This document shows positions 1 through 64,000 of a DNA stretch of 64,000 nucleotides, in pieces. Numbering within the stretch: the stretch's first letter is position 1; the number at the start of each line of letters is the position of its first letter. The notes beneath the pieces were generated by a model. It made no database searches, was not told the origin of the DNA, and was given only the letters and a program-made list of their open reading frames with translations. The DNA lies in assembly GCA_963666285.1 (NCBI GenBank), contig OY762711.1. The stretch is one strand, 5' to 3'. Origin of the DNA: Sedimentisphaerales bacterium (GTDB taxonomy: Bacteria > Planctomycetota > Phycisphaerae > Sedimentisphaerales > SM23-30). The position numbers and the translations under genes are program-made.

Positions 1-1
1 C

Positions 2-691
2 ATCAATGCGGCGCTCCCGCCAGGAACGGCAGCATGGTCATATACTTTTGATGATTCCATTAATTTTTATCCGGCTTACCCTACTATGCTGACAGCTGTA
101 CCAGGACTTTACCCTACAGGCGGTTACTATGAAATTCAAATTGATGTAACCCACGGAGAAGAAACACAAACCCTCAATCTTATGCTTGATACAGGAGCTC
201 AAAGCTCTATCATTACAACAGCAACAGCAGACAGCCTTAGCCTGCCACTAACAGGCGATTTCATCGTTGAAGTATGCGGAGTAGCCGGTTCTACTGAAAG
301 TGTTGATGGTTACTACCTTGATCAAGTCGGAATAAGTGCCGGTGGCGGAAAAATGAACTTTTCACATGTCCCAGTTGTTGTAATGGACATTGCCGGCGGC
401 TATGATGGAATATTAGGCATGAATTTCTTCTATGACAGGAATATTACTTTTCAACCGGACTTAAGTACCAGTTCAGCGAAATTATACGTTTCAGACCCTG
501 TTGATTTTGCCGATGCAGATTTTAACGATAGTGGACGCGTCGACCTGGAAGATTTTGCTTTGTTTTCAGATAGTTGGATGACTAGTTTCGGCCAGGAAGA
601 TTACGTACTGGAATATGACTTATTTTTAAGTGACAGTATTGACATAGTAGACTTGCAGGTATTTGTAGATAACTGGCTGAAAGATAATTAG
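2..691 (+). CDS. Retropepsin-like aspartic protease with C-terminal dockerin-like motif (5'-partial)
   Basis: Frame is open from position 2, upstream of the ORF-track ATG at 86. Catalytic LDTGA and GILGMNFF motifs. C-terminal ADFNDSGRVDLEDF...DSIDIVDLQVFVDNWL paired Ca-binding-like repeat. Confidence 0.75.
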   Translation: MNAALPPGTAAWSYTFDDSINFYPAYPTMLTAVPGLYPTGGYYEIQIDVTHGEETQTLNLMLDTGAQSSIITTATADSLSLPLTGDFIVEVCGVAGSTESVDGYYLDQVGISAGGGKMNFSHVPVVVMDIAGGYDGILGMNFFYDRNITFQPDLSTSSAKLYVSDPVDFADADFNDSGRVDLEDFALFSDSWMTSFGQEDYVLEYDLFLSDSIDIVDLQVFVDNWLKDN

Positions 692-693
692 AG

Positions 694-3600
694 CTACTTG
701 GCCAAAGCCTCAAAGTAAGCATTTATCACTCGCTCGTAGCCTTTATATTTCGAGGTCTGGTCCTGTTGGTTAGTGTCAATTTCCGTACTACCGGCTGCAT
801 TTTGAATATATCGCGTTCGAACCTGGCTGCCGATTTCATGATGTGATTTTTTCAGAGAGTCAAGAGTCTGATTATAAGCCCTTCGTAATTCCGGACCGAT
901 TTTAGGATTATCCAACTCATTTTCGAATGTCTGCATATTTTCCAAAGCACTTTCGAGTTCCGCAGTTGAAAGATTATGGCGATGTAACCTGGGTATAAGT
1001 TGTCGGGCAGAATTTGTAATAGCCTGCTGCTGAGTTTTGGCATCACGCATCTTCTGCAGAACCTTTGGCGGCAGTTGGCCACCAGAGCCAAAAATTGAAG
1101 CCTGATCAGTCATTTTGCCAAGCCCGGTACCACCGGTTTGTGCCCCAACATCTTCATCCCGCACATCACCACTCTCCAATGGCGTATTACTGGTTCGTTC
1201 TCGCAAAGAATATTCATTATCATGCAGATCTTTGGCAACAGATTCTACCATTTGTCCTTCACTCATGCCAGAACGCCCCGCCCCGCTTCGGCCCTGTATA
1301 ATATTATCTTCCGGTTTCTGGTCACCGGTAACACCCTTGGCACTGGTAGATGCAATAGTGCCATCAGACACAGGACCTGCTGTATGGTCAAGCGAATTAA
1401 GATAACTGCCAATATCTTCAACCTCCTGAGCCATCTCTTCTTCTGACGTAACCAGATCGCCTACCAGGTCTTCCAGTTCATCAGGCAGTTCTGCAAGAGG
1501 AGCGACCAGCTGCAGGTCTTCCGGCACTTCAGCAATAAACTGTATATGATCATAAAAATCCATAGTAGCTTCACAATTTATAAGAATCTCTTCAGCCATT
1601 TCAACAAGTTCAGTCTCCAGGCGGTAGGCATCAACGCGTGCCATACGATCATCGGCTGCCTGATCAGCTGTTTCGGCCAGATTTTCAGCGGCCTGATAAA
1701 TACTTGTCAAATTTTCAACCATCGCAGGATCGCCAAAATCCTGCAAATCTACTTTCGTAAAGTCATTCACTGCCGAACTTAAGATTTCAGCCAGCCTGGA
1801 CTGGTCAATCGCCAACCGGGCAAGATTGTCAACATCATCTTCGGTAAAATCCTCTACCGCTTTATCCATAATAAGGTCACGCCGGTGAGTTATGTTTTTT
1901 TGATGACTAACAAAATTATCAAGCTCAGTTACAAAATCATCCAATGACTCATCAAAAGTTTCATAAATTGACTTATCAAGCTCTGCTTTGGTTTGATTGC
2001 CGGCAGCTGCATTTTTGTCCTGCTCTCGCTGTAAAGCAATATCAGCTTTAAGGGCAATCAGCCTATCAAGAATATACTGCTGGAGTTCAGTAATACCAGC
2101 TAAAGAACGCCTGGTCATAGAGATATCCGGTTTACGCTGAGATGCCAGTACAACAATCTTGCTCAAGACCCTTGTATTTTCACCCCTGTAGATCTCACTA
2201 ATTTTATCTATAAAATCAGATCCCGGTTCAGAAGCACTGAGTACGGCCTGGTTTAGAAAACTACCTACCTTGGCCTGCTTACCCTGCAAACTATCTCGAT
2301 GGAGAATCAAATTATCACGGGCGGCGGCATCGTCACCAGTAACAATATCATCCAGATTAGCGATAATATTCTGCGAAGCTCCTAACGCATCTTTTTGGGC
2401 ATCAATAGCCTTATCCAGCAATTCAAAGACACCAATCGCCGGATCATCCGGGGCAAGAGTAATATCATCCAAAGACCGTATCGAAACCACTAACGGACTT
2501 GAATAGGATAAATTCTCTTCAGGACAAAAATCGGCGGCAACTGCACGTATGATATAACTGCTGCCCGGCTGAAATTTATGGGCATCGAGTGACAACAGCA
2601 GGTTTTCTTTTTTACTTTTTACTCCGGGCGGCCCTTCATAATCAGCAGAATTGACAACTTCAGGTTCAATAGAAGAATTATCTTTTTCAACAGTAACCTT
2701 AAACCAGCTCAGGCCATAATCATCAGAAAGCTTAACAGGTATATTCAAACGCTGACCCGGCACAGCAACCAAACTGAGCTTGTCTGTCTCAAACTCAATA
2801 TATGGCGGACTGTCAAGAGCAGGAACGACATTTCCGGCAAGAACATCAACTATTTTACCAATAGCCTTATAATCAGCCTTAATCGAATAGCTCCCCGAAA
2901 TACCAGCCGTAAAATCCAGAGTAAAGTTTTTTCCATTACCATCAAACAAAGAGGTTTTGCCCTGATAGATAAACTGCAAACTATCAACTGCTTTATCAAG
3001 AGTAATATTCATGGAAATTTTTGTATTCGGCAGAACAGAAATTTCGTTATTAGTTATATTCAGTTTATCAACATTACCTCCCGTATACTCCGGCAGTGCT
3101 GCCAGAAACTCGGATTTAACAACACAAGGCACCTTATTAACCTTAACCACAACAGAAGAGCTGTAAGTATCACCGGCAAAAACTCGAAAAGCCATATCAT
3201 GACGGACATTCTTAAAAGTATAAGTAAAGCTGTCGGCCCGTCCATCGACGGGATTTACCGGACGAACATTAAGATCAGATGTTTTAATTCCAGGCGGAGT
3301 TGCATCGACATAATAAGAGTCTCTACGCCATACTATTTCGGGATATTTTTTAAGCTGATATCCCGCGTGGTAAGTTTTGACATTTATTTGCACCTCCAGG
3401 TCATCACCTTCTGCAACTATAATTTCATCTCCATTCAAAACACCAATCTCTATCATGCCGGCCGGAGGAATATCTGCAAGCGGTTTCACATAACGACTCA
3501 TTGCATTCAGGGCATGACGGGTATGGGTAATACCGTAAGCCGTCCAGCAGGATAAAACAACAATAACAGCAAAGCTAAAAATCCTTATCAGTTTTGTTTT

Positions 3601-4071
3601 TTTTAATATCCCCGGAGTGATATTGCGAGATAAAGACAACGCTTCAGCTATTGTTGTCTCTGCAAATGGCTTTTCAAACTGTTTGAGCCTGAACTTGCCG
3701 TGCATACTGTTTCTGGTCTCAAATTGGAGAGAGTTAATCAGGATGTTATCTTTAAGCTGAAATTTACTCTCGATATCAAGAGCTATCTTCTCTGCCGGGT
3801 TTCGGTTAAGAAATGGGGAAATAACATGTCTAATAAGAAAATAACCGGCAATTACAATCGAAGATACAGAAACAGGAAGCCTCAACTCAGCCGGCAAATG
3901 AAAGTAGTTATCCAGCAAAAAGAAGCAAAGCCAAAAGCATAAAAACACCAGCAGCCATACCATAAAAGAACGGATCAGCCTGCCGGCATATATTGTTCTT
4001 GAAGCAAAATTCAAAATTGCCGCAATATTCTTTGATTGTTTTTTTCCAGGTGCCATCGGATACATTATCAC
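694..4071 (-). CDS. Large membrane-anchored protein, DUF4175-like (N-terminal TM helices, Ig-like middle, acidic helical C-terminus)
   Basis: 1125-aa ORF with three N-terminal hydrophobic segments, D..P.I.F and DDYGL motifs, and a long D/E/Q-rich helical tail. Family assignment is by resemblance only. Confidence 0.55.
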   Translation of the reverse strand: MIMYPMAPGKKQSKNIAAILNFASRTIYAGRLIRSFMVWLLVFLCFWLCFFLLDNYFHLPAELRLPVSVSSIVIAGYFLIRHVISPFLNRNPAEKIALDIESKFQLKDNILINSLQFETRNSMHGKFRLKQFEKPFAETTIAEALSLSRNITPGILKKTKLIRIFSFAVIVVLSCWTAYGITHTRHALNAMSRYVKPLADIPPAGMIEIGVLNGDEIIVAEGDDLEVQINVKTYHAGYQLKKYPEIVWRRDSYYVDATPPGIKTSDLNVRPVNPVDGRADSFTYTFKNVRHDMAFRVFAGDTYSSSVVVKVNKVPCVVKSEFLAALPEYTGGNVDKLNITNNEISVLPNTKISMNITLDKAVDSLQFIYQGKTSLFDGNGKNFTLDFTAGISGSYSIKADYKAIGKIVDVLAGNVVPALDSPPYIEFETDKLSLVAVPGQRLNIPVKLSDDYGLSWFKVTVEKDNSSIEPEVVNSADYEGPPGVKSKKENLLLSLDAHKFQPGSSYIIRAVAADFCPEENLSYSSPLVVSIRSLDDITLAPDDPAIGVFELLDKAIDAQKDALGASQNIIANLDDIVTGDDAAARDNLILHRDSLQGKQAKVGSFLNQAVLSASEPGSDFIDKISEIYRGENTRVLSKIVVLASQRKPDISMTRRSLAGITELQQYILDRLIALKADIALQREQDKNAAAGNQTKAELDKSIYETFDESLDDFVTELDNFVSHQKNITHRRDLIMDKAVEDFTEDDVDNLARLAIDQSRLAEILSSAVNDFTKVDLQDFGDPAMVENLTSIYQAAENLAETADQAADDRMARVDAYRLETELVEMAEEILINCEATMDFYDHIQFIAEVPEDLQLVAPLAELPDELEDLVGDLVTSEEEMAQEVEDIGSYLNSLDHTAGPVSDGTIASTSAKGVTGDQKPEDNIIQGRSGAGRSGMSEGQMVESVAKDLHDNEYSLRERTSNTPLESGDVRDEDVGAQTGGTGLGKMTDQASIFGSGGQLPPKVLQKMRDAKTQQQAITNSARQLIPRLHRHNLSTAELESALENMQTFENELDNPKIGPELRRAYNQTLDSLKKSHHEIGSQVRTRYIQNAAGSTEIDTNQQDQTSKYKGYERVINAYFEALAK

Positions 4072-4197
4072 AAACTTACATATTACGACCGATAATATAC
4101 TGAAAAATAATAAAACTCAACAAAAATAATTATTAGAATATTGATTAATTCAGAACAATATTTCCTGTTTTATGGATAAAAATGGTTAGACATGGAA

Positions 4198-4401
4198 CTA
4201 ATCAGAATATACTTCTTCTGCCAGTTCTACTCCGGATTGTTTGGCTTTGAGTTTCTCCAGCTCGAGCTTATTGAAATCATACCTGAGCTGAGCTTTATAT
4301 GTCTTTGCTAACTCGTTCATCTTTCCGGCCATTGCAGCAAGAAATACAAATGAGGTAAACGCGGCTCCCAGCATTGTTAAGGCCATTACTTCACCGGACA
4401 T
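4198..4401 (-). CDS. Small single-TM hypothetical protein (~67 aa)
   Basis: GGAG Shine-Dalgarno 6 nt before the ATG at 4401 (MSGEV...), rather than the GTG at 4425. One hydrophobic helix followed by a charged helical tail. Confidence 0.6.
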   Translation of the reverse strand: MSGEVMALTMLGAAFTSFVFLAAMAGKMNELAKTYKAQLRYDFNKLELEKLKAKQSGVELAEEVYSD

Positions 4402-4531
4402 ATCATACTCCAAAGCTAAAATCACTTTTTTACATTATTCACGATAAAAAACTGAGGACTACGGCACACCCTAATATTAACAACAATTAGAGGTGCCGTT
4501 TGCATTATCAGCGCATCAGTCCTTGCTCCCA

Positions 4532-4558
4532 ATATCGGCGACAAAACAAGCCAACTTA
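4532..4558 (-). promoter_or_regulatory. Sigma-28 (FliA)-type promoter
   Basis: Minus strand TAAG-N15-GCCGATAT versus consensus TAAA-N15-GCCGATAA. It points at the 4198-4401 gene. Confidence 0.55.
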
Positions 4559-4729
4559 ACTCGCAAAATCACCAACAACTATAAATAAACGGACAACCAT
4601 AATTATCGGAACCAGATAAAAAACAGTAAATTAGCATATAACCTTAATATTAAGATTAAAACAAGTGAATTCGGCTATTAAATATACCGAAGAAAACATG
4701 TAAGAAACTATAAAATGTTTCTTTTATAA

Positions 4730-4903
4730 GTGCGATTTTGCACTTTTGACTGTTCACATTACACGCAAAGGCAGAACAGGGCTTGTGAATGAAAAAGTTA
4801 TTTAATTATATTTTCGAGCTAATTCTCGAAAGTACATTTAATTCAAAGCGTTGCAGGAAGGCCCTTTTAGGCGATTTTGCAACTTAGAAATGCGAAAGAA
4901 AAC
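4730..4903 (+). mobile_element. MITE-like repeat, copy 1
   Basis: Highly similar to 8612-8791 and 27629-27829. Imperfect terminal inverted repeats. Flanked by TATAA/TATAA (4725-4729, 4904-4908). Confidence 0.75.
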
Positions 4904-4961
4904 TATAACAGAATAAATATATTTGCAGAAAGTAACAATACCAGAGGCGAACGTTTAATAG

Positions 4962-7166
4962 ATGAGTGATAAGAAGAAAATCGATCCTGAATTATTCAAC
5001 ACCTTTGTTGAAGATACCATGGAAGAAATACGCCATGTAGAAGGATATCTGATCAAACTGGAAAAGAACCCGGATGATCATGAGTTGATTAATGCTATTA
5101 TGCGTCCGATCCATTCAACGAAAGGTAATTGTTCGTTTTTTGGTCTGCAAAATGGTAAAAAGCTTGCCCATGTATCAGAGGATGTACTAAACTGTGCCTT
5201 AAAAAACAAGCAGGTTATTACAAGTGAGCTGATATCAACATTTATAAAAACAATTGATATTATCAAAAAGCTATTGGGTAACGTCCAGTCAGGCAAAGAT
5301 GAACTCGAAGGCATCTCTAAAAAATACCATGATGCATTGGCCGTACTGGAAGATGCAAGAGACAGGGCAAGAGATGAAAAGTTTGACCCACAGGCAGTAC
5401 TGGAAAAACTAGGATCAATCGAGAAGGAACTCGAAGGGATCTCTGACAAACATGCAAAAGACCTGACCGAAGTAATTGAGATGCTGGTAAATACAGGCGG
5501 CATAGAAACTGCCGAAACCGGCATTCACAGTCAGATAAAAGAATTAATCCAGGATATGAGAAATATCTTCACTGCAGCAATGGAATGCGCGTTAGATGAA
5601 GAGCAATCCGACCAGGTAGGCGAGAAGCTTAAGAGTCTAAAAGAGATTACTGACGATACCGCCGCAGAAGAATTAATAAATGAAGCTGTCGAACAATATG
5701 CAAATATTACAGCCTCAGTCGGATTTGAACCATTCCTGGCAGAAATCCTGGAAGAACAGTTTGTAAAGCTGGAACAGATAATTGATGAAATTCCTGACAA
5801 AAAGGAAGACCTGCCGCAGGCAGAAGAGAAGAGTGACCAGGAACGAGAAGAAGAATATGACTTCACGTCAATGGATCGTTTCGAGCTCACCCAGGATGAA
5901 ATTAACGAACTATTGTTAAAGCGATACAGCACACCGGACGAAATCGAAGAACCTGAAGGCGAAGTAGATGAAGAATATCATGAAGCTGCACGTTCGATGA
6001 GAGTTTCCGAAGAAAGCATTGATAAATTCCTGGAATCTGTCGGCAACCTGATTGTTGTCAGAGAGATGTACAACAACCTAAGCAGGAAAATCACCCAGGA
6101 CAGTGAAATATCAGATTTCCAAAACCATTTCAAACGAATTAATGAAACGTTCTTTCAGCTATCTGAAAAGCTAAATGATTCGGTAATGGAAATTAGAAAG
6201 GTGTCTGTCTCAAGTCTCATGCAAAAGGTCCCGAGGATAGTCAGAGATGTAGCAGAAACCCGGGGCAAAAAGGTAAATGTCGTACTCGAAGGCGAAAAGA
6301 CACTTATCGACAAAAGACTTTTAGAGGTACTTGATGCGCCATTGATCCACATTATAAGAAATGCTACAGATCATGGTATAGAATTACCGGAAGACAGAAT
6401 AAATTCAGGTAAAAGTGAAGAAGGGAATATAAAAGTTGTATGCCAGCTAAACGGTGATGACGTCGAGATAAAGATTACCGATGATGGTAAAGGTCTGAAT
6501 TACCCGGCGATAATCCAAAAAGCTATAGAAATGGGACTGCTGAAACCTGACATTGATCTTTCCGAAGACGAAAAGAAAAACCTGCTGTTTTTGCCTGGTC
6601 TGACAACTTCACAAAATGTTACCGAAATATCCGGTCGCGGTATCGGCATGGATGTTGTAAAGAAAAACATTGAAGAGGCCGGCGGCAAGATCACAATTGA
6701 GTCTGAAAGCGGAAAAGGAACCGAGTTTATTATTACTTTACCTCAGGCTGTAATGACTCAAATTATAAACGGTTATGTTATTCGTATAGAAAATAATCAG
6801 TATATTTTGCCTATGGAAGAAGTTCAGGAAGTATTTTGTGTAACCGGCAGCCAGATCAATACAGTAACAGACAAAGGGATGTGTGTTAAGAGAAGGGACC
6901 AGCTTTTAAGTATAATTCGTCCGTTCAGCCCATATAACTATAATCTCAGCAGCGATGAAGTAATAGCACTGGTGGCAATGCAATGTAAAGGACAGATGGT
7001 CGCAATACATATTGACGAAGCTGTAGGTGTCCAGCGTGTTGTACTGAATGAAGTAAAAGGATTAAAGATAGCCAGCAATATATTCACTGCTTCGGCAATA
7101 ATGGGTGATGGTCGAATATCAATGGTTATCAATCCCAATTTCATCTGGGAATCAAAAGTAAACTAA
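4962..7166 (+). CDS. cheA: Chemotaxis histidine kinase CheA
   Basis: Hpt motif IHSTKG...AHVSE, dimerization domain SMRVSEESID, HATPase motifs HIIRNATDHGIE, DDGKGL, FLPGLTT and SGRGIGMDVVK, and a C-terminal CheW-like domain. Confidence 0.92.
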   Translation: MSDKKKIDPELFNTFVEDTMEEIRHVEGYLIKLEKNPDDHELINAIMRPIHSTKGNCSFFGLQNGKKLAHVSEDVLNCALKNKQVITSELISTFIKTIDIIKKLLGNVQSGKDELEGISKKYHDALAVLEDARDRARDEKFDPQAVLEKLGSIEKELEGISDKHAKDLTEVIEMLVNTGGIETAETGIHSQIKELIQDMRNIFTAAMECALDEEQSDQVGEKLKSLKEITDDTAAEELINEAVEQYANITASVGFEPFLAEILEEQFVKLEQIIDEIPDKKEDLPQAEEKSDQEREEEYDFTSMDRFELTQDEINELLLKRYSTPDEIEEPEGEVDEEYHEAARSMRVSEESIDKFLESVGNLIVVREMYNNLSRKITQDSEISDFQNHFKRINETFFQLSEKLNDSVMEIRKVSVSSLMQKVPRIVRDVAETRGKKVNVVLEGEKTLIDKRLLEVLDAPLIHIIRNATDHGIELPEDRINSGKSEEGNIKVVCQLNGDDVEIKITDDGKGLNYPAIIQKAIEMGLLKPDIDLSEDEKKNLLFLPGLTTSQNVTEISGRGIGMDVVKKNIEEAGGKITIESESGKGTEFIITLPQAVMTQIINGYVIRIENNQYILPMEEVQEVFCVTGSQINTVTDKGMCVKRRDQLLSIIRPFSPYNYNLSSDEVIALVAMQCKGQMVAIHIDEAVGVQRVVLNEVKGLKIASNIFTASAIMGDGRISMVINPNFIWESKVN

Positions 7167-7252
7167 CACCCCTCAATCGCACTGACCTGATTTCAGATAA
7201 GAAGTTTAACATTTCACTTGCATGGAAACTGTATAATATCTACAATTATCTC

Positions 7253-8569
7253 ATGCAAAATATTTCCGGTAAAAAGATTCTGGTGATGGGCCTTGGCCGT
7301 TTCGGCGGCGGTGTTGGTGCGGCTCGTTTTGCAGCCGAACATGGGGCAATAGTAACAGTAACCGATACCAACTCAGCAGAAAAACTGCAAAGCAGTATTG
7401 ATCAGCTTAGCGACCTGGATATAACCTACCATCTCGGCGAACATGTCGAATCTGACTTTACATCAGCAGACATGATCATAGTAAACCCTGCCGTCCCCCA
7501 GGAAAATGAATACCTGGAAATAGCCCGCAAAGCCGAGGTCGGCTTAACTACCGAAATGAATCTTTTCTGGCAATACTGCCCTGCTCCCGTGGTCGGAATA
7601 ACCGGCAGTAACGGTAAGAGTACCACCACCGCGATGACATACCATGTTTTGACCAGATGTATGCCTGAAAAAAAAGTATGGCTGGGCGGTAATATTGGTA
7701 AGGGGTCTCTGCTGGCCAAGATCGACCAGGTCGGCCCAGATGATATAGTCGTTCTGGAATTAAGCAGTTTTCAACTTGAAGACCTGGCACAACTCCAGCG
7801 CAGCCCACATATTGCTATTGTAACTAACATTGCTCCAAACCACCTGGACCGGCATGGCACTATGGCGAATTATATAACCGCAAAACAGAACATACTGAAG
7901 TTCCAGGGCGAAAATGACTATGCCATAATCTGCGGTGAAGATCATCAGCTGGATAGCTGGATGAATATTGGAAAGGCTCAAAAACAGAGATACGAAGAAA
8001 TAGCCGTTGATTTAATGGTACCGGGCAGACATAACAGGCTAAACGCAGCTGCGGCAGTAGCAGCTGCCGGTAAATTTGACATAAATGCAGAACAGGCTAA
8101 GGCCGCCCTGTCTGATTTTAGCGGACTGGAACACAGGTTAGAATTTGTAACAGAAATTGATGGGGTCAAATACTATAACGATTCAATATCAACCACCCCG
8201 GAAAGTACAATTGTAGCCATTGATGCCTTTTCATGCACCAAGATACTAATCCTGGGAGGCTATGACAAAAAACTGCCATTTAAGGAAATGGCGGCTAAAA
8301 TTGCGGGAAATGTAAAGGTTGCAGTTCTTATAGGCCAGACCGCTGACATTATTGCTAACGATATAGAAGAGGCTAAAGCCGATAGAGATTTTCTTCTGCC
8401 AAAAATCATTAAATGCGATACTTTTGAAAATGCCATAGCAGCAACAAAAGAAACAGCAACAAAGGGAGATGTTGTTCTGTTGAGCCCGGCATGTGCCAGT
8501 TACGGCATGTTCGAAAACTTTCAGCAGCGGGGTAATATTTTTAAGCAGATATTAAGACAGAACTCTTAG
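7253..8569 (+). CDS. murD: UDP-N-acetylmuramoyl-L-alanine--D-glutamate ligase
   Basis: Motifs GLGRFGGG, ITGSNGKSTTT, ELSSFQL, NIAPNHLDRH, HRLE, YNDSISTT and LLSPACASYGMFENFQQRG. Confidence 0.95.
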   Translation: MQNISGKKILVMGLGRFGGGVGAARFAAEHGAIVTVTDTNSAEKLQSSIDQLSDLDITYHLGEHVESDFTSADMIIVNPAVPQENEYLEIARKAEVGLTTEMNLFWQYCPAPVVGITGSNGKSTTTAMTYHVLTRCMPEKKVWLGGNIGKGSLLAKIDQVGPDDIVVLELSSFQLEDLAQLQRSPHIAIVTNIAPNHLDRHGTMANYITAKQNILKFQGENDYAIICGEDHQLDSWMNIGKAQKQRYEEIAVDLMVPGRHNRLNAAAAVAAAGKFDINAEQAKAALSDFSGLEHRLEFVTEIDGVKYYNDSISTTPESTIVAIDAFSCTKILILGGYDKKLPFKEMAAKIAGNVKVAVLIGQTADIIANDIEEAKADRDFLLPKIIKCDTFENAIAATKETATKGDVVLLSPACASYGMFENFQQRGNIFKQILRQNS

Positions 8570-8611
8570 CCGGTACCAAATATCCAAACAAAAAAAGACA
8601 AACACATAATA

Positions 8612-8791
8612 GTGCGGTTTCGCACTTTTGACTGTTCAACATTACACGCAAAGGCCAGAACAGGGCCTTGTGAATGAAAACTCTCTATTTAAATGTATTT
8701 CCGAGCTAATTCTCGAAAGTACATTTAATTCAAAACGTTGCAGGAAGGCCCTTTTAGGCGATTTTTGCAACTTAAAACTGCGAAAGTAAAC
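8612..8791 (+). mobile_element. MITE-like repeat, copy 2
   Basis: Left end GTGCGGTTTCGCACTTTT, right end AAAACTGCGAAAGTAAAC. Flanked by ATAATA/ATAATA (8606-8611, 8792-8797). Confidence 0.78.
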
Positions 8792-9020
8792 ATAATATGG
8801 TCTGCCATTAATAAGATATTTATGCTGTTCCAGATATCACAAACCAGAACGGTTCTAATTATATAATCAATCTCGATTAATCACCGAAAGAGCTTGCCTG
8901 CTAAAGGCCTGCCCAGACAAAGTCTTCCTTATATAAAACTACATCAAAACTAGCGACACAGGTGAACTGTTAAAAATACAATCGCCGAGCATAGCGAGGT
9001 CTGATCAAGGATATGTCTTA

Positions 9021-10574
9021 TTAGGCCAACTGATCAGTTGCAATATGCCAATGCTTCAGATCTTCGTATATCTGAATGTCCAGCATATCACCTGCATTAT
9101 CAAGCAACCTGGTACACTCCGGGCTAAGATCTATCAAATGCAGCGTTTTACCCTGTTTGACGTATCGCTCGGCGAGAGAATTAATAGCTTCGATACCAGA
9201 ATGGTCAAATACCCTGGCATAATGAAAGTCTATTATCACGTCGTCAGGGTCTTCAGCCGGATTAAACAGTTCAGAGAAATTCTTTACAGAACCAAAAAAC
9301 AGCGACCCCCTCAGCCTATACACTTTCGACCCTTTCTGATCAATTTCAGAATGAAATTCTATCCGACTACCTTTTTTCCAGGCAAAAACCAGAGCAGACA
9401 CAATCACACCGACAAAAACCGCAATTGCCAGATCTTCAATTACCGTAACAGCTGAAACCAGTACTATTATAAAAGCATCAGACACGGGAATTTTTCTCAT
9501 TATCTTTATGCTAGAGAAACTGAACGTACTAATAACAACGGTAAACATAACACCAACTAAAGCTGCAACAGGTATGATTTCTATCAGCGATGAACCTGCC
9601 AGCACAAACAGGAGTAACGCAAGTGCCGCAGTTATACCAGATAACCTGCCTCGCCCGCCCGAATTGATATTGATCATGCTCTGACCGATCATCGCACAAC
9701 CTCCCATACCACCAAAAACACCACAGATAAGATTACCTATACCCTGACCAATACATTCCCTGTTACCACGCCCGCGGGTTTCAGTTATCTCATCAACCAG
9801 CGTCAAAGTAAGCAGTGATTCAATCAGTCCAACTGCCGCCGCCAGGGACGAATACGGCAGGATAATCTTTAGCGTCTCCATCGACATCGGCACCCCTGGA
9901 AACGCAAACTTCGGCAGCGATGCTTTCAATGATTTTAATTCCGGGTCAAGAAGCTGCACATAATCGATAACACTTCTATATTCGAATATACCAAACTTAC
10001 CAGCCGCTATCGCCCCTACTGTAACTACTATAATAGCCGTCAGCGACGCCGGTATCGCCTTAGTCACCAGCGGCAAAAGATAGCATATCGCCATCGTTAC
10101 AGCTACCATCCCCAGCATCACAACCAACTGCGGACCAACCAACCATGCGGCATCATCGCCAACACCAGTTTTAAACTGGCCAAGCTGTGCAAGAAATATC
10201 ACAATCGCTAAACCGTTAACAAAACCAAGCATTACAGAATGCGGTATAAGCCGCACAAACTTACCTAGTCGCAGCAACCCTGCCACTACCTGAATAACTC
10301 CCATTAGCAATACGGCCGCAAACAAATATTCCACCCCATATTCTATTACCAGCGATGCATAAACAACCGCTATCGCACCAGTTGCACCTGATATCATGCC
10401 CGGACGACCACCTAAAATCGCAGTTGTCAGCCCCATAATAAAAGCGGCATATAAACCAATTATCGGCGACACATGGCAAACAAAAGCAAAGGCTATAGCC
10501 TCGGGTACAAGCGCCAAAGCAACTGTTAGACCTGACAATACATCATTCTTACACTGGCTGATATCCAGTTTCAT
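9021..10574 (-). CDS. SulP-family inorganic anion transporter with STAS domain
   Basis: Motifs DVLSGLTVALALVPEAIAF, GRPGMISGATGA and GGCAMIGQSMIN, many TM helices, and a C-terminal STAS domain (GSLFFGS, FDHSGIEA). Confidence 0.92.
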   Translation of the reverse strand: MKLDISQCKNDVLSGLTVALALVPEAIAFAFVCHVSPIIGLYAAFIMGLTTAILGGRPGMISGATGAIAVVYASLVIEYGVEYLFAAVLLMGVIQVVAGLLRLGKFVRLIPHSVMLGFVNGLAIVIFLAQLGQFKTGVGDDAAWLVGPQLVVMLGMVAVTMAICYLLPLVTKAIPASLTAIIVVTVGAIAAGKFGIFEYRSVIDYVQLLDPELKSLKASLPKFAFPGVPMSMETLKIILPYSSLAAAVGLIESLLTLTLVDEITETRGRGNRECIGQGIGNLICGVFGGMGGCAMIGQSMININSGGRGRLSGITAALALLLFVLAGSSLIEIIPVAALVGVMFTVVISTFSFSSIKIMRKIPVSDAFIIVLVSAVTVIEDLAIAVFVGVIVSALVFAWKKGSRIEFHSEIDQKGSKVYRLRGSLFFGSVKNFSELFNPAEDPDDVIIDFHYARVFDHSGIEAINSLAERYVKQGKTLHLIDLSPECTRLLDNAGDMLDIQIYEDLKHWHIATDQLA

Positions 10575-10735
10575 CTACTATCTCCTCAATACATACAGAC
10601 ATTCTCTGTACCAACAGGGAATGTGCCGGGATTCTATCTACTTAACTTGATTGATTTATTCAAAACGAGACTACACTGTCGAGTCGACGGTGTAATATAG
10701 GCGTGTTAATCTTGTCATTGCAACAAGAACAAGAT

Positions 10736-10764
10736 ATATTAACACATTAGATGCTTATTGTCAA
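10736..10764 (-). promoter_or_regulatory. Sigma-70-type promoter for the SulP gene
   Basis: Minus strand TTGACA-N17-TAATAT with a TG extension, about 160 nt upstream of the start codon. Confidence 0.55.
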
Positions 10765-10779
10765 GCAGTAAACACCAAC

Positions 10780-10813
10780 AAAAAAGACAGACTCAATCGG
10801 AGCCTGCCTTTTA
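10780..10813 (-). terminator. Intrinsic terminator after the lipoprotein genes
   Basis: Minus strand AAAAGGCAGGCTC-CGATT-GAGTCTGTCTTTTTT hairpin with U-tract. Confidence 0.7.
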
Positions 10814-10844
10814 CCGTCAATCATTACCACCAAAATGTTAAAAT

Positions 10845-11630
10845 TTATTTCATCGCATACTGGCCGAGGATACCATTCCAGGTTTTAGCTAACTCATCAA
10901 CCAGTTTAGAAAATGCCTGCCGCTCTGTATGTATTCGAGCACTGTCAATTGCTTCCTCGGTAGACCAGGCATTAGCAATATTGCTCCTGGAATCACTAGC
11001 TTCTGCCAGCCCATAGATATAACCTGTCCGCACATCATAAATAACAGCCGAAGCAGTAGTAGTAACCTTTGCCGACTTATTTGGCAATAACCCTAAAGTA
11101 ATAATGCCAAGCGGACCTATCTCCTGCGAATCTATTCTGAAACTGGTATCAAAAGTATAGAGTAATAACAAATCTGCGTGCAGCCCGGCTGCGGCCTGCC
11201 GAAGATCATGGACGGAATTAAGATCACGTGGTAACAGCAAACGATTTAATGTTCCAAGGCGATCAACCCCGGCCATCTTTGAGACCTTTTCATAATCCGA
11301 TTCCTGTTCAACTGTCCTGGCTGTAATAATACTGTATTTACCTTTGCCATAACTGTCACAATTATACGCACTATATCTATTACCCTGCACGCGGACAGCA
11401 ACAACATTAGCTGGGAAATTTGCCGCGGGTTTACTTTCAAACTGTTTGCGAATTTGATAGTCTTCTATCCTGACAATCTTGCCTCCGTTATTTTGACTGG
11501 CCGGATTAGCATACAATTGCTCATCCATTTCACTAAAATTAGCAGCAGGCCCAGGTGTGGTATAGTTAACCCCACAACCGGCTACAAAAAATAACATCAT
11601 TCCAGCCATAAAAATCATAATCTTCTTCAT
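10845..11630 (-). CDS. Lipoprotein (resembles the rhombotarget lipoprotein family)
   Basis: Signal peptide with lipobox VAGC. LRQAAAGLHADLLLLY and AVIYDVRTGYIY motifs. Family call is by resemblance. Confidence 0.6.
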   Translation of the reverse strand: MKKIMIFMAGMMLFFVAGCGVNYTTPGPAANFSEMDEQLYANPASQNNGGKIVRIEDYQIRKQFESKPAANFPANVVAVRVQGNRYSAYNCDSYGKGKYSIITARTVEQESDYEKVSKMAGVDRLGTLNRLLLPRDLNSVHDLRQAAAGLHADLLLLYTFDTSFRIDSQEIGPLGIITLGLLPNKSAKVTTTASAVIYDVRTGYIYGLAEASDSRSNIANAWSTEEAIDSARIHTERQAFSKLVDELAKTWNGILGQYAMK

Positions 11631-11642
11631 AATAATCTCCTG

Positions 11643-12026
11643 TTAGTTTAAATTACTTTCTGACATATTCACCGGAATAATCACCTTATTTTCATTTAGA
11701 AAAAATTCAACCGGAACACGCCCATCATCTTCAACCCCGCAAGAATGATAAAACTGATATCCTTCAGCATTCACTTCCCAAATATTCAAAACTTTATTAG
11801 CAACTTTTATCTTTGCCCACCCGTTATCATTCGTAATAATATTTTTTGTTTCCGGATAGTTTAAAAGAAAAAATGCAAGATAACGAACGGATACTTCAGC
11901 CCCCTCGACCGGTTGACTACTTTCATAGTCAACAACTTTAACTTCATATTCTTTATAACTATAAAACTTAATACATCCTGAAAGGAAAAACGGCATTGTA
12001 ACTATTACAATAATAATCTTCTTCAT
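11643..12026 (-). CDS. Small lipoprotein with carboxypeptidase-regulatory-like beta-sandwich
   Basis: Lipobox LSGC. VVDYESSQPVEGAEV...TNDNGWA...VNAEGY pattern. Confidence 0.6.
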   Translation of the reverse strand: MKKIIIVIVTMPFFLSGCIKFYSYKEYEVKVVDYESSQPVEGAEVSVRYLAFFLLNYPETKNIITNDNGWAKIKVANKVLNIWEVNAEGYQFYHSCGVEDDGRVPVEFFLNENKVIIPVNMSESNLN

Positions 12027-12263
12027 ATTAACTCCCGCATAATCCCAACCCGACTAACACTTGCGCTAGCTTTAAATGAAATGTGAGTTTTCAGGCGAAC
12101 ACCTTAACTTATATCTCCTATCAGCTCCGGTCCTCAACGGTAAATATAGACATAGAATATGCCTTTGCTCGATCGCTCGAAAGGTAAGCAATGACAGTAT
12201 AACCATTTACACTACGCTCGAACGGGCATTTTCAACTATTATGGGTATATAAATATCTATTAC

Positions 12264-14366
12264 TTAGTTTACCGTTGTTTCGTATTTCACGCCTTCCGGC
12301 ATTAGTTCAGGAACATTAACAGATACGCCATAATCTCCAGACGTTTGAGCTGTAGAATCAACAGCGACAAATGAAGTCAAATCACTCATAAGATTATAAT
12401 TTAATGCCGTTACAAGTATTTCAGAGGCGATGCTATCATTACCTGAAATTACCAATTTATTATTCAACATCTCGATCTTTTTGCGAGCCCAGATGGCAGC
12501 AATGCCGTCATGACGAGTATTGTCACTGAATTCAGCAGGAACGGTATATTCCTGATCCAGGCTACCAACCCTACCGCTGACAGTAATATTGCACTTTTTG
12601 GTATTTTTACACTTTCCGGTTATAACTACTGCCCTGCCGGCAAAAAGGTCTGGGACTTTTTGGGGCCATACTTCGGCAACTTGCATATCACCAAAATTGA
12701 TAGAAATATCTGTCAGTGCAGGATGGGCAATAGTTTCATAGAAATTATCAACTGGCTCGACCGGACTGTCATTGTGACCAATATACGATACAGCACCCTG
12801 GCCGATAGCTGCCATACGATCAAGCAGATAACGATTAGGCGAACTGCCTATACCGAAGCTGAAAATACGGCTTTCACCGAGCTTTTCACTGATGGCTTTG
12901 AGAATCTCAGCTTCATTACCAATATAACCGTCAGTCATAAATGAAACAATTCTGAAGCGTTTAGGATCATGCTCGAAATCAAGAGCCGCCTTTATTCCTT
13001 CGATCATCATAGTTCCACCACTAACATTCAATTGTTTTACATACTTTAATCCTATATTTATATTCTCCTTAGAAGCAATAACAGGTTTGCTACCAAGCCT
13101 GGAAGCATTATTACTGAACTGGATAATCTGAAAACTATCATCCGGTCCCAAACGCTTAAGAGCACGACTAATGGCTTGTTTCGAAATATCCATTGGCCAG
13201 CCATTCATACTGCCGGAACAGTCAAGTACAAAAATCATCTCCATTGGCACTCGCTTCAGCTGTGTAATGCTTTCCGGCGGATACAGCATCATAGTAAAAT
13301 AACTCCCGTTTTCATCGGAAGTTGTCATTATACCGGTTTTTACCTTGTCACCTGCAACGTTATAACGAAGTACAAAATCCTTGTTTGGGATAGTATCGTT
13401 ACGGGCGATCTGCACATTTACCCGGCTGTCAGAGTTGTATTTTTTCTCAATTATATGGCTGCTGCATACCAAATCTTCAATTTTTACACCGGCATCAATA
13501 TTAACTGCAAGTGAGATATCGTGTCCGCTTCGCTGATCCGGTTTGAGGTAATGAACTTCGCTTGACTGACTGCTGGTTCCGTCTGGTGTGCCGTGGGCAA
13601 CAGCTGCTACGCCGTCAGTTGTATGCGGAGGGTTAAAACGCGGTCCTACAACCATTGGAAAGACAAACTCATACCAACCGTCTTTATAAGCCAGAGTATT
13701 GAAATATTTTATATTGATATCGATAGCTTTGCCTGGCTCTATATTGGCAACTTTCTGGGTGAAAATATTAGGTCGCTGCTGAGTTAGCAGGCTAGCTGTA
13801 TAACCTAACCCACGAGCCTGTTCATAAATCTTCTTAGCTTCTTCTTTTTCTCTTATTACACCTCGAATAGTTCGATCCCCTATTGTCATCAAAAAATCAT
13901 TAACTGCAGCATTTTGAGGTAAAGGAAAGACATATTTCGCTTCAATCTTAACAGCATAAGGATTATGAAACTTCTGCCTTACTTCTACGGTTGCAATATA
14001 ACCCGAGACATTACCATTGACATCAGTATGCTTTAATGGCAATGGTACTTCCTCTTTTTGATCAGGCACCTTCGCAATGCAAGAGCCACTAAGAGGTACG
14101 TCTACATCGCAACGGAAAGACCCTTCACTAATATCAGTTTTTTGTATTACCCATATTTCATCAGCATCAACATTAATAACACCATCTGAACTTGCCAACT
14201 CATGCAGCTCTGCATCACTAAGCTCATTCAGCATACGTCGATTAGCACTCTCAACTGCAAACCTGGCACTTTCTTTGGCTTTATTTAATGCAGGCATAAA
14301 TAATGAAACTATAAATGCAACTATAGCAAGTACAACTAACAGCCATATAATTTTATTGGTTTTCAT
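12264..14366 (-). CDS. VIT + vWA domain protein (paralog B) with prepilin-like N-terminal helix
   Basis: VIT domain (PLKHTDV...QKFHNPY...YVFPLP...IRGVIREKEEAK). MIDAS motif DCSGSM...GGT...TDG. N-terminus LLVVLAIVAFIVSLFMPALNKAKESAR. Confidence 0.88.
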   Translation of the reverse strand: MKTNKIIWLLVVLAIVAFIVSLFMPALNKAKESARFAVESANRRMLNELSDAELHELASSDGVINVDADEIWVIQKTDISEGSFRCDVDVPLSGSCIAKVPDQKEEVPLPLKHTDVNGNVSGYIATVEVRQKFHNPYAVKIEAKYVFPLPQNAAVNDFLMTIGDRTIRGVIREKEEAKKIYEQARGLGYTASLLTQQRPNIFTQKVANIEPGKAIDINIKYFNTLAYKDGWYEFVFPMVVGPRFNPPHTTDGVAAVAHGTPDGTSSQSSEVHYLKPDQRSGHDISLAVNIDAGVKIEDLVCSSHIIEKKYNSDSRVNVQIARNDTIPNKDFVLRYNVAGDKVKTGIMTTSDENGSYFTMMLYPPESITQLKRVPMEMIFVLDCSGSMNGWPMDISKQAISRALKRLGPDDSFQIIQFSNNASRLGSKPVIASKENINIGLKYVKQLNVSGGTMMIEGIKAALDFEHDPKRFRIVSFMTDGYIGNEAEILKAISEKLGESRIFSFGIGSSPNRYLLDRMAAIGQGAVSYIGHNDSPVEPVDNFYETIAHPALTDISINFGDMQVAEVWPQKVPDLFAGRAVVITGKCKNTKKCNITVSGRVGSLDQEYTVPAEFSDNTRHDGIAAIWARKKIEMLNNKLVISGNDSIASEILVTALNYNLMSDLTSFVAVDSTAQTSGDYGVSVNVPELMPEGVKYETTVN

Positions 14367-14396
14367 AACTAATTCTCCTATGTTAGACTTTCAACC

Positions 14397-16943
14397 CTAA
14401 TGTACTTCCTGAACCGTTGTTTCGTATTTCACGCCTTCCGGCACTGGAACAGAAACATTGACCGTTACGCCATGTTCTCCAGAAGTAACAGTAGCAGAAT
14501 CCACGGCAACAAATGAAGTGTAGTTGCTCATAAGGTTATAGCTCAACGCAGTAGTAAGAATAGCGTTTGAAAGATCTGTTGGACCGCCGGTATTGAGCAA
14601 ATTATTCAATATCTCAATCTTTTTACGAGCCCAGATGGCAGCAATGCCGTCATGACGAGTGTTGTCACTAAATTCAGCAGGAACGGTATATTGCTGATCC
14701 AGGCTGCCAACCTTACCACCAACTGTTATATTGCAGTTCTTTGGACTTTTGCATCTGCCGGTAATAACTACCGCCCTGCCGGCGAATAGATCCGGTACTC
14801 TAGGCGGCCATACTTCGGCAACTTGCATATCGCCAAAATCGATGGATATATCTGTAAGTGCAGGATGGGCAATAGTTTCATAGAAATTATCAACCGGCTC
14901 GATCGGGCTGTCATTGTGACCAATATACGAAACAGCACCCTGACCGATAGCTGCCATACGATCAAGCAGATAACGGTTAGGCGAGCTGCCAATGCCGAAG
15001 CTGAAAATACGGCTTTCACCAAGCTTTTCACTTATGGCTTTGAGAATCTCAGCTTCATTACCAATATAACCGTCAGTCATAAACGAAACGATTCTGAAGC
15101 GTTTAGGATCATGCTCAAAGTCCAGAGCTGCTTTGATACCTTCAATCATCATTGTTCCGCCGCCGCCATGAAGGCCCTCAAGATAGGTAAGCCCTTTTTC
15201 TATATTCTCTTGAGTTGCTTCGATTGGTTTGGGACCAAGCTGAGAAGCATTATTGCTGAATCTAATGATCTGGAAGCTGTCATCCGGTCCGAGGCGTTTC
15301 AGGGCACGGTTAATGGCTTTCTTTGACATTTCAATAGGAAAACCATTCATACTGCCGGAACAGTCAAGTACAAAAATCATTTCCATTGGTACCCGTTTGA
15401 GCTGGGAGATACTTTCCGGAGGATACAACATCATAGTGAAGTAACTTCCGTTATCGTCAGTAGTTGTCATAATGCCGGTTTTTACCTTATTGCCGGCAAC
15501 CTTATAACGAAGTACAAAATCCTTGTTTGGGATAGTATCGTTACGGGCGATCTGCACATTTACCCGGCTGTCAGAGTTGTATTTTTTCTCAATTATATGG
15601 CTGCTGCATTCCAGATCTTCAATCTTTACGCCGGCGTCAATATTAACTGCGAGCGAGATATCATGTCCGCTTCGCTGGTCCGGTTTGAGGTAATGGACCT
15701 CGGTTGACTGTCCGCTGGTACCGTCTGGTGTGCCGTGGGCAACTGCCGCTATGCCGTCAGTTGTATGCGGAGGGTTAAAACGCGGTCCTACAACCATTGG
15801 AAAGACAAATTCATACCAGCCGTCTTTATAAGCCAGGGTATTGAAATATTTTATATTGATATCGATAGCTTTGCCCGGCTCTATATTGGCAACTTTTTGG
15901 GTGAAGATATTAGGCCGCTGCTGGGTTAGCAGGCTGGCCACATGGCCCCGGCTGCGGGCGGCTTCGTATATTTGTTTGGCTTCTTCCTTTTCACGGATAA
16001 CGCCTCGGATTGTGCGGTCACCAACGGTCATAAGAAAGTCGTTTACCGCAGCATTCTGAGGCAGCGGAAAGACATAGCGTGCCTCTATCTTGGTATCGTA
16101 TGGATTGTGAAACTGCTGAACAACATTTACGGTTGCTATATAACCGGCGATATTGCCTGTAACATCTGTATGCTTAAGCGGTAACGGCACTTCCTCGGGA
16201 TTATCAGGCAGCTTAACAACACAACAGCCGCTGACAGGAGTATTATCGTCTACCGGCACTACCGATTTGGCAGTATCAACTTTAGCTATAACCCATAGCT
16301 CATCGGCATTGAAGTTGTTCAAAACAATTTGATTATTGATTGGTGCTTTCCCAAAAGAATACATCTGAGCCATCACACCACCATCCATACCACTAACGTC
16401 ATACCCAACAATACCCTGGCCAGCTGCGATAGGTTTTGCACTCCCCTTTTCAACAGTTGGATATTCTATTTTTTCTACTGGAGGAATTAGATCTTTATCA
16501 ACGGCCATTAAGTGCATTGTAACATTATGGTCCGCATTTCTGGATTTTTCATGCTGAATCTGCCATAACAACGCCTGCGAATACATATTTCTAAGGTATT
16601 TTGCCTGTTCGTTATAAGGGTCTACAGAAAGCAAACGATCTATAGTGTCAATAGCAGCTTGAAACCTTCTTTGCTCTGCAAACTTATTAGCAGTATGGAA
16701 TAAAGTACTTATAACCTGTACTTCTTGAGCTGCTTCTCTAGCTGAATCTCTGGTTTTATCTATTGCTTCAGTATCAGAACTCCCATGTTCATCAGAGGTG
16801 CCTCCCTGATAAGCAGCAGTATCTCCAGGGGCTGAGACGGTACTATTAATATCATTGCCACAGCCTTGAATAAGCAAGAATGCAGGTATTGCCAGCAATG
16901 ATAATAATAATCCAGTAAAAATTGATTTTCTTAGGTTAAACAT
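14397..16943 (-). CDS. VIT + vWA domain lipoprotein (paralog A) with N-terminal TPR-like segment
   Basis: Lipobox IQGC, TPR-like helix pair (FQAAIDTIDRLLSVDPYN), VIT domain, and MIDAS motif DCSGSM/TDG. Confidence 0.88.
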   Translation of the reverse strand: MFNLRKSIFTGLLLSLLAIPAFLLIQGCGNDINSTVSAPGDTAAYQGGTSDEHGSSDTEAIDKTRDSAREAAQEVQVISTLFHTANKFAEQRRFQAAIDTIDRLLSVDPYNEQAKYLRNMYSQALLWQIQHEKSRNADHNVTMHLMAVDKDLIPPVEKIEYPTVEKGSAKPIAAGQGIVGYDVSGMDGGVMAQMYSFGKAPINNQIVLNNFNADELWVIAKVDTAKSVVPVDDNTPVSGCCVVKLPDNPEEVPLPLKHTDVTGNIAGYIATVNVVQQFHNPYDTKIEARYVFPLPQNAAVNDFLMTVGDRTIRGVIREKEEAKQIYEAARSRGHVASLLTQQRPNIFTQKVANIEPGKAIDINIKYFNTLAYKDGWYEFVFPMVVGPRFNPPHTTDGIAAVAHGTPDGTSGQSTEVHYLKPDQRSGHDISLAVNIDAGVKIEDLECSSHIIEKKYNSDSRVNVQIARNDTIPNKDFVLRYKVAGNKVKTGIMTTTDDNGSYFTMMLYPPESISQLKRVPMEMIFVLDCSGSMNGFPIEMSKKAINRALKRLGPDDSFQIIRFSNNASQLGPKPIEATQENIEKGLTYLEGLHGGGGTMMIEGIKAALDFEHDPKRFRIVSFMTDGYIGNEAEILKAISEKLGESRIFSFGIGSSPNRYLLDRMAAIGQGAVSYIGHNDSPIEPVDNFYETIAHPALTDISIDFGDMQVAEVWPPRVPDLFAGRAVVITGRCKSPKNCNITVGGKVGSLDQQYTVPAEFSDNTRHDGIAAIWARKKIEILNNLLNTGGPTDLSNAILTTALSYNLMSNYTSFVAVDSATVTSGEHGVTVNVSVPVPEGVKYETTVQEVH

Positions 16944-16991
16944 CTTAAACTCCGAATATTGTAATTGTCTATGTTTTAATGTCTTATAATA

Positions 16992-17449
16992 TTAGTCACG
17001 ATCGGTAAGCCGGTAAGTCATATCAGCTTTTACCTTGTTTCCTTTGGCATCTGCGATGACAACCGGTGTAATTTCGAACTCCGGAGTCTGGTCGCCGGAA
17101 ATCATAAAGTGGAGGCGGGCACATCTGAACTTACCGGAAGGTAATGATTTATCGAGATTGAAAGCGGCAAGTATGATTCTGCCATGATTAAGAGCCTTTG
17201 GGTCGTAATAGCCCGGAGCTTTGAAAGCCTCGCAGTCGCCGCCTTCAACGCCGGAAAGCTTTGCAATACCTGATGTTACCTTAAGTTCGAACTGGTATGC
17301 CGCGATAGACTTATCAGCGGAATCGATTATGATATCGACAGGTACAAACCTGACATTGCTGAAGTCAGCCTGCGGTTCAAGAGCTTTGCCGAAACTGTAT
17401 GTAAGTGCGGTAAAACAAAGGGTTAATATAATAATTGTCATTTTGTTCT
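16992..17449 (-). CDS. Secreted cohesin-like beta-sandwich protein, exon 2 (spliced CDS = 18172-18169 + 17449-16992, 153 aa)
   Basis: Joining ATGA to AG AAC AAA ATG gives in-frame MKNKMTIIILTLCF..., a good signal peptide. The mature part has a cohesin-like pattern: VPVDIII..IAAYQFEL...GRIILAAF...ARLHF...IADAKGNKV. Confidence 0.65.
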
Positions 17450-18168
17450 GTCGAGTAGGCATGTCGCCTCCTTTCATTAATTTAACAAATTCTGAGTTTC
17501 ATTATATTTTGTGCAAGGAAACGCATGCCCCTCACAGAACCGGACTTGAAGATTTCCCTCATCCGGCTCTTCATTAATGCTCACTTTGACGGCTACATAA
17601 GGCAAAGTAATGTGCCTTGTAGAAGTCTCCGATAGAAGACGCTGTGGAACGTTCATGGTTTCTTCCAGTTCAGTGCCTGGCCAATATCCTGTTTCGCCTT
17701 TACACATTAATGCTGACCCCTTCGAGTGCCTCAAACTTCGAAACTCAACAGGCATTACCCTGTTTACTCCTCTACTATGAGTCAGTCCGACTACCAAAAT
17801 GCCATACGGCCGCGTCACGGTTTCAGCTCCTTGGCCGCTTCCTTTCGGAGCACTTCGGTTCTCCCAAGTTCCAATGCAGTCAGTTCGTTTGCCCGCTACG
17901 GACTCAGACCCCGGCTCGTCGATATATGCTCGCCGTATTTCGCATATATCGATATTGGCTTCAGGCATATGAAAACCCTGGCCCGGATGCGATAAGGAAT
18001 AATTTCGGGGCTCAACACCTTCACTTGCGTTGTGGCTGACAAACTCCTTTCCCGGGGCTTCGTACAGTTCGTTACCTCTCTGCACGCCCGGTGCTGTAAT
18101 GGGCGGGTGGCTAGCCCTTACCCATGCCGGATTGGCCGGCTTGACTACATTAGCTTCGCTTGGCGCTC
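17450..18168 (-). mobile_element. Group II intron lacking a reverse-transcriptase ORF (719 nt), inserted after nucleotide +4 of the host CDS
   Basis: Domain V GAGCCGGATGAGGGAAATCTTCAAGTCCGGTTC (17537-17569, AGC triad). Domain VI stem with bulged A at 17456 and 3' end CCTACTCGAC. 5' end GAGCG. EBS1 UCAUAU (17967-17972) in a CAGG/CCTG loop complements exon end ATATGA. Removal restores the reading frame. Confidence 0.9.
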
Positions 18169-18188
18169 TCATATTATTATCCTTCAAT

Positions 18189-18680
18189 TTAATTTATAAT
18201 CATTGCCAGCTGAGAGTTTAACCGGGCAGCAGCCGCCTGGTCCAGGTTGTTTATCTCAACTGCTTTATTGGCAACTATTTGCACATCAGTAATAGAAAGA
18301 TTATTGTCGTTGTTATAATCCCATTTCCGGTCGTATATGCCCTTGTCACGGATATGGATAGCGAGAGTCATAGCATCGAGTATATCTACACTTCCATCGC
18401 GGTTAACATCCTGCGGGGCAAAGGTTTGGGAATTGTGTAATACAAAGAAAGCCGATATAGCGACAAGCACAATTGCCGCGGCATATCGTAAATAATGTAT
18501 TAGAGGAGATTTACGCCGTTTGTTGAAAGCATCAAAATGAGCTCTGGCTCCCTCTAAAACAGCTCTATCAACATCAAGCGGAAGTTGAGAATCAGTTGTA
18601 AACTCTTTTTTCAATTCGAGTTGCAACTCATCTGATAGTTCCGGGATATCATCAAAATTGTTAATATTATTGTTATCCAT
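18189..18680 (-). CDS. Putative anti-sigma factor: acidic cytoplasmic N-terminus, one TM helix, extracytoplasmic dockerin type I-like domain
   Basis: Directly follows the ECF sigma. TM segment YAAAIVLVAISAFFVL. Paired loops DVNRDGSVDILDA and DYNNDNNLSITDV. Confidence 0.7.
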   Translation of the reverse strand: MDNNNINNFDDIPELSDELQLELKKEFTTDSQLPLDVDRAVLEGARAHFDAFNKRRKSPLIHYLRYAAAIVLVAISAFFVLHNSQTFAPQDVNRDGSVDILDAMTLAIHIRDKGIYDRKWDYNNDNNLSITDVQIVANKAVEINNLDQAAAARLNSQLAMIIN

Positions 18681-18700
18681 GGTTTATGGTCTCCGTATAT

Positions 18701-18728
18701 TTAGACCGCAGGTGAGTAAAATAGTTTC
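18701..18728 (-). promoter_or_regulatory. ECF-sigma-type promoter upstream of the anti-sigma gene
   Basis: Minus strand GAAACT-N16-GTCTAA matches the AAC/GTC ECF pattern. Confidence 0.5.
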
Positions 18729-18744
18729 AGAAAAATAAGAATAA

Positions 18745-19335
18745 TTACAAGAATAGTAATATCAAAGCTTTAAGGTCACGGATATTTTTAATAGCAGGTG
18801 AATCTTTAAGTTTTTTGAGAGTTCGATAATAAGTTGTCTTCACACTGCTTTCGGATATCTCAATCGCGGAAGCTATCTCGGCGAGTGTCATATCATCAAC
18901 GAACCGCATAAGGAGTATATGCCGCTGGGTATCGGATAGGTTGTCAAGAAGAGAAGCGAGATGTCGTCGCATTTCGTCTTGCGGCGTTTCGCCAATGGGT
19001 AAAGACGTATCAGGGATGTCAAGCGGCAGGTCAACGGATGAGTACCGCCGCTTACGTTCCTGCTGACGGATGACAGTATTCCGTACTGCCGGATACAAAA
19101 AAGATTTCATGCTGGAAGTAAGCGAAAAACCTGGAAACCGCGTATAAAACCACGTAAAGACCTCCTGGCAGACATCAGCTGCAATATTTTCGTCTCTATT
19201 GGCCAAACGCCAGGCAAGCTGGAAGGTCCAGTTTTTGTATCTCAGATATATACGCTCAAACCCTGCGACATCACCTGAATTAGCAATGGCAATATCGGTC
19301 TGGTCCTGAGCGTTAATATTGGAAGCATCTAACAT
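18745..19335 (-). CDS. ECF RNA polymerase sigma factor
   Basis: Region 2 (GDVAGFERIYLRY...AADVCQEVF...SFLYPAVRN) and region 4 (LSDTQRHILLMRFVDDMTLAEIA...SVKTTYYR). 196 aa. Confidence 0.9.
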   Translation of the reverse strand: MLDASNINAQDQTDIAIANSGDVAGFERIYLRYKNWTFQLAWRLANRDENIAADVCQEVFTWFYTRFPGFSLTSSMKSFLYPAVRNTVIRQQERKRRYSSVDLPLDIPDTSLPIGETPQDEMRRHLASLLDNLSDTQRHILLMRFVDDMTLAEIASAIEISESSVKTTYYRTLKKLKDSPAIKNIRDLKALILLFL

Positions 19336-19513
19336 GCTATAAGACGATACATTAAAAGATGCTGATAGTCAATTATACTTTCATTTCGAGCTGTTTTTGA
19401 TTAAGCTATCAAGAATGCTTTGGCTTGAATCTTATACAAGATGTGTACTGTTGACTGTTCAGCAGAACCAATTTAATGCCAGCTTAATGAATAAGATTAT
19501 ATAAGGAGTATTT

Positions 19514-19873
19514 ATGGCACGCCTGATAGAAAACGCAACAATTATAAAAGCAGCCGGTGAACCAGCAAAACAGATAGAAGAGTATATTGGCAAAGTAAAC
19601 TCACATAATAATGAAGTAAGCATAGCAAGAATGATAAGCCCTGCGGGATGGTCAGAACCTGGTCAGCGGCCAGAATTTGAAGAATATACCGTCGTTTTGA
19701 AAGGTGCCCTGGAGATGAAATTTGAAGGAAGCGAAATGACAGTTGAAGCAGGTCAGGCAGTCATAGTACATGCCGGGGAATGGGTTCAGTACAGTACCCC
19801 AGGCGGAGCCGAGTATATATCTGTTTGCATTCCAGCTTTTTCACCAGAGAAAGTTCACAGAGACCAGGAATAG
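19514..19873 (+). CDS. Cupin domain protein (EutQ-like)
   Basis: GWSEPGQRPEFEEYTVVLKG...VEAGQAV...GEWVQYSTP. AAGGAG Shine-Dalgarno. Confidence 0.8.
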   Translation: MARLIENATIIKAAGEPAKQIEEYIGKVNSHNNEVSIARMISPAGWSEPGQRPEFEEYTVVLKGALEMKFEGSEMTVEAGQAVIVHAGEWVQYSTPGGAEYISVCIPAFSPEKVHRDQE

Positions 19874-20272
19874 TTGAAACATACCAAATCTCTTAACATA
19901 ATAATTAAAAATCTTTTGAGCAAAACACGCTTCCACCAGGAGCTTGAGTGCACGTTTTATTTACTTAAAGCACACCAGGCTTCTAATTATATTGCCATGC
20001 ATTAAAAGTATTCTACGCCGTAAAAACTTTCAATTTGTTTTTTAGTCTAATAATAAACTAAGAACCACATCATATAATCTCAATGTTGCACAATAACTTT
20101 GTTTCATAGTAAACGAAAACAAACTGCCGGCACTTCCACGTATAGCGACATTTCTTTTTAAAGTTAAGTTCCGTTTCCTCTTTAACGAAAAGGGATAAAG
20201 AATATAAGAAAAGAGAAGATTCATTGCCAATGTATGCAATGTGTAATTAAACTTTTTTGTAGAGGAGAGAAC

Positions 20273-20851
20273 ATGGTTAATCTAAAAAGACTTTTAACAC
20301 TCGTTTTATGTATTACTCTTGTCACCGCCACAGCGTTATTAGCAGCTGAAAAGACAGAAGAAGAAAAATCTGCCCTGGCGAAAGAAAGTGAAAAAAGAGC
20401 AGAAGAAACAGCAAAAACCAAACCAACAGCAAAAATGATTATCGAGAAAGTAAATTCTGCATGCAAGCTTCTGGAGAAAGAAGGAGCAGAAGCATTTGAC
20501 AAATTCAAGGGAAAAGACAGCGAATACATATTTGCCGGAACGTATATCTGGCTGCACGATATGAAAGGTGTAATGAAAATGCATCCCATCAAATTCAAGA
20601 TGGAAGGAAAAGCATTGATAGGCCTGAAAGATAAGAATGGTAAACTCTTCTTTGCTGAAATGAATAAAGTTACACGAGAGAAAGGTGCCGGATGGGTAGA
20701 TTATATGTGGCCGAAACCAGGCGAAAAAGAACCAGCCCTAAAAGTATCATATGTAAAACTATGCAAGATGAAAGACGGCAGCGAAATAGTTGTCGGCTGC
20801 GGTGTCTACGATTTACCAAAAGAAGAAGTAGCAAAACTGCTTAGTAAATAA
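20273..20851 (+). CDS. Stand-alone secreted single Cache domain protein
   Basis: AGGAG Shine-Dalgarno before the ATG at 20273. Signal peptide. YIWLHD...MHP...KDKNGKLFFAEM...GWVDYMWPKPG...KVSYV...VGCGVY Cache motif. Confidence 0.85.
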   Translation: MVNLKRLLTLVLCITLVTATALLAAEKTEEEKSALAKESEKRAEETAKTKPTAKMIIEKVNSACKLLEKEGAEAFDKFKGKDSEYIFAGTYIWLHDMKGVMKMHPIKFKMEGKALIGLKDKNGKLFFAEMNKVTREKGAGWVDYMWPKPGEKEPALKVSYVKLCKMKDGSEIVVGCGVYDLPKEEVAKLLSK

Positions 20852-20911
20852 GTCATATTAAGATAAGACAATAACTAAAGTAGAGAGAAGATTATAAATT
20901 ATTTGGGAACC

Positions 20912-20945
20912 AGACAGGCGAAGCGATAAACGATTTCGCCTGTCT
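20912..20945. terminator. Stem-loop between the Cache gene and the MCP gene
   Basis: AGACAGGCGAA-N12-TTCGCCTGTCT. No strong U-tract. Confidence 0.45.
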
Positions 20946-20978
20946 ATACAGCATTCATAATAGGAGAGAGGATTTTAG

Positions 20979-22715
20979 ATGAAGATGAATATCAGGCAAA
21001 AATTATTCTTATTTTTTGGATGGGCGGTTTGTGCAATACTTATTATTTGCATAATCGGTGCAATAAGTTACACAAGAATTGAAAAACGCCAGGAACTGAA
21101 AGCCAAACTGAATGCAACAGCGAAAAAAGTACAAGAGTGTCGTTTAATAGAAAAAAGTTATTTACAATATTTTTCTGATGAACAGAAAAAGCAATTCAGT
21201 TCAGTTGCTAATGAAATGACAACAATACTGGATGAACTGGAAAAACATAACGATAATGAAAATAATCTAGACAAAATAAGTGAGAAATATCGTCATCAAT
21301 TTGACCAGGTAGCTAAACTGCATGAGGAGCATGCTGAATTAAAGCTACAGATAGCACAACCGATGCAGAATGCCCTATCCAGTATGGATAAAATAAAATC
21401 TCTACTGGATGAAAGACAATACGAACTCCAAATAGAAGGAGAAGATCTGGGCCCGGAGGAGGTGCAACTAGCCACAATCTTACGCGATTGCAAAATAGCA
21501 TTCCTGGAACTAAAAAACCTGCAAACACAATTTCTGACAACAGGAGAAGTTTCCTATCTGGACAAATTCAAAGAAATATCAAATGGGAACGTGCAGGCAT
21601 TTATCATATCCTTAATGGAATTTTCCAGGGCACTCGAAAATAAAGACTATATTGCAAACTCTGAAATAGTAAATAAATCACTGGATAATTTCCTTGGGAT
21701 GATAAGTAAATCTTTAGAATACGGTCAAAAGGAAAATGAGGCAATTACTAACCTCGACCATGCCGGCAACGAAATAATTATAGAAACTGACAAATTCCTG
21801 ACAGCACAAGACGAACAGATAAAGTCGGAAAAATACCTGGCCTTGATGGTTGTCGTAATAGTCACAGGGATAAGTATCCTTGCATTTACAGGAATGTCAT
21901 TGCATATGATAAGATCAATCACTCATTCGATACAAGGTATAGTATCAGTGATAAAATCCGGAATAACCCAGATGGCAGAGTCTGCGACAGAAATAGCTAC
22001 CTCAAGCAGATCGTTATCAGAAGGGGCAACAGAGCAGGCGGCCTCACTGGAAGAAACTTCATCGACACTGGAAGAGATGTCATCCATGACAAAAAGCAAC
22101 GCGGTAAACGCCGGTGAAGCAGACAGCTTCATGGCAAGCACAAATGAGACAGTAAATACAACGAGTGTTTCAATGAACCACTTAATATCATCGATGCAAG
22201 ATATAAGCAAAGCAAGTGAAGAAACCGCTAATATCATCAAGGCAATTGACGAAATAGCGTTTCAGACCAATCTGCTGGCATTGAACGCAGCAGTTGAAGC
22301 AGCCCGAGCCGGAGAAGCCGGAAAAGGTTTTGCCGTGGTGGCAGAAGAAGTACGCAACCTGGCGATGAGATCGGCGGCAGCGGCAGATAATACATCCGCA
22401 TTGATAGAAACAACGTGCAATGAGATTAATAACGGAAGCAAACTGGTAACAGAGGCTAATACCGCATTTAACAATGTAGGGGAAAGTGCCGGAAAAGTTG
22501 GAGCTTTGTTAAGTGAAATAGCAGAAGCTTCCAAAGAACAATCGACCGGCATTAACCAGGTTAACGAAGCAATAACACGAATCGATCAGGTAACCCAACA
22601 ATTTGCAGCAGAATTATGTAATTTCACATGCACTTCAGATTCGATGAAGAACAAGGCCCAGGATATACGGACAGCAGTTGAAGACCTGGATGCATTAATT
22701 GGCGGCAAGAGATAA
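20979..22715 (+). CDS. Methyl-accepting chemotaxis protein
   Basis: Two TM helices flanking a helical periplasmic domain. Signalling hairpin [40 protein letters not shown]. Confidence 0.93.
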
Positions 22716-22737
22716 AAAATTGTCAGATATAAATATA

Positions 22738-22770
22738 ACAACTCATCCTGAATACCTTGGGATGAGTTGT
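22738..22770. terminator. Hairpin between convergent MCP and HAD genes (probable bidirectional terminator)
   Basis: ACAACTCATCC-N11-GGATGAGTTGT. Confidence 0.6.
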
Positions 22771-22777
22771 AGTTATA

Positions 22778-23560
22778 TCAGCAATTTCCGGGAATATCAC
22801 CAACACCACTGAGAATTATTGATGGCCGGTAAGGGAAATTCTTTATATCCTGCTCACTGGTAATTCCACTTAAAACGAGTATAGTGTGAATTTCTGACTC
22901 GATACCAGCGATAATATCAGTATCCATCCTGTCGCCAATAATAGCAGTATCTTCACGACAACACCCAAGCTTCTTAAGAGAATTACGCATGATCAGCGGA
23001 TTGGGTTTGCCGATAAAATACGCCTGCTTTCCGGTAGCAAATTCGATGGGAGCCATAAGGGATTTACATGCCGGAACAATACCTGATTCTGAGGGTCCGG
23101 TCAAGTCCGGGTTGGTGCCGATGAGCTTGGCCCCGGCAATAACTAACTGGATCGCCTTTTCGATTTTTTCATAATTGTATTCCCTGGTTTCACCAAGCAC
23201 AACATAGTCCGGATCTTTGTCAGTGATTACGCAACCATATTCCAGCAAAGCCTCGGTAAGCCCGTGTGCACCAATAGCATAAACCCTGGCCCCCGGAGTC
23301 TGCTGGCTAATAAATAAAGCAGTAGAAATCGCACTGGTCATAAAACATGATTCAGCAATATCAAGCCCCATATCAAGCAATTTCTGGCGCAGCTGCCGCG
23401 GCGAACGTTCAGAACTGTTAGTAAGAAAAAGAAATTCCTTTTGGGTTTCCCTGATCCAGCCGAGAAATTCCCTGGCACCATCAAGCAATCGACTGCCATG
23501 ATAAATGACACCGTCCATATCACAGATAAATGCTTTTTTATTACGTATTATGTCCAACAT
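22778..23560 (-). CDS. nagD: HAD-IIA family hydrolase (NagD-like)
   Basis: Motifs DMDGVIY, LTNSS, GKPNP and IGDRMDTDIIAG. Confidence 0.85.
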   Translation of the reverse strand: MLDIIRNKKAFICDMDGVIYHGSRLLDGAREFLGWIRETQKEFLFLTNSSERSPRQLRQKLLDMGLDIAESCFMTSAISTALFISQQTPGARVYAIGAHGLTEALLEYGCVITDKDPDYVVLGETREYNYEKIEKAIQLVIAGAKLIGTNPDLTGPSESGIVPACKSLMAPIEFATGKQAYFIGKPNPLIMRNSLKKLGCCREDTAIIGDRMDTDIIAGIESEIHTILVLSGITSEQDIKNFPYRPSIILSGVGDIPGNC

Positions 23561-23797
23561 ACCTTATCCTATACCTACTTTCGTTCGAAAATATATAATA
23601 CAACAGAAAGAGCAAAAAGCAAAAGCCAGCATAACCACTTACCAATGCGACACTTAACACAATTTACTCATACCGTAATATTTCATACTCACCTGCTATT
23701 ATACATCGGTATAACAAGCAGCAACTTTATACTTTTACCTTCAGATTTTAAATATTAAAGGAGTAATCTACAAGTTATTTTGAGAAGTAAAAATACA

Positions 23798-25414
23798 TTA
23801 CTTACCTCTAGAGGTCAAAAGGGAAAGTTCGTCTGCCTTGAGCAGCCGGGCAGAAATATAATAAACAGCAGCACAGCCAAAAGTCAAAATAGAAATCTGG
23901 CTGTATTTATCAAGAGATAGTGTATACTTTAATAATATCATACCAACAACTGCCATAATCCCCGAAGCTATACAAGATTTGATAATGCACGGCATAATAT
24001 GTCCGCCAATGTTTAACTCATACCTTTTAACCAAAATGAAGAGCAATATTACAGACTGCAAAACAGCAGAAATAGTTGTAGCAAGCCCAAGTCCACCTGT
24101 TGCCAACGGCCAGATAAGGATAATATTCAGTAAAAAGTTGAGAGCAATCATACGAACAGCAATTTTCATTGGGGTTATGCTATCTTTGAAAGAATAGTAA
24201 GCTCTGACCACAAGTTGCTGGAGACAATATGCGGTAATACCGAAAGAATAATACACAAGAGTTATTGCAGTATTAGCGGTATCTGTCTCTGTAAACTGGT
24301 TTCCTTCGAAAATAGCTCTAACCATAGTAGATGACACTATTATCAGGCCAATAGTAGCAGGAATACCAATAAAAAGGACAATCCTAATGCCATGGTTGAG
24401 CTGTTTGCCGAAACCTTTAATATCATTATTAACTACACAAGAACTAAGAAATGGGAAAATAGCAGTTGCCAATGCTATGCCAAATACGCCTAATGGGAAC
24501 TGGTAACATCTTTGAGCATAAAATAAATATGTAACCGAACCTTCAAAAACCGGATAAGCAATAGTTTTCCCAAACAATGTAAAAGATTCGCCGCTTTCCG
24601 GGGTAGCACGCAACAGATAAGCAATAACCGTATCCATAAGAGTATTAATCTGAACCGCGGCCAATCCAACGATCATTGGAAGCATTATCCTGAATATTTT
24701 TCTAAGCGGCTCTTCATTGAATATAAATCGAGGGAATAAAGATATGCCATGCTTACGTAAAGCCGGAACTTGTATGGCAAACTGAATAACACCAGCAACA
24801 AGTACCGCCCATGCCGCGGAGTAAATCTGATCCCATCGAATATCGTCGAACCTTCCGCTAAACTGAAATCTTTCGCTGAAAAATATAACCCCGGCAATAA
24901 TAACAATATTAAGAAAAACCGGAGCAGCAGCAGGAGCAAGAAAATGACGGTGGACTTGCAGCATACCACCAACCATAGCAACCGAGCAGATCAAAATCAT
25001 ATACGGAAGCATAATCGCGGCCAAAGAAAGCATAAGTAAGGTTTTATTAGTAAAATATTCCTGACCACCATATATAAGAGCAAAAATTAAACAAATGCCA
25101 ATAATTGTTATTATAGAAAGGAAAATAACCAACAAAGTAAAAACACTGCGGGCAAGCAACCTGGCTTTTGCGGGATCTTGTTTTAGCTGTTCAGTATAAA
25201 CCGGAATCAGAGCGGCTGTGAGAGCACCTTCGCCGAATAATCTGCGGGATAAATTAGGAATAAGAAATGGTATATAAAAATAATCCAGAATAGCGGCACC
25301 AAAATAGCGGCTCATTACAGCATCACGAACGAGGCCAAGAATGCGACTAAGCAAAGTTAGCAGCGAGATTAGCTTGGCGGCGGAAACAAAGGATTTAGAT
25401 TTCGTTTCAGACAT
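23798..25414 (-). CDS. murJ: Lipid II flippase MurJ (MviN)
   Basis: Motifs SRILGLVRD, PNLSRRLFGEGALTAALIP and QFPLGVFGIALATAIFP. Probable start MSETK at 25414. Confidence 0.92.
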   Translation of the reverse strand: MSETKSKSFVSAAKLISLLTLLSRILGLVRDAVMSRYFGAAILDYFYIPFLIPNLSRRLFGEGALTAALIPVYTEQLKQDPAKARLLARSVFTLLVIFLSIITIIGICLIFALIYGGQEYFTNKTLLMLSLAAIMLPYMILICSVAMVGGMLQVHRHFLAPAAAPVFLNIVIIAGVIFFSERFQFSGRFDDIRWDQIYSAAWAVLVAGVIQFAIQVPALRKHGISLFPRFIFNEEPLRKIFRIMLPMIVGLAAVQINTLMDTVIAYLLRATPESGESFTLFGKTIAYPVFEGSVTYLFYAQRCYQFPLGVFGIALATAIFPFLSSCVVNNDIKGFGKQLNHGIRIVLFIGIPATIGLIIVSSTMVRAIFEGNQFTETDTANTAITLVYYSFGITAYCLQQLVVRAYYSFKDSITPMKIAVRMIALNFLLNIILIWPLATGGLGLATTISAVLQSVILLFILVKRYELNIGGHIMPCIIKSCIASGIMAVVGMILLKYTLSLDKYSQISILTFGCAAVYYISARLLKADELSLLTSRGK

Positions 25415-25496
25415 AGAATATATAAATACAGCTTTCGCCGACATCCACAACAAAATATATTAGGGTGTTCGCTACTACTCACAAATACTGATAAAG

Positions 25497-27575
25497 TTAA
25501 TATACCATTTCGACGATTTTTTCGGATATCTGCTCTGGAACACGTGCATAGGAGTCTGTTTCCATGGTATAGCCCGCCCTGCCCTGTGTAGCACCGCGAA
25601 GCTCTGAAGCATAACCAAACATTTCCGCAAGAGGGACTTTGGCATGTATAATGCGAGTCTGGCCTCGCTGCTCAGTTTCATAAATTTCAGCTCGTTTGCG
25701 AGTAAGGTCACCTTGTACAGCGCCATAAAAAGATTCAGGAGTAGCAACTTCCAGCTTCATAATCGGTTCCATAAGAACAGGAGCAGCACGATCCATAGCA
25801 TCACGAAAAGCCATTGACGCTGCCTGCTGGAAAGCCGGCTCGCTAGAGTCAACTTCATGGAAAGATCCGTCAATAATAGCAACCTTAATATTGGAACAAG
25901 GAAAACCGGCAAGATTACCATTCATCGCGGCATCTTTGAGGCCTTCAAGTGCCGGAGTGATAAACTCCTTAGGAATAACACCACCAGTAGTTTTATCTTC
26001 AACAACAATCGTTTCACCACCAGCTTCCGGTTCGTAAGGTTCCATTGCAATTACAACATGGCCATACTGACCGCGTCCGCCGGTCTGATGAATAAATTTT
26101 CCTTCACCCTTGGCAGATTTGGTAATTGTTTCCTTATAAGCAACACGAGGTTTACCGATAAGTACATCAACTTTCATGTCGCGAGTAAGCTTGTGCTGAA
26201 TAATCTCAAGATGCAGCTCACCCATACCAGAGATTAAAGTCTGACCTGTATCTTCGTTATACTGAGCATGGAAAGATGGGTCCTCGCGTTTGAGAGTTTC
26301 CAGAGCCTGAGCAAGCTTGGCACGTTCACCGGCAGTCCTTGGCTCGATAGACTGACTTATAACAGCTTCGGGTGACTCAATAGAATCGAGAACAACAGGA
26401 GTCTTTGTACCGCAGATAGTATCACCGGTATATACATCCTTTAATCCAACTACAGCGACAATATCACCGGCAGATGTTTTATCAACGGCCTCACGAGCAT
26501 TAGCGTGCATATGGAAAATCTTCGTAAGGCTTTCTTTTTTGTTGCGGGTAGAATTCAGAACACGTTCGCTTGGTTTCAGTGTACCGGAATAAATTCGTAA
26601 AAAGGTCAAATCGCCATGGGAATCAGAGGCGATTTTGAAAGCTAAAGCTACAAGCGGGCCACCGGGATCACATTTAACCGAAATTGCATCAGAGCTGCCT
26701 TTTTTGCCGGCAGGATAACCTGTAACATCAGGCCTGTCCAATGGAGAAGGAAGGAAGCTGACTACAGCATCAAGCAACTTTCGGGAACCAATACTTTGAA
26801 GAGCAGAACCGCACAGCGTAGGCTGAATCTGATTGCTAAGCGTACCGGCCCTTAGCCCGGCAATAATATCTTCAGGAAATACTTCTTCCTCAGCCAGATA
26901 TTTTTCCATTAACTCTTCAGAAAAATCTGCTGCGGCTTCAATCATCTCGCCCCGAAGAAGAACAGCTTCATCAAGCATATCAGCGGGGATATCTATTTCA
27001 TTATATTTAGCGGCGACCTTATCAGGTTCAAAATGATAAGCTTTCATATCGAGAAGATCAACAAAACCAGAAAAATCATCAGAGGCCCCAATAGGAATCT
27101 GCAAAACAACAGGTTTGGCACCTAATCTTTCACGGAGAGAATCGACTGCCATCTCAAAATCAGCACCAAGTTTGTCCATTTTATTAATAAAACATATCCT
27201 GGGAACACCGTATTTTTCGGCTTGATGCCAGACTGTTTCAGATTGGGCCTGAACACCTTCACTGGCATCAAAAACAGCAACAGCACCATCAAGCACTCTT
27301 AGCGAACGCTCAACTTCGATGGTAAAGTCTACGTGTCCGGGAGTATCGATGAGGTTAATGGTATGACTTTTCCATGGGCAGCGTGTAGCGGCGGAGGTAA
27401 TGGTTATGCCACGCTCCTGCTCCTCCTGTAGATAGTCCATAACAGCAGTACCATCGTGAACTTCACCAATTTTATAGGTACGCCCGGTAAAATAGAGAAT
27501 ACGCTCGGTAACAGTGGTTTTACCAGCGTCGATATGTGCCATAATGCCAATATTTCTGAGTTTGCTCAGGTCCAT
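25497..27575 (-). CDS. fusA: Elongation factor G
   Basis: Motifs [34 protein letters not shown] and VPLAEMFGY. Confidence 0.96.
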
Positions 27576-27628
27576 TTATGCCTCTGAAATGTTCTCAACT
27601 GAATACAATTAAGTTTTCGGTACTGTTT

Positions 27629-27829
27629 GTGCGGTTTCCGCACATTTGACTGTTCAACATTACACGCAAAGGCCGGAACAGGGCCTTGTGAATGAAAAAC
27701 TAAATATTTAAGTGTATTTTCGAGCTATTTCTCGAAAGTATATTTAATTCGAAGCGTTGCAGGAAGGCCCTTTTAGGCGATTTACCAGAGGCACTTCGTT
27801 ATTGCAACATAGAAACTGCGAAAGTAAAC
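27629..27829 (+). mobile_element. MITE-like repeat, copy 3 (about 18-nt internal insertion), between rpsG and fusA
   Basis: Same ends and internal sequence as copies 1 and 2. Flanks TGTTT/TGTTA. Confidence 0.75.
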
Positions 27830-27874
27830 TGTTATAATATCGTAAATTATACAGAATTTGATTTAATAAACATT

Positions 27875-27918
27875 AAAAAAGCCGCTGCACATCTGATTTG
27901 GCAGATGTAACAACGGCT
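27875..27918 (-). terminator. Intrinsic terminator after rpsG
   Basis: Minus strand AGCCGTTGTTACATCTG-CCAAAT-CAGATGTGCAGCGGCT followed by a T-run. Confidence 0.7.
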
Positions 27919-27939
27919 GTTATAATTCTGGTAAGAAAA

Positions 27940-28413
27940 TTACCATGCAAAGTGAGCGAAAGCCTTGTTAGCTTCAGCCATACGATGCACATTTTCTCTA
28001 GTGGTCATAGCGTTACCTTCTCTACGGTATGCAGCAGATAATTCATCTGCCAGCCGCTGAGCCATGGGCTTACCTTTTTTATTACGAACAGCAGCAAGTA
28101 CCCAACGAAAAGCAAGAGATTGCTGACGTTTAGCCGGAACCGGCATTGGAACCTGGTAAGTAGAACCACCAACACGCTTAGAACGAACTTCGATCTGAGG
28201 TTTGATGTTATTGATAGCTGTTTCAAAAGCTTCAAGCTCGCTGACATCCTTAACTCTCTGACCCATGATATCAAGGGCATCATAAACAACCTTCTGAGCG
28301 ATGGTCTTTTTGCCATCAAGCATAAGGTAATTGACAAACTTTGATACCAGGATACTGTTGAATTTAGGATCCGGTCTCAACTGCTTCTGTGATGCAGTGA
28401 ATTTCTTCGGCAT
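27940..28413 (-). CDS. rpsG: 30S ribosomal protein S7
   Basis: [15 protein letters not shown] and [13 protein letters not shown]. Confidence 0.98.
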
Positions 28414-28541
28414 TTTAGCTTATAACCTCCGTTATAGTGCCATTGCACTTTTAACTGTTAAACGCTTTACGCAAAGCCATTTAAGGCGAATAATGCAAAT
28501 TTAATAACAAAATTTATATATAACGAATATATTTAAGTAAT

Positions 28542-28913
28542 CTATTTAGGTCTCTTGGCACCGTATCTACTACGGCTTTGTTTACGTCCGTCAACACCAA
28601 GAGTATCAAGGCTACCGCGTACAACGTGGTAACGTACACCAGGCAAGTCACGAACACGACCACCACGAACAAGAACAATACTATGTTCCTGCAGGTTATG
28701 ATCTTCGCCAGGAATGTAAGCGGTAACTTCCTTACCGTTACTAAGTCTTACCCTCGCAACCTTACGCAAAGCCGAGTTAGGCTTTTTAGGTGTCTGAGTC
28801 TTAACCTGAAGACAAACGCCCCTACGCGCTGAACAACAATCCAGGTCAGGAGACTTGGTTTTCTTCTTTGGGATTTTACGACCTTTTCTAATTAGCTGAT
28901 TAATGGTCGGCAT
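28542..28913 (-). CDS. rpsL: 30S ribosomal protein S12
   Basis: [18 protein letters not shown] and [12 protein letters not shown]. Confidence 0.98.
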
Positions 28914-29006
28914 TTATTTCTCCAAAATATAAGTCACTGTTCAATAAGCAGTTATTATAATTAACACTATATAATACTATACTTCACTTGCAATAGTGAG
29001 TCGCAA

Positions 29007-29035
29007 ATTATAAACAAAAAATTCATGGCTGTCAA
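29007..29035 (-). promoter_or_regulatory. Consensus sigma-70 promoter for rpsL-rpsG
   Basis: Minus strand TTGACA-N17-TATAAT, a perfect consensus. Confidence 0.8.
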
Positions 29036-29126
29036 CAATATTTTATCAACAGCAAGGCAAAAAATATCAAACTTTAATCTTAGCTCTGTAACCTGTCCGA
29101 TAATAACAACTTAGCTAAGTGCTAAA

Positions 29127-32100
29127 TTATTCTTTTTCGGTAAGCCCAAGAGCCGCTTTCAATGCCTGCTCTGCCTTTTCTTCTTCCGACAATCTTTCCA
29201 GATGTTCTTCAGGACGAGCAGCGTCAGCACCTTTAGCTTCCAGGCCAAGCTCAACATTATGCTTAACCTTAATACCAAGATACGGTTTGTAAGCAGTACC
29301 AGCCGGAATAAGATGGCCCAGGATAACATTTTCCTTGAGGCCAAGAAGCTGGTCAACCTTACCAGAAATACTGGCTTCAGTAAGAACCCTGGTAGTTTCC
29401 TGGAAGCTGGCCGCCGAAACAAAGCTTTCAGAACTCAATGAAGCCTTGGTAATACCAAGCAGCAAGGTAGAAGCAGTCGCCGGACGGCATTTCTTACCAA
29501 CCGCAGGGTCACCACCAATAGCATTGATCGGCTCATTGATTTTTTCCAGTTCTTCCTTGGTTATCACCTGACCAACTCTCAGGTCTTTGGTATCACCAAC
29601 ATCACTGATTTTCAGGCTGCCCTGAAGTTGTTCATTTGCCAGACGGAACTGATACTTATCAAGTACATCGCCGGGCAGCAGATCTGTATCACCAGGACTG
29701 TCAACCTTAACTTTACGCAGCATCTGACTGACAACGATTTCCACGTGCTTATCATTGATATTCTGTTTCTGAGCCTGGTAAACACCCTGAATTTCATTTA
29801 GAAGGTATACCTGGAGGTCTTCTTCACCCTTAATTCTAAGAATATCATGCGGAACAAGCGGGCCATCAGTTAGCGGCTCACCAGCTTCCACATAGTCGCC
29901 AGAGTGAACAAGCATGTGTTTGTCATGCGGAACGTGATGTTCGACTTCCATGCCAGATTCAGAACGAACAATAATAGTCATCTTACCACGACGTTTATCA
30001 CTGCGAAGCTCAACCTGACCAGAAATAGATGCCATAGCAGCAGGCTCTTTCGGTTTACGAGCTTCAAATACTTCAGTAACACGAGGCAGACCACCGGTAA
30101 TATCCTGAGTACCGGAAATCGCACGAGGCTGTAGAGCCAGAACAACACCGGCTTTAACTTCAGAACCTTCTTCCACCTGGATACGAGCCTTAGCAGGCAG
30201 GTAATGGAAGTCAAGGATACGACCTTCGCTGTCTTCAACCATAATACGCGGATGCTTTTCACCCTTATGTTCGATAACGATCGGGCGGGCAATACCACGC
30301 TCAAGGTCGGTACGAATAGTTTCACCTTCTTCAATATCCTGGTAACGGACAATACCATTAGCTTCAGAAAGGATAGGTACGCTATGAGGGTCCCAGCTAA
30401 ACAGAGGCTGGCTTCTCTTAACTCTATCACCTTCCCGGACAAGAACCTGGGCACCATAGTTTACTTTGAACCTGTCAAGTTCACGCCCTTTGTCATCTTC
30501 CAGAATAATATTGGAATTACGTTTCAAGGAAATAAGAACACCGCTGTCCTCTGGGTCATCAACAGCATTCATATCAATATCAAATTTAATAATACCATCG
30601 TAAGTAGCCTTAACGTCATTTTCCATAACGTTACGCTCAGCAATACCACCAGTATGGAACGTACGCATTGTAAGCTGAGTACCAGGTTCACCAATCGACT
30701 GGGCAGCAATAATACCGGCAGCCAAACCTTTTTCTACAACTTTACCAGTACTAAGGTCAACACCATAGCATTTTGCACAAATACCAATCGGACTTTCGCA
30801 AGTCATCGGACTTCTTACACTGATTGATTCCAAGCCAAGCTCTTCAATCTTACGGGCAGCTTCGGATGTGATAATCTCATTTTCCTGTACCACCATTTCG
30901 TCAGTGATAGGGTTACGTACAGTTTCACGAGCAACACGACCGGTTATAATATTACGCAGCGGAATAGAAACCTCTTCACCCTGATATACAGCAGATTTCC
31001 TGATACCGTTGAGAGTACCGCAATCGTCAATATTAACAATAACATTCTGGCAGACATCAGCCAGTTTACGAGTAAGGTAACCTGAATCCGCAGTCTTAAG
31101 AGCGGTATCAGCCAAACCTTTACGAGCACCGTGAGTTGAGCTGAAATATTCCAGTACGTTAAGACCTTCGCGGAAGTTAGCCTTAATAGGTGTTTCAATA
31201 ATCTCACCAGACGGCTTAGCCATAAGAGCACGCATACCAGCCAGCTGCTGAATCTGGTCAATACGACCACGAGCACCAGACTCTGTCATCAGAAATACCG
31301 GGTTAAGATATTTGTAAGCTCCGGCATCACCTTCGAAAGCTTCCTTCATGTCTTCAACACGCCAGTCAATTTCCATCTCCTTGATCATCTCGCCGGTAAC
31401 TTCTACGCGAGCGTGAGTCCATGCGTCAATAATCTGGTTGTATCTTTCACCTTCGGTCAAGGCTCCGGCATTGAAGTTATCTTCGATCTGATCAACTTTA
31501 GCCTGGGTCTTGCCGATAATTTCCTGTTTACGAGAAGGAATACGCAAGTCAGTAACAGAAATAGACAATCCGGCAAGAGTAGCATATTTGAAACCGAGAT
31601 TCTTGATTTCATCAAGCAGGTCGATCGTATGAGCACGTCCTGAAATTTCAAAACAATCACTAATAACTCTACTGAGGCCCTTATTACCAAGCTGCATATT
31701 ATAGAACGGCATATCATCAGGCAGAATATCATTGAAGATACAACGGCCAACAGTAGTCTGAATAGTGGCACCATAATCGGTATATTTACCGGCAGCATCG
31801 ATAGCACGTTTATTTTCAGGCAGACGGACATGAACTTTTGCCAGAACAGCAACTTTTTTCAATTCGTACGCCATAATTGCTTCAAAGGTACTGCTAAACA
31901 GCATTCCCTCGCCCTTCTTGCCATCGCTCATCATGGTAATATAATAGTTACCAAGTACAACGTCCTGCGAAGGTGACATAATAGGTGCACCATTTGAAGG
32001 CGAGAAAATATTGTGAGTTGACATCATCAAGGTATGAGCTTCAGCCTGAGCTTCAACCGAAAGCGGCAGGTGAACAGCCATCTGGTCACCGTCAAAGTCA

Positions 32101-33461
32101 GCATTAAAACCACGACATACCAGAGGATGAAGCTGAATAGCCTTACCTTCAATAAGTTTAGGTTCAAATGCCTGAATACCCATACGGTGCAAAGTTGGAG
32201 CACGGTTAAGTAGGACAGGATGAGCGTGGATTACTTCTTCGAGTACATCCCAGACGGCATCATCACGTCTTTCCAGCATTTTCTTAGCTGATTTAATAGT
32301 ATCAGCCAGCCCCTGCTCTTTTAATCTTCGGATAATAAACGGCTGGTAAAGCTCTAAGGCGATTTTCTTAGGCAGACCACACTGGAACAATCTCAGCTCA
32401 GGACCAACCACGATAACCGAACGAGCAGAATAGTCCACACGTTTTCCAAGAAGGTTTTCACGGAAACGCCCCTGCTTACCTTTAATCATATCGGTAAGAC
32501 TCTTAAGCGGTCTGTTGCTAGAACCTAGAACCGGCCTTCTGCAGCGGCCATTATCAAATAGAGCGTCTACAGCCTGCTGAAGCATACGTTTTTCATTTCG
32601 AATAATAACTTCAGGAGCGTTAAGGTCAACCAGTTTTTTCAAACGGTTATTTCTATTGATAATACGACGATACAGGTCATTCAAGTCACTGGTAGCAAAG
32701 TTACCACTTTCAAGCATAACCAGCGGACGCAGATCCGGCGGAATAACCGGGATAACATCCATTGTCATATTTTTAGGATCGTTATTGCTTTTACGAAGAG
32801 ATTCAAGAATCTTCAATCTTTTAGAAATATCTTTTTTCTTCTGCTGACTGGAAGTTTTTTCCAGTTCTTCACGCAGAACAACAGAAACTTCCTGCATATC
32901 AAGCTTGTCAAGAAGCGAACGTACAGCATCAGCTCCCATTTCAGCAACGAACACACTGCCGTAAGTATCCAAAGCTCTGCGATATTCTTCTTCGGTAAGA
33001 AGCTGCCCCAACTGAAGCTGGGTAGGACCTGGATCGGTAACTACATAATCCTGATAATAACAGATCTTTTCGATTTCGGCAGTTTTCATACTCAGGATAT
33101 TTGCAAGCCTGGAAGGCATAGCCTTAAAGAACCAGATATGTACGATAGGAGCCGCAAGTTTGATATGGCCCATACGTTTACGACGACAGCGACTGTGTGT
33201 AACTTTTACGCCGCAACGGTCGCAAATAATACCTTTGAACTTTGTGCCTTTATATTTGCCGCAAGCACATTCCCAGTCTCTTTCCGGGCCAAAAATACGC
33301 TCACAGAACAAACCGTCTTTCTCTGGACGGTAGGTACGGTAGTTGATGGTTTCCGGCTTGCGAACTTCACCGTAAGACCAGCTAAGGATATCATGCTGGT
33401 CTGCCAGAGAAATCTTCACAGAACCGTAATCATTTATGCGATCATAAATCGATTCAACCAT
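29127..33461 (-). CDS. rpoC: RNA polymerase beta' subunit
   Basis: Catalytic [11 protein letters not shown]-terminal zinc finger, and [13 protein letters not shown]. Confidence 0.99.
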
Positions 33462-33637
33462 TATTAACTCCTTGTTTTAATCTTTACTTTCGGTATGCTG
33501 TCTAAAGCTCACGGAATCATACGGCATAAATACCGCCACAAAATACAAGCCTTTTGCTCTTTTAGGCAACCGATATTAACATCCGATTTATCTCCGGATG
33601 ATTTTTTAATCCAAAAATAATCAAGCCAACAAACGAA

Positions 33638-36600
33638 TTAGAGGCGTTTCTTTTCGAGGAACATATTGAGTCCCAATCCCCTGATTTCGTTACAAAGTAC
33701 ATCGAACGATACAGGAGTTCCGGCTTCAAGCATATTAGTACCTTTAACCATGGACTCATAAATCTTGGTACGACCTTCAACGTCATCACTTTTAACAGTA
33801 AGCAATTCCTGCAGAATATAGGCAGTACCATAGGCCTCGAGGCCCCATACTTCCATTTCACCAAATCTCTGGCCACCAGTTCTGGCCTTACCGCCAAGCG
33901 GCTGCTGAGTAATAAGACTGTAAGGTCCGGTAGCACGAGCATGAATTTTATCATCAACCAGGTGATGCAGTTTAAGCATATACATATAACCAATAGTTAC
34001 AGGCTGCTCAAATGGTTCACCAGTTCGGCCGTCATAGACTGTTATCTTGCCGCCATAAGGCATTTCAACGAGAACTTCATCCTTAGATGGAGTACGTTTA
34101 CCTTCATCTATTTCAGCGACCCTTCTTCTGACATCGGCATTAGCGTCGGCAACAGCGACATGAATTTCTTCTTCATCAGCCCCATCAAATACCGGGTTAA
34201 TAGCCTGGAAGCCAAGAATCTTTGCAGCCCATCCCAAATGAGTTTCCAGAATCTGTCCAACATTCATACGACCTGGTACACCAAGCGGGTTGAGCAGGAT
34301 TTCACATGGCGAACCATCTTCCAGGAACGGCATATCTTCTTCAGGAAGAATACGAGCGATAACACCCTTGTTACCGTGGCGACCAGCCATCTTGTCACCA
34401 ACCTTCAAGGTTCTCTTGGTAGCAACATAAACGATAACTTTTTCGAGTACACCGCTAGGCAGTTCATCGCCACGCTTCATATGTGCAAGCTTACGCTGCT
34501 GCTCTTCCTTAAGATCTGTCAGCCTTCTCTGGTAAGGCTCCATGAAGTTAGCAGCAGCTTCTTTTTCTTCATCAGAATTAAGTTTTCCTGTTATCCAGCC
34601 CTGGTCAAAATTATCAACCTGTTCCTGAATAATTTCATCAATATCACTAACACCAAGTTTCTGAGCAGTATTCGGATCAATCGGCTGTATGTTAAATTTA
34701 TCAGAAACAGCACGAGACATTTGACGAAATACTTCGCAAATACGCGAGTTCATCTCAGCCTTATATGTTTCCATTTTCTCTTTGAGCTTGGCTTTCTGCT
34801 CATCGCTCATATACATACGACGAGAGAATCTCTTAGTATCAATTACAATACCGTATCCACCGCCAGGCATTTCCAGAGATTCATTTTTAACATCTTCACC
34901 GGTTCTACCGAAAATAGCATATAAAAGTTTTTCTTCAGGTGAAAGTTCACTCTTACTCTTTGGAGATACTTTACCAACAAGAATATCACCCTGATGAACA
35001 TAAGTACCGACGCGAACGACGCCGCCCTCATCAAGATTACCTAATGCCTTTTCAGATACATTAGGAATATCATTAGTAAATTCTTCACGTCCAAGTTTGG
35101 TTTCACGACATTCAATATCGTATTCCTCGATATGAATACTTGTAAAGACATCATTTTTAACCAGTTTTTCACTGATAAGAATAGCATCCTCAAAGTTGTA
35201 ACCGTCGAACATCATAAATGCTACACGAACATTTCTACCAAGTGCCAGTTCGCCGCCATTAGTAGCAGCACCATCAGCAATAACCTGTCCTTTTGATACC
35301 TTTTCGCCAAGCTTGACAATAGGTTTCTGATTGATACAGGTTCGCTCATTGAGTCCCTGGAACTTACGCAGTTCATATTCATCTGCTTCGTCAATAACGA
35401 TACGTTTAGCATCAACATAGGTGACAATACCATCACGTCGTGAAACTATAACCATTGAACTGTTACGAGCCACGATTTTTTCAATACCGGTAGCTATCAC
35501 AGGTGGTTCAGTCCTGAGCAGTGGTACTGCCTGACGCTGCATGTTCGAACCCATAAGAGCACGGTTAGCATCGTCATGTTCAAGGAAAGGAATAAGCGAA
35601 GCTGAAACACCAACTGTCTGGTCAGGAGCAATATCAACAAATTCAATCTCACTGGCGTCAGCCTGAGCAAGGTCACCATCAACACGAGCCAGAACAACAC
35701 CATCAGTTAACTTGGCAATACCATCTTCCAGCACATCCACCGGTGCAAGAATAGCTTCGATTTCTTCATCAGCACGCAGGTATACGATCTCTTCAGCTTT
35801 CTTACCATCAACCTTACGATACGGGGTAATCAGGAAGCCGTACTCATCAACGGTCGAGTAGATACTGAGAGAACTAATCAAACCAATATTTGTACCTTCA
35901 GGAGTTTCAATCGGGCAAATTCTGCCATAATGTGAAATATGTACGTCACGCACTTCAAAGCCGGCACGTTTTCTGTTCAAACCACCAGGGCCAAGAGCAG
36001 AAAGTCTTCTTTCATGAGTCAGCTGACTTAGCGGGTTAGTCTGGTCGACAACCTGGCTAAGCTCACCCCTGCCAAAGAAGAAGTCAATCGCACTGGTGAT
36101 ACTCTTGCTGTTTATAAGTTCAGAAATTCGGCTAAGTTCATTCATATCCTTAACGCTAATACGTTCCTGAACGCTTCTGCGAAGCTTGAGGAACCCTTTT
36201 CTGAGCTCATCAGCAGCAAGTTCATCAATAGTACGAAGACGCCTGTTACCCAGATGATCGATATCATCCAGCTCTACCGACTGATCGCCTGAACGAAGTT
36301 TCAGGATATAATCCATGGAAGATACAAAATCATCATAACGAAGAACCATGTTCTCTTCCGGTACATCCAGACCAAACTTTCGATTCAAACGGAAACGCCC
36401 TACTCTACCTAAACGGTAGCGGTTGCTGTCATAGAATTTTTCAGCAAAAAGCTGTGCAGCTTTCTCGGGATTAGTAGGATTACCCGGACGCAACCTTGAA
36501 TATATTCTCAACAGAGCCTGCTCGTGATCCTCGCAAGGATCTTCAGCCAGAGTGTTGATTATAATCATATCTTTTTTATTGCCGGTACCCTTGACAATAC

Positions 36601-37414
36601 ACTCACAAATCTCAACTTCTTTCAAAGTTGACTGCTGTATAGTCTCGAGCTTTTCACCAATCTGGCACCCTGGTCTGACCAGTTCTTCACCAGTTTCGGT
36701 GTCAATTATGCCGCCAACAGCCCACATATCCGGATTAAGATCAGTAACCGAAACATTTTTAGTTTCATAGAATTCGCGAATGATACTTTCTGTTGTACCG
36801 AACTTTTCGTCCATTGCACGCAGAAAAGTCGTGGCACTAAGCTTGCCCGACTGGTCAATGCGAATGATCATTACATCCTTTTTGGTAACGTTCAGCTCAA
36901 TCCAGCTGCCACGTTCAGGAATGATCCTGCAGGCATGAAGAGGTCTGTCACCTTCCTGTGTTTCAACAACGAAATCCACACCGGGGCTGCGATGTAACTG
37001 GTTAACGATAACCCTTTCAGCACCATTGATGATAAACTCGCCACCACCAATCATAATCGGCAGCTCACCAAGGTATACGCTATCTTCCATGACTTCATCG
37101 CTATCGTTACGAGTCAGTCTGCAGCGAATTCTAAAAGGACAGCCGTAAGTTAATCTTAACTGACGACATTCATCTGTGTTATAACGAGGTTTTCCCAGCT
37201 CATAGCTGATATATTCGAGAATATAATTCTCGTCGTAGCTTACAATCGGGAAAATTTCCTTCAGTAAAGCCTCGATACCAACCAGTTTGCGCTCTGGTGA
37301 TGGAATATCAGCCTGTAAAAACTTTTCATAGCTGATTTTTTGAACATCACTCAATGAGGGGATTTCGGTTTCTGCTTTGAACCGACCAAAATGGCGAATC
37401 TCCTTGAAGGCCAT
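33638..37414 (-). CDS. rpoB: RNA polymerase beta subunit
   Basis: [23 protein letters not shown] and GGQRFGEME. Confidence 0.99.
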
Positions 37415-37646
37415 ATTGTTCTCCTGAACTTTTGAGGTTCCGTTTCTTTTAATTTTGATTTCAGCGTCCCGAAATCAAAGATACGGTAATATTTCCGGAA
37501 TAAACTAAACTTAAATTATCGTATAGCCGAAGCCGAAACTGACATCGGCTATACGGTATTCAGCACAATAAGCTGATTACGGCAATGCCGTAATGTCCAG
37601 GAAATAAGCTGTATTGATCTTATTATCCTGAAACAGAAAAACTGCA

Positions 37647-38048
37647 TTATGCAAGTTCTACAGTAGCACCAACATCTTCCAAAGCCTTCTTCAAAGCTTC
37701 GGCATCTTCTTTGCTCATGCCTTCTTTGATAGTCTTAGGAGCATTGTCAACGATCTCCTTGGCTTCTTTCAGGCCAAGACCGGTTGCACCACGAACTTCC
37801 TTAATAACCTTGATCTTCTGATCGCCGGCAGCTTTCAGAACAACATCAAAGCTTGTCTTTTCTTCAGCAGCTTCTGCTTCTGCAGGAGCAGCAGCCATAA
37901 CTACAGCACCACCACCAGCAGCAGGTTCAATACCATGAACGTCCTTCAGGTAGTCAGCCAGTTCTTTTGCCTGCAGCAGGGTCAAACCAACAATCTGGTC
38001 ACCAAGTGCTTTGATATCATCACTGAATGTTTTTGCTTCTTCTGACAT
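37647..38048 (-). CDS. rplL: 50S ribosomal protein L7/L12
   Basis: [10 protein letters not shown] and [13 protein letters not shown] Shine-Dalgarno supports the start MSEEAK at 38048. Confidence 0.97.
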
Positions 38049-38174
38049 AATTAAATCTCCAATATTTTTCAGGTTGCGTTCCAATGGCCACAGCTACACC
38101 GCTATGTTTAACCCGCTTCGGGGACAGTCGGAAATCACAACGTTAAAATTCCATATTCTTTGTAAAAACAGAAA

Positions 38175-38699
38175 TTAAGCTGCGTCATCTTCCTTATCGA
38201 TGATAGCCTTAATACAGCCGGCAATAGTACCAGCCGGACCAACAACTGCACCTGCAAGAGTTGATGCCGGGCTCAATGCCAACTGAACCACCATACCCTG
38301 CTGTTCTGCACGAGACAGCATCTTGCTCAAAGCTTTTGCACCTGCTGCATCAAGAGCTGCACCTTCAACGAAGGCCCCCTTAATTTCAAGTTTATCTAAA
38401 GCTTTTTCCCATTTAACAATTTCTTTTGCCAGAGAAACAATATCTTCACCGCCAAAAGCAACTGCACAAGGTCCCTGGAAAAGCTCATCAATATTTTCAT
38501 GACCTAAAGCCTTTAGAGCACGAACAGCAAGTGTGTTTTTAACAACACAAACAAAGATTTCACTTTTTCCAAGTTCATTACGAAAATTATTGTTGTCATT
38601 ACCACTAATACCGAATAGTGAAATAACCATAAAATCTGAGCGGCCATCAAGTTTAGCCTTGGTTTCCTGCTCGATTAAACTTTTTATTCTTTTACTCAT
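38175..38699 (-). CDS. rplJ: 50S ribosomal protein L10
   Basis: VVKNTLA motif and position between rplA and rplL. Confidence 0.93.
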   Translation of the reverse strand: MSKRIKSLIEQETKAKLDGRSDFMVISLFGISGNDNNNFRNELGKSEIFVCVVKNTLAVRALKALGHENIDELFQGPCAVAFGGEDIVSLAKEIVKWEKALDKLEIKGAFVEGAALDAAGAKALSKMLSRAEQQGMVVQLALSPASTLAGAVVGPAGTIAGCIKAIIDKEDDAA

Positions 38700-38749
38700 T
38701 TGATGCCTCTTATATTCAATTAAGGTTTAATAAAATAACAGAAAAACCT

Positions 38750-39430
38750 TTAGCTAACATCCACTAAAACTGACGGACTCATTGTAGCTGCAATAGCACA
38801 TTTTTTGATATAAGTACCTTTAGCAGCAGTTGGTTTGATTTTTTTAATAAGATCGATAAAAGCCTTAATATTGTCAACGAGCTTATCATTATCAAAATTT
38901 AACTTACCTACAGGAATATGAACATTTCCACCACTATCGTTACGATATTCAACTTTACCAGCAGCGTATTCCTTAACAGCATTTTCAATATCAGCTGTAA
39001 CGGTACCACTCTTTGGAGAAGGCATCTTGCCCTGCGGACCAAGAACTCTACCGAGCTTACCAACTTTACCCATCATTTTAGGATGTGAGATAGCCACATC
39101 AAAATCCAGCCAACCACCGGCAACTTTAGCCACAAGTTCGTCACCTTCGGCTTCAATTGCACCAGCAGCTTTGGCTACTTCGATGTCATCACCTTCACAA
39201 AAGACAACAACCTTAAGAGTCTTTCCAATACCATGCGGTAATGAAACCGCCCCACGTATAGCCTGATCTGCCTGTCGCGGGTCAATACCAAGATGAACCA
39301 CACATTCAACTGTCTGATTAAACTTGGTTGTACCCCAGTCTTTCAACCTGGCTACAGCCTGATCCAGAGGCAAAGCTTCTTTTGAGAATGACTCTAGATC
39401 TTTTTTATATCTTTTACTTCTTGTTCGCAT
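38750..39430 (-). CDS. rplA: 50S ribosomal protein L1
   Basis: LPHGIGK and [15 protein letters not shown]. Confidence 0.98.
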
Positions 39431-39544
39431 TGATCACCTCGTGAAAACGCTCCCACTGTTACAGGCCGTGGTATGCCAAACCAAATTTACTTGTAATCAA
39501 GATTACAACTCAAAAGTAGCAATCTATCTGTTTTCTAACCTTTA

Positions 39545-39967
39545 TTATTCTACTTCAATACCCATGCTTCTAGCTGTACCAGCAATAACTCTCATAGCAG
39601 CTTCCACATTTGCTGTATTCAAGTCATTCATTTTTGTTTCAGCTATTTCCTTGACCTGATCCAGGGAAACTTTGCCAACTTTATTGGTGTTAGGCTCGCC
39701 ACTTCCCTTAGCAAGACCAGCTGCTTTTTTGAGCAGAACTGCTGCCGGAGGGCTTTTCAGTTCAAATTCGAAAGTACGATCTGCATAAACTGTAATTACA
39801 CACGGAATAATCATTCCCTGCATATCTTTGGTACGTTCGTTAAACTGAGAAACAAACTGCCCAATATTTACACCGTGCTGACCTAGAGCCGGACCAATAG
39901 GAGGTGCCGGAGTAGCCTGACCACCTGGGGCCTGAACTTTAATTTTACCTGTTACTTCTTTAGCCAT
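39545..39967 (-). CDS. rplK: 50S ribosomal protein L11
   Basis: [15 protein letters not shown] and GTARSMG. Confidence 0.98.
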
Positions 39968-40174
39968 TATATCCTCTTATACGCTTATTACGGTTAAAAC
40001 CGCAAATTAATTAATTTTCGTTACAGTACATCAACTCGCGTAATAGCTTTTATATATACCGATTTTGTTTATAACAGTACTCAACAAAGGCATCATGAGT
40101 ATACACAGTTATTAGAAGCAAAAAAATCGGTTAAAATTCCAATCAAAACTAGTAGTATTACACTATAAACTAAT

Positions 40175-40774
40175 TTATATTTTTTCAAGCTGCCAGTATT
40201 CGATATCCAACGGCGTTGCTCTTCCGAAGATAGTTACAATAACTCTTACTGTTCCTTTTTCAGTATCTAATTCTTCGACAGTTCCTTCAAAACCTTCAAA
40301 CGAGCCGCCTTTAATCTTAATACTGTCACCTTTAGCAAATTCCATTTGAACAGAAGGTGTATCACCTTCAGAAACATCAGCCTGGTGAAGCATCTTGGAA
40401 ACATCATCAGGTGACATCGGACTAGGTTTACCCTCAGTACCAATAAATTCACCTACCCCATTGGTTTCCTTAATGACAAACCAGCTTTTTTCCGGAATAC
40501 TGCCGTCATCATCGAGAATAAGCTCAACAAAAACATAACCAGGATAAAGTTTTCTCTCGTATAAACGCTGCTGTTTACCAACAGTACGTTTAACTTTTTC
40601 GGTAGGAACAAGCACTCTTCCAATGAGCTCTTCTAAACCTTCGACAGTAATTTTGCGTTTCAATGCTTCGCATACACCTGTCTCACGGTTAGTAGCAACT
40701 CTAAGAACACACCATACCATTTCAGGATTCGGTGCATCCTCCGAAGACTGCATAATTTCATTTGTTTCAGTCAT
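40175..40774 (-). CDS. nusG: Transcription termination/antitermination factor NusG
   Basis: KLYPGYVFV, KOW motif IKGGSFEGFEG, and IFGRATP. Confidence 0.96.
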   Translation of the reverse strand: MTETNEIMQSSEDAPNPEMVWCVLRVATNRETGVCEALKRKITVEGLEELIGRVLVPTEKVKRTVGKQQRLYERKLYPGYVFVELILDDDGSIPEKSWFVIKETNGVGEFIGTEGKPSPMSPDDVSKMLHQADVSEGDTPSVQMEFAKGDSIKIKGGSFEGFEGTVEELDTEKGTVRVIVTIFGRATPLDIEYWQLEKI

Positions 40775-40859
40775 TCAGCACCCTGTTTCGTTAATTAAGC
40801 AGCCCTCCGCTGCATAAGTTCGTCATTTACGATAAAGTCTAAGCAAAAACAATAATGCT

Positions 40860-41270
40860 TTATACTGTTATTATACCAACAAATCTAAATAACTCGTGGA
40901 AAGTCAAATCAATTACGGCAATTAAAGCAGCCAAAGCAATAACAGTCAATATAACTACCTTGGTCGATGCTATAATTTCTTTGCGAGCCGGCCAATTAAC
41001 CTTTTTCATCTCACCTTCGGTTTCAATCATAAAATCAGCACATTTGGGCTTGTTCACCAGCAGGTAAACCAAAAAGCTTAAAACAATCAAAACACCAAGA
41101 GGAATAATAGCAGTCAGCCACTGCTTTGTAGTGACATTGATATTGCCAAGCCAAGACTCAAGACTGACTTTCAGACTATAACATCCAATAGCAGCAATAG
41201 CAATACCTGCAAAAGTACTGCAGAGTCTAGTGTAATACCCCTGTCCTTTTTTATATATGGTTAATTTCAT
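40860..41270 (-). CDS. secE: Preprotein translocase subunit SecE (three-TM form)
   Basis: EMKKVNWPARKE and position between tRNA-Trp and nusG. Confidence 0.93.
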   Translation of the reverse strand: MKLTIYKKGQGYYTRLCSTFAGIAIAAIGCYSLKVSLESWLGNINVTTKQWLTAIIPLGVLIVLSFLVYLLVNKPKCADFMIETEGEMKKVNWPARKEIIASTKVVILTVIALAALIAVIDLTFHELFRFVGIITV

Positions 41271-41360
41271 TTTTATTTCCTAATGCGCCAAACCAAAATT
41301 TTCAATCAGACCTTGTCAATCCTATTTAACAAAATCTGAATATCGGCTTTCAAAGTCCAA

Positions 41361-41434
41361 CAGGTCAGGAGGGAATCGAACCCCCAACCTACGGTTTTGG
41401 AGACCGTCGCTCTGCCAAATTGAGCTACTGACCT
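41361..41434 (-). tRNA. tRNA-Trp (CCA)
   Basis: AGGTCAGTAGCTCAATTTGGCAGAGCGACGGTCT-CCA-AAACCGTAGGTTGGGGGTTCGATTCCCTCCTGACCTG cloverleaf. No encoded 3' CCA. Confidence 0.97.
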
Positions 41435-41531
41435 AAAGTTTATACAATTAGCATCAATAATAAGCAGAAAGACAATCTAAGATAAAGAAGAGCTATATCT
41501 GCTAACAGCAAACTGTATAAGATGGAATTAC

Positions 41532-41699
41532 TTATTTTTTACGCAGCTTATGAACAGTATGCTTACGGTCTTTTTTACAGAACTTGTTAAGTTCCATCTT
41601 TGGTATGCCGCCCATAGTATTAACTTCAGTTCTATAGTTTCGACTACCGCAGTCAGTACATTCCATCCAGAAAAATTCTCTTTTTGTTTTTTTTGCCAT
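41532..41699 (-). CDS. rpmG: 50S ribosomal protein L33 (55 aa; absent from the ORF track)
   Basis: Hand translation MAKKTKREFFWMECTDCGSRNYRTEVNTMGGIPKMELNKFCKKDRKHTVHKLRKK. Canonical position between tuf and tRNA-Trp. Confidence 0.95.
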   Translation of the reverse strand: MAKKTKREFFWMECTDCGSRNYRTEVNTMGGIPKMELNKFCKKDRKHTVHKLRKK

Positions 41700-41919
41700 G
41701 AAAATACCTGTTCTATTTAGCTATCAAGACAATTTCCATAATTAAACGAGTAAATATTTGAACTAATAATTATGAAAATTAAGGCTTTTATCTGCATTTA
41801 TATAGTTTTCCAAGGGCGGTCAGCTACCTATACAGGTTTCTGACCGCCCCTGGTCAACTTATTTCACGAAATTAAGTCCGATCTTATGCTTATCAAAAGC
41901 AGGGATCGAAACCTAAATA

Positions 41920-43125
41920 CTATTCAAGAATCTTGGTAACAACACCAGCGCCAACAGTACGGCCACCTTCACGAACCGCAAAACGTACGCCTTCTTCCAT
42001 CGCGATCGGATTGATGATTTCACCCTGAATACGAGCGTTATCACCAGGCATACACATCTCGGCACCACCAAGCAGAGTAACAGCACCAGTTACGTCAGTT
42101 GTACGGAAGTAGAACTGAGGACGGTAACCGCTGAAGAATGGAGTGTGACGTCCACCTTCCTCTTTGCTTAGTACGTAAATTTCACCTTCGAACTTGGTGT
42201 GAGGTGTAATAGAACCAGCCTTTGCCAGAACCATACCGCGTTCAACGTCTTTCTTTTCAATACCACGAAGAAGAAGACCAACGTTGTCACCAGCCTGACC
42301 TTCATTCAGAGTCTTCTGGAACATTTCAACACCAGTACAAGTAGTCTTACGGGTCTCTTTGATACCAACGATTTCAACTTCATCACCAGTATGAATCATA
42401 CCACGTTCGATACGACCGGTAGCTACTGTACCGCGACCCTTAATTGAGAACACATCCTCAACAGGCATCAGGAAGTCTTTATCAACTTCACGTTCCGGTT
42501 CTGGGATATAGCTATCAAGAGCGTCCATAAGTTCCTGGATGCACTTGGTCTTCTCTGGATCATTCATGTGTTCGATTGCAAGACTTGCTGAACCATGAAT
42601 AACAGGACATTCGTCACCATTAAATTCATACTTGTCCAGAAGCTCACGAACTTCCATTTCAACAAGTTCCAGCAGTTCTTCGTCATCTACCAGGTCAACC
42701 TTATTCAGGAATACAACCAGACGAGGTACGTTTACCTGGCGAGCCAGTAGAACGTGTTCGCGTGTCTGAGGCATAGGACCGTCAGCAGCACTAACAACAA
42801 GGATAGCACCATCCATCTGAGCAGCACCAGTAATCATGTTCTTTACATAATCGGCGTGACCAGGACAGTCAATATGAGCATAGTGACGATTTTCTGATTC
42901 ATATTCCTGATGCGAAGTTGCAATTGTAATAACTTTAGTCGCATCACGACGACCCTGTGATTCTGAAGCCTTAGCAACTTCATCGTAACCTACAGCCTTA
43001 CCCAAACCCTTGCTAGCCTGTACCATAGTGATAGCAGCGGTCAGAGTTGTCTTACCATGGTCAATATGACCGATTGTACCAACGTTAACGTGTGGCTTTG
43101 TCCTGTTAAATACTTCCTTAGCCAT
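41920..43125 (-). CDS. tuf: Elongation factor Tu
   Basis: [24 protein letters not shown] and [12 protein letters not shown]. Confidence 0.98.
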
Positions 43126-43245
43126 TTTCTGGTGTCTCCTTTATAACTTACTTCGGGACTTCCAACTATTATTTTTTACAAACTGTTTTTTCTAAATTCA
43201 GCCGATACCACAATGTATCGACTCAAAACTATTACAAATATCAAA

Positions 43246-43318
<73 letters not shown>

Positions 43319-43512
43319 AACCACTTTTTCAGTTTTTGCTGTCAGCCAAAGCAAAAGCTGATATCGATTGCCAAAAAAGCGGTTGCTTTTCACTATATTT
43401 TTCGAACCAGCTACAGCTAAATAATTCTACAGCAATAACTTAGCAAAATTACACAAATAATGCCGACACTTAGGGCGTGTCATAAAGCTATAGCTCCGCT
43501 ACAGAATTGAAC

Positions 43513-43542
43513 AATATACATCATGATGTCAGGTTTTGTCAA
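43513..43542 (-). promoter_or_regulatory. Sigma-70 promoter for tRNA-Thr-tuf
   Basis: Minus strand TTGACA-N18-TATATT preceded by A-tracts (UP-element-like). Confidence 0.6.
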
Positions 43543-43708
43543 AGTTTTTTTATTTTTTTTTAAGTTTTTTAAATAAATATTATTATTAATTGAGTGCTCT
43601 TTAATATTAGTAACAATATTCTTAGAGGTTGTTGTAGTAAGACTAATAAGATAATATCACATAAGATATTGTAATAAAACAATTTATACTATTATCTTGA
43701 TCGCTGTT

Positions 43709-44536
43709 TTACTTTACCCTATTAATAACAGCAGAATCATCCCTTTGTACCGTTCGGCTATACCTAATTCCGGGCATACCAAACAGCATAGGGTAATAAT
43801 AGCTATTAGCAGGTAAATTAATCCTCTTTTTATATTTAGGTAAAATTTCAAGTGCCATCTTTAGCAAACCACACCAGGTAGTACCAATTCCACAACTCTG
43901 TGCCATCAATTCAAAATATGAAAGTGCAATATTAACATCCTCATTAGGACATGTGGCATAATTCGAAGCTGATACTATAATAAAATGAGGTGCAGACCGG
44001 AAGACTACATCAACCTGCCGTTTCTTCCATAGAAAAATCAATTTCTTTAAATAATCAAACCGCTCTGGTATAGCCCCTACTTCAGCAGCTTTAACCAGAT
44101 CCTCCATCATTTTAGACCGGAAATTGTTTAAGAAATCAATATCATCAACAACAGTAAAAACCAGGTCCTGCCTGTTTACTCCTGTGGGGCAATTAGCTAC
44201 TGTAGCAAGTATACGATCAATTTTAGTTCTCTCAACATTGACCTGTTTGTACTTTCTAACACTACGTCGTCCTTTAATCAACGTTGCCACCTGAGATGAG
44301 GTAGGTAGATTTTCCTGGTTTAGACTGATAGAATCAGACGGCTTCAACCCAAGTAAAGATAACGCCCCTGTAGGACAAACAGCCAAACAATGCTGACATT
44401 CCATACAGGCAAGCTCTCTTGCCGGAGAAACATAAGGAATATCCTGATTGCCCTTTTCAATAATACTTGCCGGACAATCATCGATACAAAGCCCACATTT
44501 GATACATAAATTTTTATCGATTTGAAAATTCAGCAT
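43709..44536 (-). CDS. Nitroreductase family protein with N-terminal 2x[4Fe-4S] ferredoxin domain
   Basis: CIKCGLCIDDCP, CMECQHCLAVCP, RRSVRKY, PTGVNRQ and GIGTTWCG. Confidence 0.9.
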   Translation of the reverse strand: MLNFQIDKNLCIKCGLCIDDCPASIIEKGNQDIPYVSPARELACMECQHCLAVCPTGALSLLGLKPSDSISLNQENLPTSSQVATLIKGRRSVRKYKQVNVERTKIDRILATVANCPTGVNRQDLVFTVVDDIDFLNNFRSKMMEDLVKAAEVGAIPERFDYLKKLIFLWKKRQVDVVFRSAPHFIIVSASNYATCPNEDVNIALSYFELMAQSCGIGTTWCGLLKMALEILPKYKKRINLPANSYYYPMLFGMPGIRYSRTVQRDDSAVINRVK

Positions 44537-44541
44537 GTCAG

Positions 44542-45153
44542 TTAACTTTCCATCCTTTCACTAAGATGAGCAAGCAGGGTCTTCATTGCCCTGCCACGAT
44601 GGGAGATTTTATTTTTCTCAGAATAATCAAGCTCAGCAGCAGTATTCCCAAGTTCCGGTATAAAAAACAACGGATCATAGCCAAAGCCATTCTGCCCTTT
44701 TGGCTCAAAACCGATCTGTCCTTCAAAAGTACCTGATGTTTCAAAAATCACTCCATCAGGACCTGCCAGGCACAAACAACAGCGAAAACGAGCAGAACGC
44801 TGCTCCTGAGGTACATCTGCAAGCTCATTCAGAAGTTTCTGATTATTAGCTTTATCTTTATCTAAGCCATCCACACCGGCATATCGTGCAGAACGAACTC
44901 CCGGGGCCCCATTGAGAGCATCGACTTCCAAGCCTGAATCGTCGGCAACTACCACTTTTTGGGTCAATCTACTATAGTATTCGGCTTTACCACGTGCATT
45001 TTCTTGAAAAGTATTCCCATTCTCTTCAAATTCAGCGATATCCCCTAGATCGCTTAGGGGTTTTACAGAAATATTCAAACCGGCAAGCATTTTTTCAAAC
45101 TCAGCAACTTTTCCTTTATTACCAGTTGCAATAACAATTTCATCAATCTTCAC
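44542..45153 (-). CDS. rdgB: Non-canonical purine NTP pyrophosphatase (RdgB/HAM1)
   Basis: ATGNKGKVAE, ADDSGL, PGVRSARYAG, GFGYDPLF and KNKISHRG. Probable GTG start at 45153 after GGAG. Confidence 0.93.
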   Translation of the reverse strand: MKIDEIVIATGNKGKVAEFEKMLAGLNISVKPLSDLGDIAEFEENGNTFQENARGKAEYYSRLTQKVVVADDSGLEVDALNGAPGVRSARYAGVDGLDKDKANNQKLLNELADVPQEQRSARFRCCLCLAGPDGVIFETSGTFEGQIGFEPKGQNGFGYDPLFFIPELGNTAAELDYSEKNKISHRGRAMKTLLAHLSERMES

Positions 45154-45283
45154 AAAAAGCTCCATAAGATGTGGAATTACAGTAAATAAACGGTGTATTG
45201 ATGACAATCAATATCATCAGGACAGTATTATCATTATTTTTAGAATCTGCTCAATTAAAAATCAAATTTTCTGTTAAAAATAC

Positions 45284-45311
45284 TTGCATGAACCATAATA
45301 ATTGCTATACT
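45284..45311 (+). promoter_or_regulatory. Sigma-70 promoter for tRNA-Pro
   Basis: TTGCAT-N16-TATACT with a TG extension. Confidence 0.6.
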
Positions 45312-45325
45312 GACCTGTCTTGCTA

Positions 45326-45400
45326 CGGGGAGTAGCTCAGCTTGGCTAGAGCACCTGCTTTGGGAGCAGGGGGTCGCAGGTTCGAATCCTGTCTCCCCGA
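45326..45400 (+). tRNA. tRNA-Pro (TGG)
   Basis: CGGGGAGTAGCTCAGCTTGGCTAGAGCACCTGCTT-TGG-GAGCAGGGGGTCGCAGGTTCGAATCCTGTCTCCCCGA. Confidence 0.97.
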
Positions 45401-45409
45401 TTTAGACAT

Positions 45410-45446
45410 AAGGCTTTGTAATTACTAAAATTACAAAGCCTTTTTT
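45410..45446 (+). terminator. Terminator after tRNA-Pro
   Basis: AAGGCTTTGTAATT-ACTAA-AATTACAAAGCCTT followed by TTTT. Confidence 0.75.
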
Positions 45447-45648
45447 AATTTTAAATTAATAAAATTCAATAAGAATTATTTTATCACTTACAACATTATA
45501 CTGATCCTATAGCTATCTTACATTATCATTGCAGGCAAATAATGACTCTATAACATTACCTTGAATGACAAATTTCATAAAGACAGACAACCTCATATCC
45601 GGCAATTGGAGACCAATACCTTTCATTTTCAACTAATAAAATCTCTCA

Positions 45649-48012
45649 TCAGAATTGTTGGAGCAAAGAACATGGTGTATCTTTCTGCAGAAAAACCTTT
45701 CTCTTTTTGCCGTTATAGACAAAAGTGTATTCACCATCAGAACCAGCCTTTACAACAACATCCTGTAGTTCCTTGTCCTTCCATTCCATGTCAACAATCA
45801 CATCACCGCGAGCCTTTAGACCTTTAACTGAACCGCTTGACCATTTGCCAGGCAATGCCGGTAGTAAATGGATTTCATACCGTAAACCATCACCCGATAG
45901 CGGCACATGGCTTTGAAGCAACATCTCTGCCACTCCGGCGGTATGCCCAAAATTGCCATCAATCTGGAACGGAGGATGCAGACACCATAAGGCATCGCTC
46001 ACTCGTGAACTTATATAATTCCCAATTAATTTATGTGCCCGGTCACCATCAAGCAGCCTGGCCCACATATTGATCTTCCAGCCCATACTCCAGCCGGTAG
46101 CACCATCGCCGCGATAGTTCATAGACTGAATCGCCGCACTGGCAAATTTATCATCATCTTGAGAAGGTAAAATTCGACTACCTGGATGCACAGCAAACAA
46201 ATGAGAAAAATGTCTGTGCTTATCTTTGTTTGCTTTTTTTTCCAGTTCCGGATCATTCCACTCCTGCAATTGGCCATACCGGCCTATCTTTAAAGGCAGC
46301 AAACGATCTCGAGCTTCCTGAATCCTATCGGATATTTCATCTTCATTACCAACTATCTCTGCCGCCTTAATGCAATTATTGAACAGTTCCCAGACAACCA
46401 TATTGGGGAAATATGCCTTATCATTCATAGGCCCGTGTTCTGGTGAATACGATGGCACAACAACCAGATATCCCCCCTCAATCTCCTGGAGATTATCAAG
46501 CCAAAACTGGGCCGCCCCCTTAAGTAAAGGCCAGGCATAGTTTTCCAGATAATCCTTATCATCTGTAAAAGCATAATGATCCCATACATTCTGACATATA
46601 AATGCCGCACTTTCGGCTTCCATCATATGTACTCCCCTGGCAGGACCGGGAGATGTTGCCCCCCAGACATTGCATGTATGATGTGCCACCCAACCAGATG
46701 AGTTATAATGTATCCTGGCTGTTAATTCTCCTGCCCGCTTTAGATCAAATAGCCATTGCGTTAGCGGTTCCATACATTCTGATAGATTACAGGAATCGAC
46801 CGGCCAGTAATTCATCTGGAGATTAATATTCAAATGATAATCCCCATTCCAGGCCGGTGAATTTGTATCATTCCAGATGCCCTGCAAATTAGCCGGCATT
46901 GCCCCTGGACGCGAAGAAGCGATCATCAGGTAACGGCCAAATTGAAATGCAAGTATCTCCAGCCCCCTGTCATTTCGGTCTATCTGATACAGCTTCCTTC
47001 GCGCATCTATCGGCATATCAAAAAGATTCAGACCATCCAGGTTAAGATCGACACGGCTAAATAAATTCTGATAATCTGCAATATGCCTGTCCTTCAGGGT
47101 AGAATATGTTTTATCTGACACCCGTTTTAATACATCATCATTTTTCCGGTCAGGCTCTCCCCCGATATAATCAGGCCACGAAAGCTGATAATTCGTAGCT
47201 CCAGCCATCTTGATAATAACTTCATCCGCCCCATTAATTTCAATTGCCGGGTTCTTACCCTGATCATCAGAAGTTAAAGCCTCAACTTTGTTTACTTCAC
47301 CTGCAACATTCATTACCTCCATGCGTCCCTGGAATTTCATACCAGACTTGCCTTCCTGTCTGACATCAACCTCACCGTCGATCTGTAAAGTATTACCTAC
47401 AACGGTCACTTGACTCTTTCTATGCAAGCTTGATAAACTAATAACAAGATTTAATTCCCCCGGCTTATCCACAGAGAACTTCATTATGCAAACCTGATCC
47501 GGATAACTACTGAAGTATTCCCGCTTATAGTTTACACCTTCATATCGATACGATACTTCTGCAACTGCATTTTCCAGGTCCAGGCTTCTTTTATAATCGG
47601 AGATTTTTTCAAAATCATGACCAAAATTAACATGTGCATTAAAAAAAGATTGATAGCTGCCAAAGTCTGGTTTGCCATAGCCGTAATAACTGCAAAACTC
47701 TTCCAGGGCAACTTTATCAATATCACTCTGAGATGCACCATCATTTATCATTTTGCGTAGTTTTTTTAATGCTTCATACGAACCCTGGCGATCATTATCC
47801 TTTTCAAACCAGCCGCTCCAAAGACTGTCCTCATTAAAGATAACCTTTTCAACGGTAGTTCCGAAAACAACCATCCCCAGCCGACCATTACCCAGCGGCA
47901 ACCCATTATCCCAGCTTGAGGCAGGCTTATCAAACCAGATAGAATTTTGCTGTCCCAAAGCAAAAGAACAGCAAAAACATAAAATTAATATCATGCAGCG
48001 TTTTACTATCAT
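45649..48012 (-). CDS. Glycoside hydrolase family 95 (alpha-L-fucosidase-like)
   Basis: Signal peptide. [41 protein letters not shown] and [10 protein letters not shown]. Confidence 0.92.
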
Positions 48013-48100
48013 ACTTTACTCCTAAAAACTCCTGGTCATCACAAATGTCTAAAACTGGCAGCTACCCTGCTTTATAACACTACAAGAAAAAAGTCAGCCA

Positions 48101-48144
48101 AAAAAAATAAGGCTTTACAACTATCATAATTACAAAGCCTTATG
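48101..48144 (-). terminator. Terminator after the GH31 gene
   Basis: Minus strand ATAAGGCTTTGTAATT-ATGAT-AGTTGTAAAGCCTTAT followed by a T-run. The stem is completed by G-U pairs. Confidence 0.65.
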
Positions 48145-48180
48145 GTATTGGTTCCTATCTTTAGAATCGATTACTCAGTA

Positions 48181-50472
48181 TTATTTATTATCAAAAAGAC
48201 TTACAGTACCGGTAACACTAACTGAAGTTTTGCCAGTATAAGGTATAGTTAACAGTCGTTTTTCAGAGTCCCATTTAAACCCACTATTTTTTTCAAGTCT
48301 CTTTCCGTTTTTAGTTATCGTGTCGAACTTCTTACAATATACTTCAAGGACACCATTTACTCCCAGGGAGTCGAAAGTAATTTCTACATTTCCTTCCATA
48401 TCTGCATGACAAATAATTGGAATTGTTTTTTTACCATCAAAATAATCAAAAGACCGAGAGAAGTTATTTGACGGAAAGAATTCGATATGTAAAGAAGGTT
48501 TCCAATTTTCTGTCCAATTGTTATTCGATTTGAGAATATCGCCACGCGGTATTATCGCACCTGCCTTGACAAATAACGGAATAACATCGATCGGCGAATC
48601 TACGTACTTTTCCGAAGGACCTTTTACAGAATCAGTCTTATTATTATAATCGACCCACATGCCGTCAGGTAAATAGACTTTGCGACCTTTTGCCTTTTCA
48701 TTGATTATCGGAGCGACCAGGATTTCAGGTCCACACATAAACTGATCCCACATATTATTCAGTTTTTCATCTTCCGGCCACATCAGCAACATGGCCCGCA
48801 TAACAGGCATACCAGACTGCACTGCATTAAAATAACTCGATTGCATATAAGGTATCAAATCATGATGATCCCGGCATTGCTTGCGAGCTATTTCGAGCAT
48901 TTCGGAATCATAGTCCTCAGAGTACCATACCGTTCGTTTTGGGTCGATATGTACTTCCATCATCGTACAATAAGCACTAAACTGCAGCCATCGCGCAAAC
49001 AGTTCTTTTGAAGGAACCTTTGTATAGCCGCCGGTATCTGAACCATTATACGGGAAGTTAATAAAACCGCATCTTAGAGCATTTTTTACCGATATCTGTA
49101 AACCGGCATAATCACCGGAAGTGTCGCCATTCCATACACCTACATACTGCCTGCTTTTGTCGAAGGTATTGCGTGCGAAAATAAGATAATCATCGCCAAA
49201 TCTTTTTTGCATCCCTTCTGTTGTCATTTTATTAAAAAGGAAAACATTTTCATTTTCAACCGATTCGGGCATCTCGTTCTCGTGGCCCCGGTCAATTTTA
49301 TAGCCGCGAACACCAAGCTCAGGATAAACGTCGAGATAATCCATAAACCATTGATAGGCCCCTGGAATACGCATATCTGCTGCTGGCCGATCGGTATAAC
49401 CTTTGAAAAGATATTCTTTTTTATAGCCCTGATCTCTAAGCTTATTATGCACTCTATTTGCAATCCATAACAAAAGCTTGTATCCCTGGCTATCCAGATT
49501 GTCAATCATAGCTTTGGGGTCAGGAAATCCCTTTTCTGAAGTATCAAAACCGCCATTACCCCAGCCCCACTCTCCGGCATCAAAAGGACGATCAATCCAG
49601 ATCGCCGAAGCAGGAATTTGGTGATACTGCAAGTAATTTGCCGTAGCCAAAACGTTATCCTGGGCACAGGATATTTTTTTATCCGCTACAATATCCTTAT
49701 GCCCCATATCGCTATAGTCGTCGTCACGCCACCAGATTGAATCAAAAGCCCATACCGGCGGCATGAATGCCGGACCAGACAGATCGTTGAATGTTTTTAA
49801 TATTTCCGAATAATCATTTCCATATATAAAATAGTATTCAAGATTATCAGTATCAAAACTGAACCCTGTTTTGCTTTCTTTTGCAAATGAATATCGCCCC
49901 TTAGCCATAGTAGGGACATATATGCCATACTTTCTGGTAGTCATATAAAAAGGAGCACGGGCATTTGCATAACTTGCCCCTTTACCATGGGTATAACCAA
50001 GCAAATCGCAATCTGCTCCCCTGTTTGAAATAGCTCCGCCTCTTGGATACTCCCATATCCCGTAATATTCCTCTCCATTATCGGCAAATTGTTCTCTAAT
50101 GCTGGTTATCTCGGAATCAGAACCTGATACGGCAAAACGAATAAGATTGTCATCTTCAGCTGAAATAATAAAAACAGCTTTATGATCAGCTCCTTCAAGA
50201 ATAAGATCGGCCTTAAGAGTTTTTTCTTCTACTCGAATATTAACAGCTTCTAAAACCTTAAATGATTTTTCATTTGAGTAAAATACTGTTTGAGAATGCT
50301 GAAGTAATATATTACCTTTTTCATTATCAATAATAGAAAACTGAAATGGGTTTTCACCTATTTGCACTTCCACAAGATCTGTTTTTAAGGAAAATCCGGG
50401 GCTTGCCCAAAGCGAACAACTGAAAACAAAGAAAATAGCAAATATTTTAATCAAAGCCCTGTTGTTGAACAC
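48181..50472 (-). CDS. Glycoside hydrolase family 31
   Basis: Signal peptide. MPPVWAF, GYKID (nucleophile), VWNGD, GSDTGGY, ELFARWLQF and GMPVMRAM. Confidence 0.9.
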   Translation of the reverse strand: MFNNRALIKIFAIFFVFSCSLWASPGFSLKTDLVEVQIGENPFQFSIIDNEKGNILLQHSQTVFYSNEKSFKVLEAVNIRVEEKTLKADLILEGADHKAVFIISAEDDNLIRFAVSGSDSEITSIREQFADNGEEYYGIWEYPRGGAISNRGADCDLLGYTHGKGASYANARAPFYMTTRKYGIYVPTMAKGRYSFAKESKTGFSFDTDNLEYYFIYGNDYSEILKTFNDLSGPAFMPPVWAFDSIWWRDDDYSDMGHKDIVADKKISCAQDNVLATANYLQYHQIPASAIWIDRPFDAGEWGWGNGGFDTSEKGFPDPKAMIDNLDSQGYKLLLWIANRVHNKLRDQGYKKEYLFKGYTDRPAADMRIPGAYQWFMDYLDVYPELGVRGYKIDRGHENEMPESVENENVFLFNKMTTEGMQKRFGDDYLIFARNTFDKSRQYVGVWNGDTSGDYAGLQISVKNALRCGFINFPYNGSDTGGYTKVPSKELFARWLQFSAYCTMMEVHIDPKRTVWYSEDYDSEMLEIARKQCRDHHDLIPYMQSSYFNAVQSGMPVMRAMLLMWPEDEKLNNMWDQFMCGPEILVAPIINEKAKGRKVYLPDGMWVDYNNKTDSVKGPSEKYVDSPIDVIPLFVKAGAIIPRGDILKSNNNWTENWKPSLHIEFFPSNNFSRSFDYFDGKKTIPIICHADMEGNVEITFDSLGVNGVLEVYCKKFDTITKNGKRLEKNSGFKWDSEKRLLTIPYTGKTSVSVTGTVSLFDNK

Positions 50473-51115
50473 AATTCACCTCTTTTTCAAAAAAAATAAA
50501 CAATTAAATATTACAATAAAGTAGCTACTTTTGGATCTTCCGGATGTATCTGCCAATTAATCAAGATAACATCCAGAATGTAATTACATATACATCTTAC
50601 AAAATTAATATGTATTTGCAAATCATATATATATTGACAAACACTTAACAAATTAATGCAAAAACAATAAAATTACATAGACTCGAATTAATTGGGATAA
50701 AAATCACCTCAACTATAATGAACATGGCATCCCGGCTTGTGTGACAAAATCTTGATAGGAATGCCATAGGACAAGCTCTTGCGGTGATGAATTGAGATTG
50801 TCAATGCTAGAGGGCAAATCAGAATGATTTGCCAAGGCTTGATATAAATATTCAGTTTTTATAGAACGCTTTTATGTTAAAGACGAAGTTTTCGTCGTTG
50901 TTAAGTTTTATAGAGAGCTGATTTTTGCTGGTAATCATTTTTGTTGGCTCTCTACTATTGGACGGTATGTCAAAAGTGCGCTGATTTTATGGGCGGGATG
51001 GTTGGCTTGGAAGTTTGTAAGGTGTTGGGGGTAAACGGGATAAAATTTCTGGGAATTATTGATTTTCGCGATTTGGTGGTTGTAAAAACGCGGTGATTTT
51101 TTCTTTGAAAAAATC

Positions 51116-51842
51116 AAGTGAAGAATTGCGGTGTCGCTTCGCGACGACTAATTAATGGGAGACGGAGGGTAAGCGGAATATGTACGGGGCAGCGCGGCGG
51201 TGGGACGGCGGTGAAAAGGGGTACGGATTTGAGCGAAGGCGAATTGCGGGCCGCGGGCAATATACGGCGGGACATTAAATGGGTGCGGCGGTACGCGGAC
51301 GGAAACGGAGCGGAGACGCGACAAGCTACGCTAAATGAAAAATTAATAATTAAAAGTGAAAAATTAAGGTGTCGCTGCGCGACCTATTTTAAACGGCTGA
51401 CGCCGAGCGACGGAAGGTCGCTGGAAAGTTGACAGGAGAGCAGCTAAAAAGCAACGAGCTATCAGCGGCGAGCTACGCTAAGTGAAAAATGAATAATGAA
51501 TAATGAAAAGTTGAGGTGTCCGCTTCGCGGACAGCTTATTTTAAATGGTGGTGCCGAATATGCCGAGCTCCGCCTGAAGCGGATCTCATTCTACTCAGCG
51601 TTCCAGAGGTGAAGGAGGAGTTAAAAAACGGAATGAAATTGAAGGGTGCGGAGATATAAGGATGAGTATATGGCAGGTTTGAAGAGGAGGTGCGGCAGGA
51701 AGCGGATTTTGCGGGATTTGTTGTAAGTTGTTATTTTTGGTTTATGGGCGGACCAGATGCTGCGAAGCGGCATCAAAGTGTAAAGGGTAAAATAAAAAGT
51801 GTAAAGGAGGTGTTCGCCTGGCGGCTCACAACTTATTTTAAA
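51116..51842 (+). repeat. Four dispersed units of purine-rich heptamer repeats followed by a GGTGT hairpin and an AT-rich tail
   Basis: Units at 51116-51155, 51324-51393, 51471-51545 and 51775-51842. Example: AATGAAA AATTAAT AATTAAA AGTGAAA AATTAAG GTGTCGCTGCGCGAC CTATTTTAAA. Confidence 0.65.
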
Positions 51843-51929
51843 GCTAACGCGTGATTTCAGAATTATGGCACCTGAAGGATGACATTTCAAAATATAAAAA
51901 GCTTTTTAATGGTTTATTCTACGCATCAT

Positions 51930-52100
51930 ATGCATGACGCACTTTTGAATGTTCAACATTATACGCAAAGGTCGGAACAGGGCCAATTAAGTGAAACAAA
52001 TAAGGTGTTCGACTATCGTATCACATTTTGTTTAAATTCAAAGTATTGCAGGAAGGCTCTTTTAGGCGATTTTTACATCTTAAAAACTACCAAAGTTAAC
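51930..52100 (+). mobile_element. MITE-like repeat, degenerate copy 4
   Basis: Retains CGCACTTTTGAATGTTCAACATTATACGCAAAGGTCGGAACAGGGCC and ATTCAAAGTATTGCAGGAAGGCTCTTTTAGGCGATTTTT. Ends are eroded and no target-site duplication is visible. Confidence 0.65.
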
Positions 52101-52355
52101 TTTGAGTAAATTACAATATGACCTTTATCGTTCATAAACATATCGCAAGTAAGCTTAACCAAAAATCAAGTTCCTGAGAGAAAATATAATCAGTATGTTA
52201 GTGCATACTACAGGTGTCGGGAACTGAAAGCCAATTGGGGCAGTCAGGACAATTGATTGTGCCCAGGGCATACGCAGCGGGCTGCACAATGCTGATTCTG
52301 ACGGGACTGATATGTGTTTGCCGGGCGATGGTTAATTTCATGCCCAGCCAGGATA

Positions 52356-53195
52356 TTAGATGAGGTCGGTGTCGTTGGCTTTTACCCAGGTGATATCATC
52401 GTTGCCAAGCATGATCTTGTACCACCCCTGCCGTTTTTCGAGCAGTTTGAACTCTGTGCCGCTGTGGAGCGGTTCGGTATAGCTTTCGGGGTAGGTGTCG
52501 CTATCGCCCTGCCGGGCTACGGTCTGATGGGCGGTGATAACGCCGTATGCGAGCCTGTCGCTGTTGATCCGTTCGTATGTAACGGAGCCTGTGAGGCATA
52601 GTGTGCAGAATAGCATAAGAACAGCGACCATGACCGCGGGGGCGGGGTGTTTGCGGGTCTTTATCATAATAGCGATAACAATACAGGTGATCCACCAGAA
52701 AGCGATCGCGGAGATGAGGCGGCCCTTGAGCGAGAAGTCGTAATGCCAGAAGAAAAGGGTTTCGAGCACTTTCTTTTCGACGGGAACGGGTATCTGGTCG
52801 GTCCTTAGCGAGCGGGCGTAGGTAAGGTTGCCGGCGATGTCGGTGTTGGAGCCGTCGAGTTTTTCGGCACGCCGATAGTTCAGAATGGCCATACCAATGT
52901 CACCTTTCATCATCCAAGCGTTGCCGATATTGTAAAAGATATGAGAGTTTTGTATGCCGTAATCGTCGATAAGCTTGCGGAAATAGAGTATCGCCTTGTC
53001 GTATTGGGCCATAGCTGCTGCGGTATCGGTTGCGGAAAGACTGTTGGCCTCAGAGAATGCGGTCTCGGCGTTACGCAGGCAATCCTGGGCCGATAGTTCA
53101 GAGCTGTCAGCGGCGAACGCAAGCACAGGAACGAGCAACAGAACAATTATAATGTATTTTATGGTACGCATGTTATTATCTTCTATTATATTCAA
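52356..53195 (-). CDS. batE: BatE-like TPR + SH3b protein
   Basis: FYNIGNAW...GMAILNYRRAEKL TPR, two TM helices, and LHSGTEFKLLEKRQGWYKI...WV SH3b. Likely start at 53171. Confidence 0.75.
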   Translation of the reverse strand: MNIIEDNNMRTIKYIIIVLLLVPVLAFAADSSELSAQDCLRNAETAFSEANSLSATDTAAAMAQYDKAILYFRKLIDDYGIQNSHIFYNIGNAWMMKGDIGMAILNYRRAEKLDGSNTDIAGNLTYARSLRTDQIPVPVEKKVLETLFFWHYDFSLKGRLISAIAFWWITCIVIAIMIKTRKHPAPAVMVAVLMLFCTLCLTGSVTYERINSDRLAYGVITAHQTVARQGDSDTYPESYTEPLHSGTEFKLLEKRQGWYKIMLGNDDITWVKANDTDLI

Positions 53196-53319
53196 ACTTA
53201 CCGATGAGCTGTTTGATAGGTATTAGGCAGGAATTGCCGCACAAGCGGCAGACTATTTTAATTTTCAAAAACAGCTGCATTCATTATTCCAATTATCATA
53301 CAACACCAATTTGGTTTGA

Positions 53320-55143
53320 TTATCTGTTTTTTTTCACTTTAGTAACTTCTTTGTTAACCGCTTTCAAGAGTTCGAGTATATCCTGTTTGGCCGGTAAACC
53401 GGAGGCGGTAGTGCCGGCATAACGGCTGTGCTCGAACAGTTCGACAACAGTCTTGAACCGCTGGGCGTTGTCCGGGGTGACACCGGCTGCGGCAAGCAGC
53501 TCAAGGCAATCCTGTCCGGTAAGGCTCTGGGCCTTGTGCTTGAGCTTATCGGCAACATATTGACGCAGGATGTCGTTCAGGCCAGCCAGATAATTGTCAA
53601 CGTCGGCTTCGTTGAGCCTGGAGAGACCGGCGGCAGCTTTGCCGAATGCTTTACCGGCCTGTTTGAGAGCGAGCTTTTCCGGGTCTTTGCTGCCGAAAAC
53701 GGTCGAAGCAATCGAAAAGACAAGCAGTATGGTCGGAAGGCCCATAGCGACGAGCCAGCCGGTCGAGCGGAAGCAATCGCTAACAGAAAAAGTGGTATTG
53801 ACCAGCAGTTCATCACCGAAATGATTGGCCGCAATTTTATGTTCGGTTCTTTCCAGTTCAGAGCCGCCAGGCTGGGCAGCTTCGATATTGACAGCACTGC
53901 GAACGTCAGCTTCAACGATCTTGCGGGCAGCTTCGACCTGGATAGATATCGGTTCGGATTTTTCGGTCAGGTATTTTTCGTCAAGGAAATTAAAGTAGCT
54001 CAAAGGAATAGGCGGAATCTCGACGAGCCCATCGTCCGAAGATTTTGTCGGACGAATGGTTTGAGTGAATACGACGCAATCTTTTTTGCGATCAGGAGCA
54101 GAATAATCCGAAGGGATCTTGAAACTTCCGGTCATGAAAGACAGGTCCGGCATTTTGACATCTTCGAGGAAACCGTTGTTACCGGCAACAGTAATCTTGA
54201 GTGTCAGAGGAGTACCGACGGTAATAGTATCAGGCGCGTTGACCAGTTCGGTACTGATAAAGTAGCTACTGCCGACAAGCCCGTAAAAGTCGTTTGGCTT
54301 GCCCTGTTCAGGGATCGGTTTGGCGTTGACAGTGATCGATTCGGCTGCTTCCTGGAAAGGTTTATATTCTTTCTGCATGAATAATCCGCTACCACGGGTG
54401 CCGGAAGGCAAAAGGCATTTGACCCTTGGTGCAATCTCATAAGAGCCAGGCTCATGAGCAATGAGATACTGATCGAAATTCAAAACAGTACAAGCAGAGC
54501 CATCTCTTACGCCTTTTGTAAGAGCATAATTCATGTCGCCGAAAGGAGGGATTTCACCGGATTTTGTAGTGCCATCGGCAGAAGGAGATAAAGGTCCCAT
54601 TCGGAACTTCGACTCGTCTGAAAGGTCTGGAACAATAAATTCAAGATTGCGAATGTCATTATCGGGCAGATACCATTTGAAGGTAAGTGCTATCGGCTGG
54701 CCGATATAAAACTCTTTAGAAGAAGAATTAACGATGAGCTTATAATCGCCGGCGATGTCAGCTTTTTTAACAGTGAAGGTAACCGGTTCGGTCTGGTATT
54801 TATTACCATCCACATAAACATCCAGGGATTTAATGGTGTATGTACCGGCTTTACCGGCGGCCAGGACCCACTTGCCGGTAACTTCCCTGATTTGTACAAG
54901 TCTGCCGGAAGAATCCTGAGTTGTTGATGAATTCATAGAATTGCCGGCAAAGACAGGGTCGAACTCAGAGAACTGAGAGGAGTCAACTCTTGGATACGAG
55001 TTGGCATTTTCGCAAACCACCTGCATATAAAAACTATCACCTTCGTTTATATCGCTGGCGATGCGTACGTAGACTTTGACCTGCGCCACAGCAAAAGTGG
55101 AAACGAGGAGCAAAATCCAAATTATATTTCTTATTCTAATCAT
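53320..55143 (-). CDS. batD: BatD-like protein
   Basis: Signal peptide, repeated beta-sandwich modules (KPIPEQGKPNDFYGLVG; IPPIPLSYFN), and a C-terminal TM plus E.SRYA domain. Confidence 0.75.
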   Translation of the reverse strand: MIRIRNIIWILLLVSTFAVAQVKVYVRIASDINEGDSFYMQVVCENANSYPRVDSSQFSEFDPVFAGNSMNSSTTQDSSGRLVQIREVTGKWVLAAGKAGTYTIKSLDVYVDGNKYQTEPVTFTVKKADIAGDYKLIVNSSSKEFYIGQPIALTFKWYLPDNDIRNLEFIVPDLSDESKFRMGPLSPSADGTTKSGEIPPFGDMNYALTKGVRDGSACTVLNFDQYLIAHEPGSYEIAPRVKCLLPSGTRGSGLFMQKEYKPFQEAAESITVNAKPIPEQGKPNDFYGLVGSSYFISTELVNAPDTITVGTPLTLKITVAGNNGFLEDVKMPDLSFMTGSFKIPSDYSAPDRKKDCVVFTQTIRPTKSSDDGLVEIPPIPLSYFNFLDEKYLTEKSEPISIQVEAARKIVEADVRSAVNIEAAQPGGSELERTEHKIAANHFGDELLVNTTFSVSDCFRSTGWLVAMGLPTILLVFSIASTVFGSKDPEKLALKQAGKAFGKAAAGLSRLNEADVDNYLAGLNDILRQYVADKLKHKAQSLTGQDCLELLAAAGVTPDNAQRFKTVVELFEHSRYAGTTASGLPAKQDILELLKAVNKEVTKVKKNR

Positions 55144-55207
55144 TTATATTTCTTAGCTATTTAGCTACTAAGCAGTTCAGCCAGATTTTATGGTTGTCAG
55201 AAAGCAC

Positions 55208-56176
55208 CTACCAGTCTTTTTCGACGGTTTTCTGCTGTGCTTTAATTAATTGTAATAACACTTCTCGGCGTTTCTTTTCCTGATCGATTAATTTAGCCGC
55301 CTTTGGGTCGAGTTCAATCTTTTTCTTTATCTCCTGTTTGGGCTCGCCGTCTTTTTGTTCGCCTGGTTTGGCCTGCTGCTGGTCTTTCTGCTGTTCGGAG
55401 CCCTGCTGCTGATCGGTCTGCTGGTCTTTTTCCTGACCTTGCTTTTGTTGATCTTGCTTGTTTTGCTGCTGATCCTGATTTTGCTGCTGTTTGTCGGACT
55501 GCTGAAATTGCTGGTCCTGATTCTGTTGCGATTGCTGGTCCTGCTGCTGATCGTTCTGCTTATCCTGCCGGTCGTTCTTGTCGGAATTCTGGTTTTGCTG
55601 ATCCTGCTGCTGATCTTCTTTATCGTCTTTTTTATCTTTATTGTCTTTATTGTCCTGATTCTGCTGTTGCTGCTGTTGTTGCTTGAGCAGTTCTTTGAGC
55701 TGTTTGATCTTTCGCCTGGTAAGTGAGATATTTTCAGCTGCCTGAGTATCGGATTTATCGAGGTCCAATGCCTTTCGATAGCATCTGGCGCTCTGTTGAT
55801 AGTCCTCGACAGCCTGTTCGGGTTCTTCCTGTTCGGTTTGCTGTGCTTTATTAAAGAAGCAATTCCCCAGATTAAACTGAGCCATTGAGGTCAGTTTATC
55901 ATTTTCACTCTGATTGGCAGCGTCTCTATATTGCTCAATTGCATCGTCTATTTTACCCTGGCGGAACAGGCTGTTTCCTTTATTGAAGCTGATACAGCCG
56001 GTGTCGCTTTCGCGAGCTTCTCGTGCCAGGTTGTATTTATCGATAGCCTCGCCGTAATGTTCTTTTTTATAGGCTTCGTTCCCCTGCCGAACGAGCGATG
56101 AGGGGGAATCGGCAAAACCCGCAGAGCAGAACAAAAATAACAGTAATATTGTATTAACAAAAGTTTTCATAGCCAT
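55208..56176 (-). CDS. batC: BatC-like TPR protein with Q/D/N-rich linker
   Basis: TPR motifs (FNKGNSLF, FNLGNCFF), low-complexity Q-rich tract, and C-terminal VEKDW. Confidence 0.75.
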   Translation of the reverse strand: MAMKTFVNTILLLFLFCSAGFADSPSSLVRQGNEAYKKEHYGEAIDKYNLAREARESDTGCISFNKGNSLFRQGKIDDAIEQYRDAANQSENDKLTSMAQFNLGNCFFNKAQQTEQEEPEQAVEDYQQSARCYRKALDLDKSDTQAAENISLTRRKIKQLKELLKQQQQQQQNQDNKDNKDKKDDKEDQQQDQQNQNSDKNDRQDKQNDQQQDQQSQQNQDQQFQQSDKQQQNQDQQQNKQDQQKQGQEKDQQTDQQQGSEQQKDQQQAKPGEQKDGEPKQEIKKKIELDPKAAKLIDQEKKRREVLLQLIKAQQKTVEKDW

Positions 56177-57223
56177 CTATTTTTTCGATTTCAATTTTTC
56201 GCTAATAAGCATTTCAGCCATTAATAAACCGAGAGCCAGTGCAAAGAAAATCTGGAACTTTTCATCATAACGGACAGTATCCTGAGTTTCCAGCTCTCGC
56301 CGGTCGGCTCCTGCAATAATTTTATTATATATTTTGTCAAGCTCCAGCATTGTGCCGGGAGTATAGGCCCAGTAAGCACCGCCGGGAGTTGCGAGAGCTA
56401 TATCTTTGAGGGAGTCGTCTTCGAGCTTGGTCCATACTTCGGCCCCCTGGTATTTGAGGTATGTCCGGTTGCCGTCTTCATCTTCGATTGGGATACGGGC
56501 ACCCTGGCTGCGGTCGCCGATACCGATAACAAAGATGCGGACGTCATTTTTGGCGGCTGCCTGGGCAGCTTCGAGCGGGAAGCTATCCTGATCTTCACCA
56601 TCGGTTATCATTATGATATCACGGTACTTATCATCGGAATCGGAGAATACATGCTCGGTGGCGGTTCGGATAGCATCGCCGATGAGAGTGCCGCCCTGGC
56701 TGATCTGATCCGGGCTAAGCTCATCAACTATCATGCTAACGAAGGCATAATCGCGGGTAAGCGGGCACTTAATCGAGGTAGTACCGGCAAAGGCAATGAG
56801 TCCTACCCGGTCGCCCTTGAGAGTGCCAAGGAGGTCCTTGATAGTGAGCTTTGCCTGTTCAAGTCGACTGGGGTACAGGTCTTCGGCGAGCATGCTGCGA
56901 GAGACATCGACAAGCAGCACAATATCGCGACCCTTTTCGACTACCTGTTGAGGGTGCGGGTTCCAGCCGGGCTGGGTAAGGCCAATGATAACAGCAGTTA
57001 CAACCAGGATAATGAGGCATGCCTTGAAAACCTGTCGGCCGATACTGACCTGCGAGTTCAGGAGTATATCGAGTCCGGATTCAGCAAACCTGCGTACAGT
57101 TATGCCGCTGCGGTAGAAACGCCAGGCATAAAATGCTACAGCCAGCGGGAGCAGCCATAGCAGCCAAAGCGCGTCGATATTTTCCATTCTGTATTCCGGT
57201 GTGTTCATTTTTAGTATAAGCAC
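56177..57223 (-). CDS. batB: BatB-like vWA protein
   Basis: DVSRSMLAEDLYPSRLEQAK, DRVGLIAFAG, PLTRDY and ITDGEDQ. Confidence 0.8.
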   Translation of the reverse strand: MLILKMNTPEYRMENIDALWLLWLLPLAVAFYAWRFYRSGITVRRFAESGLDILLNSQVSIGRQVFKACLIILVVTAVIIGLTQPGWNPHPQQVVEKGRDIVLLVDVSRSMLAEDLYPSRLEQAKLTIKDLLGTLKGDRVGLIAFAGTTSIKCPLTRDYAFVSMIVDELSPDQISQGGTLIGDAIRTATEHVFSDSDDKYRDIIMITDGEDQDSFPLEAAQAAAKNDVRIFVIGIGDRSQGARIPIEDEDGNRTYLKYQGAEVWTKLEDDSLKDIALATPGGAYWAYTPGTMLELDKIYNKIIAGADRRELETQDTVRYDEKFQIFFALALGLLMAEMLISEKLKSKK

Positions 57224-57246
57224 TTACTATCTAGTATGTTATATCA

Positions 57247-58350
57247 TTATGGCGTACGCCTGAAAATGGTACAGGCAGAAACAACTTCCAGCATAAGAGC
57301 CGCTAAGGCACCATAAGCAAATAAATGAAACCTTTCATCATATTCGTTATAGGATATAGATTGAATTTCACTTTTTTCAAGTTCGTTAATCTTTTCACAG
57401 AAGTCTTTTAGCTCTTTAGCATTGCCGGCCCGGACATATTGGCCTCCGGTTTCGGATGCGATCCATTTGAGCAGTCTTTCGTCAAATTCGGAACTCATCG
57501 CCCTGCCAAAAAATGACCTGGACTGGGCAGCCGGCCCTCCAATGCCTATGGTATATATCTTTATTCCCCACTTTTTGGCGAGTTCAACGGCTTCAGCCGG
57601 ATCCAAGTCGCCCCTGTTTTGCCTGCCGTCAGTAAGCAGAATAATGACTTTGCTATTTATATTAAACTCAGATTTGGCCTTTGAATCTTTTTGGTCCTGT
57701 TCAGAGATAGCTGTCATCCTGGCATTCCTTGCTTCGATTTCCTCTTCTGCCTTGTGGAGCCTGGCAGCGGCAAGGGAAATAGCATCACCAATGGCAGTAC
57801 CATCTAAATCATCATATTGAATCAAATTTATATCTGACAGGAAGGTTACCAGCATATCGGGCGAATGAACAAGCGGGCAGTCGGTTTCAGGAAATCGGGC
57901 AAAGCTGATAAGGCCAATAAGGTCATTGGGCCTACCTTCCAAATCGTTGCCTCCCTTGACAAAATCTTTAAAAACCTCTTTGGCTACCTGCAATCTGTTC
58001 ATGGTATTACCATAATAGTCCATTGGAGCATCCATACTGGTTGATTTATCGAGAACCATTTGCATCACTACGCCATTGGTAGAACTGAGCTTAACTTTTT
58101 TTCCTTTTTGAGGTCTGGCAATGGCGAAAACCAAGAGTACAATGCATGTGATGCGGCACAAAAGCAAAAAATATCTGCCAAATTTCCTCCAACTGGACAT
58201 ACCGTTTTGAGAAGCCGCTCTGAAACCGGATATGTAGGAGAATTTGAGCGAAGCAAATCGCTTTTGGCGCAAAATCAGCCATGCGGCCGGGATAATCAGC
58301 AGCACAAGCAAAAGCAAATACGGGTTTTGAAACTGCAATGTGTCAGTCAC
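57247..58350 (-). CDS. batA: BatA-like vWA protein
   Basis: FQNPYLLLL N-terminus, IARPQ, DKSTSM, DGTAIGDAI and IILLTDG. Confidence 0.8.
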   Translation of the reverse strand: MTDTLQFQNPYLLLLVLLIIPAAWLILRQKRFASLKFSYISGFRAASQNGMSSWRKFGRYFLLLCRITCIVLLVFAIARPQKGKKVKLSSTNGVVMQMVLDKSTSMDAPMDYYGNTMNRLQVAKEVFKDFVKGGNDLEGRPNDLIGLISFARFPETDCPLVHSPDMLVTFLSDINLIQYDDLDGTAIGDAISLAAARLHKAEEEIEARNARMTAISEQDQKDSKAKSEFNINSKVIILLTDGRQNRGDLDPAEAVELAKKWGIKIYTIGIGGPAAQSRSFFGRAMSSEFDERLLKWIASETGGQYVRAGNAKELKDFCEKINELEKSEIQSISYNEYDERFHLFAYGALAALMLEVVSACTIFRRTP

Positions 58351-58415
58351 AATTATAAACCTCTAAAAACTATATATTTATACGTCATCAAACCCCAGTT
58401 ATTTAAACAGTAATT

Positions 58416-58443
58416 TATACGCAGCAAGTTTCAAAATGGTTCA
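58416..58443 (-). promoter_or_regulatory. ECF-sigma-type promoter upstream of batA
   Basis: Minus strand TGAACC-N16-CGTATA resembles SigW-type TGAAAC-N16-CGTA. Confidence 0.45.
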
Positions 58444-58664
58444 AGAAATTCAAAGAGAAGGCCTACAAGCTAAGAAAAAATGTGATAAGGACCTGCAAAA
58501 TATTACTTTATAAACAAACAGCCATGATAAAATTTGTTGGTGTTGGCCATATATGATGGTATAATTAAATTGAAGAAAGCACCGAATTATGGGCATGCCT
58601 AATACCATTGATACAAGCAATCCTGTCTTGTACCAACCTGCTGTTAACACCGGACTTATACTTA

Positions 58665-60425
58665 ATGAGCGATATACTTTCGGAAAAGATTGCCAGCTTA
58701 CTTAAGCAGGCGAAATATACACCAGAGGCTAAGAAGCTCGAGCAACTGGATGCATGTGAGCATCTGCTTCGCATCATTTCGCCCGGTAAGAAATATCCGT
58801 TTGAGTTTATCCGAGCCACAATAACAGGGTATCACCCTGAAGGCACATCGCGCGGACTAGAAGAAACCGAGGTCGAGCCGTTAAGCTATGAGACATTATT
58901 GAATGACCTGGTATGTTATGCCGAGCAGATAAGCAAACTGGTAAATACCCCGGCAGAAAAACTAGCGATAAGCTTTGAGACGGTTGAGTCTTTATCGGAG
59001 AAATACAATGTCTCGACGAAAACCGTTCGCCGGTGGCGATCAAAGGGATTATCCGGCCGATATCTAAGGTTTGAGGACGGTAAACAGAAACTGGTATTTA
59101 CCAGTAAGATGGTCGATCACTTTGTAAAGGAAAATGCCGAGCAGGTAAAGAGAGGCACGCAGTTTACCCGCAGCAGCGAGCAGGTCAAGGCCTTGATAAC
59201 AGCAAGACTGGAGAAATGGGCCGACCGATACCCAGATTATCGGCAGGAGGCTATCCGTCGAACGGCGAAGAAATACGGTCGATCGGCAGAAATGGTCCGC
59301 AGTTTACTGGTAACATCAGAAAACAGCGGCCTGATAACAGGTTTTAAGAAGCGGTCAGCGAAGATATCAGGAGAACTAGCTGAGAGTATAATTGCCGAGC
59401 ATAAAAAAGGTGTTTCAGCGGCACAGTTGTCAGAGAAGTACGGCAAACCGCAAAATCTTATCAAGCAGGTAGTAAACCGCCATATAGTTCGAGAACTGCA
59501 AAACACCCCGTTCAATTTCATGGATAGTCCGGACTTTCAAAATAGTGACTCAACAAACAATATTTTAAAGCAGGTTGCAGAGTTAAAGCTCGCAACAGCG
59601 TCAAATGGTGACAATTCAATATCAAACGGCGAAAAACGACGTGCGGAAGCTGACATGCCACGGGCAGCGATCGGTATGCTGGAAATGTATCACAAAGACC
59701 TATCGATACATGAAACATTGTCAGCGGAAGAGGAAAAGAATCTGTTTCGTATTTTCAATTTTTTGAAGTTCCAGGCAGAGCAAATGCGGCTGGAGCTGGA
59801 TGATGAGTTTCCGGACAGCCAGCTGATCCAGAATATAGCTGACAATATGAAGCTGGCAAGGAAGCTTAAGAATAAGCTGGTGCGGCATAACCTGAGGCTG
59901 GTAGTAAGTACCGCAAGGAAGCATGCGGCAGATGATATCGAGATGTCGGAATATATAAGCGAAGGTAATATGGTCCTGATGAGAGCGGTCGAAAAGTTTG
60001 ACTATTATAAAGGTAATAAGTTTTCGACTTATGCTACATGGGCAATCATTAAGCGATTTGCAACATTGCGGGCGACGATGGCCAGGCGTGCCGAGCAGGT
60101 AGTATTTGTTGCAGATGAGATACTGGATATTGCCCATAACCTGCGAACACAGCCGGACCAGATATCGGCAGTGGAACAGGCAAACAAAGATATTGTCAAG
60201 GTTATGAACGAAACACTGGATACGAGGGAACGCCAGATAATATGCGGACATTACGGGGTGAGCATATCGAGTAAGCCGGAAAACCAGAGGCCGCAGAGTT
60301 TGAGACAGATTGCTGAGCTGTTGAATTTGAGTAAGGAGCGGGTAAGACAGATCGAGATGCAGGCATTGAAGAAGCTTAGAGGTGTAATGTCGCCGGAACA
60401 GTTCGATTTTTTGCTGAAGATGTAG
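58665..60425 (+). CDS. Sigma-70 family factor with a long N-terminal multi-HTH extension
   Basis: Region 2 (NLRLVVSTARKH...EGNMVLMRAVEKFDYYKGNKFSTYATWAI) and region 4 (SLRQIAELLNLSKERVRQIE). Three HTH-like segments upstream. The start could be 58608. Confidence 0.85.
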   Translation: MSDILSEKIASLLKQAKYTPEAKKLEQLDACEHLLRIISPGKKYPFEFIRATITGYHPEGTSRGLEETEVEPLSYETLLNDLVCYAEQISKLVNTPAEKLAISFETVESLSEKYNVSTKTVRRWRSKGLSGRYLRFEDGKQKLVFTSKMVDHFVKENAEQVKRGTQFTRSSEQVKALITARLEKWADRYPDYRQEAIRRTAKKYGRSAEMVRSLLVTSENSGLITGFKKRSAKISGELAESIIAEHKKGVSAAQLSEKYGKPQNLIKQVVNRHIVRELQNTPFNFMDSPDFQNSDSTNNILKQVAELKLATASNGDNSISNGEKRRAEADMPRAAIGMLEMYHKDLSIHETLSAEEEKNLFRIFNFLKFQAEQMRLELDDEFPDSQLIQNIADNMKLARKLKNKLVRHNLRLVVSTARKHAADDIEMSEYISEGNMVLMRAVEKFDYYKGNKFSTYATWAIIKRFATLRATMARRAEQVVFVADEILDIAHNLRTQPDQISAVEQANKDIVKVMNETLDTRERQIICGHYGVSISSKPENQRPQSLRQIAELLNLSKERVRQIEMQALKKLRGVMSPEQFDFLLKM

Positions 60426-60731
60426 GGATTAGCCAGTAGTTAGCAGGGAAAGAAAGAAGGCATAAGGTTAAGTTTGCTCCGCCTTAAATTGATTTTATTC
60501 TGCGAGTTCATTTTAACAATATTGCTTTTTTAGATTTATTACCTGTAATTAATATTAACAATGAAACATTTAATATTTCTCATTTTGAAGATATAAACTT
60601 TTTGAATAGTAATCGTCATAAAATATTAAGCTATAATTAAAAACAAACAAATGTTATAATGCAATTTCTTGGTTGCTAAACTGAAATTTTGAGTATTTAA
60701 CAGGGAATGAGTTCCCGGAGGTCAATGGCAG

Positions 60732-62960
60732 ATGAATTTGAGTAATAGTCTAAATGGAAGAATGGTAGTTATTTCTTTGTGTTTGCTGGCGTTATTTACC
60801 GCCCTGCCGGCTTTGGCAGATGATGGAAAATTGAGCCCGGAAGAACAGCAAAAACAATATGTCGAGAAACTTACCGAAGCGATGGAACAGGGAAATTTTG
60901 AGGCGGCAGCTTCATGGTGCGATAAAATTGAGCTGCTTGGCCAGGAAAAAGATTCCAAGCTTCAGTTTATGATGGGTCAGGCGTATTACAAAACCGAGCG
61001 ATATAAAGAGGCACAGCCATATCTTAAGAAGGCTTATGACATGTACTGCACCAGATATGGCAGGTTGAGTAATAAGACGCTGGAGGTAAGCAGCATACTA
61101 GATCGCTGTAATAATAAACTGCGACCGAAAAATACAATCGTCAGCCTGCCAAATACTGCTAAAAGATTTTCTGATAACCCGCTGACAACCCGCTCAAAAA
61201 AAACACCTAAGTATATGGTAGAAAAGCTAAATGAAGCTCTTGAAGGCAAGATAGAATACAGTGAAGTTAGGCCTTATGTTGACGAGCTTTTGCCACTGGT
61301 ATTGACAAACGATGCTACCTATGAGGCAGTAACAGATTTCCTGATTGCCAGCAAGGATTACGAGGCAGCACAAGGGGTATTGATATCAAAGCTGAAAGCC
61401 GAAGTTGAAAAGTCGTATAAGTACCATCCTAAGGTTCTTGAAATACTTGAGAAGCTGGAAAAGACATTTCCTGAAACAACAATGGATAATGCTTCCCTAA
61501 AACAAGAGATAGAAAAATGGAAAAACCTGATAAAAGATAATTATACAGATGTTGCCCAAAAGACAGAAGAAAACAAACTGATAGAGTTGTTAGTGAATGC
61601 CGAACTGGCAATAGAAAAAGAAAATACGATAAAAGCCCTGACATACTGCAGCCAGCTGGACAAAACAGAGATAAAAGAACCGGAGAATCTGCTAAAAATC
61701 GGCGATCTATACCGCAAGCTGGGCTATGATAATAAGATCGAAGAATATTACTGTAAATATTTGAATGCAATAGACAGTGAAGTGCCGCCTGTGCCGGAAA
61801 AGGAATATATGAATATGCTTAACTGTCTGAACAATCTATTTGATATTAAAAAGGAATATCAAAAGGCGGAAATAATAAGTGCCAAACAAGCAGCATACTA
61901 CGAAAAGGTAAAAGGACCACAAGATCGATTTACACTACTGGCCCGGAAACAGATGGAGAAATATCGAAACCTGGCAGCGGCAAAGTCAAAAGAGCAAGCA
62001 AATGAAGAAGAGACGGAAGACGAACCCGCAGCCGGTGGTGCAGACCCGCAAGAGATAAAAGCCAGGTTTACTGTACTGCGTCAATACATAAAAAGCGGTA
62101 ATAAAGCAGAAGCCGATAAGGCAGCCAAAGAGCTGGAATCGCTGGTCGAGGGTGATCCGCATAATTTATATATGCTGGGCCTGGGATATTATTCGAATAA
62201 GAATAATGATAAGGCCGCAGAGATACTGGCAAAAGCAGTCGCAGAATATAACAAGCAATATGAGTATGACAACTATAAGACATCGCAGGCATTAAAAAAA
62301 CTTATCGATTTATATATTGATAAAGAACAATTTACAGAAGCGGCACAACATAGCAGGCAGCTGCTGGCGATTTATAAAACCAAATGGGGCAGCGACCATA
62401 AGAATACGGTAAAAGCCCGGAAAGAACTGGAAGAGCTGGAAGGGAAAATCTCCGACTCGAAGATCGCATTAGTCGGAAAAGAAGAGCAACCATCCAGGCC
62501 GGGTCAGCAAGATCGAGCCCCAATGTCAAATATCAGAAGGCAAACTATGATGGGCGGAATAACATCAGCAGAAGATGCGGCAAAGAATTTTGTCCTGGCA
62601 GGCTTTCAAGATGATCTGGAAGACTATATCGCCGTATGTCTGCCGAATCCAGATATGTATATCTTAAACCTGGAATCTTCGGAAGCAATAGACCCGGCGC
62701 TGGCGAAGTTAACCAAGAAAGATCTAAAGGCAGTGGAATGCAAGCCGGGTGAAACCACAGTATTTCCAGACGGAACCAAGTTCACATTCAATTATGGTGA
62801 CGGCTGGGACGGGCGAAAGCTATACCTGGTATATTTTAGCTTTGCACCTAACCCACTGCCGGTATGGGTACACAAGATAGACTCTAATCGCTGGGCAGCA
62901 GATGCAGCTCCATATATACAGCTGACAAAAAATGTCTTAGAACAGAACAGTGAACGCTAA
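60732..62960 (+). CDS. Secreted TPR-repeat protein
   Basis: Signal peptide ending ALA-DD. Repeated TPR-like helices (MGQAYYKTERYKEA, LGLGYYSNKNNDKA). Confidence 0.75.
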   Translation: MNLSNSLNGRMVVISLCLLALFTALPALADDGKLSPEEQQKQYVEKLTEAMEQGNFEAAASWCDKIELLGQEKDSKLQFMMGQAYYKTERYKEAQPYLKKAYDMYCTRYGRLSNKTLEVSSILDRCNNKLRPKNTIVSLPNTAKRFSDNPLTTRSKKTPKYMVEKLNEALEGKIEYSEVRPYVDELLPLVLTNDATYEAVTDFLIASKDYEAAQGVLISKLKAEVEKSYKYHPKVLEILEKLEKTFPETTMDNASLKQEIEKWKNLIKDNYTDVAQKTEENKLIELLVNAELAIEKENTIKALTYCSQLDKTEIKEPENLLKIGDLYRKLGYDNKIEEYYCKYLNAIDSEVPPVPEKEYMNMLNCLNNLFDIKKEYQKAEIISAKQAAYYEKVKGPQDRFTLLARKQMEKYRNLAAAKSKEQANEEETEDEPAAGGADPQEIKARFTVLRQYIKSGNKAEADKAAKELESLVEGDPHNLYMLGLGYYSNKNNDKAAEILAKAVAEYNKQYEYDNYKTSQALKKLIDLYIDKEQFTEAAQHSRQLLAIYKTKWGSDHKNTVKARKELEELEGKISDSKIALVGKEEQPSRPGQQDRAPMSNIRRQTMMGGITSAEDAAKNFVLAGFQDDLEDYIAVCLPNPDMYILNLESSEAIDPALAKLTKKDLKAVECKPGETTVFPDGTKFTFNYGDGWDGRKLYLVYFSFAPNPLPVWVHKIDSNRWAADAAPYIQLTKNVLEQNSER

Positions 62961-63004
62961 AGCAAGAGCGAGCATATTTTACATTCTTTCGATTTGGCAA
63001 TAAC

Positions 63005-63045
63005 AAAACCGGCCATTGAACAGCAAGCAGCTTAATGGCCGGTTT
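63005..63045. terminator. Hairpin between convergent TPR and MCP genes
   Basis: AAACCGGCCATT-N16-AATGGCCGGTTT. Confidence 0.65.
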
Positions 63046-63070
63046 GAAATATTGTTTGTTTAATATAATG

Positions 63071-64000
63071 CTAATTGAAATCTACAAAATTATCATCGAA
63101 AGGGATGGCTTGCTCTGCTTTACCGGCGGAAATTTTAGCAGGTTCATTTGGCATTGTGTCATTTGAACCGGTATCGGCTATCTGATGCAATATCTGGTCA
63201 GAGCGGCCTAATTGACTGCCAGGATTATTACCGTTAGCATTACAGTCAACATTACCACCAACCATTACAACCAGGTCTCTAACCACGCCATTCATAGTCT
63301 CAGCCTGAGCGGTAAGTTCCTCAGCAGCAGTAGCAGACTCTTCGGCAGCAGCTGCATTACTTTGAGTTACACCATCGACCTGAGTAATAGCATCTTTCAG
63401 CTGAGCGATAGCAGAGGCCTGTTCACTATTGGCGGAAGAAATATTACCAACATAAGTAGTAGTTTTTTCAACCGCATCAGCTATTTCGCCAAGCAGTCCA
63501 CCGACAACCGAGACTATCTCTACCCCATTATTGGCATTCTTAACAGATTCTTCGATCATTTCTGTCGTACTGCGAGCTGCTTCAGCAGATCGCATGGCAA
63601 GATTGCGTACCTCTTCGGCAACAACAGCAAAGCCTTTACCAGCCTCACCGGCACGAGCAGCTTCAACCGCGGCGTTTAAGGCAAGTAAGTTTGTCTGGAA
63701 AGCAATCTCGTCAATGGTTTTAACAATTTTACTTGTTTCTTCAGATGATTTCTGAATATCGTCAATAGCATTTTTCATCTGTTCCATAGCCTCGCTGCCC
63801 TTGCCAGTTGAAACATAAACCTGCTGGGCAAACTGATCGGCATTTTGGGCATTTTCGGCATTAGAATGTGTCTGATCAACAATATCAGATATTGAACTTG
63901 ACACTTCTTCTATGCCGGCGGCCTGTTCACAACTGCCGTCAGCTAAAGACTGCGAAGCTTTAGAAACTTCCGAGGCGGCGGCAGCCACCTGGCCGGCACC
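63071..64000 (-). CDS. Methyl-accepting chemotaxis protein (5'-partial, runs off the window)
   Basis: [41 protein letters not shown]-terminal tail IPFDDNFVDFN. Confidence 0.92.
   Translation of the reverse strand, partial: GAGQVAAAASEVSKASQSLADGSCEQAAGIEEVSSSISDIVDQTHSNAENAQNADQFAQQVYVSTGKGSEAMEQMKNAIDDIQKSSEETSKIVKTIDEIAFQTNLLALNAAVEAARAGEAGKGFAVVAEEVRNLAMRSAEAARSTTEMIEESVKNANNGVEIVSVVGGLLGEIADAVEKTTTYVGNISSANSEQASAIAQLKDAITQVDGVTQSNAAAAEESATAAEELTAQAETMNGVVRDLVVMVGGNVDCNANGNNPGSQLGRSDQILHQIADTGSNDTMPNEPAKISAGKAEQAIPFDDNFVDFN

Follow-up and report, generated by a model that had tools for sequence, protein, structure and literature searches.

The window analysed here, a stretch of 64,000 nucleotides from contig OY762711.1 of a Sedimentisphaerales bacterium (assembly GCA_963666285.1), carries on its minus strand an operon that encodes an ECF-type sigma factor, a dockerin-domain protein, a host gene interrupted by an intron and two VIT+vWA proteins (Table 1). 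The stop codon of the dockerin-domain gene lies 16 nt 5' of the host ATG. Read along the minus strand, the host gene begins as GAAGGA-TAATAAT-ATG-A, is followed at 18168 by the GAGCG of the intron and resumes at 17449 with exon 2 (AGAACAAAATG), immediately after the intron 3' end CCTACTCGAC at 17450. For the 153-aa spliced product a signal-peptide-like N-terminus is predicted, as for a secreted protein, and no Pfam family was matched even at E values up to 5. Gene callers mis-annotate loci of this kind, giving here a 161-aa ORF and a 236-aa ORF in place of the 153-aa spliced gene.

Table 1. Features of the intron, its host gene and the upstream genes of the operon in the window.
Feature	Position	Strand	Basis or remark
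ECF-type sigma factor gene, same operon, upstream	18745-19335	-	ORF/Pfam
Gene for 163-aa protein with dockerin domain, same operon, upstream	18189-18680	-	ORF/Pfam
Host Shine-Dalgarno (SD) GAAGGA, proposed IBS2, 7 nt 5' of ATG	18180..18185	-	sequence; AAGGA pairs with UCCUU
IBS1 ATATGA, last 6 nt of exon 1	18169..18174	-	sequence, EBS1-IBS1 covariation
Open frame of 231 codons, host ATG through whole ribozyme	17477..18172	-	all 8 copies
ORF-less group II intron, 719 nt, 5' GAGCG ... CGAC 3'	17450..18168	-	Rfam RF02005 + RF00029
Domain I core, intron nt 34-270	17899..18135	-	RF02005 (Rfam D1-D4 model)
EBS2 loop AUUAUUCCUU, with anti-SD-like UCCUU inside	17994..18003	-	sequence, covariation
EBS1 UCAUAU, complementary to AUAUGA	17967..17972	-	sequence, covariation
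Domain V	17537..17569	-	RF00029 plus two D5-only models
Extended domain VI, bulged branch-point A at 17456	17453..17533	-	fold -27.9 kcal/mol
SD-like AAAGGAGG, 3' strand of domain VI	17467..17474	-	paired with CGUUUCCUU at 17523-17515
Domain VI AUG, in phase with exon 2	17460..17462	-	13 nt before 3' splice site
Exon 2 of host gene	16992..17449	-	spliced product 153 aa

A first-pass annotation of this DNA had described the element as a group II intron without a reverse transcriptase (RT), and the sequence elements on which it relied were all found where it had placed them. The Rfam covariance models confirmed the identification: RF02005 matched over its full length (model positions 1-225) with 115.9 bits and an E value of 3.7e-33 (cut-off 49), giving the domain I-IV architecture, and RF00029, which covers domains V and VI, matched at 17450-17571 with 55.5 bits (cut-off 40), giving domain VI and a domain V with the catalytic AGC triad. 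By these models the ribozyme is intact, and no RT ORF is present within the 719-nt element. Group II introns have the consensus termini 5' GUGYG and 3' AY (PMC4424553). The 3' end of the intron (...CGAC) fits AY, whereas the 5' end, GAGCG in all copies of this genome (G000) and in their RT-bearing parents, departs from the consensus at position 2; among the relatives, most begin with GUGCG or GUGUG, and one (L121) with GAGUG. In the minimum-energy fold the branch-point A is bulged and lies 7 nt from the 3' end, within the expected 7-8 nt. A scan of the minus strand for promoters and terminators revealed nothing relevant inside the intron.

Further copies were located by a survey of the whole genome (6.35 Mb, 4 contigs), which contains eight full-length copies of the intron differing by 0-3 positions, together with one 648-nt variant, two 1929-nt ORF-bearing relatives and fragments. 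All eight copies are preceded by an SD-like motif and TATGA and are inserted one base past the ATG, so the sister copies lie at the kind of site suspected in the first-pass annotation, and in all eight the first base of exon 2 is A. When the intron was removed in silico, six copies opened ORFs of 153, 333, 515, 512, 379 and 271 aa. These six interrupted genes belong to unrelated families of secreted or membrane proteins, with Pfam matches in five of them (BD-FAE esterase, DUF3472+GH16, transglutaminase-like, HlyD-type and a prepilin N-methylation motif). Of the two remaining copies, that at 2351430 is followed only by an 86-codon ORF of doubtful status, and that at 5266367 occupies a look-alike sequence in a purine-rich repeat, without an ORF. 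The depth of the intron in sequencing run X1 was about 10x that of its flanks, and the contigs from the DNA runs X1, X3, X4 and X6 break at the intron ends, none of them bridging an empty site.

Both 1929-nt relatives, which are 86% identical to the 719-nt intron in domains I-III, encode an RT of 443 aa, whose motif is YADD in one of them and YADN in the second. This RT matched RVT_1 only in Pfam, where no endonuclease/HNH domain was found in it, and solved group II RTs in a sequence search of the PDB. With no RT ORF of its own, RT-encoding relatives in the same genome and several near-identical copies at different sites, the 719-nt element thus has the features of a non-autonomous ORF-less intron. 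The two parents themselves sit in purine-rich repeats with tandem ATTA(T/A)GA motifs, and the EBS1 of both matches UUAAGA and not AUGA; this specificity and the YADN motif of one of them count against taking these parents as the source of the RT that moved the 719-nt family.

Introns whose RT lacks an endonuclease are expected to reverse splice into the lagging-strand template. From the cumulative GC skew, the origin of replication was placed at about 5.70 Mb and the terminus at about 2.65 Mb. Every one of the copies and fragments (13/13) points in the direction of fork movement, as predicted for this route. Gene orientation bias also contributes to this pattern.

The choice of target is explained by two pairings between the intron and the end of exon 1. 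IBS1 includes the host start codon (18172-18170) and the first base of codon 2 (A at 18169), and in the window copy it pairs with EBS1 over 6/6 bp; the UCCUU(+UUA) of the EBS2 loop pairs with the exon over 5+3 bp with one bulge. The EBS1 pairing covaries with the exon end among the relatives, as in CCGUGU/ACACGG (G018), GACUUU/AAAGUU (G020), UCUUAA/UUAAGA (the RT-bearing parents), UCAUGG/CCAUGA (L128), UCUUGU/ACAAGA (L132), UCAAUC/GAUUGA (L135) and UCAUUG/CAAUGA (L137), and also in L151, and therefore the assignment of the splice site is sound. The EBS2 loops are CCU-rich in most relatives aimed at ATG, and in those aimed elsewhere (G018, L132 and L135) EBS2 covaries with their own exons at a spacing of 2-3 nt.

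An AAGG[AGT] motif 4-6 nt upstream was detected at 7/8 intron sites but at only 38 of 280 (13.6%) likely true gene starts of the form DTATGAA, with a P of about 6e-6 that treats the sites as independent. Since the enrichment is seen over comparable starts, the SD appears to be read directly and not to be a mere companion of the start codon. Across the eight sites AAGGA and IBS1 are separated by 4, 5 or 6 nt, and thus a flexible EBS2 pairing is needed. Genome-wide, TATGAA occurs at 6256 sites, of which 805 carry the SD-like motif and 355 also an open frame of at least 100 codons. The full motif AAGGA-N4-6-DTATGA-A is found at 60 unoccupied sites, 41 of them (68%) at ORFs of at least 100 codons; sequence recognition alone would therefore place about two-thirds of the insertions on real gene starts. 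Judged from these sequences, the target is chosen by base pairing of EBS1 with (A)UAUGA and of EBS2 with an AAGGA SD, which bears out both the start-codon targeting and the candidate EBS2 put forward in the first-pass annotation.

Homologues of the host protein without the intron were found in 6 of 40 related genomes, and in five of the six the likely start consists of an SD...ATGA followed by a signal peptide. It had been anticipated that splicing would yield a product starting MKNKM and that an intron-less allele with this start might exist. The homologue of genome G035 reads ...gaaggagtgctgtgATGAAGAAC, the very junction that had been predicted, and it begins ATGAAGAAC, supporting both points. 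In addition, the orthologue of the HlyD-type host gene is uninterrupted in a genome of the same genus (G003), where it reads ...aaggaagtagataaATGAAG with the start ATGAAG. As far as their predicted starts tell, the intron-less homologues begin where splicing would place the start.

The distribution of the lineage was examined in other genomes and in metagenomes. An RT-alignment search for related loci gave only 6 loci, and a scan with a motif of the conserved intron 3' end was used instead. Of the 40 related genomes, 12 carry introns of this lineage, and such introns also occur in MAGs titled Phycisphaerae, Pirellulales, Planctomycetota and Spirochaetia. Among the readable 5' junctions in genomes, 17/22 end in ATGA, including those of three RT-encoding copies in G037, one of which lies in a prepilin-type gene. 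Caedibacter pKAP298, the best plasmid match, was considered as a reference for the class but was discarded, being a decayed relative and not a named reference.

The motif scan of metagenomes returned at least 117 loci. Among the matches listed, exon 2 could be followed for 150 nt or more at 101 distinct 3' junctions: an in-phase ORF was opened at 67 of them, versus 9 and 14 in the other phases, exon 2 began with A at 81, a hydrophobic signal-peptide-like N-terminus was present at 42, and about a third opened no in-phase ORF. The proportion with an in-phase ORF among these listed matches (66%) agrees with the two-thirds predicted from sequence recognition. The 5' junction could be placed for 17 of the listed matches, with ATGA at 9, GTGA at 1, TTGA at 1, ATGC at 1 and other sequences at 3, while in the last two an ATG lies within 3 nt of an uncertain boundary. 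The GTGA and TTGA sites open no ORF, as expected where base pairing drives site choice.

Domain VI of the intron holds a second set of initiation signals. Its fold is more stable than expected by chance (z -4.64; 0/200 shuffles fold as well), and in the window copy the SD-like element and the AUG are fully paired within it. In the 719-nt family these two signals are 4 nt apart, and the position of the AUG, 13 nt from the 3' splice site, always puts it in the reading frame of exon 2 when the insertion has the phase used by the lineage; in all eight copies an unspliced transcript read from this AUG would give MPTR(Q/H) followed by exon 2 in phase (MPTRQ in the window copy). As the helix register shifts between members, domain VI was assessed by per-sequence folds and not by column-wise covariation. 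The AUG is kept and paired in 14/14 distinct relatives, and the SD-like element is mostly paired in 13/14, so the in-frame, base-paired SD and ATG described in the first-pass annotation proved to be conserved in the lineage. Compensatory changes occur in the helix (AGGAAC/GUUCCU, AGGAGAU/AUCUCCU and GAGAAAGUC/GACUUUCUC), and despite them its 3' strand remains SD-like. Among the metagenome matches listed, an SD-like 4-mer lies 7-9 nt before the AUG in 62/75 distinct domain VI sequences, a set that was chosen by a motif containing the AUG and hence cannot test the conservation of the AUG itself. The more distant relatives L089 and the minus-strand copy of L059 have a short domain VI with no AUG. 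From these folds and comparisons we infer that the domain VI AUG may be a working translation start.

The ribozyme is also open to translation from the host ATG. The 231-codon frame that starts there ends at a TAA (17479-17477) placed 14 nt before the domain VI AUG, and an open stretch as long in any frame arose in only 3/20000 mononucleotide shuffles. Database searches with this through-frame returned 253 look-alikes. One of them, of 230 aa, is 71% identical over its full length and has all 230 codons open; about 45 clusters of 190-201 aa have their start, an AUG or GUG, at intron nt 104 and run to the identical stop preceding the domain VI SD; and many of 131 aa end in domain IV. In eight RT-encoding members (G037, L057, G018, L119, L135, L136, L137 and L162) the corresponding intron frame has 126-133 open codons, and its stop falls between -5 and +29 nt relative to the RT start, in the context TAAcaATG in G037 and L057; the host frame of these members stops at codon 5-35.

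The possibility that the frame is a protein gene was rejected, since 10 members with a mean identity of 80% showed no 3-periodicity (49/56/55 variable columns by codon position, p 0.76). Among 25 members picked regardless of ORF, the frame is open for at least 100 codons in 12, versus 2 and 0 at the other offsets; a column-shuffle null gave a mean of 0.66 and never reached 12 in 2000 trials, although it ignores relatedness and so overstates the case. Stops may have been avoided for the transit of ribosomes, either through coupling to the RT start or the domain VI start or as an avoidance of polarity. The open frame from the host ATG through the intron, ending before the domain VI AUG, is a new observation.

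Several known group II introns share part of these properties. The lineage of Avi.groEL and EcKTE56.groEL (Michel et al. 2007, Biochimie) is described in PMC12584367 as inserting within or next to start or stop codons, and the groEL introns as recreating the stop codon on insertion, so that the host product is unchanged without splicing. Likewise, the window intron is inserted next to an initiation codon in 8/8 copies, and its intron-borne start follows the same logic as the recreated stop. According to the same source, however, the Avi.groEL IIB1 lineage always has a 5'-subterminal insertion of 300-700 nt at domain I's base as well as a CL1 RT with a C-terminal endonuclease domain. Its hosts are housekeeping genes, with one cognate gene per intron. 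By contrast, the window intron totals 719 nt, with the RF02005 match starting at nt 34 and no large domain I insertion, its related RT of 443 aa has RVT_1 only and no endonuclease domain, and its insertion sites are generic SD+ATGA sequences in many unrelated genes, mostly for secreted proteins. Membership of the Avi.groEL lineage, which the first-pass annotation had named, is therefore not supported, although the intron works like that lineage in one respect. A domain VI start signal is not mentioned for that lineage as it is described in PMC12584367. More widely, neither a generic targeting of SD+ATG sites nor a start signal within domain VI was found in the literature searched, with an overlap with Michel et al. 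2007 being possible.

ORF-less introns that use the RT of a related intron in trans are described in Thermosynechococcus elongatus (Mohr et al. 2010, PMC2882425), and introns served in trans in the dnaN and RIR genes of Trichodesmium (PMC12584367). Similarly to these, the window intron is an RT-less deletion derivative present in several near-identical copies alongside RT-encoding relatives in the genome; targeting of ribosome-binding sites and start codons, or an in-phase domain VI start, is not among the features reported for those families in these sources. Groups IIE and IIF, as presented by Nagy et al. (2013, PMC3753933), are small IIB-like ribozymes (450-700 nt when the ORF is not counted) whose domain I holds EBS1 and EBS2; their EBS2 is dispensable for self-splicing and is proposed to serve retrohoming. 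Such a role would fit an EBS2 used mainly to choose the SD, a likeness that carries no class assignment since the window intron falls in RF02005 (D1D4-6), for which no mapping to a lettered class was found. Finally, group IIC-attC introns, which have outward-facing promoters and attC stem-loop targets as described in PMC3001079, resemble the present lineage as mobile introns that bring expression signals for the downstream gene and soften polar effects, but what the present lineage brings is a domain VI translation start and not a promoter, and its target is a start codon and not attC.

Taken as a whole, the data are probably best explained by an RT-less copy of a mobile group II lineage specialised in translation-initiation regions. 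A related RT, acting in trans, would have spread the copies, the lagging-strand template being the substrate of reverse splicing. Splicing would normally remove the intron from the mRNA and restore the native SD-ATG-AAG start, and as long as the intron is folded, EBS2/EBS1 and the domain VI helix would hide both initiation sites. From transcripts left unspliced, the host protein could still be made by initiation at the domain VI SD/AUG, MPTRQ then replacing MK; insertion would therefore cost the host little, and the element could settle in ordinary gene starts.

One alternative concerns domain VI, where the SD-like element and the AUG could be purely structural parts of an extended helix specific to the lineage; spliced mRNA would then be the sole source of host gene expression. 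The predicted fold leaves no base of either element unpaired, the compensatory changes are those expected for a structural helix, the final 13 nt are constrained in all group II introns, and members retargeted off ATG (G018, G020 and the parents in this genome) retain the AUG. A structural role does not explain as readily that distant relatives with a normal short domain VI have no AUG, that the 3' strand stays purine-only and SD-like (AGGA, GGAG, AAGG) across many variants (the 62/75 sequences among the matches listed), that stop codons lie directly 5' of the SD, or that the phase of the AUG matches exactly the insertion phase of the lineage, and we regard it as rather unlikely. Splicing could also have been lost altogether, so that the host genes would be expressed only via the intron-borne start, be it from the domain VI SD/AUG directly or by read-through of the 231 codons and re-initiation 14 nt downstream. 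The non-consensus GAGCG end, the lack of an RT/maturase in an element whose parents have diverged RT genes, one of them with YADN, and the host frame that is open through the intron in 8/8 copies up to a stop right before the domain VI SD would agree with such a loss, as would the second instance at 71% amino-acid identity with its 230 open codons. Nevertheless, eight near-identical copies imply recent reverse splicing and thus a catalytically competent ribozyme, the covariance-model scores are high, the EBS-IBS pairings are intact at every site and the host frame stops early in most relatives, making a general loss of splicing improbable.

The first-pass annotation had suggested that the ribozyme could act as a translation/splicing switch of the ECF sigma operon. 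The intron does lie inside an operon headed by an ECF-type sigma factor, just after the dockerin-domain gene, and its fold is predicted to hide both initiation sites. Yet the same element, with 0-3 differences, is found at seven other loci with unrelated neighbours, and every feature on which the idea draws is shared across the lineage, in many genomes and metagenomes; a dedicated, purpose-built regulator is therefore very unlikely. Neither a ligand-binding nor an alternative-fold element was found, and the 60 further matching sites left unoccupied in the genome are as expected for opportunistic insertion. What seems plausible is a generic kinetic competition in which ribosome loading and EBS pairing would contend for the same nucleotides.

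Specialisation in initiation regions, the explanation we favour, may be extended in a more tentative way, which as a whole we consider possible though doubtful: the lineage would find its targets as a ribosome does, and its ribozyme would be built to be translated through as a termination-reinitiation relay. The anti-SD-like EBS2 and the CAU-containing EBS1 would find DNA as an initiating ribosome finds mRNA. The stop-free frame, without amino-acid constraint, would finish either where the RT begins or immediately 5' of the domain VI SD/AUG, and in the 719-nt family it would begin at the host ATG itself. Ribosomes from the host initiation site would then reach the RT gene or the host gene through termination-reinitiation. 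If this were true, the intron would exploit the initiation signals of its host and avoid polarity, and the host gene would be expressed even when unspliced.

The usual view is that group II introns persist in bacteria largely by keeping away from genes, for example behind terminators or inside other mobile elements. The lineage described here appears to do the opposite, aiming at the ribosome-binding site and the start codon, the most sensitive spot of a gene, with two short guides, one similar to the 16S anti-SD and one to the initiator anticodon, and the replacement start seems to be the payment. If this interpretation is correct, the lineage would offer guides that could be adopted directly to direct targetrons to gene starts and a natural case of competition between splicing and translation initiation over one set of 20 nucleotides, and it would represent a new strategy of coexistence between introns and their hosts.

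The intron is traversed by a frame that opens at the host ATG (Table) and whose stop lies 14 nt upstream of the domain VI AUG, the intron-borne start codon in phase with exon 2. Database searches returned 253 look-alikes of this through-intron frame, with lengths recurring at about 131, 195 and 230 aa. Codon periodicity was absent from the frame, and stop codons in it are clearly avoided across the lineage. When ORFs were called mechanically on the minus strand of the window, two were obtained: one of 161 aa (MKGGDMPTRQ...) at 16992-17477 and one of 236 aa, spanning the intron, at 17477-18187. The 5′ gene ends at intron loci of this kind are likely to be wrong in genome annotations.

A dockerin type I domain is present in the product of the gene just upstream of the host gene, and the VIT/vWA paralogue pair lies downstream in the same operon. 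The 153-aa host protein itself (exon 2, 16992-17449) had no match in Pfam; its conserved middle part may resemble cohesin modules. A promoter-like match was also detected straddling the 3′ intron-exon junction, but its -10 element falls within coding sequence and it is therefore probably without significance.

Features of the intron locus and of related introns
Feature	Sequence	Coordinates	Strand
Open frame of 231 codons from the host ATG through the whole intron	window	17477-18172	minus
163-aa protein, dockerin type I domain, gene just upstream of the host gene	window	18189-18680	
Two tandem paralogues (848 and 700 aa), each VIT + vWA	window	12264-16943	minus
Promoter-like match, TCGACA, 18 nt, TATATT (10/12)	window	17425-17454	minus
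Purine-rich repeats	G000:C1 (genome and contig of the window)	about 910640-910720, 5397268-5397350, 1613480-1613560, 5748460-5748537	
Decayed intron relative (L215), Caedibacter taeniospiralis (gammaproteobacterial) plasmid pKAP298	NC_005915.1	1400-3460	

Elsewhere on contig C1, unoccupied matches to the target motif followed by only a five-codon ORF (MKDEG*) recur at 5271060 and 5788654, and one site of this type is occupied by the intron copy at 5266367-5267085. Such matches mimic the sequence of a gene start. All of the intron copies and fragments on this contig (13/13) are co-oriented with replication-fork movement; GC skew places the origin at about 5.70 Mb and the terminus at about 2.65 Mb.

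In the pKAP298 relative, the RT is 64.7% identical and the end of domain VI is alike (AGGAG, 8 nt, ATGTCTACTCGAC). A T-run interrupts its 5′ part, the in-phase ORF is short and the RT CDS given in the annotation is truncated.

Concerning the two RT-encoding relatives on C1, that at 910721-912649 is intact, whereas the one at 5395368-5397267 (L024) carries YADN instead of YADD at the RT active-site motif and, judging from this sequence, is therefore probably RT-dead. Similar purine-rich repeats, which end in tandem ATTA(T/A)GA motifs, precede the RT-encoding copies, a 648-nt variant and one 5′ fragment, and related purine-rich flanks are present in the related genomes G018 and G012. These repeats with their ATTA(T/A)GA motifs possibly constitute a repetitive element acting as the home site of the RT-encoding parents.

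Follow-up and report, generated by a model that had tools for sequence, protein, structure and literature searches.

A host-phased open frame through an ORF-less group II intron at start codons: possible read-through and restart of translation at intron-borne signals

Introduction

In bacterial operons, translational coupling proceeds by termination-reinitiation at overlapping or adjacent stop and start codons, such as ATGA and TAATG. The accepted view of self-splicing introns, as described in PMC3073962, is that ribosomes are kept out of them, usually by an early in-frame stop; in bacterial and phage group I introns, an in-frame stop just past the 5' splice site excludes ribosomes. According to the same source, the intron-encoded proteins (IEPs) of bacterial group II introns sit in intron loops with ribosome-binding sites of their own, and organellar group II intron ORFs are translated as fusions with the 5' exon, encode a reverse transcriptase (RT)/maturase and have their fusion products processed. 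Specialised IIB1 (CL1) group II introns are found at initiation and termination codons, as in Avi.groEL and EcKTE56.groEL (Michel et al. 2007, as described in PMC12584367). ORF-less bacterial group II introns may be served in trans by a related IEP, as described for Trichodesmium dnaN/RIR (PMC12584367), with Thermosynechococcus as a further case (PMC2882425).

Here, we describe an ORF-less group II intron, inserted directly behind a host start codon, through which the host reading frame stays open until it stops among start signals carried by the intron itself. A literature search returned neither a host-phased frame through a bacterial group II intron nor domain VI start signals, with the proviso that Michel et al. 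2007 and Simon et al. 2008 may mention them.

Results

The analysed stretch of 64,000 nucleotides (the window) contains a 719-nt intron placed one base past the start codon of its host gene (ATG-A/intron/A), with the following features of the host locus and the ribozyme.

18180..18185, minus strand: host Shine-Dalgarno (SD)-like sequence GAAGGA, 7 nt before the host ATG, read from the sequence
18169..18172, minus strand: ATG start codon of the host and the A after it, together the four-base 3' end of exon 1, placed from copy flanks and relatives
17450..18168, minus strand: ORF-less group II intron, 719 nt (GAGCG...CUACUCGAC), matched by Rfam RF02005 and RF00029
17899..18135, minus strand: core of ribozyme domains I to III/IV (group-II-D1D4-6, RF02005; 115.9 bits, E = 4e-32)
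17537..17570, minus strand: domain V (RF00029), a segment conserved in all relatives
17453..17534, minus strand: domain VI, a long hairpin whose stem is predicted to hide an SD and an ATG
16992..17449, minus strand: host exon 2, for a small secreted protein that carries the signal peptide NKMTIIILTLCFTALTYSFG and matches no Pfam family

We derived the intron boundaries from eight copies in the same genome together with relatives. The flanks end in T-ATG-A in all eight copies and relatives show ATGA/GUGCG; because the 5' exon ends in ATG-A in these GUGCG-starting relatives, the intron spans 18168-17450, which corrects by one base the start at 18169 given in the original prediction and leaves the phase relations described there unaffected. 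The 5' end reads GAGCG here versus GUGCG or GUGUG in relatives, a U2A variant common to all G000 copies, and the 3' end (...CGAC) fits the group II boundary rule GUGYG...AY. The RF02005 score compares with a gathering threshold of 49 bits, and the domain V/VI family RF00029 matches at 17571-17450 on the minus strand with 55.5 bits. Domain VI has a predicted folding energy of -29.6 kcal/mol (z = -5.08; none of 200 shuffles folds as well), with a bulged branch A predicted at 17456, 7 nt before the 3' splice site. Judged by its domain I-IV core, its domain V/VI with a bulged A and its boundaries, the intron is a group II ribozyme. Past the splice junction, exon 2 continues for 151 in-phase codons.

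All eight ORF-less copies in the genome are near-identical (99–100%) and carry the open frame; as they differ at just three sites in total, they represent one evolutionary event and give the frame no independent support. Their presence at different start codons is indirect support for splicing or mobility activity. A purine-rich GGA/GAAGG motif precedes the host ATG at a similar distance in 8/8 copies, an in-phase ORF of 84–513 codons follows seven of them, and the host genes behind them include a prepilin start (ATG-A/A, then KRGFTLIELLVV) and signal peptides. The genome also holds two full-length relatives, 86% identical over domain I, in which the first host-phase stop lies at intron nt 12 and the IEP is in another phase. 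A decayed sister copy (L009) has nine in-frame stops. The related IEP has 443 aa, matches only RVT_1 in Pfam and TIGR04416 in NCBIfam, contains no endonuclease family, and in this genome reads YADN instead of YADD. Sequence matches in the PDB gave this IEP no class.

The frame through the intron and the signals at its end are listed below.

17477..18172, minus strand: host-phased open frame of 231 codons plus TAA (17479-17477), from the ORF listing; a TGA is next in frame (17476-17474)
17654..17656, minus strand: ATG within ELEETMNVPQ..., a probable IEP-start remnant of the domain IV stub that shares the long frame's phase, by-eye likeness
17515..17523, minus strand: anti-SD strand CGUUUCCUU, pairing with the intron SD in the minimum free energy (MFE) structure
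17475..17479, minus strand: TAATG, in which the long-frame stop overlaps an ATG in phase with exon 2, from the sequence and the ORF listing
17467..17473, minus strand: intron-borne Shine-Dalgarno AAGGAGG, read from the sequence
17460..17462, minus strand: domain VI ATG, sharing the phase of exon 2, at -13..-11 relative to the 3' splice site and kept in all relatives examined

The ORF listing bears out the central observation of the original prediction, a stop-free frame of 231 codons from the host ATG at 18172 to a TAA in the domain VI loop: the minus-strand ORF at 17477..18187 has 236 aa when counted from a TTG and 231 codons from that ATG. The reported TAATG overlap is likewise present, with the last A of the TAA starting the ATG at 17477-17475, which heads an ORF (16992..17477) running into exon 2. 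The translation (MRAPSEANVV...EEPDEGNLQVRFCEG...TQNLLN, then the stop) was said to lack RT motifs, in agreement with our Pfam search, which finds no family in the 231-aa product; publicly, it is annotated as a hypothetical protein. Across the intron, stops are absent from the host frame; they number 15 and 20 in the remaining sense frames and 6, 7 and 9 in those of the antisense strand. Among 60,000 dinucleotide-preserving shuffles none was stop-free, with a mean of 11.35 stops and a Poisson estimate of 1.2e-5, which agrees with the rough chance figure of about 1e-5 proposed earlier. In the first 425 nt, L009 and the full-length copies, which are the nearest relatives, carry no more than 2–3 host-phase stops and are thus already stop-poor, so the openness is partly inherited and its true chance level lies well above 1e-5. 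Within the domain IV stub, ELEETMNVPQ... in the long frame resembles by eye the start of the IEP in a full-length copy, KETELEMQYTEIG, and is probably a remnant of it.

At its end, the frame meets the start signals of domain VI. The domain VI ATG, the second after the TAATG, lies 15 nt past the long-frame TAA and has its own SD (AAGGAGG-N4-ATG); a restart there would give MPTRQ-NKM... versus the spliced MK-NKM.... Both SD and ATG are paired in the window's predicted domain VI stem, and L195, L256 and L260 fold likewise. We scanned genome contigs for relatives with a pattern of 14 fixed bases and one Y, for which about 2,200 chance matches are expected, and applied a domain V filter that kept 23 of 80 flanked loci and dropped the rest. 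An SD-like purine-rich motif 5–10 nt before the domain VI ATG was found in 23/23 filtered relatives from many phyla, whether their host frame is open or not, so these start signals are independent of the long frame.

The original prediction asked whether openness and the stop/start junction are conserved in relatives, with indels in multiples of three, and named frequent in-frame stops in close homologues at start codons as evidence against it. The outcome is divided, with the balance in favour. Conservation holds for a protein from another metagenome (P0004) and for a separate lineage of L195 type, and fails in most relatives, many of which, at start codons, do have the frame closed by frequent stops. 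The first in-frame stops of the start-codon relatives G037, G054 and G004 lie at nt 102, 150 and 87. In a metagenome scan whose pattern required ATGA, and which therefore tests downstream frames only and not the association with start codons, a stop occurred within 213 nt in 46 of 49 unselected relatives. Of 78 loci represented by 300 nt or more, 17 have their first stop at or before nt 20 and 51 at nt 21–110. Many in-frame stops also occur in other ORF-less start-codon relatives: G004 (732 nt) has 10 host-phase stops, L239 (742 nt) and L260 (718 nt) have 13 each, and L203, L232 and L258 likewise carry in-frame stops. Openness across the whole intron is not typical of the family, nor is it confined to a single case.

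On the side of conservation, P0004 has 230 aa, of which 163 of 231 residues (71%) are identical, with a single one-codon gap and with ends that match the window's frame (start MRAP, end SLLN); simulated random substitution to about 71% amino acid identity leaves the frame open with P of about 0.02. Among 52 related database ORFs (P0004-P0055), which as predicted proteins are open by construction, about 39 have at least 190 aa; they begin with an ATG at intron nt 104, share the 3' part of the window's frame and its domain VI stop, and show 70–97% identity to their consensus. Members found at the DNA level, unselected for frame, are also open from the nt 104 region, for 210 codons in L260 and 182 in L244. 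A 98% variant in another organism's runs differs at eight sites, none of which creates a stop; five of the eight are at third codon positions, which is not significant (binomial P of about 0.09) and disagrees with the even spread of variable columns over codon positions given below. Counts of rare-stop sites in domains I-III over the three frames were 32/32/36 in 26 diverse relatives, amounting to no depletion, and 9/14/23 in 18 closer relatives, a weak depletion.

The 3' half of the 719-type intron was matched in G000 only among 25 family genomes, and across 401 genomes of the phylum domain V alone was matched, in four other genomes. Five metagenome-assembled genomes with family members gave contig-end fragments only. 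RNA runs contained 4–7% of sampled words; the contigs correspond to conserved parts of relatives, include no junction of this locus, spliced or unspliced, and are uninformative on its expression.

A parallel lineage shows the same architecture. L195, L230 and L256 are ORF-less introns of about 655 nt that match the same Rfam families as the window intron, and their host-phased frame of 214–215 codons ends in a TGA overlapping the domain VI ATG (ATGA); the phase in which domain V is read differs from that of the window intron. These three share 91–94% identity and differ by one 3-nt indel. None of their polymorphic stops falls in the host frame, versus 6 and 5 in the other frames (simulated P = 0.05), and their variable columns are spread over codon positions 1/2/3 as 25/26/27, indicating no selection on the peptide itself. 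L195-type 5' ends with at least 300 nt were open in 4/4 cases. The L195 ORF has 71 database matches, again predicted proteins and as such open by construction, 53 of which cover at least 94% of the query, with lengths of 208–231 aa and identities from 92% down to 40%. Retrieved L195-type proteins end in (R/K)R(W/R)L in 15 of 16 cases (the exception is P0295) and start with MSAP in 12 of 16, MSVP and MGAP also occurring. At identities of 63% or less, 40 matches are whole and 16 partial, compared with whole:partial ratios of 1:18 to below 1:350 in neutral simulation; the excess of whole frames is far above neutral expectation. Searching five further genomes and 401 Omnitrophota genomes with the L195 ORF gave 2 and 3 matches, weak or of full-length type, and no ORF-less copies.

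Discussion

We consider it somewhat probable that the open frame of this start-codon-homing, ORF-less group II intron is maintained so that ribosomes can translate through it and restart on the host gene. On unspliced mRNA, ribosomes would load at the host gene's own SD and ATG, read through and unwind the ribozyme, making a peptide without a function of its own, and terminate at the UAA-UGA in the domain VI loop. Having melted the domain VI hairpin, the terminating ribosomes would expose the intron's AAGGAGG and the in-phase AUGs, and termination-reinitiation at these start signals would yield a host protein beginning MPTRQ (or MKGGDMPTRQ) instead of MK, without splicing. No untranslated, polarity-prone gap would be left in the unspliced mRNA. 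A stop near a downstream start and SD, as in coupled cistrons, is present both here (TAATG) and in the L195 type (ATGA). Substitutions are spread evenly over codon positions, so that selection appears to act on the act of translation and not on the peptide. A ribozyme that is being translated should be hindered in folding, and read-through would then compete with splicing, on which mobility depends. Ribosome passage, melting of domain VI, reinitiation, avoidance of polarity, antagonism to splicing and a selected benefit are steps that we infer from sequence; as to the reinitiation reading of the original prediction, conservation of the frame in P0004 and the L195 lineage speaks for it, and closure in most relatives against it.

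That closure, together with in-frame stops in other ORF-less start-codon members, also suits the view that the frame opened by accident in a stop-poor ancestral phase, was copied eight times by recent retrohoming and has no role. The copies differ at only three sites, few changes would have been needed from an ancestor resembling L009 and the full-length copies (2–3 host-phase stops in the first 425 nt), and the wider family as a whole is not clearly depleted in rare stops. We nevertheless regard an accident as unlikely: 0/60,000 shuffles were open, P0004, 71% identical and with an in-frame gap, retains the whole frame, an outcome expected in about 2% of cases, a second lineage with a different domain V phase has kept the same architecture down to 40% identity, and the frames of both lineages stop precisely where the domain VI SD/ATG lies. 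The frame might instead be open for the sake of the RNA, with translation shielding the roughly 700-nt intron from Rho-dependent termination or RNase, or timing its folding, and the host gene started by 30S subunits that bind independently to the domain VI SD/AUG, or only once splicing has occurred. The conserved frames of P0004 and the L195 type fit this equally, as does the presence of the domain VI SD and AUG in 23/23 filtered relatives irrespective of frame openness; however, such protection would not require the stop to lie at the start signals (TAATG with SD and ATG 15 nt on; ATGA, with the ...RRWL-type end in 15/16), and the SD/AUG is buried in a predicted stem of -29.6 kcal/mol that a terminating ribosome would open, making this account rather improbable in our judgement.

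The alternative offered in the original prediction, that the frame is a relic of an IEP whose translation formerly began at the host start, found no support for this lineage. On this view, the arrangement would have been that of yeast mitochondrial introns, and the RT part would have been deleted later. The 3' third of the frame does cross the apparent IEP-start remnant (ELEETMNVPQ...), and two Omnitrophota relatives of full length have an open IEP frame extending upstream across domains I-III (566 and 522 aa to the contig edge), yet in 24 RT-bearing full-length relatives this frame opens only at nt 361–595, and the IEP is out of phase in the genome's full-length copies and in G037, G054 and G018, where the host phase has 51–57 stops. 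The peptide is without a Pfam match, and a relic would be expected to decay, whereas the frame has been kept at 40–71% identity, which makes this origin very improbable. It is hardly credible that a real protein of about 230 aa with its own function is overprinted on the ribozyme: although the frame is long, conserved and annotated as a hypothetical protein, its conserved residues are those of conserved ribozyme segments and the remainder varies freely, variable columns distribute 25/26/27 by codon position, the two lineages read domain V in different phases, and no Pfam family is found.

Read-through with restart on the host gene may be one form of a wider habit. Tentatively, and with doubt on our part, the whole start-codon-homing lineage could live by a ribosome relay, inserting behind ATG-A and thereby making use of the site where translation of the host gene begins. 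The host-phase frame of full-length members would stop at about nt 87, beside a GGAGG; ribosomes would next take the 131-codon frame from the ATG at nt 104 to a TGA just past the IEP ATG, a frame present in 6/6 full-length loci, and after the IEP the domain VI SD and AUG would return them to the host gene. Some Omnitrophota relatives have, in place of the 131-codon frame, an IEP frame fused directly to the sequence upstream. In the ORF-less derivatives, this chain would have collapsed into one frame across the whole ribozyme. If the relay exists, splicing would be needed for mobility only and not for host gene expression, an unrecognised way for an intron to be harmless.

The present intron lineage seems to invite ribosomes through an entire ribozyme and to return them to the host gene at an intron-borne start. 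[quoted passage not shown] Such frames are now annotated as hypothetical proteins, with dozens of database clusters of this kind, and the host genes behind such introns are likely mis-started in annotation.

Among described group II introns, those of the IIB1 clade (PMC12584367) resemble this one in their insertion within or beside a start codon (ATG-A/intron in 8/8 copies here). They differ in having a subdomain Ia insertion of 300–700 nt, whereas our intron has 719 nt in total and an Rfam domain I match from intron nt 34; in the C-terminal endonuclease domain of the RT of the groEL member EcKTE56.groEL, absent from the related IEP here; and in their proteobacterial housekeeping hosts, compared with mostly secreted or prepilin-type genes in other phyla. 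The passages of PMC12584367 describing the clade mention neither a through-frame nor domain VI start signals. As in Trichodesmium and Thermosynechococcus, a short ORF-less derivative has multiplied beside full-length relatives; in the portions of the sources that describe those cases, no host-phased frame or intron-borne start signals are mentioned. With organellar fused ORFs, the frame shares its continuity from the upstream exon into the intron, but it encodes no RT, the exon contributes ATG-A only and the host is bacterial. The likeness to coupled cistrons lies in a stop that overlaps or closely precedes a start, an SD before the restart and, going by the predicted fold, a restart site that would be buried in structure; here, in contrast, the upstream 'gene' is a self-splicing ribozyme without a product function, and the restart codon lies inside the branch-point domain and would rebuild the interrupted host gene. 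Finally, the problem is the one faced by group I introns, since coupled transcription-translation drives ribosomes into the ribozyme, and most relatives here follow the early-stop rule; the window intron and the L195-type lineage do the opposite and leave the whole intron open.

The window intron and its host sites

The window intron carries no RT gene and is found, together with the following features, at the start of a host gene on the minus strand.

18192-18680, minus strand: dockerin type I domain protein (PF00404, 31.7 bits; Pfam), flanking the host gene
17477-18172, minus strand: open host frame of 231 codons, from ATG 18172 to TAA 17479-17477, with an in-frame TGA next (ORF listing and translation)
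18168-17450, minus strand: group II intron without RT gene, 719 nt (Rfam, with boundaries from copies and relatives)
18135-17899, minus strand: group-II-D1D4-6 (Rfam, 115.9 bits)
17571-17450, minus strand: DV/DVI (Rfam, 55.5 bits)
17477, minus strand: ATG overlapped by the TAA, in phase with exon 2 (sequence)
17462, minus strand: second ATG, 15 nt further on, AAGGAGG before it, in phase with exon 2 (sequence)
14400-16943, minus strand: VIT-VWA protein, flanking the host gene (domain match)

Relatives in other genomes carry GUGCG right behind ATG-A, and because they open in this way, the splice sites are placed after 18169 (5′) and after 17450 (3′), which shifts the originally predicted end of exon 1 by one base. 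The genome of the window holds eight ORF-less copies (99-100% identity), one decayed copy of 648 nt (L009), two full-length copies of 1,929 nt, each with a 443-aa RT/maturase (TIGR04416, 338.7 bits; RVT_1 only in Pfam), and two intron fragments. All eight ORF-less copies share a flank consisting of a purine-rich SD, 6-9 nt and T-ATG-A before the intron and A(R)... behind it. Behind seven of the eight, the ATG-A phase runs on into an ORF of 84-513 codons, one host reading ATG-A/A and then KRGFTLIELLVV, a prepilin start, with signal peptides in several others; the surroundings of the eighth and of the decayed copy are purine-rich repeats that merely mimic a start site, with 3 and 4 codons behind. 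The window host gene, between the dockerin-domain gene before and the VIT-VWA gene after, encodes a small secreted protein that matched no family in a Pfam search and appears cohesin-like by eye.

Paired copies occur at neighbouring gene starts 3 kb (G000:C1:3630861-3631588 and 3633819-3634543) and 7 kb apart (G000:C1:5266365-5267090 and 5273516-5274243). Three copies, L002 (G000:C1:5266365-5267090), L009 (C1:1613555-1614209) and a full-length copy (flanks at C1:5397267), are surrounded by purine-rich/AT-rich repeats with SD-like runs and ATGA (or AAGA) and no gene behind (3-4 codons); these could be decoys or ancestral sites of homing. A 5′ flank, ...gaatgctgaattATGA, is common to L009 and the full-length copy. 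Both full-length copies (G000:C1:5395339-5397267, minus; G000:C1:910721-912649, plus; intron-encoded protein, IEP, at L010:115-1443:-) encode an identical RT/maturase in which the catalytic YADD box reads YADN, with YADD retained in relatives from genomes G037, G054 and G018. This RT may be inactive and its maturase kept, yet the eight ORF-less and two full-length copies are near-identical.

A stop-free frame ending at start signals

In the host phase, the window intron contains no stop codon, compared with 15 and 20 in the other two sense frames and 6, 7 and 9 in the antisense frames, and dinucleotide-preserving shuffling, repeated 60,000 times, never gave a stop-free frame (mean 11.35 stops; Poisson 1.2e-5). 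ORF listing, stop counts and shuffles confirm the predicted 231-codon frame up to the TAA overlapping ATG 17477, with both ATGs phased to exon 2; the frame is real and statistically unusual. Its product matched no family in a Pfam search. Sequencing runs of another organism contain a 98% variant of the intron, whose eight differences create no stop, as expected anyway with so few changes.

Public annotation and gene callers list 17477-18187 (minus strand) as a hypothetical protein, with seven members in its database cluster (P0003), and more than 250 related entries of 127-405 aa are likewise listed as hypothetical proteins. Host genes behind such introns therefore probably carry wrong annotated starts.

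In the predicted fold, the last 87 nt of the intron form a single long hairpin (-29.6 kcal/mol, z = -5.08). The domain VI stem, GAGGGGCAUG/CAUGCCU[A]CUC, holds the ATG and the bulged branch A at -7, the upper stem pairs CGUUUCCUU with AAGGAGGCG, and the loop carries the TAATG at its 3′ edge. A pattern scan of genome contigs gave 80 loci with flanks, from which a domain V filter retained 23 real 3′ ends in many phyla; in all 23, an ATG at -13 is preceded, at a distance of 5-10 nt, by an SD-like purine-rich motif, and the exon 2 that follows has A as its first base and, where read, resembles MK plus a signal peptide.

Early stops in most relatives

An open host frame is not a general trait of the intron family. 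The first host-phase stop falls at nt 12 in L009 (nine stops) and in the full-length copies of the same genome, at nt 102 in three full-length copies of G037, at nt 150 in that of G054 and at nt 87 in a 732-nt ORF-less intron of G004 (ten stops). We also scanned metagenomes by a 5′-end pattern that is blind to the sequence beyond that end. Among 78 loci of at least 300 nt, 17 have their first host-phase stop within 20 nt, 51 have it at nt 21-110 and six at nt 111-296, and four have none. Frequent in-frame stops in close homologues at start codons had been named as evidence against the original prediction, and they are present: 46 of the 49 loci of at least 460 nt stop within 213 nt. According to PMC3073962, early in-frame stops keep ribosomes out of self-splicing introns, a rule that most relatives of the window intron fit.

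Conservation of the frame in two ORF-less lineages

The frame is nevertheless not a one-off accident. P0004, a 230-aa protein from another metagenome, shares 163 of 231 residues with the window frame, with a single one-codon gap and matching ends (MRAP... to ...SLLN); simulated random substitution to about this divergence left the frame open in about 2% of trials. The conservation check proposed with the original prediction, with indels in multiples of three, came out in favour for P0004 at 71% identity and against for most relatives, which stop early. The database contains 52 related ORFs (P0004-P0055); 39 of these reach 190 aa or more, begin at an ATG at intron nt 104, terminate at the same stop as the window frame and are 70-97% identical to their own consensus. 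At the DNA level, the frame-blind metagenome scan found the same nt-104 frame open for 210 codons in L260 (718 nt) and 182 codons in L244. Members with this frame have a host-phase stop at nt 87, right before GGAGG and ATG 104; the 719-nt/P0004 form would be that same long frame, phased to the host ATG by small indels.

Another ORF-less lineage of about 655 nt (L195 type), which matches the same two Rfam families, accounts for the four metagenome loci that lack an early stop. Three of its members, L195, L230 and L256, are each inserted at a different host gene (one of these resembles, by eye, a GDP-mannose dehydratase at its start, KALITGITGQDGSYLAE, and another has a signal peptide). No stop interrupts their host phase for 214-215 codons; it ends ...AAGGAGGUGGCUAUGAGC..., where a TGA overlaps the domain VI ATG, again phased to exon 2. 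Since the phase of domain V differs from that of the window intron, the L195 type has reached this arrangement independently. Identity among the three is 91-94%, and their alignment contains one 3-nt indel; polymorphic stops number zero in the host phase and six and five in the others; with the same substitutions placed at random, all three stay open with P = 0.05.

The L195 frame matched 71 predicted proteins, 53 of them covering at least 94% (208-231 aa; identity 92% down to 40%), with Omnitrophota, Elusimicrobia, Dehalococcoidia and a Syntrophoarchaeum MAG among the recorded sources. Among 16 retrieved, 12 start with MSAP (the rest with MSVP, MGAP or cut short) and 15 end in (R/K)R(W/R)L. 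Because predicted proteins are open by construction, we simulated what such a search would show under neutrality: the ratio of whole to partial (at least 117 aa) matches was 1:18 at a mean amino acid identity of 68%, 1:55 at 54% and below 1:350 at 43%. At 63% identity or less we observed 40 whole and 16 partial matches; some selection therefore keeps the L195-type frame without stops or frameshifts. Variable columns among L195, L230 and L256 are spread 25/26/27 over the codon positions, and this lack of bias indicates that the selection is not on the peptide. The window frame belongs to a recurrent phenomenon, one conserved among ORF-less members of this start-codon-homing family.

Possible readings: relic or read-through

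The original prediction also offered that the frame is a relic of an exon-fused IEP. By eye, its 3′ third does seem to cross a remnant of the IEP start, and in two Omnitrophota full-length relatives the IEP frame extends a long way upstream without a stop (566 and 522 aa, as far as the contig reaches), so an exon-fused IEP may exist elsewhere in the family. However, the IEP in the genome of the window is in another phase, the stop-to-stop IEP frame of 24 RT-bearing full-length relatives opens only at nt 361-595, and a relic does not explain conservation at 40-71% identity.

In these two Omnitrophota relatives, L333 (G724:C52:1-1995) and L334 (G487:C55:17483-19376), whose 5′ ends are missing, the IEP frame is open upstream through domains I-III, and translation may begin at the host start codon and yield a fused IEP, the arrangement of yeast mitochondrial introns. 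Six full-length relatives (L191, L199, L224, L226, L227, L242; intron nt 104-497) contain a 131-codon frame from the ATG at nt 104, preceded by a GGAGG within the GUAA-capped domain I hairpin; their host phase meets a stop at nt 87, immediately ahead of this GGAGG, and in all six the frame is closed by a TGA that follows the IEP start codon at a distance of 8-20 nt. Of 18 sequences with an ATG at nt 104 in the frame-blind metagenome sample, 16 had at least 119 open codons there. The nt-104 frame may be a link in a chain of coupled frames toward the IEP.

The simplest reading of the window frame is that of the original prediction, read-through and restart. On unspliced RNA, ribosomes would start at the host SD and ATG, cross the whole ribozyme and terminate within domain VI, at the intron SD and in-phase ATG or shortly upstream of them, where they could restart on a stem they have already melted. 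The host protein would then begin MPTRQ (window) or MSSTRQ (L195 type), not MK, a swap that should do no harm ahead of a signal peptide or prepilin leader. All of this, beyond a frame that is kept open and ends at start signals, we infer. Two observations weaken the case for the window itself: its eight copies represent one recent burst, and, with just 2-3 host-phase stops in the first 425 nt of its nearest relatives, little change was needed to open the frame fully. The functional reading, drawn from sequence comparison, is plausible.

Comparison with known systems

The stop/start arrangement resembles ordinary translational coupling in the way it would work. In a full-text literature search, which did not extend to Michel 2007 and Simon 2008, no paper turned up that describes a bacterial group II intron traversed by a frame in the host phase. 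Among described introns, the IIB1 clade at start and stop codons comes nearest; in the summary of Michel et al. 2007 given by PMC12584367, it is defined by a subdomain Ia of 300-700 nt. The window intron lacks subdomain Ia, its IEP lacks an endonuclease domain and its hosts are different; it is therefore not a member of that clade. With organellar intron ORFs, as described in PMC3073962, it shares continuity with the exon, but the window frame encodes no RT.
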